A DNA stretch of 64,000 nt from Malacoraja senta (lineage: Eukaryota), in the NCBI GenBank assembly GCA_038087875.1, contig CM075989.1, positions 14,818,001-14,882,000 of the forward strand, written 5' to 3'. The translations under genes were made by a program, and so were the position numbers. Shown here piece after piece: positions 1 to 64,000 of this stretch. Under the pieces are notes generated by a model, which was given only the letters and a program-made list of their open reading frames with translations, had not been told where the DNA came from and made no database searches. Every line of letters begins with the position of its first letter. The stretch's first letter is position 1.

Positions 1-11247: not shown

Positions 11248-12504
11248 GTATAGGAAGGAACTGCAGATGCTGGTTTAAATCAAATATAGACACAAAATGC
11301 TGGAGTAACTCAGCGGGACATGCAGCATCTCTGGAGAGAAGGAATGGGTGACGTTTTGGGTCAAAACTCTTCTTCAGATGTCAGGGGAGAGGGACTTACA
11401 TAGATAAGGAAGTGTATAGATAAGGAAGGGTAAGGTGTGAAAACAGGACAAAGGGAATTCAGATCAGAAAATGTAGAATAAATCATTGTTAGTTGGGACA
11501 AAGTAACAACAAAGCAGAGATAAAATGTAGAGACAGTAAAGGGCCTGTTGCACTTGCATGCGATTGCATGCGTTTGGCGCGACCAAACGGAAGCGGAGTT
11601 CGCGGTAAGATCGCGCTAGACGTAATTTGCATCATACTTACCAATCAGCTGGGCAGGAGGCAGGCCGACTGAATTTGGACGTCGCACGGCGTCGGGCGGT
11701 GACGTCATCACGCAATGCCACGCGGTGACGTCATCGCTCAACATCACACGCTAGGCGTACGCCGTCAAGACGCTGCGTACAATGTCAAGACGCTGCGTAC
11801 GCCCTCAATGCGCCTGCGGGCCGATAGGCCGTTGGCGCGCGAAATTTTCGGACAGTGCGGGATTTTCAGAGCCCCGCGCGATGTCGGGACCAGCCCCGCA
11901 CAACTCCATACGCCTCCGCGGTTGGAAGTGGGACCGGCCCCGCGCGGCCTGTACGCCTCAAGCGACCGCGTTTGGTCGCGCCAGACGCATGCAATCGCAT
12001 GCAAGTGGGACAGGCCCTTTAGATTGGTCAGAGAACTGGGAAGGAATGGAGAGAGAGGAAAAGCAAGGGTTACTTGAAGTTAGAGAGGTCAATGTTCATA
12101 CCGCTGGGGTACAAGTTACTCAAGCGAAATATGAGGTGCTGTTCCTCCAATTTGCGCTGGGCCTCACTCTGACAATGGAGGAGGCCCAAAACAGAAAGAT
12201 CAGTGTGGGAATGGGAGGGGGAGTTAAAGTGTTTAGCAGCCGGGAGATCAGGTAGGTTTAGGCAGACTGAGTGGAGGTGTTCAGCGAAACGATCGCCAAG
12301 CCTGTGCTTGGTCTCACCCATATACAGGAGTCCACACCTGGAACAGCAGATACAGTAGATGAGGTTGGAGGAGGTGCAAGTGAACCTCTGCCTCACCTGA
12401 AAAGACTGTCGGGATCCTTGGACGGGGTGGAGGGGGGACGTGTAGGGACAGGTGTTGCATCTCCTGCGGATGCTGGGGAAAGTACCTGGGGCGCTGGTGG
12501 TGTT
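11248..12504 (-). mobile_element. 5'-truncated Penelope-like retroelement (GIY-YIG endonuclease plus pLTR), 12-bp TSD
   Basis: ORF 12070-12525 reads CxxC...NLIYCICCSRCGLLYMGETK.RL..RF.EH...HF...E...I..L....P.GMN. TSD ggtcagtggttt at 11236-11247 and 12505-12516. Confidence 0.9.
11540..12018. mobile_element. CpG-rich MITE (PIF/Harbinger-like) nested in the Penelope element
   Basis: TIRs of about 50 bp: AGGGCCTGTTGCACTTGCATGCGATTGCATGCG... and ...CGCATGCAATCGCATGCAAGTGGGACAGGCCCT. Flanked by TAA and TTA. Confidence 0.75.
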
Positions 12505-15500
12505 GGTCAGTGGTTTATTGTTCATCCACGATGTATCTTCGAACCACTTTTTTAAAATTGCGAGTCATTGTAAAGTCCCTCAAATGTTGTTGGATAAATG
12601 GTTCCCTATTTCCACCTATTTCCAATGACTATTCAATCACACTTCTTATAGACAATGGAAAGTCTTTGTGGTCTCAGAACTCAATTCATTTAATAATCCA
12701 TCTCTCATCAGCTAATATGGCTACACTATTTCTGCACCCATCGCCTTTCTTAGTTAATAGCGACCCACTTGGATAGTGATGGTAATGCTGCTGAATATAA
12801 ATTCGTAGTCAGGCTCAACAGCAACAAACTGTTGGTTAAACTTAGGTGGTCGTGCAGCACCTGTGGATGGAAAGGAATGGTGGACATTTTGGGTCAAAAC
12901 CATGCAGCGGGGCACGGCCTGCCTTGCTGGAAGATGGTCAATACCAGAGACTTATGAGATACAAACATTCACACTTGAATGTTGCCTGATCTCACTTCAT
13001 AAACATGAGCTTCTTCATTCTCGGAGGAAATGCAAATGGAACTGCACACTACAATCAGCAATAAACTATTTCTGATCTGATGAAGGTGGGAAAGTATTTG
13101 ATAAAGTAGTGGATAATAAAATAGTTTATCCCAGGAAATCACCTTCAGCACCTTCATAGCAGTGATGTATGTACTGGAGGGTTTGATTATTTGCCTCCAA
13201 CAATCATCTTCCCAGATGTCGGATGTGTGACACCTGCTAGTGTTTCAGCAATTCAATTTTTAATTTAATTTTAAAGCCTTATAATAAATTTGCTTAAATT
13301 TTAAATAGTTCTCTGCTATAACCAAGTTCAGTCTCAAATATCCAAAATGCTTGAAGTCTGAAATAAACACATTGTAATAATGCTGCAAAATGTTCAAAAG
13401 GGCAGTCATCCATGTTAGGAGGAGTTAGCAATTCAGAGCAATGACCTGCCAGAGTTCTCACATATTTCTTCAGACGGGGCTAGGCTGCAACTTTCCGAAA
13501 CACTGGCTCAGCTGCACTTGGAGTAATGTGCAGAGCTTTGGTCACTGTGCTTTACAAAAAGTTTGATTGCAAGGGAGAAAGTGCAGAGGAGATTCACCAG
13601 AAGCTCACCTGAAGTGGAGAATTTTAGTTATGGGGTAAGATTGGATTGGCTGGGTTTGTTTTCCCTGGAAGGAAGGGGCTGAGGGGTGACCAGATAGAGG
13701 TACAGAAAATTATAAGAGGGATAGATAGGGTACATTGTCAGAATCAACAGAAATTGGTTCACCATATTTAAGTTTTATAACATATAGGTTGCATCACATA
13801 AAATTAAACTTGCTACACCATTTGAAACTTTTATTTTCAAAATGTACGTGGTTGGGTTAAAGACAGAGGTGGACTTTAATGCCACCGAGGGGAGAAGGAA
13901 ACCCACAGAATGTGCCTAATTCTGCTAGTTCTCCTATTTGAAGTGCACGACTTCGCAAAGGAGCAGAACTTGGTCACTTTTCCACAAGAGAAAATCAAGT
14001 TCCTCTAGACAGGAGAAAATCAAGCTTTTTTTAGAAAGGAATCAAAGAGCAATTAAGTGGTCTTTTGGAACAGTGGTTCTCCATCCATTTCGATAAAAGG
14101 TGTCAAAGGCCACTCATTTTAAGGAGCTGGGAGGTTTCCAGGGACCACTAGTATCCCGAAAGCTGGGGTAGCCAAGATGCTGAGTAAAAAACAAAGTGCT
14201 GGAGGAACTCAGCGGGTAGGGTATCATCTGTGGAGGAAAATGGACAGAAAATGTTTTGGGTCAGGATCCTTCTTCAGACTGCAAGTGTATCTTTTATTTC
14301 CTGTGTACTTACTAAGTAAACTTCCTTAACAGGGTAACATAGAGATGTGACAGGTAGTGCATCTGTCTCACAGCTCCTGTGACCAGGGTCTGATTTTGAC
14401 CTCTGGTGCTGTTTGTGTGGAGTTTGCATGTTCTCCCTGTGACGACAGGGTTCCCCACACGAATACTCTAGTTTTCTTCCAAACCCAGTGTTTGGATGTA
14501 ACATTAATTGGCAACTGTAAAATAGCCCTATTATAGGTAACTCGTAAGATAGAATAAGTTACAAGGATCTAAGTGGGAGAGTGGGATTATTATGATTGTT
14601 CTTAAAGCCTTAATAGACTTAGTGGACCAAAAGACTCCCTCTGGTGTAAGAATATATGCAAATATAAAACTATAAGAAATATCAACATTATCTGCCATAA
14701 GCTTTGGCACCAACTAAGGTGTCAAGAACTCAGCATGGGAGCCATTCAAGCAGCTAGACAAAACATCCTGACATAATACTAACTACTTAACAACTCCCCT
14801 ATTTTTGAAGTACACCGTGGCAACTCAGAGGTCACGTTGCTTTTTTTTAGAAATAAATGTTCATAAGCTCCCAGAAGTTAGAAATGACAGGAATAAAACA
14901 GGGTGTCCATTAGGAAATAAGCAAGTGTATTTGAATCTGCAAAAAACAGACATTTGTATTTATTGCCAAGAACTTAGCCTGAAGAATTATATCGGTATAA
15001 AGCTGTGGTTTTAGCATAACATCAAACTAAACAATAGGACCAATAGAGGCAATGTTTTGTTATGCTCGGTGACCCAGAACAAAGGGAGAAAATACATAAA
15101 TCTGTATCCAGGTCAGCTCTGTGAGTGAAGCTTGGTATAGCTAACACATTCACCTCAATAACAGTGAATTTACAAACAAGTTTTTTTTTTGATTGCTTAT
15201 AAATCGGTTTTTAAGCATTCATTATGCTTAGCTTCAGTTTTGGTCAATCATCTTAAAAAGTTGTCAATTCAAAGATCCAAATTAGTTGCAATATAACTAA
15301 AATGTATTCAATGTGTACAGAATTACCATTAGTTTGAATGTCAAAGGCAAAGTATCTGTTATTAGAATAAAGCAATTGTCTTTTAAACTCAATAAACGGG
15401 TACGGTATTTAATAAATTAAGTTATGAATTGAAGTTAAAATTGTGAAATCTACCCCTACTCAAATATCTTCAATGCAGTTTTAACTTATTGACAAGAAAA

Positions 15501-15546
15501 ATCATTACCTTGCACTCAAGCTGCACTTTAAATAACCTGTTCTTAC

Positions 15547-15757
15547 CAGTTTCGGGAGGAGCAAAAGTATACTGGCTGCTGGAGGACGAGCCAAGGTTCA
15601 ATTCATCGTCATTTATGTGTTCTGTTTCTGCATCTTCGGTTGCTTCTTGAATAGTCTGAAGATCTTCCACAGGTGGTGACTCAAGGGTAACAATATCGGA
15701 ATCATCACTGGTTGCACCAACAAAAGTACTGTCATCAGCCAATTCTTCTTTTGGTGC
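15547..15757 (-). CDS. CCPG1: CCPG1 coding exon containing FIR2 (SDDSDIVTLE)
   Basis: APKEELADDSTFVGATSDDSDIVTLESPP...NLGSSSSSQYTFAPPET. tag/gtaaga boundaries, 211 nt, phase 0-1. Confidence 0.95.
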
Positions 15758-17226
15758 CTAGTTAAAAACAACATGGAAACAAGAGTGCCCTGTTAGTTTT
15801 TTTTAAAAAGGAAAAATTTTGTTTTCATGGCAATTCAAGTCAAATCCATAAAATGCAACCTACACTAAAAATGCACATTTCACAATTAGGAATGTTTCTC
15901 AGAAATTATATCACGTAAATTTGAAATACATTATAAAGATTTTGGCATTCAACAAGGTTTTACTGTCTACCCTCAAAATGTTCAAGAGTTTTATATCCGG
16001 AAGTTAACCCTATTGCCTTTCAGTAAAACAGCAATCTTTTAAACCCAATCCCATTTAGAATGCTTTGACTTCTGAAGCGATAAGTGATTCCCAAAGTTGA
16101 GTGGAATTCCAAAACTGCATTGGAAATAGATGGCTGCGAGTATGTATAGTTCAAGATATTAAGTGATTTTCAATAGTATCCTCTGCTGAAAAACACACAT
16201 CAAGATGAAAATAATTTTCAGTCCAGTTATAAGATGTGCACCTAAACCTAACTCTATTGATTATCTCAAATAAATCTTTAACTCTTGAATAAGAAAGTTT
16301 AAAAAACATGAAATACAACTGAGGTTTTCACATTTTCAATTATTATTTGGCAGCATCAAGCTGGCTCCCTTGCCTCTGAAATCTTAAATATACATCAGCC
16401 TTCAGATCCATACTGCATAAATGGCTTTCTCTGCATATCAGGTGACAAGAACACACCGTTCAACCGATAAATATGAAGCAAATGGATAAAATGAATAATT
16501 CTGTCTCCTTGGCAACAAACAGCCAGGTGCAGTCGCCTCATTTTTAATTATGTCAAAGCAGGCCTCATCTCAACTCAAATTTGCTTTATTGTGTTCATAA
16601 GGAATACGAGTAGAATTAGACCCTTTGGCCCATCACATCTATTCTGCCATTCAATCATGGCTGATCTATCTCTCCCTCCTAACACCATTCTCCTGCCTTC
16701 TCCCCATAACCTCTGACACCTGTACTAATCATTTGTCATGTTGGTCCATGATATTGATTGGGTCTCATCTGAACAAAACAATATTTTACACCAAGGATAT
16801 TCAATGGAAATCTGGAATACTAAGCATTCACATGTTTAGACACCAAATGTTTAATAATTAAAAAACATCATGTTACCCATTAGAATTTCTAGGCCACTGA
16901 AAATGCCCCAAAAGCCAACTCCAAAGAAAATATCTCCAAAAGAGAAAGGCTGTGACAAAAAGGTTATATACACAATAACTTCTGATGAAATCAAATATTA
17001 CAAGGAACATTTTAAGGTTTGTGTAAATTAGAAAAGCAGTGGATTCATAATTAATTAGCCAATCCACAGTTATTTCTTTATTTTAGAATCAAATTTCTGG
17101 CGACACTTTACAAATGTTAATGATTCCAACATTATTATTTAAAGAGCAACCAGTTATTACCAACCAACCATCCAATTGAATACTGCAAATGCAAGTTCAT
17201 TAAAGGCAATTTGACTAGGAGCTCAC

Positions 17227-17309
17227 CTTAGGTTCCAATTCCTTTTCCTCAGATGCAATTGAAGCACTGAGATTTTCCACTTTGGGCTCTATGTACTCAC
17301 TGCCTTTTG
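17227..17309 (-). CDS. CCPG1: CCPG1 coding exon
   Basis: tttgcag|CAAAAGGC...CCTAAG|gtgagc. 83 nt, phase 1-0, joins both neighbours in frame (AKGSEYIEPKVENLSASIASEEKELEPK). Confidence 0.85.
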
Positions 17310-18698
17310 CTGCAAAGCAAATTACGGAGAATAAAAATGTTCAAAGTTTGAGAAATTTATGAAGAACAAGAAGTTATTAAGTCATTGAAACAGGAGTTTT
17401 GCGATTCCTACAATGTTTATTTCTTCTCTATACTAGAGTCAGTAATCTGGCCTGTTTTCAGGAAAACACTATTACAGAGCTACATAGCAAAAGCCAACAA
17501 ATACAAATTAGCTTTCACATTTAAAGAAAATCCATAATAAATTACTCACAGCAGATTTACTGGTCCAGATTTCAATATTACAATGATACCAAAACCATCA
17601 ACATTGCCCCTTGAAATTGAAAGATTTTCAAGCTTGAGGTTTAGTACAAAATTCCCAAAGCTGCTGTCAGTGATTCTCCACAGATTACAGATGGAAAATC
17701 TTGTGCTTGATAAATCAAACAATTCTCGGTCCATTCATAGAGCCAAATAACAGGAAAGGGAAATAATTGAGCTTCTATGACTCCACATTCTATCTGATTA
17801 AAGGGAAACCAGTTAATCCAAGCAGCATAGAAATTAACCATTTAATAGAACTAAAAGGACTTTACTTATAAATTGGGAAAGATTCTATAAGGAAAACAAG
17901 CAAGTTAACGATTCCATTATGGCAGAAAAAAAAATCTACATCGGAAAATCATGCATTTGGAGTGGAAACTTCAGATCATTGAACGATCTTTTTGTTATGA
18001 TTTTTTTTCTCTAGAATTTAACTTTGACTGATGCAACAAGGCTCAATGGAATAAAATGTTCATCAACTTAACATCTCAGCCACTGAACCAACAAATACTC
18101 AGAATCTGTCTTAACTTTGACTGATGTCAGATGGTGTGGCTGCAGAGGAAAACAAAAGGTACAAATTAGGTGGGGACCCATCTCCTGATCATTAACTTAT
18201 CCTGGTTAGCAAGACAACACAATTCTAACAACCTAGTTGGTGCCTGTGAAACTGGTAATCTGTCACCCGGGCAGGATGACAATGGCTGTCCAACGTTCAT
18301 AAACTGTATCCATGCAGGAGAAGTCAAGGCAAGGAAGTCATTGAGTCAGAGTCCACACCAATCATCAGGCATCCATTTTTACACTAATCATATTTTAATC
18401 CATTTCATTTCTCATTCACTGCCCTTCAGATTCTATCACTCACCTACACCCAGGTACAATTTATAGCAGTCAATCAAAGCTGCACATTTTTGGGGTGTGA
18501 GGGGAAATTGAATCACCCAGAGGAAGTACAAACTCCACTCAGACAACACCCAAGGTAGGGATTGAACCCCAGTCACTGCACCACTTTCAAGAAAGGAGGT
18601 GGGAGTTATAAACTAGGCATTCATAAAGCTTTACATACCTGCATATATACACATTTTAGCAGAAAATGAAAAGAATCTCCATTGGCTATTTTGCTTAC

Positions 18699-18798
18699 CT
18701 TGTATTTCACATGATTGGTCAACTTGTTGATTTGTTAAAGGCTGCGAAGTGCATTCCGCCTCTCCCTTGTCTGAATTGAGTACCTCCACATCAGAACA
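18699..18798 (-). CDS. CCPG1: CCPG1 coding exon with FIR1 core (SDVEVLNS)
   Basis: cag|TGTTCTGATGTGGAGGTACTC...CAAG|gtaagc. 100 nt, phase 0-1. Homologous to human GSDIEMLNS. Confidence 0.9.
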
Positions 18799-20570
18799 CT
18801 GTCCAAAGGGAGATCATCAGTTATCAAGTATCACTTCAAGCAAGTCCAAAAGTTATGTTTACTCTTAACTTGATGGTATGCATATTCTATGCGTGAATGT
18901 AATGCTGATAAAAAATCTCTACCTTCACAGCTTTCAGATTTTCTGCTACCAAGAGAGCATCTTTAACTACACAATAATTACGGGAATATTCAAATTATCA
19001 TAGAACTCGACCAAATCAGAATCAGTTGCGTCACACACAATTATATGACTTTGTACTCTTTAAGCGACAAGGTGAACATACGTTAAGATACAGCAGTAAA
19101 GTTCCAGACTATTTTAATATAGTGCATGAACAGCACAAAATAATTTAGTGCATTTAGTCTTCTAAGCAACACATTAAAACAGTAACAGCAGTCTTCTTAA
19201 CATTCTCTCATCATAATTAGATAATTTAAAACATCATCTTAGTTCTGATTTGAATTGCTCAAACATGAGGTTCAGTCGGTCCAATCCTTCTGCTGGACGA
19301 TTGATCCCACTCCCCCATTCTGTGTGATGGATGATTTAAGAAAACTACTAAGATATTTGTAAAGATACATCAGAATAAAAATAAAATGATAAACAGTACT
19401 TCCCATAATTTTCCAAATGATTGAGATACTAGTCAAACTGAAACATGGTAATTGGAGAGCCAAAGATCATGTGAAAGAGCCCAGTGGTTCCCATTTATCC
19501 TATAATTCTTCTGCATATCAACATAATAAATGATACACATTTCCCACCATCAATACTGTTTGAGGCAATATACTTGAATTCATAAAGTATTCAACTTCCT
19601 ACAAATAACTTAAAACTGGGTGCCATGTGAAATGAAGAGGATTTGTGATTTACACACAATATTAAAAGCATTGACCATGGTCATATTTAACCATAGCATA
19701 TACACAGCATGAACAATCTAATTGCTGTGAACATTACAGCATCTACAAAGTTTATTGGATGGTTTATAGCAGTGTTTCTTAAACTATTTCAGTGTCATTC
19801 ACCCTTGAGTATCACAAAATTTCATTCACCCTCGACTAAATTTTCTTATATTTGTTGGTAATTTTCGTCTTATTCTCCCTTGTGTATAATTTTATATATA
19901 ATGTATTTTGCAACATGAGCAAAAAACATAAATTAACTAATTTCGTGAGTGTTTATTTTGATCAACTTTTTGAACATCCTAAAAATATGTAAAGAAAACT
20001 AGGTGAAAAAAAAGGTTTAATTATCACTGGACTCATGAAATTAAATGTACTCATGCCTCATCAATGTTTTAGTCTACATAAAGAAACTTAGTTTCTATTC
20101 ACTGGAAGACATCACAGAACTTTAACATTTTACAGAACCCATTGAATAAACTGAGTGTCCGGAATAATTGATTGGGGCAAGACTATCAAATTATTGAATG
20201 ATCAGGGCAGACCAAAGTAATTTAAAAATGTTTACCCCAGAACCTCTGTGCAAAGAAATTGTTCTATCATAGAATAATCTATGAAATAATGAGGCATAGG
20301 TAAGGTAGGGGAGTCAGGACGACAGGTATCTGGAATGAGGAGCCAGGGGTGCTGGTGGAAGCAGATATGGTAGTGGTGTTTAAGATACTGTTAGATAGCC
20401 ACGAGTAGGCATAATGGAGAGAAATTGATCATGTGCAGGCAGAAGGGATTAGTTTAATTTGACATCATGGTCGGCCTAGATATCGTGGGCCGAAAGGCCT
20501 GTTCCTGTGTTGTACTGTTTTGTGTTGCATAAGCAGCCTCCTGATTCACTTCTGGTAATATCCCACTTAC

Positions 20571-20588
20571 CTCATTAACACAGCTTAA
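20571..20588 (-). CDS. CCPG1: Candidate CCPG1 18-nt microexon (LSCVNE), phase 0-0
   Basis: ttctctgttcttttgcaagcag|TTAAGCTGTGTTAATGAG|gtaagt: perfect donor, pyrimidine tract, a UGC just upstream of the AG, and in frame. Confidence 0.65.
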
Positions 20589-21259
20589 CTGCTTGCAAAA
20601 GAACAGAGAATGTAAATGTTGGGCACGGCAGACTGGCCTGAACAGCTGTAAATTTAGCTCCAGAATTGAAAATGTACCAGGACCCCAGGTTGGTAAGTTT
20701 GATTTTACGAGAGTGACTCATTTCCTCTAAATTAATTGTATTTTTCTATATTTGTAAAAGCTTTTTAGGACACCATAATCTGTTGTATTCAGAATATTTC
20801 CACATCTGCATATTGTGATCAACACATCTCATCCTCAGCTGTGTGTCTATCTTTTATGGTTTAAGCTCTTTTTTAATATCGCAGTGCATACACATAAGAT
20901 TCTTACCAACATTTTGTATAATCTGTAGCTGGAGAGATTGGTTTGAAACAGATGGCAGAGTAGTGCAGTGGTTAACACTTGCTATCTCAACTCCAGGGGC
21001 TTGGCTCAATCCTGACCTTGGATGCTATCTGTGTGGAGTTTGTGGCCAAGGGGTTACCCTGAAAAATGCACCCGTAGGTTGATTAGCTACAGTAAGTTTC
21101 CCGTTATTGTAGGCAAGTGCTAACAGATTTAAAGAAGAGTCATTGGGCATACAAAAAAAGTCGAAGGGGTACAGAAAAAAAGGAGGGGGAAATGAGATTG
21201 ACAGGGTTGGTCTGCTGAGAGCTTCCATGAATTCGATGAGCCAATAGATCTTCTGCATT

Positions 21260-21770
21260 ATTTATTTTTTATTTTTTATTTTTGATTTATTAGAAGTACA
21301 ATTGTATACAATCATATTTTCATAATACATTTTATGTGCAGCTTCTTATTTTTTTTTAATAATAAAGAAGAAAAAGAAAAAGAAGTTAGATGGTTTATAG
21401 CAGTGTTTCTTAAACTATTTCAGTCATTCACCCTTGAGTATCACAAAATTTCATGTACTCATGCCTCATCAATGTTTTAGTATAGAAAAATGTGAGATAT
21501 ATAGTGTGTGGAAAAGAAAAATAGAAAGTGAAAGAAGAAAGTAAAAGAATAGAAAACAGGAAAAAGAGAATAAAAGAAGAAAAGGGAAGAAAAAGAAAAA
21601 AGAAGTAAGGAGATCTTATTTATAATCTTGACCATCCCTCGCCCAGTCACGAGTTAGCTTTTACAATTGTGTTGCACCATAAGATTCCAAAAAGATGACA
21701 AATGGAGACCAACTCGTTGTGAATTGGTCAAATTTATCTATTAGGAGGAATCGCATTTCCTCAAGATTAT
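21260..21770 (-). mobile_element. L1-clade LINE 3' end fragment
   Basis: Reverse complement encodes LEEMRFLLIDKFDQF, similar to the copy at 51026. Pyrimidine-rich 3' UTR and A-rich tail. Confidence 0.55.
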
Positions 21771-23926
21771 CTGCATTATAATAAGATAGACTGGTGCACA
21801 TTTTAATATGAAAAAAATCAAAAATTTTGAGAAAAAAACAAAACAGGTCAGGCAGCAGCTATGGAAGCAGAAACAGTCAATGTTTCAAGTCTGCGACCCT
21901 TCATCAGAAGTCTTGATATGCTGAACTGATCAAACGTCTGCCCAACTGCTTTAAAAAATGCCTCATCCTATATTCCCAGTTAAAATGCTAAAAATACTTG
22001 CCCAAAAATTAAGTTCGAAAATTTTCAAAGACACTTCACATTTCTACAAAGGAATGTTTACAAATATTGATTGTGAACAGCACACCGAGTCCTGTTGGAA
22101 TGAAGCCACATCCAAAGCAGCCATTTTCAAGGTTATAGAGAAAGGAAAAAACCCAGAGAAATACAGATGCTGGGTGCAAAAAGATAATAAGCTTTTCAGC
22201 ATTTGCAATTCTTTAATTTTCAGAGAATTGCCTGTCTGCTAAATCACAAATAGAGATCACCAACCATGTTTATGGTTGACATTAACAAACTTGGCTTAGT
22301 GGAAGGAATCAAGAGGTTGTGTGTCTGTCCATGTCTCTGACTGTCTAGCAGGGGGGAGGGGGGGTGGGAGAGAGAAACAGTGTGTTGCTATTCAGATTAA
22401 TGATCAGTGACCAATGATGTGCCTCAGGGATCAGTACTGGGTCCATAGTTGTTTTCATCCATATTAATGATTTGGATGACAACATTGTCGGCGGATGTCA
22501 AGTTTGTGAAAATTAGGGGTGCTGTGGACAGTGAAGGTGGCTGCCATCTCAGATTCCAATGGGATCTAGATGAACTGGGGGTGTGGGACATGAAACTGAT
22601 TAAATAGATATCCTAGTGAACATAGATGACCTGTAAATCTCAATAGCTGATTAACTATTTCTGTTGATCTCTTTACTTCCATTTAGTTTAATTATGTATT
22701 CATTTTCAATCAGACATTGGCAACGACACTAACTTACCAACTTACATATTTGTCTCCTCAGTTCAGAATTGGCCATACAATACTTGTCAAGTTTCCTTAA
22801 TGTGAATCCAGAATATCTCCAAGAAATTACTCATTTCAGTTGGTAATTTAGTGCCATTTCCAATGTTGGTTTCAATACCAGTAGTTAAACTAAACTGGTA
22901 AATAGATCAACAGATAAATAAGTAACCAGGGGAGGTGCAGATGTATTTTTCACATTATAATTATTGGAGGTATTGTGATGAGGTACTGTCACTGGGTAAG
23001 GGTTTCATCAGTCCAACTGATACAAGAATGCATCCCAGTTTCAGATATTAGGGCAGAGGCAGCATTTCGCCATAACGTAGAAAATATCTGAATTCCCAAG
23101 GTGATGTGAGACTGAGATTACAGAGAGCTGGTAAAAAAAAAATCATAACCAAGACTGGATGTCCTGCAGTGAGTGCATCATATTCCTTAATATTTCAATC
23201 ATTCACCAGATACAAGTCAGGAGTGCAAAATATTCTTGACTAACCTGTAATTGCAAATCTAACAACACTTAAGAGGTTCAATAGTTTCCTAATCGCTTCA
23301 GTGGCACCTCATGCAACATGTGTAATGTTTACAACCCCCATCCTCTGCCTATCATGACAGCAAGATGCATAAAATATAAGATGTCATCTATTATCCAGAC
23401 AAGAATAACAAATACATGGTTCAAAGCACCTGTCCTATCCATCCTCATCCTAAACCTGCCCTGTATCAGTATCATATACTGTCAATTCCTCATTATTACC
23501 CATCGGAATCTTTGAAGACACAACCTAACACCACAATGGGGTACCTTATTTACATTGATTACAGAGGTTCAAGAAAGTGACCCATTATCTGTCTCAACAG
23601 TAATTAAGTTTAGTCAGTTAAATGTTGGCCTGACTTCAATATCAACACCAACTCTATGAAGAACAAAATGGCCATCTTGGAAAGTCGGTGTGAAAATATT
23701 TTCCATTTCGACTTGCATGCACTAAAATAGCACATCTATTTAGTAAAGACCGAGATGATTAGATCATTATTGGTACACAAAGGAAATTCCTTTTTGTGCA
23801 ATAAAATTTTAATGGTTTTCTTCCTTTTATTTAAAAAAAAGTTCAGTTCTTTAAAGGTACGAATTGACACACACTTAAGTATTATTTATACAGTTAAAGA
23901 GATAAAACTGGAGAAAAATAGTTTAC

Positions 23927-23986
23927 TTCATGGTTAATTATGGTCCAACCACAAGAGGATTCACTATCGCTGGAATTCTCTGACAT
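23927..23986 (-). CDS. CCPG1: CCPG1 first coding exon (exon 23927-24002) with LIR WTII
   Basis: MSENSSDSESSCGWTIINHE, against human MSENSSDSDSSCGWTVISHE. ttttgcag acceptor at 24003 and gtaaac donor. Confidence 0.97.
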
Positions 23987-24104
23987 CTTCAAGCCCAGGT
24001 AACTGCAAAACAAAGATATATTCAAGTTAATTTAAAAATCAATTGGGCATTGAATATTAGACTTGAGATGTCATGTTGCAGCAGTATAAACATTGGTTGT
24101 GCCG

Positions 24105-24203
24105 CACTTAAGGGCATTGTGTACAGTTCTGGATGTCACTTAAGAGCATTGTGTACAGTTCTGGATGTCACTTAAGGGCATTGTGTACAGTTCTGGATGT
24201 CAC
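24105..24203 (+). repeat. 32-bp tandem repeat x3 inside an old CR1 remnant
   Basis: cacttaagggcattgtgtacagttctggatgt at 24105, 24137 and 24169, derived from the CR1 PHLEYCVQFW coding region. Confidence 0.9.
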
Positions 24204-25316
24204 ACTACAGGAAGACAATATCAGTAATAGAGATTGTCAAAAACATTCCCTTGAATGAAAGACTGTAGTTAAGGAGAGATTGGATAGGCTAGATCTACGA
24301 GGGGCATAGATAAGTATTTTTCCCTGGGCTGGCGTATCTCGAGCTAGAAGGTGAGAGGAAAGAAATGTAAAAGACATTGGAAGAGTGTTTTACATAAGAA
24401 GCTGCAAAGGGAAGGTAGTGGAGGCAGATACTACTGCAAGATTTAAAAGGCATATGCATAGATACTGGGACAGGAAAGGAAGAGGGCGATATGGGGGCAT
24501 GTGGATTAGTGTAGATGGGCATCACAGTTGGCATGCATCAGGTGGGTTGCAAGGATCAGTCTATGCAGTACTTTGTATTTCTAAGATTGCAATTTAAATT
24601 GTGGTCAACAGATTTCAATACAGCAATCATTCCGCCTAATACAGGGTAATGCGAGAATTATTTTGTTTGGTCATTTGCTAATGATGTCATTAGTGGTCAA
24701 TAATTCTGGGACTTTGTTTTAAAATACGGATTCTGTCAACGCGAGCCAATTCTTAAATTTGTGGAAAATGAAGTTAAAATAATCCTGGTTAAAACTGTTT
24801 AGTTTGTACATTTGAATAATTTAAATTTTAGTAAAGAAATCTTTGGATTAATAATAGATGATACCGCAAAAGAAGGATGTTTTTGTTCTGGCAACCATGT
24901 GACCCATCTTTCCAAGCTGCCTCTTATCTAGAAGGCAAGGACCCTGTTCACAAACAGCTGCACACACAAAGTCAGCTTAAAATAAAAGCGGAGCTTTCAG
25001 CACAATCTTTCTTGCTGGTAAACAATAAATCTAGGCCAATCACAAGCTAAAACTACAGTCCAGCAATTACCATTACCAATTCTGAATTTGAAGCTTTAAG
25101 ACAATCAATTGTTTGTTTTAAATTTAATGTATTCCATTCCCAATTCATTTGTTTACTGTTCTGGTCCAAATATCTTTGGTCAGATAAAATATGTTCTGAT
25201 TATTTTTATTTCAATGTCCTTATCTATTAAAAATGTAAACCATATAGGAAGGTTACAATGCCACTTCTAAAACAGGAGAAATGCAAGTAAGCCTGCCTAT
25301 TGAGTTTTCATTATAT

Positions 25317-26644
25317 GGGTGTTTCCGTAAATACAGCACTCAGTAGTGAAAATTAAGGTCACCAAACTTCCAGGTTATTTTCCTGTTTTTTAATGTAATA
25401 ATCCCATTGTTTCATATCCTGTATTTTAAGTAGTGTAGATAATGGTGTATAGCCAAAATAATGAGATGAAGCAAAAATAAATAAATCTGTTTCTACAAAG
25501 AAAAATAGTAGTTTTCTTGCCTTATTTTGAGACATTTTTCAAGCAGGATTTCATTAAATAATTCAGGCTAATTTATACCAGAAGAATCACATTAATTTTG
25601 CAATTAAATAACTCTATATAAGCCAAATTCTGATTATGTTATATGATTTTTATCATTCATCACCTGATTTGATGGTTTTCTGATGCCTAAAGATTTTGCA
25701 GCAAAACGCGAGTAGCAATTTCCATTTGGTCACGTGCGAAAAGTGTGATTTAAAGGTAGTGTAACTGTTTTTTATATTTATTGTTTCTTTTTAATTGTTT
25801 ATATTCTGTTTAAGATTTCCATTGAAATACTTAATAATGAATAGAAAATCATGAAATAAAAATCTAGTTTGCACACCTATTTTATCGATCTAATTCTGTT
25901 GTCCCTCCCGTTTTCTGACCTCGTCGATGATATAAAGATTTTTTTTGCACTCGTTGCGATTAAAAAATTCATTCAACGCGTTTGTAATGACCCTGACCTG
26001 AACTACGGGCCTCATGGTGGGTTACGTGCTGACATTTTGCAAGGGAGCTTAGAAATCAGTATAAGAGACAGTATCCAAGTGGTCACGTTGTGGGCACTCT
26101 GAGCTCTGAAGAACATTGTGTTCACCTTTTTTTGCTTGGAATCATTGGTTAGTAAAAACTTTTTTGCACTTTTTCGTCCTTTTCCTGTAAATGTTGCTTC
26201 TAGTATACTATAGAAATGTTTAAATTCTGTTAAACTTTCAGTGCTTGTTGCTATGGTGTTGTAAAGTGTGTGCACTATAATGAAGGGAATCGGATTCCAG
26301 TTAACGCCATCGTTGAAAGTATGTTCCTGTCCACACAGATGCTTTTAGTTCCGGGCAAATTTCTAGTAAATTAACATCGAAAACGAAGAAAGATTTCTAT
26401 ATATTTTTCTCATTTATGTGTATTTTTAAAAAATAATAAATTTATAAATACATTTTTTCTCTTTTTTTTCAAATTTTGAAAGTTATAAATTTTGGTCAAA
26501 TTTTGATCGATTTTGATTACAAATTAGCTCAAAAGGATCATAGGTAGGCCCATTTTTAATGCTGTGGTATTTCGTTATAATTTAATAGCTTTCAAAATTG
26601 GCCACCCATGTCACAGGTTGGTACCCTAATTTACGGAAACACCC
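25317..26644. mobile_element. About 1.33-kb DNA transposon remnant with perfect TIRs (possibly Sola-type)
   Basis: GGGTGTTTCCGTAAAT ... ATTTACGGAAACACCC flanked by ATAT on both sides. AT-rich interior with no intact ORF. Confidence 0.7.
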
Positions 26645-26925
26645 ATATACAAAGTCATACCACTTAACATGCAATACAAAGCTTTAAGCTTTGTGCACTT
26701 AAAGGTTTAAAAATATATTCCAATACTTAACATTGAAGTTTGGAAAACATTAAGCTTTCTATTATCTCATGCCATTAATAACAAAATGATACCATGCTGC
26801 TGCCAATTTAAATCTGTTCAAGGTATTTATAAAATTGCATGTTACTGCCTTATGAAAGTAAATTGGGAGCAAAAACGTTGATGTCACCTATGTTTTGCTT
26901 TATCCCCAGCAACCAGCCAAGATTA

Positions 26926-27231
26926 GGGGTGGCACAGCTGGTAGAGCTGCTGCATCACAGTGCCAGAGACCCGGGTTCAATCCCGACCTTGGGTGATGTA
27001 TGTGTTCTCCCTGTCCACATTTTCAATTTGCACGTGTTCTCCCTGTGACCACATGGGTTTCCTGCTACATCCCAAAGATGTGTGGGTTTGTAGGGTAATT
27101 GGTCGCTATAAATTGCCCCTAGTGTGTGGGGAGTGGATGAGAAAGTGGGGTAACAGAACTAGTGTGAACATTGGGTGGTGTAGGCTTACTTGGTGGGCCA
27201 AAGGGCCTGTTTCCATGCAGAATCTGTAAAC
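26926..27231 (+). mobile_element. V-SINE (HE1-like)
   Basis: Head GGGTGGCACAGCTGGTAGAGCTGCTG, V-domain and tail. Confidence 0.75.
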
Positions 27232-27564
27232 TGTTCTATATTTTACAACATACATACATTCACATTAGCATGTCAGAAGGAAGATATGGATTACAGATTT
27301 GCAAATTGCCTGAAGCAATGAAAACAACAGTGTTCTAAGTATCCATGCAGTGAATTTTCAGGAATATCGTACCAAAGTCAATAAGATCAGGAAAAATTTG
27401 AATTCCACTTCAGGACTGTCAGTGGAACATTAACCAAGCTGTATACAAAAAGACTCTCTAATGAATAATTTTCTGCATACATTTCATAAAATTGTTACTA
27501 ATTCAAGATGTGCTCACTCAATTGAGATGAAAGTTTAAAAGGATAACTTCCAATAAAATGTTAA

Positions 27565-28608
27565 AATGAATGAATGAATTAATTAATACGTTTATTGGCC
27601 AAGTATGTACACATACAAGGAATTTGCCTTGGTGCTCCGCTCGTAAGTAACAACACGACATACAGTAACAATTAAGAATGACACATATGACATTAAACAT
27701 TAATAATAAAACATTATAGTTTAAACATGTGAATGAAATAAAATACCTGGGCAAAATGAGGCTACAGACTTTTGGTTATTGAGTAGAGCTACTACTCATG
27801 GAAAAAAAGCTGTTTTTATATCTGGCTGTGGCGGCTTTGACAGTCCGGAGTTGCCTTCCAGAGGGAAGTGCTTCAAAGAGTTTGTGGCCAGGGTGAGAGG
27901 GGTCAGAGATGATCTTACCCACTCACTTCCTGGCCCTTGCAGTGTACAGTTCGTCAATGGGGAGAAGGTTGCAGCAAACAACCTTCTCAGCTGATCGGAC
28001 AATTCGCTGCAGCCTCCGGATGTTGTGCTTGGTGGCTGAGCCAAACCAGACCATGATGGAGAAGGTGAGGACAGACTCTACGATCGCAGTATAGAATTGG
28101 ACCATCATTGCCTGTGGCAGATTGTGTTTCCTCAGCTGCCGCAGGAAGTACATCCTCTGTTGGGCCTTTTTGACTGTGGAGTCGATGATGGAGTCGATGA
28201 TTTCAGGTCCTTGGAGATGATGTTTCCAAGGAACTTAAGACTCCACCGATGTGACTGTGGTGTTGTTAATGGTGAGTGGGTAGAGGGGAGGGGGGAGCTC
28301 CCCTAAAGTCTACAATCAATTTCACTGTCTTAAAAGCATTGAGCTCCAGGTTGTTACAAAGGCACCAGATCACCAGCTGTGTCACTTCCTGTCTGTAGGC
28401 AGATTCCTCCCCATCCTGGATCAGTCAAATCAGGGTTGTGTCATCCACAAACTTGAGAAGCTTGACAGAGGAGTCTGTGGAGGTGCATCCATTGGTGTAG
28501 GGAGAGTAAAGGAGAGAGAGTACGATGCCTTGCGGTGCTCCTAAGCTGAGGGTCTGCGGGTCCGAGAAGTGCTTTCCCAGCCTCACATGCTACTTCCTGT
28601 CTGTCAGG
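27565..28608 (-). mobile_element. Rex1/Babar-type LINE 3' fragment
   Basis: MYFLRQLRKHNLPQAMMVQFYTAIVESVLTFSIMVWFG, RT remnants and an (ATTC)n tail. Confidence 0.85.
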
Positions 28609-31600
28609 ATTATGAAATTATGCATGAGATTGAATTGTTTTTAATTGCTTGGTAAATCAGTTATGTCAGAACTGTCGTCAGTAGACTATCGGGGCATAGC
28701 GAAAGAGTTTTTCTTCCCACACAAACAACTATTAGTAAATGGAATCTTTAACCACTATAGACTATCAACGTTTATACTTTTGTTTTATCTAAAAGGGAAT
28801 TTGAATTTATAAATGTGAAAACATTCCACGGAGAAAGACTGCACTCAATACATCCAATTAAGGATTTACTACCAACACAGTGGGTTGAATTGCTTCCCTC
28901 TGTGCTATGAATTATTAGGAAAATGGCGAAACAGTGTTCTATGTATAGTAATAACAGCCAAATGAGAAGGCCTTTTATATGGAATATCAAAGATGCTGTA
29001 TCTGTTCAAGGAAAAGTTACAAATTACATGTACAGTACATGCAACTGCTATGCTTCTCCCAAAATGATCTTTCCAGTCACATATTCAAACCAAAGGTTTA
29101 AAAATAAGAGGCTTTCTTTTCAAAAAGCCATCTCTATTTTCTTTGCTGTTCATCTACTTTGAACCACTGCTAGCAAAACATGTTTCAGTATAACTATACG
29201 AAAAATGTTTTAAAATCAATTTATATGACTTGAGTGCAACATCAAAAGCTCATAATTTATACAATTTATGGCTTTCAATAGAATACTTATTTTGCACATT
29301 GCTGTGATGTTTTGCTAAGTTATAATGTTTTTCTGATTACAGTAAAATTGCCATGTACGTTATTGAAGATATTTTAATTATATGTTGAGACAGTTGTCAT
29401 AGAACCAGAGCACAGAAACAGGCCAATCTCACCAAGTTGTCCCATCCAAGCTAGTGTTGTTTGCTCGCATTTGGCCATTACCCTCTTAACCTTTCCTATC
29501 AATCTTCTATCTTGGAATAATTTCAATAGATTAAAAAGGCTCTTAAAATTTTTGCTCTGCCTTATAAAATTTTCAATGAAAGGAATAGTTCTGGATTTAA
29601 CATTTGCAATGTCTCAAAGCACAGTGGAAATAAGTTATTTTAAAATTTGACTTTAGAAGTCAATCTTGCCAATCAGATTAGAAATACAAGAAATTGTATT
29701 ATATTTCATAAATTATTGCATTACCACACAAAAATGGAAAGTTTTTTTTTTCAATTCAAAATATATACATTTGAATAGCATTGTACTTAGCTTTTCAACT
29801 TAGATACAAAAAAACCTTCATTTACTCCTAAAAATTAGTGCACCATGCCCAAAATCTTAAATCTAACAATATCAACACAATCAACATCTTCAATGTTCTT
29901 TGTAGTTTTTATTTGTTTAAAAATCACAATGATGTGCAACTAAAATCTTTAATTGATTGCATCACATGACCAAAGGTCCCGTTATTCTAAAAGTTGTTCT
30001 CAACCACTAAGTGAACCGAAGGGTTAAGCAGAAAAAAACCACAAGATAGGGTGAAGGAAACACAAAAAAGTCAAAATGAGAATATAAAATAAAATAAAAA
30101 CTAAAAATAGGCATTAAAGTACAGAACATCAATATGTCAATAGGTTTCTTTTAAAATTAAGACTGCATTTTAAATTCGTTTCATTTCTTGTCTTGTATGG
30201 TCTTCATTTTTCACATCCGCATTTTTCTAACTTTTCACTAGTGTGCCTGTTTTTAAAGCTGGTTTCCTCCAATGATCACCCTTGCTTTTTAAATAAACAT
30301 TGCTCCCATTTCCAAATGAGCATAGAGACGGGGCTGAGAAATGTGTGTACTCCAGAGTGGGGACAGAGGAACCCCCATCCAGGCACCTTCATCCCCCATC
30401 CCCGAGACCCACATTTTCTTTTTACCCACCCACTTTCACTCCTCTTCCCCATCCCATCCATATCCCTCTCCCTCCCGCTTCACATTTTTCACCACCTCCT
30501 CTTTAATCTGAAATCCTTTTGTCTCCTTTTCACATCTACCCATTGTCCACTCATCTGCCCATCACTTTCCTCACCTGTATCCACCTATCACTTCTCAGGC
30601 TTGGCCCCTCCCCACCTCACTTTTCCAGCGTTCTTCCCCCTTACTAAGAAGGGACCCAACCCAAATCATTTTCCATTCCTTCCACAGATGCTGTCTGGCC
30701 CAGAGTTCGTCAAGCAGGTTGTTTTTTGGCTAAGTATGTGTCCTCTAATTTTACCTACCTCTAATATGGAGGAACCTTTCTTGCATTAGCTTATATTATG
30801 GTAGCTCTATTGTTATATGCAAATTACAATCTCTATAAATCCCAATCAAAAACGATAGGGATTAAGATTCTAAAATGATAAAGGAAGGAAGGTATGAGCA
30901 AGGTAAACTAAGAAAACTGTTTACTGATAAAACAACAATATTACAAATCAAAACAATACGCCACAGGTTTTTGAAAGCCTTCTCTGCCATTCTTCAAAAT
31001 GATGTTCCAACTCATCCAAGTTCTTGCCTTATCACCCAAACACCCTTAAATCTCCAAACTTCCATCTTAGCCCTGAATATATATACTCAACAACTCAGCA
31101 TTCAGGAAATTTGAGCAACACAGTGAATTTGGTTAAATTGCTTTTAACCAGCGAAATAAGTCATCTAATTGTGTAAAAGAAAACCAAATATGGATTTGTT
31201 GTTGGCAGGACTGAAGACCATGAAAATGAAAATGCCAACCAGACTTTTCTCAGTTTGGGCAAAAAATCAAAATAGCGAGATAATATCTCGCCGCCAATTC
31301 ACATAGTTAATCTTTGACTCCATTTATCAATTTCAATTGTGCCATTGTGGAAAATATAAATATTGCTAAACTACAGGTGGAAAATTGTTAATGAAGAAGT
31401 TTCGTTGGTGAGCTGTGGATTGCAGAAATAGATAGTGCAACAGCTTATTTCCAATAACGCTGGCGTAAAAAATTATGAAATGCGGAAATCGTTCTTTCTA
31501 TGTACCGTACTTAACATTTGAAACAAAGATATACTATACGATAAATGCCTATGATTGCCACATAGTTTGGCCTTATCGCAAAGGATTGCGCTCAGAGCAA

Positions 31601-32021
31601 CACTCATGATAACATACACTATCAATATGCTTGATTTCCTAATTTTGACAATATCCTGATCCAACAATAATCCAGCAACCCACAGCGCTATAGACGGCGA
31701 GTCCTCGCCTCCGCCTCCAATAACACCGGTTGACAAATGTGGCCGGTGTGGACAGGGTCGCACTGTGGAGAGGTGGGGTCAGGCTGTTGGGGAAACACCC
31801 TTGCCCCCGGGCTGTGAGGGTGGACAGGACAAGAGAGAAGGCTGGACATGAACTAAAGATGAGACAGGCCCTGCCCTGCCCTGCCCGGCCCGGCCCGGCT
31901 GCGATTCACATCCAGCAGCAGCGCCGGTTGATCGACCCCGGGACATCGCTGGACTGTCCGCCCCGATGGACAGCGACGCGTTTGCACGCGGGGCCCCGGA
32001 CGCGGCCTTGTCTTGCCTTAC

Positions 32022-32170
32022 CTGCCTCCCCTCAGCCGGAGGTGCCTCACGCTGTGTACTGGTTAAAACCACCATCCACACCCGGCCCTTGTGATGTTTT
32101 GACTGACGACGAGCAGTGACGACGGCCGAGCGAAGCGTCAATACAAGCAGCACGAGGCCGCGCCGCATTG
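32022..32170 (-). other. CCPG1: CCPG1 exon 1 (5' UTR); 5' boundary approximate
   Basis: Strong donor GAGGCAG|gtaagg at 32022/32021 within the CpG island. Position matches the head-to-head arrangement in human. Confidence 0.7.
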
Positions 32171-32309
32171 TGGGACTTGCAGTCCCGCGGCTCGAAGTCA
32201 GCGCCGGGGCCGCCGCGTCACCGGACTACGCCGCCCAGAATGCAGCGCGCGTCGCGCTGGCAGCGTCCGCCGCGGAACACGTCGCCTTCGAACAACCCAA
32301 TCAGGCGTG

Positions 32310-32323
32310 GTTACCATGGCAGC
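32310..32323 (+). promoter_or_regulatory. RFX X-box upstream of PIERCE2
   Basis: GTTACCATGGCAGC is one mismatch from the consensus GTTACCATGGCAAC and lies about 150 bp upstream of a motile-cilia gene. Confidence 0.75.
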
Positions 32324-32473
32324 GCTGCCACAACAAAGCAGGCGGGGAGCGAGTGGGACAGAGTGGGAGCTTAGAACGGAGCAAGTGGGGCAATTAGGGA
32401 CAGAGGCGCCGGAGTGAGGAACCCTGTGGCCCATAGGGCGCCGGAGAAAGCCGTCGGGAAGACAAGAGTCACC

Positions 32474-33436
32474 ATGGCTGACTGTCCCGTCCCATCGCCT
32501 GCTCGAAGGGTCCAGTTCAAAGAACCAGAATGTGACGACTTCAAGCAGCCCTTCTTTGTTCCAAAGCAGGAATCTAATGAGCCGCCGAGGGATCTCAATT
32601 CGTCTCCCACTCGTAAGGTCCATCTTAAGGACAGCGAGTTCGACTGTCTCAACCAATTCATCGCTTCGAAGCCTGATTCTGGTGCTGTAACTTGCGATGA
32701 TCAAAACCCGCCGCCCATCACAAATAATGAATCTGAAGAGTGCGAAGCGAACAATCGGCCCTTTGCTCCAAAGGCGGACTTCGAAGACTCCGCGCATGAT
32801 GATCCCTGTGCCCCAAACACTGGAATGGATGGATTTAGAAATTCAGTCTGCGACGACCTCAGCACATCCTTCGCTCCAGCTGTTGTTGGTATTAAGGACT
32901 CCATCTGTGACAACTACTGTTTCACTCCAGGGGAGCCTTTGGGAGATCCGTTGCGTGATGATTTCAACCCTTCCACTTCTTTAATAGTTCCCTTGGATTC
33001 AATATGTCACGACCTAAAATCAGGCCTTGAATGCAAAGACGCAAGTGGTGATCTCACGATATCCTATGCTCCACAAGTTGAGGACAAAAAGGAAACGAGT
33101 TGCGACGATCCTATTCCCGTCCGCCCTCCAACGACAAAGGATAAGAAGCTGTGGTTTCCCTGTGCGAACCCTGGAAACCCTGTCTTTTCCTGCATGGAAA
33201 AGATCCCAACGTCGCCACAATCCCCGGCTCCATTCGTGAAACCCCAGAATCCGCTGTTCAGAACAACCTCTGCCGATTATGGATCCAATGAACCGACTTG
33301 TGACATTGCACCCTCTGTCTACAAACCCCTATCGCAGTCGTTCTCGGCGGCGCTCCACACCGGTGGGATGTATCGTAACAGCTCCCTGAACACTACGTCG
33401 GATAAGAAGAGAATTCACGATTTACTCGCGCTTTGA
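32474..33436 (+). CDS. PIERCE2: PIERCE2 (C15orf65) orthologue, 320 aa, single ORF with long N-terminal repeat extension
   Basis: Strong Kozak GTCACCATGG. The C-terminal PCANPGNPVFSCM...KPQ...FRTTSADYG...QSFS...GMYRNSSLNT matches the Pierce (DUF4490) family. Syntenic between CCPG1 and DNAAF4. Confidence 0.9.
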   Translation: MADCPVPSPARRVQFKEPECDDFKQPFFVPKQESNEPPRDLNSSPTRKVHLKDSEFDCLNQFIASKPDSGAVTCDDQNPPPITNNESEECEANNRPFAPKADFEDSAHDDPCAPNTGMDGFRNSVCDDLSTSFAPAVVGIKDSICDNYCFTPGEPLGDPLRDDFNPSTSLIVPLDSICHDLKSGLECKDASGDLTISYAPQVEDKKETSCDDPIPVRPPTTKDKKLWFPCANPGNPVFSCMEKIPTSPQSPAPFVKPQNPLFRTTSADYGSNEPTCDIAPSVYKPLSQSFSAALHTGGMYRNSSLNTTSDKKRIHDLLAL

Positions 33437-33559
33437 TTTTCTGCCCCCGAACAGTTCTGTATTACTATAGTAAGAAAGTGAAAACAAATGTTCCCTTTTT
33501 CTTTCAATGCCAGATTTTGGAAGAGAATGGTATACAACCAGATGGAATTTGAGACTCTT

Positions 33560-33585
33560 GGTGTGTGTGTGTGTGTGTGTGTGTG
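33560..33585 (+). repeat. (GT)n microsatellite in the putative PIERCE2 3' UTR
   Basis: Seen directly in the sequence. Confidence 0.95.
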
Positions 33586-36500
33586 CGTGGAAAACAAAAA
33601 CAATTTGATCGTTTGTATATTTAAAAATAATTTTCTGTGGTAATATGCCCGTCTATAATATAGGGGGGTTTTCAGACCTTTACCGTGACTTTTGTTTCCA
33701 TTTGCATTCATTTAGCATTTTACATTTGCAGATAAAGGAATCGAATCATGGAAAAATTAAAACCCGAGGCTATTCATCGCGTCTTTTTCATCAGTCTAAT
33801 CCTTCAGTATATCCTTTAGTCTCTTGCCTTGAGATCAGGTTCTTCTGGCACATGTCCAAGGACATTTAAATACGATAAAAGTTGCTATCCTTTCCGGTAG
33901 TGAGTTCCAGATCAGGGTCAAACTTTAATGGTAAAGTCTTTATCACTCTCCTCTTGTACCAATCAATACTTCCTGTTTTTGTTTTTGCCCTTGCCCTTCC
34001 ACGTGTTCTGAGAGGGGCTGCAGTTGGACATCTTTCTTGCAGACAGTCGTCGGGGACATGGCTACAAATCTGGTCTCTTACATCTGACAGGAGCGGAGCT
34101 AACTGTGCTGACTGTCATTTATTGCTCTTCTGCCTTTTCCAGCCATTTGTTTAGTGTTTGATTTCTAATTCCATCTCTCATTCACACTGCAAAATTGCAA
34201 CAAAAAAAACGTTATAACTTTATAGCAGTTCCCAATTCTCTTGGCGTGGATTCCAGTGATTTCAAAGTTAGACTTAAATTGCCATAGTGATTTTGAGTGA
34301 ATCTAAATGATTTAGACAGCTGCACATTTGGCCAGGCATTCTCCAAAGATTTGAAACTTTTAATCCTGAAGAAGGGCCTTTGCAGTTGTATGCTGAACCT
34401 TCTTTGAGGTAAAAACAAGTGAAAATGTCCAGTTTGGTTTAAGGAACATGGTGCCTCTGGCTTCAGATTAGTACCAATCGCGTGAGTGCAATGCAACTCA
34501 ACCTACCGAGAAATAAAGAACTTTGCCTTGCCAACAAAAGGAGCTTCATCACCGAGTCCAAGCACTGACTCTTTATAACTCTTGTATTCTTTTGTCTATG
34601 AGGTCACTCTCTAATTATTCTCATTCACTCATTGACCAGATAACCGTGTTTACAGTTTATCCCCATAGTCACTCCAGTTTTATGCTATCAGATATGTCTC
34701 CCTGCCCCCCCCCCCCCTCCCAACTTAACAAACTTATTTTGTCTCCTTACCAGTTCTGATGAAGTGTCTCTGACATGAAACATAGCTCTTGTTTCTTTTC
34801 CCACAGATGCAATCTAAGCTGCCAAGTGTTTACAGCATTTTATGGTTTAAGAACCGACTCTTTGATAAGGGCTCCAAGTCTTCTTTTGGAGCAATGTGTT
34901 TTTTGTTGCCTTATATTTCTCAGTTTAAAAGGAGATTAACTAAAATATATCCTAAAATGCCTGCTGCAAAGGAAAGGTTGGCTCCCATTAACATTGTCTG
35001 ACAGGAGGTACTGAAAGTGCAATTCTTATAAACAGACATGTGCTACTGAAATAAACAATCGCCAAGCACCCTAACCTTTAGAGACAACATGTATCGCGAG
35101 GTTATTAATCACTGATGATGATCAGAAAGAACATGGCATTACTTATATTTATGAATCATTACAGACAAACAATGATAATTTGAATAAAACCAAAAAGGGT
35201 TAATGGATTTAACCAGGGCATCTAGTTAACATCAGGTAAGCCGTTTAGCAACAAGTTGAAAAACACATTCTCACAGACTGAAATCTTTCTGGACTTTCCA
35301 ACTCTGAATCAGATCTATGCCAATATCAGGAGAGACCAAATGGTGGCGAAGAAGTAGTATACATCAGACAACGTCATAGAGCGGTCAGCGAGTACTCAAA
35401 AATGCTTGAGTCAATGAAGTTTCATGCCATCAGATTAAACATGGGCAAGGAACCGTATTGTACATTACTGATTGCCTCTCCTTTCCCTAGTTGGTTTATC
35501 AGTACGACACACTAATTGCCACTTTAAAGAGTTAGTGGGGATAGGACATGTGCATAACTTAACAAGTGTAACTCGGCATCACCATTATTAACTTTGATGG
35601 CCACATTCTGAAAGACATATGGCATATTGGTCTTGTAGGAGGTGGTGAGAAAATCCACACAAGGGGAAAAATCCTAGTGATCTAACAAAACTAAACTTCA
35701 TGCATTCACTTTCAAGCAGCCTGCATGATCATCTGTTGTATCCATTCCCACCACCAACAGCACACCAAGTCTGCAATGTTCACCATTTTTAGGATATACT
35801 TGCAGCAACTAGGGTGGCGCAGGCTCGGTAGAGCTGCTGCCTTACAGCACAAATAAATGAATTAGAAAGAGGTCAATGGGGCCTTGAGCAATTGAATACC
35901 TGAAAGGATTGTGATATGATTTAGAGCCAGGGATGAAGGAATGGCAATATAATTCCAGGTGAGTTTGATGTGCTGTTTTGGAGGAAAACCTGCAGCTGAC
36001 GAAGACAAGAGACTGCAAGTGCTGGAATCTTGGCAATAACATTTTTGAACCTGCAGGTGATGGTGTTCTCACATATTCATTGACCTTGTCTTTATGGGTG
36101 ACAAAAGTCACGTTTTGGGAAGTGTTAGAGCAGCCCAAGCAAACATAATTTTAAATCTTTCCAAATATTTACACTTTTTGTTCTTTTGCCTTCTCTAAAT
36201 AGCAAATCTATGAATGGGTTCTCAAAACACACACCTATGTATAGAGAGGACACTGGGGAAATAAATATGCTTGCTGTCCTTCAAAACTTTCCCCACAATA
36301 CTGCTCCATCATAATTGCAAGCATTCATATTTGTCTCATCTTGATGGGTCCAAGCTAACTTGTTTTCTTTTCAATTTCCTTCTTTATAACGTTAACTTTT
36401 AACCAGTTACAACACACTGGTACTCTACACAAGTTTCTGTTTTTATGCAGGTAGCCTGCACATGAGCTTCGGAGGCCAGTGACAATACTTCCTGATCAAT

Positions 36501-38365
36501 TTGATTGCTAATTATGCCCGTCTTGTGACCATAAAACCACAAAAAGTGCATCAGGACAAAGTCAAAATTATCAAATCATCTTTTTTCCCCATTTGTATTC
36601 CAGAAACAGCCTAACAATGGATGCGCCAGAGCCGAAAAAAATCAGAACTGTGTCTTTTTCAAAAGATTTCAGTTGTGTCTGTATTGTACAGTATTTTTCA
36701 ATTTTATAATTGTAATTCTAAGCAAATGATAGATTCCATTGTCCAAATTGATTTGGACATATCATAGAAGTAGAGTAAGAATAATACAGTATGGAAAGAA
36801 GACCTTTGGCCCAACTCATCCACGTTGAACAAGGTGCCTTCCTGATCTCAAAACAAAATACTGGAGGGTCAAGCAGCAAGCATGGAAGGAAATGGACAGA
36901 CGACATTTCGAGTTGGGACCCTTTTTCAATCTGGATTTCCCTCCACAGATGCTGCCTGATCCACCGAGTTCCTCCAGCAGTTTGTGATTTCTTCAACATT
37001 CCACACTAGCATTCTTTTGTGTTACCTTCCTGAAGTATTCACTTGTTTGTATTTGGCCAATATCCCTCCAAGCATTTCCAATCTATGAACCTGACCAAGT
37101 CTTTTAAACGGCATGATCATTCTGGCGGCTCATTCAATATATTCACCGCCCTCTGTGTGAAAAGATATCATTTTAAATCTTTACCATTTCACCTTAAATC
37201 TATGCCTTAGATTTCTAGACTCCCTGACCCATGCAAAAAGATTGTAACTGTGCTCCTTATCTATGCCGCTCATGATTTTACAAACCTCGATAAGGTCACA
37301 TGTGAAGCACAATTTCACAGGTGCAATGATACATTTTACTAGACTAAGACGTCATTAACCAATTTGATAATTGCAACATAATAGTTTATTGTAATATTAC
37401 CAAATCATGATTTTTTTTTTGGTTCAGTTCAATATAAAATTATATTTATCAATAAAATACTTCAGGTTATATCTTGGAAATACTTTTGAAAAATGCAGGG
37501 CTATTATGGCATTATGACTATTAATAGATTATTTTAAAATAAAACCTGAACACCTTAATCCACCAAGAGTTATATTGTCTGCATTGGTGTTGGTCTAACC
37601 TTTTATTTACATCTTCAACTATTTGTCCTCAATGCTTTTATTGCTTATCGAATACTTCTATCGTGTCGAAAACATAGCTGACAGTTGAGTTAATTCCAGT
37701 CTTCCATCCTTGTCTTTTAACACTGTTTTACTATTTATATTCATTCATATATAACAGGATTCTCCTTTTAAACAAAATAAATATTTAATTGATTTAACAT
37801 TTTGTGTTTAGAAAAATTCCTAAAAGAACATGACAATATAGACAGTATCTTTCTCCGTTTACCCATTCCAAAGTATACGGTGTGGTGTTTTCAGAAAGAC
37901 TTTGCAACATCTTTCAAGACTTTATAACATTTATTTATTTTAAAATATAATATATGAATTAAAAGTAGTTTGCATTTAGTTGAATTATTCAAATTTACTA
38001 AATGCGCCATTGTTGCATTATTAATCTATTTCAATTCCTTGGGTGGTAAAATATCAAATTATAGGGTATTCCAAAACTTTATGAACATTTATTGTTGTTT
38101 GGCAAATATCAGAAGCATCAATGTCCATCTTAGACTGCTTACAAAAATGACAAAAATGAACAGGAAACATTAAAGATTAGACTCTTAGGGTAAAATAGCC
38201 ACAGCACAGAAACAGGCCCTTTGGCCCATCGAGTCTGTGCCAACCACCAAGCACCCAATTCTACTAATCCTAGTGTATTTAATTATCTACAAAATCCAAT
38301 CAGCCCTCTCTACCCTCAGATTCTACTCAATAGAATTCTACTTCTTACACCTATTCTACACAATA

Positions 38366-38590
38366 GGTGCAAGAAGGAACTGCAGATGCTGGTTTACACT
38401 GAAGACGGACACAAAATGCTGGAGTAACTCCGCAGGTCGGACAGCATCTCTGGAGAAAAGGAATAGGTGATGTTTCGGGTCAAGACCTTTCATCAGGATC
38501 TGAAGACGGATCTTGACCCAAAACATCACCTATTCTTTTTCTCCAGAGATGCTGCCTGACCTGCTGAGTTACTCCTGCATTTTCTGTCTA
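38366..38590. mobile_element. Palindromic Penelope pLTR insertion (two inverted arms) nested in a V-SINE, 11-bp TSD
   Basis: Arms at about 38408-38497 and 38499-38593 are inverted copies. TSD tctacacaata at 38355-38365 and 38591-38601. Confidence 0.8.
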
Positions 38591-39268
38591 TCTACACAAT
38601 ATTGATAATTTACAGCAACCAACTAACCTACCAACTTGTAAGTTTTTGAGAGATGGAAGGAAAATGGAACGCCGGGAGAAATCAGGAAGTCAAAGGGGGA
38701 ACGTGCAAACTCCTCACAGACAGGTCATGATTGAACCCAGGTCTTATTTGGTCCCAAAAAGTGCTGAACTAGTTTCTATAGTAAGTTTCTGTTCAACATA
38801 TTGACCGAGAAAACAAATAATTCCTCCTCTGTGCATTGGAAGAGTGACATATAAGGTCCCCGGTGCATGAAAATCTGTGATCTGGAACGGGTAACAAAGC
38901 GTGTGATTATTCTTAAAAACTTGTTTTTTGGTGGCAACATGGTAACCGCCAATCTTATTTAGATAAAGGAATAGAAATACATCTCCTTCGCTCTACCTAG
39001 TCAATGCTCAGCTCGCAAATGTTCATGAATCTAAAATAGCATTCAACTTTACTTCATGCAAGTAGAATAGCACCAATATTTAATGCTGACCATCTTATTT
39101 AAACATTGTCACCTTACGACAAATTCAGAATCCCCTGAGAAAGTCAAAAGATGCCTGGTTTTTGATGCTGTCATGAATTACAAATCTTTGTAAGTCTTAA
39201 CAAAAATGAAAAAGATAGAAATATGATAGTTAACTATCTATTAATCCGAGACATTTTTCATATTGCTT

Positions 39269-39378
39269 TCACAGTTCAGGAGGATTTCCTTGAATCACTC
39301 GACGTATCTTCTCTGCATCTGCTCGTATCGTAGTGTTGCTTGGGTTAATCTTGAGAGCTGCTTCATAATCTTGAAGAC
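39269..39378 (-). CDS. DNAAF4: DNAAF4 last coding exon (TPR end, stop TGA)
   Basis: [36 protein letters not shown]. Confidence 0.95.
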
Positions 39379-39822
39379 CTGTCAAAGTACAAATTAAAGC
39401 ATCTGCTGAAAAATATAAATAATGTAAATACCAAGACTTCAGGAACCGTCCACCTTGAATCGCTAGAGTAGACTCGCTTTAAAAAACAATTATTGATAAT
39501 GAGGGAGCTTCAGTCATCTTGGGCAAGGAAAAGGAAAAAAATAATCTGGGTTACATTTCCAGTTCAACAAGCAGCCCCAGATAGATGCGTTCCATTGTCA
39601 CTGAGCAATGACATTAAAGCTTGGTTATATCACATCTATCATCCTCACAAACATTAGTCCTCACAAGTTACAACACTACTTTCATAAAAGGAAACGTAAA
39701 GAGGAACAAATACTGAAAAAGTGATCACTAATGCAAGTAAATGTCTACGGTAGTATCCAATATTTCTAACTATATATGTCAACACAAATTTAATACACTT
39801 AAATTTTAAAAGATCCTCTTAC

Positions 39823-39928
39823 CCTCCACATACAATTCCAACTCACAAAATGCTGTCCCTCTTCTAACATGGGCCTTCAGTCTGCTATCAGCATTGTCTG
39901 GAACTGCAGGAGTTAATAAATCAAGTGC
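39823..39928 (-). CDS. DNAAF4: DNAAF4 coding exon 8 (TPR)
   Basis: [35 protein letters not shown], 106 nt. Confidence 0.95.
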
Positions 39929-40032
39929 CTATGAGAAAGAAAAAACTATTCAAAATTCAAACTGGAGCTAAGAAATAGATGGCTTTTAAAGTTTCAAAAA
40001 ATTATTTTCTAATTTTTTAAGTCTTGAGAGAA

Positions 40033-40757
40033 GAATGGTAGACTTTAAATTTGACAAACAAGTCAATGCTGTGGTAAAAGCTAGCTTCTTTCAGCTTCGG
40101 ACGATAGCTAAAATAAAACAATTCCTCCAGTTTGAAGACCTCGAAAAGATCATCCACACATTCATCTCCTCCCGCCTAGATTACTGCAACTCCCTTTACA
40201 CTGGCATCAGCCAATCTTCCCTGTCCCGCCTGCAACTGGTCCAAAACGCCGCAGCGAGACTCCTGAAGGGCACCCGAAAAAGGGACCACATCACCCCGAT
40301 CCTGGCCTCTCTCCACAGGCTCCCTGTGCGGTTCCGTATAAACTTCAAGATCCTCCTCCATGTCTACAAAGCCCTCAATGGGCTTGCCCCCACCTACATA
40401 AAAAGTCTTCTCACCCACCACTCCACCTCCAGGCCCCTCAGATCGGCCGACTTGGGGTTGCTGAATATCCCACGGTCTAGGCATAAGCTCAGGTGCGACC
40501 GCGCCTTTGCGGTTGCAGCCCCTAGACTGTGGAACAGCATCCCCTTTCCCATCAGAACTGCCCCCTCTTTTAAGTCAAGACTAAAGACTTATCTATACTC
40601 CCAAGCCTTTCCTGACGTCCTCCGAGTGAGGGCTACATGTATATATGTTTGTAGTTTGTTTTGTTTGTGCTATTCTTATAACAGATGTAAAGCACTTTGG
40701 CCAACGAGAGTTGTTTTTTAAATGTGCTATATAAATAAATGTGACTTGACTTGACTT
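40033..40757 (+). mobile_element. L2-clade LINE 3' fragment
   Basis: SRLDYCNSL...LQLVQNAAARL...HITPILASLH.LPV.FRI.FK, then AATAAA and a (GACTT)n tail. Confidence 0.9.
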
Positions 40758-42037
40758 AAACAATTGCTTTGTCCAAGACTTCAAGAAATTGCAGTGTAGT
40801 GAATGAAGCCCAGTCCATCATGCAAACCAGCCTGCCCCTGTTGACTCGATCGCCACTTCACATGCTGCCTTGGGAATGTAGCCAACATAATCAAGGACCA
40901 CTCACACTCCGGTCATTCCATCTTCTCCCCTCACCCATCAGGCATTGCATACAAAAGCTTGAAAGCACATATTACCAGATTCAAGAACAGCGTCTTCCTC
41001 ACTATTATTAGACGCTTAAACGGACCTCTTATCTGCTAGGGATGAATTCCCAATCTTCCAAACTATCACACTGTGGCCCCTGCACTTAAAAAAAAATCTG
41101 CACTTTCTTTGTATATTATGCACTGTTTATTTTCTCTTTTACACTTCCTCATGTACTCATGCCTGGATAGCACGCAAAATAAAGTTATTCAATATATTTC
41201 ACGCGTGTGGCAATAATAATAATGAACCAATAAATGCATTTATGATTTCATCACCTTTAAGATATACAACAACGACCAGCATTATCTTTTGGAGGATATT
41301 TCTGTACAGAACAACTGACACATAGCAGTTGATTTTACTTACAGCAATGTAGCATTGTTAATAATCTAGTTGTCACACCATGTGTAGGAGCAGAGTATTG
41401 CATCACTTCAAAGATAAATCTCATTAACATGTAGCACTCAACATTGCCAGCCTCAGCACACATGGGTAGTTAGAAGGATTCTGAATATTTTGTGGAACCC
41501 AGATAAGTATTTTTGCCCCATTTGGTCAGCAAGAAAGCACAGTAAAAGATGTTTTTAAACTTACTTTCCCAGGCCTCTTATGAGCAGCAACTCTTCCTCT
41601 CTGACCTGACAAATATTTTGTTACCGTTCCCACACTCAGGCTACGGGTTAAAATAGCAAATCTGGTCCCGTTGACATAATTGGAACTTAATGTGCAAATT
41701 TTAAAGAGGACCTGACCACTTTTGCCTGGAAGCCATTATTATTTACAATGTAGTAAGCTGCATAATGAAAAGTAAAGGAATGAATAGGTGATCTACACGC
41801 TATCCTCTATGAGAACGAAATATAATTCACAAAAACACAAAAGGGAAAATGAGCAGAAAAGCATAAAAAGCATAACAAATTTAGTCTTATTTTGTTGAAT
41901 AATGCAGGAGACCTTGGGTTGTTATGACCAATCCAAAATCAAAAACTCAGTTGACAGAGCAGGATTCTAAATTTAAATAGAAACGGAATCATGATTAATC
42001 TTTGCTATTTTTCTGAATCCGATTTGCAAGAACTAAC

Positions 42038-42191
42038 CTTGGAACAGTCTTCAAGGGTTTTGTGTAAATTTCTTAGCTTAAGGTGGGTTGCAGCCCGATT
42101 TAGATACAAAGCTGGAAGTTTGTTGTTCAATCTTATTCCCAAATTATAAGCATTAATAGCTGCAAGATAATCTCCTGAAGCAAACAGCTTG
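42038..42191 (-). CDS. DNAAF4: DNAAF4 coding exon 7 (TPR)
   Basis: [51 protein letters not shown], 154 nt. Confidence 0.95.
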
Positions 42192-43138
42192 CTGAAAAAG
42201 GAAGACAATGTTTGAGCAACCATGATAAGCTGATCTATAGCTCATTGCAGAACAGTTAATCAGATCTTCATAGATCAGAAAAAGGGAAACAACCATAAGT
42301 TGTGATATTTCACTCCAGTTAATAGCAAACTACAATCCCCATGTCCCCAAATATCTTTTTGACTGTACACATATAATAGCCAGATCATCATTCTTGTAAA
42401 GGATTGGCACCATCATAGAACATAGAATAGTACAATGCAGGAATGGGCTCTTCAGCCCACCATGCCTGTGCCAACCAGATGCTAATCTAAACTAATCACA
42501 TCTGTCTGCACATGCTTTGCATCCCTCTATTCCCCAGCTGTTCATGTGTCTGTCTAAAGGCCTCCTAAATATTACTATCGTATCTATTTCTACCAGCTAT
42601 CCTGACTGCAGTTTCCAGGCACCATCACTCTTTGTGTAAATAATTTGCATAGTAAATTGCATTTAAACTTCCCCCCACTCAGTTTATACCTGTGGCCAAG
42701 TATTTGTCATTTCTACTCTATCTATGTCTCAACTTTTCTGTAGATCACAAAAAAAACATATGGAAATGATAGAATCTAATCAGGAGTGATTTTAATCAAG
42801 CGGACAGAAAAAATAACAGTGGAAAATCTGGAATGTGGTGTATATTTATATTTTAATATATTCTATCAGTGGTACTGTTGCCCAAGGTGGAAGGTTATGG
42901 GCCCATCATATCTTCATATGATCTTTAGGCATGCAGTTTTGGCAAGATTTGCTGTATAATGATTAAAAGAAGAAACTCTGGATAATTTTCCCTTTTGCAA
43001 TCCAAAGTTATAACAACTCTTTTTGACTCCCCATGGGTCAGCTTGGGTAAGAGCAGTTAGCTTTATCAGCAAAGGCTGGGATTTTTTCTGGGACATACAT
43101 GAGTTATTTGACTCACTTTGATACACCTGGCCAGGTAT

Positions 43139-43433
43139 AGAAACATAGAAACATAGAAATTAGGTGCAGGAGTAGGCCATTCGGCCCTTCGAGCCTGCAC
43201 CGCCATTCAATATGATCATGGCTGATCATCCAACTCAGTATCCCGTACCTGCCTTCTCTCCATACCCTCTGATCCCTTTAGCCACAAGGGCCACATCTAA
43301 CTCCCTCTTAAATATAGCCAATGAACTGGCCTCGACTACCCTCTGTGGCAGAGAGTTCCAGAGATTCACCACTCTCTGTGTGAAAAAAGTTCTTCTCATC
43401 TCGGTTTTAAAGGATTTCCCCCTTATCCTTAAG
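43139..43433 (-). mobile_element. Young CR1 3' fragment, near-identical to 3307-3612
   Basis: One visible mismatch over about 290 bp versus the copy at 3307, with the same (CTATGTTT)n tail. Confidence 0.9.
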
Positions 43434-43478
43434 TATTGTAGGAATGAGGACATAAGTAAAAATGTTTTCATAACTTAC

Positions 43479-43588
43479 TTCCCTTTGTCCTTCAGCCATT
43501 CTGGATTTTTTTCTTCCTCTTTTAAATCTTTAAGATCAGGGGCATCTGCATTATTGGCTCGCCTAGCTTCTGCTTGTTTTCTTAACCA
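43479..43588 (-). CDS. DNAAF4: DNAAF4 coding exon 6
   Basis: [36 protein letters not shown], 110 nt. Confidence 0.95.
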
Positions 43589-45122
43589 CTGTAAATAGAA
43601 AAAGAAAAATAGTTCATGACCAATGGATCTTAACTGCCATGGATCATTCGGATTATTAATTAAATATAATCATGAATTCACAGCACACAATCAGGCCCTT
43701 CAGCACACCATGTCCATGTTGTCCATCAAGTTCTCATCTATACTAGTCCCATGTATCACCATTTGGTCTGTGGCCTTTCATGCTCTGGCAATTAAACTGT
43801 TCATTCAAATATATCTTAAATGTTCTGAGAGTATCTGTCTCCACTGTCCCCACTGGCAGTGCACTCCAGATTATTATCACCCACTGGATGAAAGAAGTTC
43901 CTTCTCCAATCTCCTCAAATCACCGCTATGGGGAAAGGTTTCCTCATACCTATCCTCATACCTATCCTACCTATACTTTCATAACTTTGTATACATTCAC
44001 ATGGTTTCCCCATCACACTCTGCACCAGCAAAATAAACCCAGCCCATACAGTCTTGGCTCATAGCTAAAATGCTTCACCCCAGGCAACATTCTTGTGAAG
44101 TAAGGAACTCCACATGCGGTGACTAACTATCCGCATTTTGTGACTAACTATCTTGTGAATCTCCTCTGCACTTACTCCATTGCTGTCAAGTCTTTCCTAC
44201 TATCGTGTGACAACAAGAACTGCACTTAGTACTCGAGCTGTAACCTACCTGCCCTTAAATTATATGCTACAGCCAGTGAAAGCAAATATTCCAAGCAATT
44301 TCTTCACCACTTTATCTACTTATGCTGCAGCCTTCAGAGATCTTTGAACTTGCCTGCGAAAGCCCCCCACCCCCGTTCGTTATTCCACCCCAAGTGCCTG
44401 CTATGCTTTGAGGAGGCACCTTATTAGTCCTTGCAAGCTGCAGACACCTCTTGTTATCAATATTAAATTTCATCTTCCATTGCACTGCCCATTCTACCAA
44501 CAGATCAATTACATCCTGTAGCCTATGACTATTTGCCTCATTGTCAACGACACTGCCGATTTTCATATAATCTGCAAACTTAATAATCAGAACACTAACA
44601 TTCAAAACCAAATTATTGAGAAGATTATTTGCAACAGTGAGATGTGAAATAGATGAAAGAAACATTTGTGTGCAAGTTTAATTATAGCACTCCTGCACAT
44701 CTTCCCTAGGTCACAACATACCAGCACCAGCAAAGGCCCAGAGCAGTCTCAATTCTTGTACTGTGGATGGGAAATCGCATGTGGATTCAAAGAGGGACAA
44801 AAAAGGTAACCAAACTGTAAAAGAATCAGCTACACACATTGTTCAATCACAATTCATACTCTGAAATGCTACATTTTCTTTTACTTCCCTTTTTCCAAAA
44901 TGACATATTTTTATAGAAATTAACAGAAAATAGTAAGCTCCATTTATTCCATTTTATTTGAACAGTCATCTGAAAATCAATACCTTAATCAAATATATCA
45001 GTTTCCAAATGGACATGATTAACTATGTACAAACAAATGTTTCAAAACTTGTGGATTAATAAAACAAGTTTTCCTGAAATCAACTTCTAAATGTGTTTGA
45101 AGCATTTTCACAGAATCCTTAC

Positions 45123-45265
45123 CTCCTCTTCCTCAGCAAAGAGGGATTCTCGCAGCGCAGTAGGAAAAACCCGTGGTGTGAATTGTATTTGTATAGTGCC
45201 CGCTGAACGTGGACATGGTATGATTTTTCCCATCGTGTTTTCAGTAAATATATCGCCAGCATTGC
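45123..45265 (-). CDS. DNAAF4: DNAAF4 coding exon 5 (DYX region)
   Basis: [33 protein letters not shown], 143 nt. Confidence 0.95.
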
Positions 45266-46529
45266 CTGCAATTAAATCCTGATTAGAAGTTTATCATCAA
45301 ATACCATACTGTAAATTTGACCTTTTAAAAAAAAACAGGTGTATGATCTATAAAATAAACAAAAGGCAACATATTTCTATTTGGTATAGATATTTCAAGA
45401 AATAATCTCTTTCTTGTGCTTAAGATATAAAACAAGGAATTTGATCAAGCAATAGGATCTGCCTATACTATGCATGAAACTAGAGCTACTTTTACAGCCC
45501 TATTTAATCTTTGCTGATAATGCGGTCTTGACATTCAAACTCAGTTAAACATTGACCACATCCAAGAAGCTGATAAATCCTAATTAGACGAATAAAGAGA
45601 GCCAATTGCTAGATCTAGGCAGCACTCTCTGCCTACTAGATCGCCTGAAAAGTTGACAAATATAGGACTTCCAGCACCAGAACTCTTTAATGAAACATTC
45701 GCCGACAACACAAATATTTATTCTGCTCATTTAGCAAGCAGCTTTATCAGCCATGCCATGATAAATCTGGATATTGGGCAAATTGAAAGGAATCAACCAG
45801 AGCAACAATGGATGGCAGTGACCAGGATAGCACTTGAGCAGGAGAAAACAATTATCAGAATAAGCATGCAAAACTCCAATAGCACCACCATTTATAAAGT
45901 GGTGACAAATTCAATGCCATAACATGTCCCAAGGGCACTAAACACAAGAAGCTGTCAAAAAGGTAGAGTTAAAGGAGTGTCATCAAGAAGAAAAGGAAGG
46001 CAGAGAGGTTTGGGGGGGAAAATGCCAGAGATTAGAAACTGGCAAACTGCCAGTGATGGGATAATTCAAGAGACCAGGGATAGTAGGGATAGTAAAAATA
46101 AGTGAAACCTCAGAAACATTTCAAAACCTGTACAAGAATTTTAAAGATTTAGGTGTTGCTTTGGTTTTCAGTGGTTTCAACGTAATTGTACCAATAAACT
46201 ATTATCAGCTACCTTATTTAACCAAGGTTAGATAAGGCAGAACTAAAACAGAATGCTATAACAACTTAGCAGGTCCAGCAGCATCTATGAAAGACTAAGG
46301 TATATGTCGTCATTTTGGGTTAAGTCCCTGTATCGGAACTAAGAGGGAACAGGAAAAATTGTTGGTACAAAGGGAGAGGTGATTGATGGAGCCAAGTGAA
46401 GAGGGGATAATGGGAAGATGGAACCAGGGGGATGGGATGGGGGGGGGGTGGTAGGGTGGGGGGGGGGGGGCTTAGCTTTGCAAGAAGAAATAAATTGGAA
46501 CAAGGCAAACTACAACATTGTTATGCAGG

Positions 46530-46609
46530 TAGACACAAAATGCTGGAGTAACTCAGCGGGTCAGGCAGCATCTCTGGGTGACGTTTCGGGTCGTGACCCT
46601 TCTTCAGAC
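46530..46609 (-). mobile_element. 80-bp Penelope-derived mini-insertion, 8-bp TSD
   Basis: TSD tatgcagg at 46522-46529 and 46610-46617. Confidence 0.75.
46580..46607 (-). ncRNA. Minimal type I hammerhead ribozyme motif (best preserved copy)
   Basis: CUGAAGA-A-GGGUC-AC-GACCC-GAAAC-GUC: conserved core, stem II, palindromic ACGU in place of stem III, and a GUC triplet. Confidence 0.65.
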
Positions 46610-47539
46610 TATGCAGGAGTTAGGGAGGGTACACTGGGCACAGTTGTTATTGGGCAAGTCCACATTAGGCACGTGGCAGTCATTTAAAGGCCAGTTCATT
46701 GACATTCAGAACAAACATGTTTCAGTAAGGAGGAGGGAAAAGGATGGCAAAGTAAGGAAACCTTGGATAACCAAAGAAAAAGGAAGCACTTGAAAGGAAG
46801 AGGATGGAATCAGACAGGACCTTTGAGGAATGTAAAGAAAGGAGGAGAGAACTTAAGCGGCTGATTTGAAGGGCCAAAAGGGGCCATGAATTAGCTTTGG
46901 CATGTCTGATTAAAGAAAATCACAAAGCTCTTTGTATATATTTTAGACACAAGAGGGTAATCGTGGAAAAGGTAGGAATGCTCAAGTATAAAGGAAGGAA
47001 TTTGTGCTTAGAGTCTGTGGATGTAGATGGGGGAGGTGGGGGAAGAGGGGAGTTGGGGCAACAGAAGGTGTGGGAGGAGGAGGGGGTGGGGAGAGCCCCG
47101 GCTTCGGTCCTTCAGATCGTCACCCCTCGCCCTACTCCCCCATTTACTCCTATTTCTTCTATGTTAATAACCATTGTCCTTCACATGGCACTTTCTTGTG
47201 TAATGCAACATCTATCCGTTTACATTCTCTATTTGCAACATCCAGGGGCCTGAAATTATTTTCACTTGAAGGAACTTTTTACTTGTAAACCTCACAATAT
47301 AGTAAACCTTTTACTTATAAACCTCCTCGTGATGTAGTCTTCCTAACACTGGGGAAACTAAATGTGGATTGGATCACTTTACTGCTCATAGGGACCATCT
47401 TTTATTAGTGGTTTTGAGAAAAAAAACATTTTAAATTATTTTTATTGATTCTCTGTGGATAAGGCAAACTCAACAGCCAGCAATCTGGTTAAGAACTTAG
47501 ATTGCCTCTGTATTTATCATTGATATGAAATAGGCTTAC

Positions 47540-47789
47540 CTCCTTTGAGAGAGTGCTTGTGTGGTGCTTGTGAGGCAGAATTTTGTACTTTATTTTTGCT
47601 TTTCTTCTTCTGTTCTGCCTCAGCTTTTTGCCTTGCAATCTTTATTTCCTCCTTTCTCTTTAGTTCCACTTTTCTCTTTAGTTCCTCTTCTTCACACTTC
47701 TGAAGTTTCCACTTTTCTAATTCTTCAGTGGCTTTTCTTTGCTCTTGTCTTTTCAATTCTTCAATCTGTTCTCTATTCTTGTCCTCTAT
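47540..47789 (-). CDS. DNAAF4: DNAAF4 coding exon 4 (charged coiled coil)
   Basis: IEDKNREQIEELKRQEQRKATEELEKWK..., 250 nt, phase 0-1. Confidence 0.93.
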
Positions 47790-48781
47790 CTGTAACGTTT
47801 TAGCACAAATGCATACTTCTTAACGCAATTTTATATAGGCATCCAATCACAATTTTCTATATTTTGCAAGCATCCCATGGACTCAAAATGCACATTCAAA
47901 GTTAAATTCGAGTTTCATCTGATAACAAATAACATCATTCTTTAATTTTGAAATAAAGTTTAGATGCATCTAGCACAATAAGGTCAGTTTATTGTCACAG
48001 GTACCAATTAAGGTACAGTGAAATTCGAAGAAGCGCATTTTTCATCTTGTTTGGAGACATGATAGAAAGACTGGCTGGACTGGGAACAATAAATAGCTGC
48101 ATTTTCCCCTTTATAAAGTGATCAGAGTTTTCAGTTTTGATCAATTTAAACACAGGGAAATGCAGCAATTAAAACAGTAAGTGCAATAAAATCAGAAAAT
48201 GCTGGAAACAATCAGACAACTGTAAGCAAAGTTTTGACAGAATCTGGAAATCCAGCTGCCTGTCATTTGCTTCCAGTTACATTTTGATTAGGTGGTCATT
48301 TTTTAACAATACCATCAACAAAACCGGACAAAAAGTGTAGTTGTCACAATTGCATCATAGTTTCATTTACCTTCTTTTAAGTCATCTTATTGTGCTGTTT
48401 GAACTGGCATTTTCCACAGCTGAACCAGGTTAGTAGCATTGGTACCACTTTACACTACAATTTTTAAAATTATATTTTTTCTTAACCTGCTATTATATTC
48501 ATTATATGACGAGGAATAACTAGAACAGAAAATGTGTGAAATCTTTAGGTGGCAGAATGGATTTGTTTTTCTCAGCTTTCTATATTACAGATCTACTTTG
48601 TGGCCAACCATCTTGAGTAGTACACTTAAAGCGTTACTATTTGTGTTTGCTAAATTGCATGTTTTATTTGAATTTTAATGAAACGAGTAGTTCGTACAAA
48701 TGTCTTGACTGACCTCTTGTGCATCAAAGTACCTGTCCATAATGGAAAAAAAGAAATATTCGACATGTTCAACAATATCAC

Positions 48782-48915
48782 CTTCATCATCTTTTCCAAT
48801 GAGTACTTCTCATTTTCTCGCTTTTTAACTGCTTTTTCTTTTACAGCTTCTTGTGCCTTCTCTTGAGCAGCAAGAATGGCATGCTCCCTCTTTTTTCGCA
48901 ACTTTTCCTTATCAA
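48782..48915 (-). CDS. DNAAF4: DNAAF4 coding exon 3
   Basis: VDKEKLRKKREHAILAAQEKAQE...KYSLEKMMK, 134 nt. Confidence 0.95.
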
Positions 48916-49523
48916 CTATCAAAGCAAAGTCAAAATGATTCAGAGTTACCAGGGTTTAATAATCAACACAGTTTTTGTGTTTCACACAAATTTATTTTCA
49001 TCCGGTCTACATGCTGCTTGGATTAGAGGGTGTTAGAGGCCGCAGCAAGTACGAATTTCATTGTTCTATCTCGGACACATGACAATAAAACACTCTTGGC
49101 TACAAGGTACAAAGAGAGGTTGGACAAACGGAGCATCGGAGGCTGAGAGGAGACCTGATAGAAGTATATAAAATCATGAGAGGTATAGATAGATGAAACA
49201 GTCAAAATCTTGTTTCAAAGACTAGAGGGCATAGCTTTAAGGTGAAAGGGGGAAAGTTTAAAGATATGTGGGGCAAGTTTTGTTTTACACAGATAGTCTG
49301 TAATGTGCTGCCAGGCGTGGTGGTGGAGGCAGACACGATAGTGGTGTTTCAGAGACTTTTAGATAGGCACATGGCTAATGGAGGGATATGGATCATGTAT
49401 AGGCAGAGGAGATCAATTTAAACTGGCAGCATTTTCAGCACGGTCATTGTGAGGCAAAGACCTTCCCATGTTGTACTGTTTTATTTTCTATGTACGAAGA
49501 GAAATAGTTAATACTCCCCTCAC

Positions 49524-49671
49524 CTTCAACTGTTGTAAGTTGTTCCCACATTGTAGATTCTTTTTTGTACAAGGTGAAAATGACAACACCATTGCCAACT
49601 TTAGCTGAGCTTTTTGATTCATCAATAGAAGCATATAACAGCACTTCAAAGAGAAATGGAGGGAAGTTCAC
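49524..49671 (-). CDS. DNAAF4: DNAAF4 coding exon 2 (CS/p23 domain)
   Basis: [45 protein letters not shown], 148 nt. Confidence 0.96.
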
Positions 49672-51025
49672 CTTTTAAAATAATTTTTAAAAAATCACTA
49701 CCTTCAGGCACATACTGATGTCCAATGAACTAATGAACATAGTGAATCAAATCTCTAATTTTTGTCAAAATCTAAAAAAACACAAGATCATACCAACAAT
49801 TCTCTGAAACGATTTGCAGGTGTATACTATTACCATGTTCATTCTATTACATAAATGACTCAAATATCTGGCCTGAACATTCAAATGATTTATATAACCA
49901 CAGTGCAAGGACATGGGCTGAGAAAGTTCTTTGTACAACTCCACAAAGTAGTGCCGTGTGATTGAAAAGTTGCCTTAATCCAGAACTGAGCAGTTTTATA
50001 AACATGCCAGGGTATTTTAGTACCCACTAAAAGAAAAATTGACATCTGATAATTTCACGAGATTTCCGTTTATCCTAGCACGTTTTTCATCATAGAATTC
50101 CACAGATGACATCAACAATAGAGCAGTATGAAAAATGCCTCTATCGCCTGTGAAATGTTCAAACTCACTGGTTTGTTGGTTCTTATTTACTCACAGAACA
50201 TGGTTTTAAAAACGAATTCCCTGAGAATGTGCCATCTAGAGGTTAAAACTCAAAACTGCACTCTTTCACATCACTTGAGATTTTAGGTTTTGGTTTATTA
50301 TTGTCAAGTGAACCGAGGTACAGTAAAAAGCTTTATTTTACATGCTATCTAATCAGATTAGATAAATAAATACATAAATAGAATCGTCAAACTCAAGTAC
50401 AATAGGTGGAATAAAGGGGAAGTACATAGTGCAGAATGTAGTTCTCAGAATGTAGCAAACCAGTACCATAGACAATGTCTGCAATGGGTTGGAGGTGAAT
50501 TGGACAATAGCCTAGCTGATGGGGGCCATTCAGAAGCCTGATAAAAGAGGGGAAGAAACTACTCGCGAGTCTGGTAGTTCCCACTTTCAAGTTTCTGTAT
50601 CTTCTGTCCGATGGGAGTGGGGAGAAGGAAGAATGACCCGGGTGGGACAAGTCTTTGTTGGCTTGTTTTCTGAGGCATTGTGAAGTGTAGACGGGGTCAG
50701 TGATTGGGGAGAGGGGGGGGGGCGTTTTTGTCGGTGTGATGGAATGGGCTACATCTTCAACTATCTACAATTTCTTGTGGTCTTGGGCAGAGCTGTTTAT
50801 GGTGCATCCGCAGAAGTTTGTAAGGATCACAGGATACGTGTGGTGTCCAGACATGGGAAATCTATAGCTTCCTGCAATCCTCCACCAATATCTCATGTGC
50901 ATACCTGGACTCTCTACATTTCTTTATGAAAGAGGTAATTTGGCTAATCGAGTCTACACAGGCTCACAGACCAATCACATTACACTGTTACTTTTCCTTG
51001 AAATGTATTCTCATCTAAGCCAGTT

Positions 51026-51610
51026 TGGAGCTGACTTCGTTTCAAAAGAGCTTTCTTAACTATGGCTTAATAACAGCAAAAAAACTTATACTGAAATTTT
51101 GGAAAAACGCTCCCACGCCAACGATAAAAATGTGGATTTCTAATATGTCGGAACTGTTACACCTAGAAGATATGAGATTCCTCTTAGCAGGTAAACCAGA
51201 CCATTTCCAAAAGATTTGGTCTCCATTTATCGACTTATTACAAATATAGGGTGCAACAACATGTTGATAATAAATGGTTTCAGGACCTGGTGAGGGGTGA
51301 GTAAAGATATGGTAGGTACATCCCTTTTATCTTGTCTTATCTTATCTTACTTTTTTTTCTTTTTCCTACTTTTGATTTTTCTCTTTTGTTTAACTCTTTC
51401 TTGTGGTTTAGGTCCCTATGGGTGTTCCTGGACCACTCTTTCACTCACTCACTTACTATCTTTGCTAACTCTTTCTATCCTTTTTCGTATTAAAGTTTAA
51501 AATAAGAAGTGGGACAAGAAATGTATAATTTTATGTTTGTTTGAGATCACTGTACTGTACAATAATTCTAATAAAAAAATAACTTAAAAAAAAGAAAGTT
51601 AAAAAAAGAA
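51026..51610 (+). mobile_element. L1-clade LINE 3' end
   Basis: LITAKKLILKFWKNAPTPTIKMWISNMSELLHLEDMRF...WSPF, then a T-rich 3' UTR, AATAAA and an A-rich tail. Confidence 0.75.
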
Positions 51611-52728
51611 ATGTATTCTCCATATATTCTGATCAACTCTCCCCATATTCTACCACTCACCTACACATTAGGAGCAATCTACAGTGACCAATTAATCTAC
51701 CAAACATCTTTTGAGGAAACTGGAGCACCTGGAGGCAACCCACGTGGTCACAGGATGAATGTGAAAACTCTATACAGACAGCACTGGGGTTAGAATTGAA
51801 CAAAGAATGCCGTTGCTGTGAGGCATCAGCCCACCTAACTGCCATCGTGTTGCCCAACCTCTTTGCCTGTGAGGATGAGTGAATCTCACATTATCCTCGA
51901 GACCATTCCAGGCTTCTGTTGCTGATAGTCATACACCACGAAAATAGGCTCTTCAGCCTAACTCATGCATGCTCCTGAAAAGACCTCATCTAAGCTAGTC
52001 TTGTTTGCCCATGTATGGCCCATATCCTCTAAACCTCTCATATTAATGTACCTGCCCAAATGCCTTTTAAATCTTTTTGTAACTGCCTCAACTATTTCTT
52101 TTGGAACGTCGTTCCATATACCCACCACCTTCTATAGAAACAATTGCCCCTCAGATTCCTATTATATCTTTCCCCTCTGAAGTAAATCTTGTCCTTTACC
52201 TTGCCCCCTCTCTGTGCCAATTCTCAGTTTCTCCACACAGTCCCAATAAGGTCATCCAAATTCCATGCTCAAAGGGAAAAGATTTAATCATTATGCTTTA
52301 GCCCATGGGAGTGGATGCAGTAGGGGCAAGTAACTGTTATGTTGCAGATTTCACTAAAGTATAAGCATTGACTGCACTCATGTCCTCATGGAAAACCTCC
52401 ATTAAAAACGTCACCCACGGCCCTTTTACACAAAGAATATGCTTATTGAGGGGCCTATTTTGTTGAATAGTCGGGGTGAGGACCAGCTTGTCAAGATTCC
52501 TCTGATCTCGTGGGGATACTTCCATCCATCTCCCTGCACCTTTTTGTCTACAAAAAACCCCACTTGTACCTATCATTACCATGCATCCTGTTTACTCTGA
52601 GCTTCATGCAAACAAAACATATTTGGACCCTAGTGTATATGACAAGAAACTAATCTAATAACTGAGAATATTCAAGACAAATATTAAAGGAATGTGTTTT
52701 TTAAAATATATGTCCGTGGTATGTGGGG

Positions 52729-52760
<32 letters not shown>

Positions 52761-52849
52761 GGGGGTCAGTGCAAGACTAAATATATAAATATAAATATAT
52801 ATTTATGGTAAAAGAGGTAAAAGATCAGCCTTTGAGTATACTGAATGTC

Positions 52850-53075
52850 CAAACTCTGCCTCTCCTTCACCTCCCTCCCTCTCCTCTCCGTGAATCTGCC
52901 CCCCTTGTTCCCTTTGCCTCCCTCTCTCCAAATCATTGCCTCTCCCTTCCCTCGTCTCCTTCCTTCCTCTCCCCCTCTCCATCCTCCTCAAGACGCCCCT
53001 CCAACCCCTCCCCCTCCCCCTCCCCCTCCCTTCACCCTATCTGCCGCCGGCAGTTTCCTGCCAGTTTGCCTCCCT
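52850..53075 (-). repeat. Purine-rich, (GGGGGA)n low-complexity tract at the start of DNAAF4 intron 1
   Basis: (CCCCCT)n at about 53004-53030 on +, so G-runs on the sense strand. Confidence 0.8.
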
Positions 53076-53078
53076 CAC

Positions 53079-53201
53079 CTTTAAATAATCTTCCGCACAG
53101 AAGATGTCCGCTTTCCCGGCAACGACGCCCTTCAGCGGCACGGTGATATAGACCCGGGACTCCGCCTGCTCCCAGGTGTAATCCTTGACCAGCACCGGCA
53201 T
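53079..53201 (-). CDS. DNAAF4: DNAAF4 (DYX1C1) first coding exon; total CDS 1278 nt, 425 aa
   Basis: MPVLVKDYTWEQAESRVYITVPLKGVVAGKADIFCAEDYLK|gtgagg, 123 nt. All nine exons splice in frame. Confidence 0.96.
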
Positions 53202-53218
53202 TTCACCCGAGGTGGCTG

Positions 53219-53301
53219 TCCGCCCGCCCGCCCGCTACTAGGATGCGGCTTCGGTTGCTAGGGACCAGCACATCCGGTTGTTGCTTGAATTGTACTTCCG
53301 G
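53219..53301 (-). promoter_or_regulatory. DNAAF4 proximal promoter with GC boxes, RFX X-box and ETS site
   Basis: (CCGC)n at 53219-53234, GTTGCTAGGGACC (CCTAGCAAC half-site) at 53254-53266, and ACTTCCGG at 53294-53301. Confidence 0.7.
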
Positions 53302-53439
53302 GACAAGTCAAGTTGTTGCTGGAGTGATGGAGAGAGTTTACTGTGGACCCTCATCACTGAAACAGGCAACACAAGGGGATGTATTATAGCACGTTACTGA
53401 AGAGAGAGAAAATTAATTACATTTTTTTTAATGTACGAT

Positions 53440-54600
53440 ACAATACTATAGAACTTTATTTATCCCAGGATGGAAATTGATCTGCCAACAGTCATGAAAG
53501 CACAAGATATGTGAAACATGAAATTAAAGTGACGATTGGAAAGGATTGGGGATGTACAAATATTTTGAGAGGGGAGGGGGCGTCAGTCTACCCCAGGACA
53601 GAAGAGGGAGGAGTTTGATAGCCACTGTGAAAAGGGATCTCCTGTGGCGTTCTGTACTGCATCTTGGTGGAATCAGACTGTTGCTCAAGGTACTCCTCAG
53701 ATTGACTCATCAGGAAGGCTGGCTTCGTCCAGGGGGTGGAGTTGGATTCATGGGAGGTGCTCATGGAGGGGGTGAGCTGTATTGTCCAACATGCTCCACA
53801 GTTTGAGGAGCATCCTCCCCTCCAAGAGCACCTCCCATGAATCCAACTCCACCCCCTGGACGAAGCCAGCCTTCCTGATGAGTTTGTTAATCCTGTTGGC
53901 GTCTGCGGCTTTCGCTCTGTTGCCCCAGCACGCGACAGCGAAGAAGATGGCTACCACCGATTGGTAGAACATCTGCAGCATCTTGCTGCAGACTTTGAAG
54001 GAGCGGAGCCTTCTCAAAAAGTACATTCCTGTACAGGCCTCAGCGTTCCTGAACCAGTCCAGTTTACTGTCCAGGTACACTCCAAGGTATTTGTACTCCT
54101 TGGTAAAATTCACATCCACACCGTTGATGGAGACGGGGGACAGGGGTGTTCCTCTCCTCCTAAAGTCCACCACTAATTCCTTATTCTTGTCGGTGTTGAG
54201 CTGCAGGGGATTCAGCCCACACCACTCAACAAAGTTGGTGACTCCACCTCTATTCAGCTTCCCTCCCCTCACTGATGCAGCCCACAATTGTAGAGTCATC
54301 TGAAAACTTGGCAAGAGTCCAAGTTATATCTGATTCCAAGGTGTAGATGGTGAACAGGAAGGGAGAGAGGACCATCCCCTGTAAGCCCCCTGTGTTGTTC
54401 ACTATCTGAGACTGCAGCCTGACATATTGTGGTCATCCAGTCAGGTAGTTGGTGACAGGACACCAATGGAGCATCAGGCTGCATCTTTGTCAGTTTGCTC
54501 CCTAGCAGTGCAGGCCAGATGTTGTTAAAAGCACTGGAGAAGTAAAAAAACGACACAGTGCTTCCCGGCTTATCTAGGTGAGCAAAGGAACGATTGAGCA
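53440..54600 (-). mobile_element. Rex1/Babar-type LINE RT fragment
   Basis: FVEWC..N.LQLN..K.KELVVDFRR...YKYLGV.LDSKLDW...YFLRRLRSF. Confidence 0.88.
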
Positions 54601-54639
54601 GGTGGATGATGGCATCCTCATGCCCCCATCTTTGTTTGA

Positions 54640-55400
54640 CGTAGCATTTTCAGCAAAGAACCTAAGTAGTAATAAGCACAAAATGCTGGATATACTCAGC
54701 AGGTTCAGCAATGGAAGAAATACAAGTGTTAACTTTTCAGATCAAAGACCCTTCATCAAAACCTAATTAGTAATCTAAACTGCTGATATTTAGCCTTCTG
54801 TTCCCTCAATGTACTGTGAAAGAGGTATGTTGCAGACCTCAGGACTTTCCAAAACACTTTAGTGCCAATCAAGTGCTTTTGAAATAAAATGCAGGAAACA
54901 ATAGATCAGCTGGTCCGTAGAGGGAGAAAATGAATGATCATTTTGGACCACCCTCTTCTCATTGACGCGTTATAACTCAACAAACAGCTAAATTTACAGG
55001 TAACAAGGTTCTAGAAACAGCAATGTTATACAGGAGTAGGGTAGATCAGGTAGCCAGGGTAAAAGTAGGAGCATTAGGGACAACAGGGGTAATCTGTGTG
55101 TGAAAGCAGAAGGTGTAGGCAAGATCTGAAATGAATAATGTTCACAAAGGAAAATAACTTTGTAGCTATAGAATTCAGTGAAAGGGTAGGTTAAATTGTA
55201 GCACGTCTCCACAAATAAAAATTATTTACTCAATGCTTTAATGCGCTATATGGTGGATAAATCTCCAGGGCTAGATGGGGTATATCCCTGGCTGCAATGG
55301 GAGCCAGGTAAAGAGATCGGTGCGGTTTAGGGGCAGTAGTGGTTAAAATGGGAAATTATTGAGTTATATGAAGTTATGAGTGATATAGATAGGGTAAACT
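54640..55400 (+). repeat. Copy 1 of a local direct duplication of about 0.75 kb
   Basis: Collinear similarity with 61255-62520 across unique-looking and repeat-derived segments. Confidence 0.85.
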
Positions 55401-57661
55401 ACAGACAAAGCAAATCATGGCTGAATTAGTGTTCAAGTCATGTTGAATTTATTGTCATATGTACAGCACGATGAGGTACATGTACACTGAAAATCATGCT
55501 TGTAGCAACATCACAAGTATAGACTCAAATTAAACACACAGAAACATTAATCATACATAAAGTACACAAAACATTCTACAAGAGAGGAAAAAGAAAAAAG
55601 ACTGCAAAACAACAACACGTTGAGGCAAAACACAATTAGAATATCTTTCACAGGTTAATCTCAATGACAAGGAGTTAAGGTTGTTAGTAGCACGCTTGCC
55701 TCAGTAAAAAGTTATGGGTCGAATTCCACTGCGGGGACATTGCATTGGTAAAATTTACTCTAAAACCCTTTTGGTCCACGTGATAGTCAGAAAAGAATGC
55801 TCAAGCTCTACTTACCTACTGCTCTACCCCTTCCCTGTCCATAGTGTCAATACAGTATTTGCACTCAATATCAAGGTCTGCAACATACAACTGCAGCACG
55901 AGCATTGTTTCCTAGCTAGAACTGAGGACCGGCAGAGTTATCCACTTGGTCGCATCTATTGTACGCTTATCACAGTGCAAACAGGATGCAGTAAGGTTCA
56001 AGCTCTTCAGTAAGGACATTTACAGAATGATTACATTGTGGTGATTAAATTGTAAAGATAATTACCATCTGCAACATAAATTATACTGTAATATAAAATT
56101 AAAAAAAAGAAAATTTGACATTTCTTCAGAAATAAGTGGTGAAAAAGAACTTATTTTACTCATCTCAAATTTAATTATCTGGTTGTTTTACAGATGATCA
56201 CAATCTAGTAACAACAGCTTTAGTAAAGGTAGATAAAAATGCTGGAGAAACTCAGCGGGTGAGGCAGCATCTATGGAGCGAAGGAATAGGTGACGTTTCG
56301 GGTCGAGACCCTCCTTGATTAAATGTCAGCATTTCTCATTAACTGTATTCTACATTTTTCCATTTGTTATACTCATCATTTTCAAACCAATTACACCAGG
56401 GACTATAGACGTATCATTCATAGCGTTTCATTGATCTATCACAGGCAGGCAGGCAGGCAGGCAGGCATCATCACAAAGCCCAAGATTTTGTCCATATTAA
56501 ATCAAGTTTAAAATTAAACTAACTAACATGCAAAACTAACTGACACGCAAACAGCAATTAAGCCTTGCAGAGTTCTTTTTGTGGTAAATGTTGTTGCAAT
56601 GTGCTTGCCAGGTGCTAATCTGCCCACAGTATGTCCTCATCAACGTGATAGTGTCATACAGTACAGTTTGTATTTTCTTATTTCTAGCAGCAAATATTAT
56701 CCATACATAATTCATAGTACCCAACATCTTTTGTTTGTCAGTTACTTGGCAAGACGTCTGTAGTTGGTCTCCTCCTGTCAAACAAAAACATCACTGTTTT
56801 ACACACCTGTAGCTTCATTCAATGTAAATCTATCTGATGATGGTTGTGATCATGGGGGAGGGGGACCCTGTCTGACCAATTTCATTGAGTGTTTTGAAAA
56901 GGTAGCAGAATGTATTGATGAGGGCAGCACAATTGATGATGTGCACATAGATCTCACAAAGGCCTTTCACAGGGTCTCAGATGAAACACTGGTCCAAAAG
57001 GTTAGAGCCCATGGGATCCAAGGCACGTTCACAAACTAAATTCCATCTGCTATTGCTCTGATCATCTTACCAACTGAGCATTCTACTAGCATTCTGCATC
57101 TTAAGACTATCCTTCACACAATCAAAATCACTACCAATTTATGTGTCATCTGCAAACTTACAAATAATTCCTCCTACATTCATATCTAAATTATGAATGT
57201 ATTAACAAATATTAGCAGCTCCAGCATCAATTCACTTGGTACATGATTCCGATCACAAAAGCAACCCTGCACTCTCACCCTTTCCTTCCTATTATCAAGC
57301 AAAGTTTTGATCCAAGGAGCATAAGCTCAGTCTTTAAAATGATATTGATCAGTAGATAAATTGGGCAGGGCAGATGAAAATTAATCCTGATAAGTGTGAG
57401 GTTGCGCACTTTAACAGGACTATTAGGGTAGGACATACAACATAAATAGTAGTGGTGGGGGGTAATGAAGAACAGAGGGACATTGAGGCAGGTAGGGAAG
57501 GTAGTGAAGGCATACGAAATGTAATAAGTAGGAACTACAGATGTTGATTATGCCAAAGAAAGACTTTAAAGTGGAACAGCAGGTAGAGCTGTTGCACCAC
57601 ATTCCCAGAGACCCAGGTTAGATCCTGATCTCGGGTGCTGTCTGTGTGGAGTTTGCACATT

Positions 57662-57991
57662 ATAGACAATAGACAATAGGTGCTGGAGTAGGCCATTCGG
57701 CCCTTCGAGCCAGCACCGCCATTCAATGTGATCATGGCTGGTCATCTCCAATCAGTACCCCGTTCCTGCCTTCTCCCCATATCCCCTGACTCCGCTATCT
57801 TTAAGAGCCCTATCTAGCTCTCTCTTCAAAGCATCCAGAGAACCTGCCTCCACCGCCCTCTGAGACAGAGAATTCCACAGACTCACAACTCTATGTGAGA
57901 AAAAGTGTTTCCTCATCTCCGTTCTAAATGGCTTACCCCTTATTCTTAAACTGTGGCCCCTGGTTCTGGATTCCCCCAACATCGGGAACAT
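57662..57991 (-). mobile_element. CR1 3' fragment (second subfamily) inserted into a V-SINE (about 57570-58200)
   Basis: TRGHSLRIRGKPFRTEMRKHFFSHRVVSLWNSL with a (CTATTGT)n tail. The SINE V-domain resumes at about 57992. Confidence 0.85.
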
Positions 57992-59302
57992 TCTTCCAGT
58001 GACCACGTGAATTTCCTCTGGGTGCTCCAGTTTTCTCCCATATCCCAAAGTCGTGCAGGTATGCGAGCTAATTTTCCTCTGTAAATTGCCCCTAGTTTGT
58101 AGCGAATGTGATACCATAAAACTAGTGTAAACGGGTGATGGATGGTCAGTGTGGGCTGAAAGACTTGGTTCCATGGTGAATCTCTGAACTAAACTGAACT
58201 AAAGACACAAAATGAAAGGAGAATGCAAGGAAGGGTCCCGACCCAAAACATCACCTATCCATGTTATCCTGAGATGATGCCTATCCCATTGAGTTACTCC
58301 AGCATTTTGTTTATTTTTAAGGCATGCAGAATATTAGCCGCCGTATAGAGTATAAGAACAAGTATATTTATGGTACAACTTGAATCCACCTCCAGTTTCC
58401 TATAGCAGCATGTTCCATATACCCAGCACCTCTGTGTGAAAAACATTGTCCCTCAGATCTCTTAAATCTTTTCCTTCTCAGCTTAAATCTATTCCTCTAA
58501 TTTTAGTATCTACTACCTTTGTAAAAGAACTATGGCCATCCACCTTATTTGCACCCCTTATGATTTTATACAGTATATATATATATATATATATATCTCT
58601 ATAAGGTCACCTTTTAGTCTCTTATGTTCCAGGGGAAAAAGTCCCAGCCTATCCTATAACCCAAGCTCTCCAGTCCTGGTAGCATCCTTGTGAAACTTTT
58701 TCTACTCCTTCCAGCTTAATGATGTTTCATTCCTGTTTGGTGACCAGAACAGTGCACAATACCCCAAGTGTGGTCTCATAAACAACTAGTACAGTTGGTA
58801 CGTGACATCCCAACTCCTGCATTATTGCCTTGATGGAAGAAGGCCAGTGTATCTTTTTCAATGCCTGCAAGCTGCATTGCCACATTTATGGAACTATGTA
58901 CTTGTACACCTATGTCTCTCTGTTCTAAAACACATTAAAGGGCCCCATCATTTAATGTGTAAGTTCTGCCTGATTTAACTTACCCATTTGCAGCATCTCA
59001 CATTTTTATGAGTTAAATGTCATCTCCATTCTTTGGGCCAATTCCTCAGTTCATCTGGATACTATTATCATCTTAGATAACCCTCTTCACTGTCCACTGT
59101 ACCACCAGTTTTGATGTTATCTGCAAACTTACTAACCATGTTAACAACATTGTTATCCAGACGCATGCAGAGGAGAATCACAAAAAGTGTTGTCTCTGAT
59201 GGAATGTTTCAGTTACGAGGAGAGACTGAATAAATTTGATTTCCTGTGATGGAATTCTGCTCTAATTCCATTTACATTTTCAGATGACACCAGTGCAGTG
59301 GG

Positions 59303-59465
59303 TAGGAAGGAACTGCAGATGCTGGTTTAAACAAAAGATAGACACAAAATGCTGGAGTAACTTACCTTGTTACAGGCAGCATCTCTGGAGAGAAGGAATA
59401 CGTGACGTTTCTGGTCGAGACACTTCTTCAGACTAGTCAGGGGAAAGGGAAACAATAGATATAGA
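59303..59465 (-). mobile_element. 163-bp Penelope pLTR insertion with hammerhead motif, 12-bp TSD
   Basis: TSD cagtgcagtggg at 59291-59302 and 59466-59477. CUGAAGA...GAAACGUC at 59404-59431. Confidence 0.8.
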
Positions 59466-61608
59466 CAGTGCAGTGGGCCAGTCTCGAACAATGAAGAGAA
59501 GTAGTACAGAGAGGAGAAAGAGAGCTTAGTAACATGTTATCATGACAAAAACTCTTCCTTAATGTCAGCAAAATGAAGGAACTAGCCATTGATATCGGAA
59601 GCCGAGTGGAGTACTCACCCTCGTCTGCATCAATGGCGCTGAAATGGAAATGTTCGAGAGCTTCAAGTTCCGAGACATAAATGACACCAGCAAAATGTCC
59701 TGATTTAAACAAAGATAGAAGAAGGAATGACTGGGATGTAAGTGATGTGTCAAAGGGCACCAAGATGTGTTTGTAATTGTTTACATTTTGAGTATTTTAG
59801 TAAGCATACAGAGTACAATGTTCAAGTATGTTGTTTTCTTGTGATAAGCATGTACATTAATATAAATATCGAGTATTATTGTGGATTCAATACCATGGAT
59901 GGTCCAGAGATGTTGATGTAATGCTCTTCTCGTGTAATCTTAATGTCTTAAAGTTACCAGCTTCACACACAAACTGCAACTGTGATTCACAAGCCATCCG
60001 CCTATTAAGCACTGCCCATCCATTCTCCCTCACTCTTATATGTGCTCGTGATGATCAGGGGTCTAACAAGAAGCACACTGTGGGTTAGAACACATTGAGT
60101 TACATACAGTTAGAACTAATAAATTAAAGGTCTCTCCCAATTAATGAACAAATTAACTGAACAAATCGTCGCTAAAATACCAGGCTTTGTATAATTAATC
60201 ACTGATCAAAGTTTTTGTTTTGTTCAGTTGGAGACTAATTTTTCAAATACAGGCCATGAAACCAGTGAAATATAACATGGTATTGGTTTATTACTGTCAC
60301 GTGCACCAAAATACAGTGAAAAACGTTGTTTTAACATCTCCTTGGTTAGGTAAATGGGAAACAAGCTATGAAATAAACAAGCCATTTAAAATAGAATGGA
60401 AATTGTCTGGAGCATACGTGCTCCTCCATCTGCCAAAAATAGCCCCTGGTTGAATGACTTGTACATTACGGATTGTATTTTCAGCTTGTTAAATCCAGCT
60501 TCTGATTTACCTTTCCTTATTGGCAAGAGAATGATGAAATTCTGACATTTTCTTTACATGGTAACTTTTTATGGTAACTGGTATCCTCCATGTAAATTAC
60601 ATGTTTGCAGTATCTTCTGCTGATACCATTTTTTGCAAACCAAGGTTTTTTTTTAAAGAACCGAACCTCTTTGTTAATTAGGAGAAACATGTATGACCAT
60701 TCATAGTTTTTGCCCGTGAGCAGATGACTATTTGGGCCACCCCATTCTTCATTATGCTCATCTGAAACAGAAGCCCTACCTCCCCCAAACCACTTTATCG
60801 TAATGACTCAATGTACCATGTTTCCTCACTCCATGTGTATTGTGACTATGCTTCACAGCCACTGCACATATTATTCACAGCTAATCCATCTATTTCTTTC
60901 ACCCTTATCTGTGGTCTTGGACCACAAAAGTTCAAATACAATTAATGTTTTTATGTTGACGGACACAGAGAATCATGTTAGGACTGAACTGCTGACCCTT
61001 CTGACTGTTGAATGTCTTACACTGGTCAAGTATTCTGTCATGCTTCATTATTAGATTACTTTCAGTTTATTACAATGTAAAGTACATAATTCAGATGGAA
61101 ATTCTTAGTTAGTGTTTTGAATACAAATTATAGTAGAGACAAAGAGAATTGAAGACTGGTACTTAGAATCAGTGTGTTTCTGTTGCCTCCCATACTTAGT
61201 CATATGTATGCATATTTCATTTTCAACAAATTAACATTGAGCTTTTTTTTAAATGTAGCGTTTTCAGCAAAGCACCTAATTCGTAATAAAAGTACAAAAT
61301 GCTGGATATACCCAGCAGGTTCAGCCACATCTATCAGAAGAAATACAAGAGTTCACTTTTCAGATCAAAAACCCTTCATCAAAATCTAATTAGTAATCTA
61401 AACTGCTGATGTTTAGCCCTCTGCTCTCTCCATGTACTGAGAAAGAAGTAACTTGCAGATCTCAGGACTTTCCAAAACACTTTAGGGCCAATCAAGTGCT
61501 TTGTAAATAAACCAGAAAAAAATGCAGGAAACAATAGATCTGCTAGTCCATGGAGAGAGAAAATGGATTATCATTTTGGTCCATCACTCCTCTCATTGGT
61601 GCATTATA

Positions 61609-62005
61609 TATCCTTCTTAGGCCCCTCTTGGTCAGGGTTGGAGGGCACCTGTGCGTGACTTTGTTTAACGTGGGGAGACTGGTGCACAGACAGCCACCAC
61701 ACGGTCCTTGACATATCTGGGTCAAGATCCAGTGGCATGGAGTCCAAGACGACCGGAGACCCTTTTCTGCTGCCGCCTTCATCCGCCTTCCCAGCCGTTG
61801 TGACGCTCCACTAAGGTCAGCCATCATCCTCCGCCTGTTCCACCGTTGAGGTCTTGGTTTGATTGCTCTTCGTCAGAGTCCTCCCCTTCGACCTTACCGC
61901 CATGGGTGGCCCAACCAGGAGCATAGCTCCAGATGGCATCGCTCTCAGGATCTCAGGACCACAAAAGCTTCTCCACCACGACAAGATGACAATCCACGGA
62001 GAAGT
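61609..62005 (-). mobile_element. Non-autonomous RTE-derived short element (about 400 bp)
   Basis: The 5' end ...TTGTCGTGGTGGAGAAGCTT...GAGCGATGCC...GGGCCACCCATGGCGG resembles RTE/BovB 5' UTRs. attata TSD. Absent from the paralogous site at about 54973. Confidence 0.6.
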
Positions 62006-62067
62006 ATTATAAATCAGAAAACAGCTATATTTACAGATAACAAGGTTCCACAAACATCAATGTTATA

Positions 62068-62196
62068 TCTAAAAAAGGGTCTCAACCCGAAACGTCACCC
62101 ATTGCTTCTCTCCAGAGATGCTGCCTGTCCCGCTGAGTTACTCCAGCATTTTGTGTCTACCTTTGATTTAAACCAGCATCTGCAGTTCTTTCCTAC
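62068..62196 (+). mobile_element. 129-bp Penelope pLTR insertion, 14-bp TSD
   Basis: TSD acatcaatgttata at 62054-62067 and 62197-62210. The empty site is visible in duplication copy 1 at about 55020-55030. Confidence 0.85.
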
Positions 62197-64000
62197 ACAT
62201 CAATGTTATACTGAAGGGTACGGTAGATCAGATAGCCAGGAAAAAAGTAGGGGCATTAGGAACAACAGGGGCAATCTGTGTGTGTAGCCAGAATGTCTGA
62301 AACGAATAACATTCACAAAGGAAAATAATGTTGTTGCTGTAGAATTCAGTGAAAGGGTAGGTTCAATTGTAGCACGTCTCCATAAATAAAGATGATTTAC
62401 TCAAATCTTTAATGCGCTATATGGAGGATAAATCAGGGTCAGATGGGATATATCCCTGGCTGCAAAGTAGATATGATCGAGGTACAGGAAGTTATGAGTG
62501 ATATAGATAGGGTACACTGCAGGAAACTTCTCCCATTATCAATGACAAATAAAGCTACAGGCAAATAAGGACACTGATTTAGGGTAAGGAGTAAGAGAAT
62601 TTGATGAGATCTGAGGGGGAACCTTCTTCATCCAGAGAGTGGTGATTACCTGGAACAAACTCCCAGTGAGAGTGATGGAAGCAGTGGCATTGACAGCATT
62701 TAATGGCCTAGATATTCGCTTAGGCATAGGACACTTTGTTCTTTTTTTCTGTTTGAATTTCTGTTAGAAATGGGATTAATCTGCATGGGTGTCCATTGGT
62801 TGGTGTGGAATTGGTGGGCAAATGGCCTGTTTCCTGCTGTTGACTCAGTGACACCATGAACATATTATATGATCGATGTATCTGATTAAAATCACAATAG
62901 CAAACAGCATTCGAGCCCAAAATTAACTGCAGCATTTCACTTGAAAAATCCATCAGCGCATTTCAGCCACAAGCCAAAGTTAATCTAATGTTTGATGTAT
63001 GATTTCTTTTCATTGTCTAATATGATTTTGTTTACTTGACAGGTTCATTTCCCCCTAAATGTTGTCATTCATCTGTCATAATAGCTGGAAGATAGAGATG
63101 GGTTAAGGTGACGGGAGACAGCTTTGAGCACAAGAAACGTGGGCAAATATGTTCCTTCAGGTGACGAGAAGTCTGGAGGAACAGCATTGTTTGACTCAAT
63201 TTCCGGTCAGTCAGGCTGACTTCTCTGTCAGGCAGCAAAGACCAGACATAGTTAGGGAGCAACACGGACATAGAAATGGAGAGAGAGACCGGTAACCATG
63301 TTTGGAGATGGGGATGGAGGTCGTGGATGTCGGCTGCGGAAAATTTGGAAGAGTAGTGAACATCTGGTGAAAGGGAACGGAGGAGTCATAGGGACATCAG
63401 AAGATCCATAACTAGCTTGTCAAAATATCCCATTCCATCTCAGTGCTGAAATTGCTGCCCCAAACCTTTAATCTTTTAATAGGTATTTTCAGAGCAATTA
63501 CTTTCTTGCATAGCTGAGATAATTGTACATCCAGCAGGTCGGTCCCTGGTGAGTTCTGTGCATTCACTTGGCCCTAGTTTTCTTAATCTCCTTCATGTTG
63601 AGAGGCTTATCTTACTGTTTCTACTGCTCTGTTTCTAATTGGGAAAGCTTATTGTGTTAAGGCATGCATTGCTCGATGGGCGCTGGGGAACATTCCATGA
63701 ATTGTGTTTTATTTTTGTAGAATACCATGAATGTCGGGTTAATCTCCTCTTTCCTGGTCAGAATTCCCTTCTCTCCTTTAATTATGTATTTGTGACAATG
63801 CTGCATTTTTTGAACAGATATTTCCCTTCTATTTATCAATGAATGTAAGTATGATTACTAAATGCTAATTTCAATTTAATGAATTAAATCCTCCGTATAA
63901 AACACAACCCACTTAACACAATGGAATAATCTGCCTTAATGGTACTATGCATGGGAGATGCAGAATTATGCTTTTCAGCATAAACAGCGAATCAAAAGTA

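Follow-up and report, generated by a model that had tools for sequence, protein, structure and literature searches.

The window, that is, the whole 64,000-nucleotide stretch of Malacoraja senta DNA analysed here, carries an open reading frame on the forward strand (32414-33436) whose first ATG, at 32474, opens 320 uninterrupted codons that translate into 320 residues. The ORF, its Pfam domain and the coding ranges of orthologues define a complete single-exon PIERCE2 coding sequence of 320 codons plus stop (32474..33436, +), with the start context gtcaccATGg and an in-frame TAG upstream at 32372-32374. The conserved Pierce part (PCANPGNPVFSCM ... GMYRN.SLNT ...; 33158..33433, +) forms the last ~92 residues of the product and is preceded by a 228-residue N-terminal extension (32474..33157, +) peculiar to elasmobranch PIERCE2. 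Upstream lies a G+C-rich island (31600..32600) that the gene appears to share with a divergent CCPG1.

A single-exon PIERCE2 gene beside CCPG1

The Pfam family PF14892 (PIRC1_2) covers residues 242-311, corresponding to 33197-33406 (E 2.8e-13; score 50.3 bits, cut-off 27), and the match takes in profile positions 29-102 of 103. Comparison with solved structures gave 50-60 bits for PIERCE2 chains and 23-38 bits for PIERCE1 chains. Mammalian PIERCE2 (7UNG_G, 7RRO_G, 8I7R_N) aligns over skate residues 218-316, with the same domain, the same PCxNPGNPVFSCM ... GxY.N..LNT landmarks and the same head-to-head CCPG1. The nearest named database matches were C15orf65/PIERCE2 of Xenopus, Scleropages, platypus and amphioxus. 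Because the domain, the best solved-structure matches and the CCPG1 neighbour all agree, the ORF at 32474-33436 is, by its sequence, the skate orthologue of PIERCE2 (C15orf65 / CCPG1OS) with an intact Pierce domain, as had been proposed in a preliminary description of this DNA. That description had also called the coding sequence intronless, and this holds for the window ORF and for six other species in which annotated ranges equal 3x(aa+1); extension-bearing orthologues had an intronless coding sequence wherever ranges were seen. The SNYG-type motif is defined as [ST]-N-x-x-[ILVY]-G with a short helix after it (PMC10973386). At the corresponding place the skate protein reads TTSADYG (residues 264-270), where Thr/Ser stands instead of Asn, a substitution also seen in Xenopus; the Tyr-Gly of this site is invariant in elasmobranchs.

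The locus in Rhinoraja is colinear with the window and carries an annotated CCPG1 (PF27636, PF27631) on the opposite strand, ending ~750 bp from the PIERCE2 start. This colinearity, together with the composition profile (G+C 0.59-0.65), suggests that the island at 31600..32600 is a promoter region common to CCPG1 (-) and PIERCE2 (+). As the mouse gene name Ccpg1os records, mammalian PIERCE2 is also arranged head-to-head with CCPG1 (PMC8595878). Within the island, ~150 bp upstream of the ATG and beside a CCAAT box, lies a palindromic candidate RFX X-box (GTTACCATGGCAGC; 32310..32323) that differs from GTNRCCNNRGYAAC at a single position. Rhinoraja retains the site, altered at one spacer position, as part of a ~60-nt conserved block; X-box-like matches in the window as a whole were not above chance (5 found, 3.9 expected), and we treat this site as a lead only. 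Three Logan contigs from a related skate (L001, L003 and L004; 1.2-2.4 kb) are likewise colinear with the window at ~89-90% identity; they stop at a GA-rich minisatellite, (GT)n tract or interspersed repeat, lack poly(A) and could be cDNA or genomic alike. An antisense ORF of 199 aa (32198-32797, -) is broken by 2-7 stops per minus frame in both other skates, and for this reason we rejected it as a chance frame in G+C-rich DNA.

The repeat array of the N-terminal extension

At 320 aa, the skate protein is ~2.6 times as long as the solved mammalian PIERCE2 chains (120-122 aa), close to the near-threefold length first noted. Mammalian PIERCE2 has ~25 residues before the conserved core, whereas the skate has 228 there, composed of 18-residue repeats. 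The extension (residues 1-228) directly precedes the PCANPGNPVFSCM core and has a pI of 4.4, a net charge of -20, a GRAVY of -0.75, 12 Cys and 28 Pro; the first 241 residues are rich in Pro (31), Asp (29), Ser (21) and Cys (14). It contains CDD four times and C[DH][DN] six times, and neither count was reached in any of 20000 shuffles. A self-dot-plot against composition-preserving shuffles gave 13 window pairs scoring >=25 where 2.06 were expected (reached in 0/300 shuffles). The same test yielded a much stronger signal in the shark Heterodontus (156 pairs against 1.3 expected) and no significant signal in Rhinoraja. In the DNA, Tandem Repeats Finder detected no repeat across the region, in line with the earlier view that the units are highly diverged at that level, and a stop-free frame of this length arose in 0/20000 mononucleotide shuffles. 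The long, repeat-built PIERCE2 N-terminus first observed is confirmed.

A consensus from 37 units gives an ancestral unit of 18 residues, roughly [QE]FKDSVCDD[LF]NxSFAPKV. In sharks, the array is in phase and highly significant, with 8-9 units of 18 aa; in skates it is decayed and interrupted. About 11 units can be read by eye in Malacoraja senta, of which six pass the unit HMM at >=2 bits (nine in sharks). The preliminary description had proposed ~12 Cys-Asp-Asp units of 13-19 aa; the repeat itself stands, and its size and number are revised to a tandem unit of 18 residues in ~11 copies.

Unit 1 (QFKEPECDD...; 32513..32572, +) scores 21.7 bits with the unit HMM. Unit 2 (KVHLKDSEFDC...; 32615..32671, +) has a shifted or decayed core, aligns with shark KVHFKDSVCD and is matched by the HMM in its tail only, and unit 3 (...AVTCDDQNPP...; 32672..32728, +) scores 6.7 bits. 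Units 4 and 5 (CEANNRPFAP and FEDSAHDDPCAP; 32729..32824, +), read by eye below the HMM threshold, sit in an insertion that appears as alignment gaps in sharks; unit 4 also occurs in Mobula and Hypanus, and unit 5 is found in skates only. The best-kept unit is unit 6 (FRNSVCDDLSTSFAPAV; 32825..32884, +; 23.4 bits), whose S124 and C126 do not vary among 10 species. It is followed by unit 7 (IKDSICDN...; 32885..32929, +; 9.3 bits) and unit 8 (DPLRDDFNPS; 32930..32986, +; 9.1 bits). In unit 8, Arg replaces Cys in every species, and R161, D162, N165 and P166 are invariant in the 10-species alignment. Units 9 and 10 (PLDSICHDL... and ECKDASGDLTISYAPQVE; 32987..33082, +), placed by alignment with sharks and by the unit HMM, are positional orthologues of shark DSVCDDxRLSFAPKGE and ECKDLVSDDxNQSFAPKVE, with C178 and C187 invariant. 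Unit 11 (KKETSCDDPIPVRPP; 33083..33133, +) is the last.

AlphaFold2, run on a 10-sequence alignment, assigned the extension a mean pLDDT of 38.7 and no secondary structure, a prediction that suggests the tail is probably intrinsically disordered on its own. A Pfam search with four elasmobranch tails at E values up to 10 returned only two chance-level matches of 9-15 residues, and neither the 18-residue unit nor the 228-aa tail matched Mn/SAXO (PF05217), PYG, GFG or any Pfam repeat. Among the language-model neighbours of the tail taken by itself were SAXO, CFAP90/FAM183/SPMIP11 and CFAP68 clusters, at non-significant scores (0.71-0.74).

Distribution, origin and constraint

Full-length orthologues of 272-322 aa without stops were found in at least 14 named shark, ray and skate species, so that sharks and batoids alike carry the array. 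An exhaustive phmmer search of 1.84 billion representatives matched residues 1-209 to elasmobranch PIERCE2 only; with a shark N-terminus as query, a word-index search returned shark PIERCE2 only. The extension is absent from all 114 non-elasmobranch Pierce matches and from the chimaera protein (115 aa). The proposal that it is lineage-specific was therefore borne out, the lineage being elasmobranchs as a whole. Other long Pierce proteins, from Elysia (259 aa), hedgehog (222 aa), pangolin (a 188-aa isoform) and an unnamed source (264 aa), were considered and set aside because they lack the repeat.

Across its full length, the PIERCE2 of Callorhinchus milii (A0A4W3GFE1 / V9KXT7; 115 aa) shares 48% identity with skate residues 210-320. 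Its entry contains no array and gives the outgroup state at the level of the annotated protein. The start of the chimaera protein, MCDEPSPIPAP, aligns with SCDDPIPVRPP of the final skate unit, which suggests that unit 11 is probably the ancestral copy; the likeness of the chimaera N-terminus to the repeat unit spans ~10 residues and scores 2.3 bits with the unit HMM. These alignments show that a tandem array of 18-residue units has extended the N-terminus from ~25 residues to 228, and that this array has decayed in skates while gaining two extra units there. It may have arisen in the elasmobranch stem by duplication of an ancestral N-terminal peptide, as the resemblance of chimaera CDEPSPIPAP to the unit's CDDLNPSFAP would suggest. 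Sharks and batoids diverged ~250-300 million years ago. The units have retained their individual identities since that split, which indicates that they have not undergone concerted evolution. A class-level vertebrate lineage has kept a repeat tail of ~200 residues on one paralogue since before the two groups separated. We found no paper mentioning a repeat-tailed elasmobranch PIERCE2, and NCBI labels the protein 'uncharacterized protein LOC...'.

The preliminary description took the stop-free frame to imply selection. The open frame is real and, in the species seen, every indel in the extension is in frame and no orthologue carries a stop or frameshift, so that one of the two outcomes it had named as counting against it is excluded. 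As an argument for selection on the repeats, however, the frame is only half good: it says little about them, since any stop or frameshift would equally abolish the essential Pierce domain encoded downstream. The array might be a tolerated passenger, a functionless disordered expansion held in frame only by the Pierce domain in the same exon. Several measurements fit such a passenger. Among three skates, dN/dS of the extension is 0.48-0.69, its nucleotide identity equals that of the non-coding 3' flank (91.2 vs 90.3% and 80.8 vs 85.9%), and there is no significant bias by codon position (28/33/45 variable sites, p 0.12). The repeats also decay in batoids, down to the non-significant signal in Rhinoraja, net charge is not conserved, and AlphaFold predicts no structure.

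Yet in-frame deletions would cost a passenger nothing, and all full-length forms seen keep 180-230 residues. Each unit still has its positional orthologue, 17 residues of the extension alignment are invariant, and conservation is concentrated on the D-S-x-C-D-D core, the best-conserved part of the unit: shark-batoid identity is 0.69 at Cys7, 0.51 at Asp8 and 0.48 at Asp4, and 0.07-0.35 at most other positions, with 0.07 at positions neighbouring the Cys. Across elasmobranchs, the Pierce part is 71-96% identical and the extension 31-87%; the values of 31-49% for shark-batoid pairs and 57-70% for comparisons of different shark orders lie above the neutral expectation by our own estimate. Kept length, unit orthology and the conserved Cys/Asp core are better evidence of selection than the open frame. 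Taken together with the in-frame indels and the skate dN/dS (Fisher p 0.013-0.087), these comparisons point to a constraint that is real but weak, and we consider a mere passenger rather unlikely, though it deserves serious weight.

Probable placement and proposed role of the tail

In the bovine doublet, the N-termini of Pierce proteins are luminal and bind CFAP53, and the conserved C-terminal region reaches outside (PMC8595878); wall crossing from CFAP53 to the CCDC114/151 docking complex is known only for bovine, human, mouse and pig PIERCE2. Since mammalian Pierce N-termini lie in the A-tubule lumen on CFAP53, the elasmobranch tail should lie inside the A-tubule; extrapolated from the bovine structure, it is probably there and not on the axoneme surface. 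The preliminary description had placed an acidic, possibly metal-binding or spacer module on the axoneme, which we read as outside the doublet at the outer-dynein-arm docking site. The composition would suit such a module, being rich in Cys and Asp with a pI of 4.3-5.0 in 9/10 species and with plausible metal ligands in the D-S-x-C-D-D core. The extension is nevertheless N-terminal, and it is the C-terminal region that exits in the bovine structure (PMC8595878), so that the surface is probably the wrong side. The acidic character also fails in Mobula (pI 7.5; net charge across species -20 to +0.8), which weakens any purely charge- or metal-based role, and no known metal-binding family in Pfam matches. 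An external module of this kind appears very unlikely.

Least probable of all, and very unlikely, is that the repeats are missing from the mature protein through a downstream start or mRNA removal that leaves a normal ~120-aa PIERCE2: skates do have an internal Met at residue 117 and NCBI annotates alternative splicing from within the ORF in bamboo sharks, but Met117 sits in a skate-only insertion missing in sharks and rays, no other ATG lies ahead of the conserved core, the strong context of the first ATG is conserved in three skates and the residues after Met1 in all species, indels are only in frame without stops in the species seen, and the bamboo-shark variants drop the Pierce domain and keep the repeats. 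Two sequencing runs presumed to be RNA (X1, X2) map to interspersed repeats only, with no reads on 32156-33800, so that their word shares of 0.15-0.19 find no match in mapped contigs, and they are uninformative either way; two further runs (X6, X7) are even over intergenic sequence and hence represent DNA, not RNA. Given the bamboo-shark isoforms without a Pierce domain, not every product need be wall-piercing; the downstream exon of the short isoform (peptide LDKAAFGRT) has no counterpart within 6.5 kb downstream in the window.

We return to a repeat tail acquired by PIERCE2 in the elasmobranch stem and acting as a luminal inner-protein segment, which as a whole is our best explanation, with a probability of roughly 60%; the interpretation in the preliminary description is partly supported. 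The conserved C-terminal part would cross the wall and reach the outer-dynein-arm docking complex, and the tail would most likely be added luminal inner-protein material, probably not an external spacer. Its repeated short Cys/Asp motifs could bind CFAP53/MNS1 or the luminal face of tubulin weakly at many points or, alternatively, act by cross-linking through Cys, by metal or disulfide.

Precedent for N-terminal additions in the family comes from Chlamydomonas FAP182 and Tetrahymena CFAP182, which combine a wall-crossing Pierce-type C-terminus with a much larger luminal N-terminal part (PMC8595878); CFAP182A matched the skate protein at E 6e-4 in the solved-structure comparison. In FAP182 the added part is a folded nucleotidyltransferase domain of unrelated sequence, whereas the skate tail is a disordered short-repeat array. 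Mn/SAXO, PYG and GFG modules are short tandem luminal peptides that contact successive tubulins (PMC10973386). The skate tail follows the general plan of such modules but has no sequence match to them, and the skate unit differs in being acidic and Cys-containing, its tubulin contact being putative.

A bolder reading, which we consider improbable, is that the 18-residue D-S-x-C-D-D...F-A-P-K unit is a new luminal lattice-reading repeat and forms an extra longitudinal brace. One unit would then span one tubulin monomer (~4 nm, 2.3 A per residue), and 9-11 units would stretch for 37-45 nm alongside CFAP53 or one protofilament, close to the 48-nm period of the inner proteins. Elasmobranch doublets, probably those of sperm, would be braced via the wall to the dynein docking complex, and locking by metal or disulfide could take place at the conserved Cys.

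Pierce proteins connect the 48-nm pattern of the lumen with the 24-nm pattern of outer-dynein-arm docking and, to our knowledge, no other known inner protein threads the doublet wall. Fish and mice that have lost them show defects of laterality and motility (PMC8595878). We regard the elasmobranch tail as a curiosity of evolution that yields a testable structural prediction, and not as a new kind of system. It provides a natural experiment in how much extra material the luminal end of a Pierce protein can tolerate or exploit, and it offers a defined target when cilia or sperm of cartilaginous fish are first studied by cryo-EM, where extra density would be expected beside CFAP53.

The PIERCE2 gene, its promoter and its surroundings

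A single long open reading frame (ORF) occupies the locus (32414–33436, + strand), with its first ATG at 32474 (context gtcaccATGg) and an in-frame TAG ahead of it at 32372–32374. The 320-aa product matched the Pierce domain PF14892 at aa 242–311 (E = 2.8 × 10⁻¹³; 50.3 bits, cut-off 27). PIERCE2 structure chains of 120–122 aa (human, cattle, mouse and one more) scored 50–60 bits against the skate protein, whereas solved PIERCE1 chains reached only 23–38 bits. The annotated Rhinoraja locus (L002) carries a 305-aa PIERCE2 gene of exactly 918 nt, with CCPG1 (PF27636, PF27631) ~750 bp away on the opposite strand, and matches the window colinearly to either side of PIERCE2. The domain match, the chain scores and the CCPG1 neighbor thus support the PIERCE2 identity proposed in the preliminary description. 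The coding sequence had also been described as intronless, and this was borne out: one ORF spans it here, and annotated CDS ranges equal 3 × (aa + 1) in Carcharodon, Scyliorhinus, Mobula, Heterodontus and Hypanus, which are therefore intronless as well. An antisense ORF at 32198–32797 was not conserved and was rejected as a gene.

The G+C content is 0.59–0.65 in 31600–32600, compared with 0.3–0.4 in the surroundings. A conserved block of ~60 nt (32296–32345) in the common CCPG1/PIERCE2 promoter contains an RFX X-box-like palindrome, GTTACCATGGCAGC (32310–32323), with an adjoining CCAAT box, ~150 bp upstream of the PIERCE2 ATG. Rhinoraja retains this block with one spacer change, and X-box-like motifs in the window occur at chance level. 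The site and CCAAT box fit a promoter of the ciliary type, positioned such that the repeats would be part of the transcript. Between this block and the ATG (32336–32365) there is a GA-rich minisatellite of GGGACAGAGAGTGGG-like units; in the window it is very short, whereas it has several copies in related skate contigs (L001 1–70) and extends over ~330 bp in Rhinoraja (L002 about 3520–3850).

Two NCBI isoform entries from bamboo sharks (Chiloscyllium plagiosum/C. punctatum; P0142, 158 aa; P0143, 209 aa) splice from within the ORF to a downstream exon, keeping the repeats and losing the Pierce domain. They retain the tail to aa 148 or 199 and then jump to a short exon (…LDKAAFGRT), for which the 6.5 kb that follow in the skate sequence showed no counterpart. 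Sequencing runs X6 and X7 covered 30.9–36 kb evenly, at ~32× and ~3×, and are therefore DNA; X1 and X2, guessed to be RNA, mapped only to interspersed repeats. Logan contigs from a related skate are colinear with the genome and may derive from cDNA or from genomic DNA.

Elsewhere in the window, high-copy interspersed repeats lie at 30500–30870, 34620–34915 and 35650–36000, where the word depth of contigs from the DNA runs rose abruptly from ~32 to values in the hundreds or tens of thousands and loose ends were numerous. The contigs are interrupted by a (GT)n run (33551–33596). An intact 339-aa Tc1/mariner-type transposase ORF (7321–8340, − strand; HTH_Tnp_Tc3_2, Sleeping Beauty HTH, DDE_3) probably sits in a CCPG1 intron, judging by its position.

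A repeat-built N-terminal tail across elasmobranchs

Pro, Asp, Ser and Cys are abundant in the 228 residues ahead of the conserved PCANPGNPVFSCM core (32474–33157, + strand). There are four copies of CDD and six of C[DH][DN], and neither count was matched in 20,000 shuffles. Tandem Repeats Finder detected no array in the tail at the DNA level, and 20,000 mononucleotide shuffles produced no stop-free frame of this length. We compared each protein with itself (ungapped BLOSUM62, windows of 10, off-diagonal) against 300 composition-preserving shuffles, counting pairs scoring at least 25. The window protein yielded 13 pairs (2.06 expected), Heterodontus 156 (1.3 expected) and Carcharodon 80 (0.85 expected), counts that no shuffle reached; Rhinoraja gave 0 (1.13 expected; reached by 300/300 shuffles, not significant). 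A Hidden Markov Model (HMM) of the unit, seeded on Heterodontus and iterated across ten elasmobranch tails, converged on EFKDSVCDDLNLSFAPKVE, whose final Glu is common to adjacent units, giving a period of 18. By this model, shark tails hold 8–9 units in exact 18-residue phase, and the window protein has six matches of at least 2 bits (72.7 bits in total), compared with at most one match and 5.8 bits in 500 shuffles. This test is partly circular for the skate because its sequence was among the training set; the dot-plot self-comparison is the independent test. From the alignment, 11 units could be counted by eye in the skate, two of them (nt 32729–32824) within an insertion not present in sharks. 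The CDD counts and the dot-plot confirm the repeat-built tail of the preliminary description, and its consensus, hKDSxCDDhxPxFAP, was essentially right; its "about 12 units of 13–19 aa" are better described as an 18-residue unit present in ~11 decayed copies.

A word-index search returned nine proteins of 272–356 aa with 45–88% identity across 98–100% of the query, from Rhinoraja, Carcharodon, Heterodontus, Scyliorhinus, Mobula, Rhincodon, Chiloscyllium, Hypanus and a Logan contig. A cluster listing added Amblyraja radiata (321 aa, "C15orf65 homolog"), Leucoraja erinacea (322 aa), Hemiscyllium, Chiloscyllium punctatum and Scyliorhinus torazame. All ten aligned elasmobranch sequences share the start and the open frame, and A10, R11, Q14, F15, D40, S124, C126, D142, R161, D162, N165, P166, C178, C187, A199 and E207 are invariant in their tails. 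Tail identity is 31–49% between sharks and batoids, 57–70% among four shark orders and 74–87% among skates; that of the Pierce part is 71–96% in every elasmobranch pair. The units are orthologous by position, the Arg-for-Cys unit (RDDFNPS) being the same one in every species; the array is therefore older than the shark–batoid split and has not been homogenized since.

Searched exhaustively with phmmer, 1.84 billion representatives yielded 117 matches. Only three, all elasmobranch, matched query aa 1–209; the remaining 114 covered only aa 184–320 and were mostly 70–200 aa long. A shark tail alone retrieved shark PIERCE2 only, a Pfam search with four elasmobranch tails found no family, and the repeat was absent from the other long Pierce proteins in which it was sought. 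These results support an elasmobranch-wide repeat tail that is lineage-specific, the latter as the preliminary description had proposed.

Constraint on the tail

Among three skates with DNA, Nei–Gojobori estimates of tail dN/dS were 0.48, 0.69 and 0.67 (Fisher p = 0.013, 0.087 and 0.058), with dS of 0.13–0.20; with just 2–3 synonymous differences, the ratio was not estimable for the Pierce part. The dS of the latter (33158–33433, against L001 and L002) was 0.03–0.05, ~4× below that of the tail in the same exon, which may be chance given such small counts. Nucleotide identity of the window to L001 and L002 was 91.2% and 80.8% in the tail, 90.3% and 85.9% in the 3′ flank, and 97.5% and 93.9% in the Pierce part. 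Variable tail sites by codon position numbered 28/33/45 (p = 0.12), and the tail indels (3, 3, 3, 6, 18 and 33 nt) were each in frame.

The argument that a stop-free frame implies selection needs correcting, because the downstream domain partly enforces the frame; the open frame is thus weak evidence for the repeats. The per-position shark–batoid comparison is better evidence, and it upholds constraint on the Cys/Asp core: identity was 0.69 at unit Cys7, 0.51 at Asp8, 0.48 at Asp4, 0.43 at Ala15 and 0.41 at Ser5, falling to 0.07 at both Val6 and Phe14. Constraint on the tail is therefore real, motif-centered and weak, as expected of a disordered chain that carries short linear motifs.

Predicted disorder, likely location and possible origin of the array

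AlphaFold2, run on the ten-sequence alignment, gave a mean pLDDT of 38.7 and no secondary structure anywhere, as would be expected for the Pierce part, which takes on an ordered form only within the doublet. The skate tail has a GRAVY of −0.75, a pI of 4.4 and a net charge of −20; in Mobula the tail is neutral (pI 7.5), and that of Hypanus has a charge of just −5.5. Pierce1 and Pierce2 each contact CFAP53 with the N-terminus, and in algal FAP182 a Pierce-type C-terminus is joined to a large N-terminal domain (Gui et al. 2021, PMC8595878). We infer from these findings that the elasmobranch tail would hang from the luminal end, and the external location implied in the preliminary description needs correcting. 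Inner proteins commonly read the lattice through short peptide modules that are repeated (Andersen et al. 2024, PMC10973386); the tail matches none of the modules described there. When the tail by itself was used in a language-model feature search, several inner-protein families appeared among its neighbors, at non-significant scores of 0.71–0.74.

The best of the 114 non-elasmobranch matches was a 115-aa Callorhinchus milii protein (two independent UniProt entries), aligning end-to-end with skate aa 210–320 (48% identity, E = 2 × 10⁻³²). Its N-terminus, MCDEPSPIPAP, aligns with the last skate unit, SCDDPIPVRPP, and has C, D, [DE], P, A and P in common with CDDLNPSFAP of the repeat unit. This resemblance, over only ~10 residues, suggests that the array grew by duplication of the ancestral N-terminal peptide. 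Our literature search found no paper mentioning the elasmobranch PIERCE2 tail. The gene encodes a known wall-piercing inner protein that bears an undescribed, elasmobranch-wide N-terminal repeat tail.
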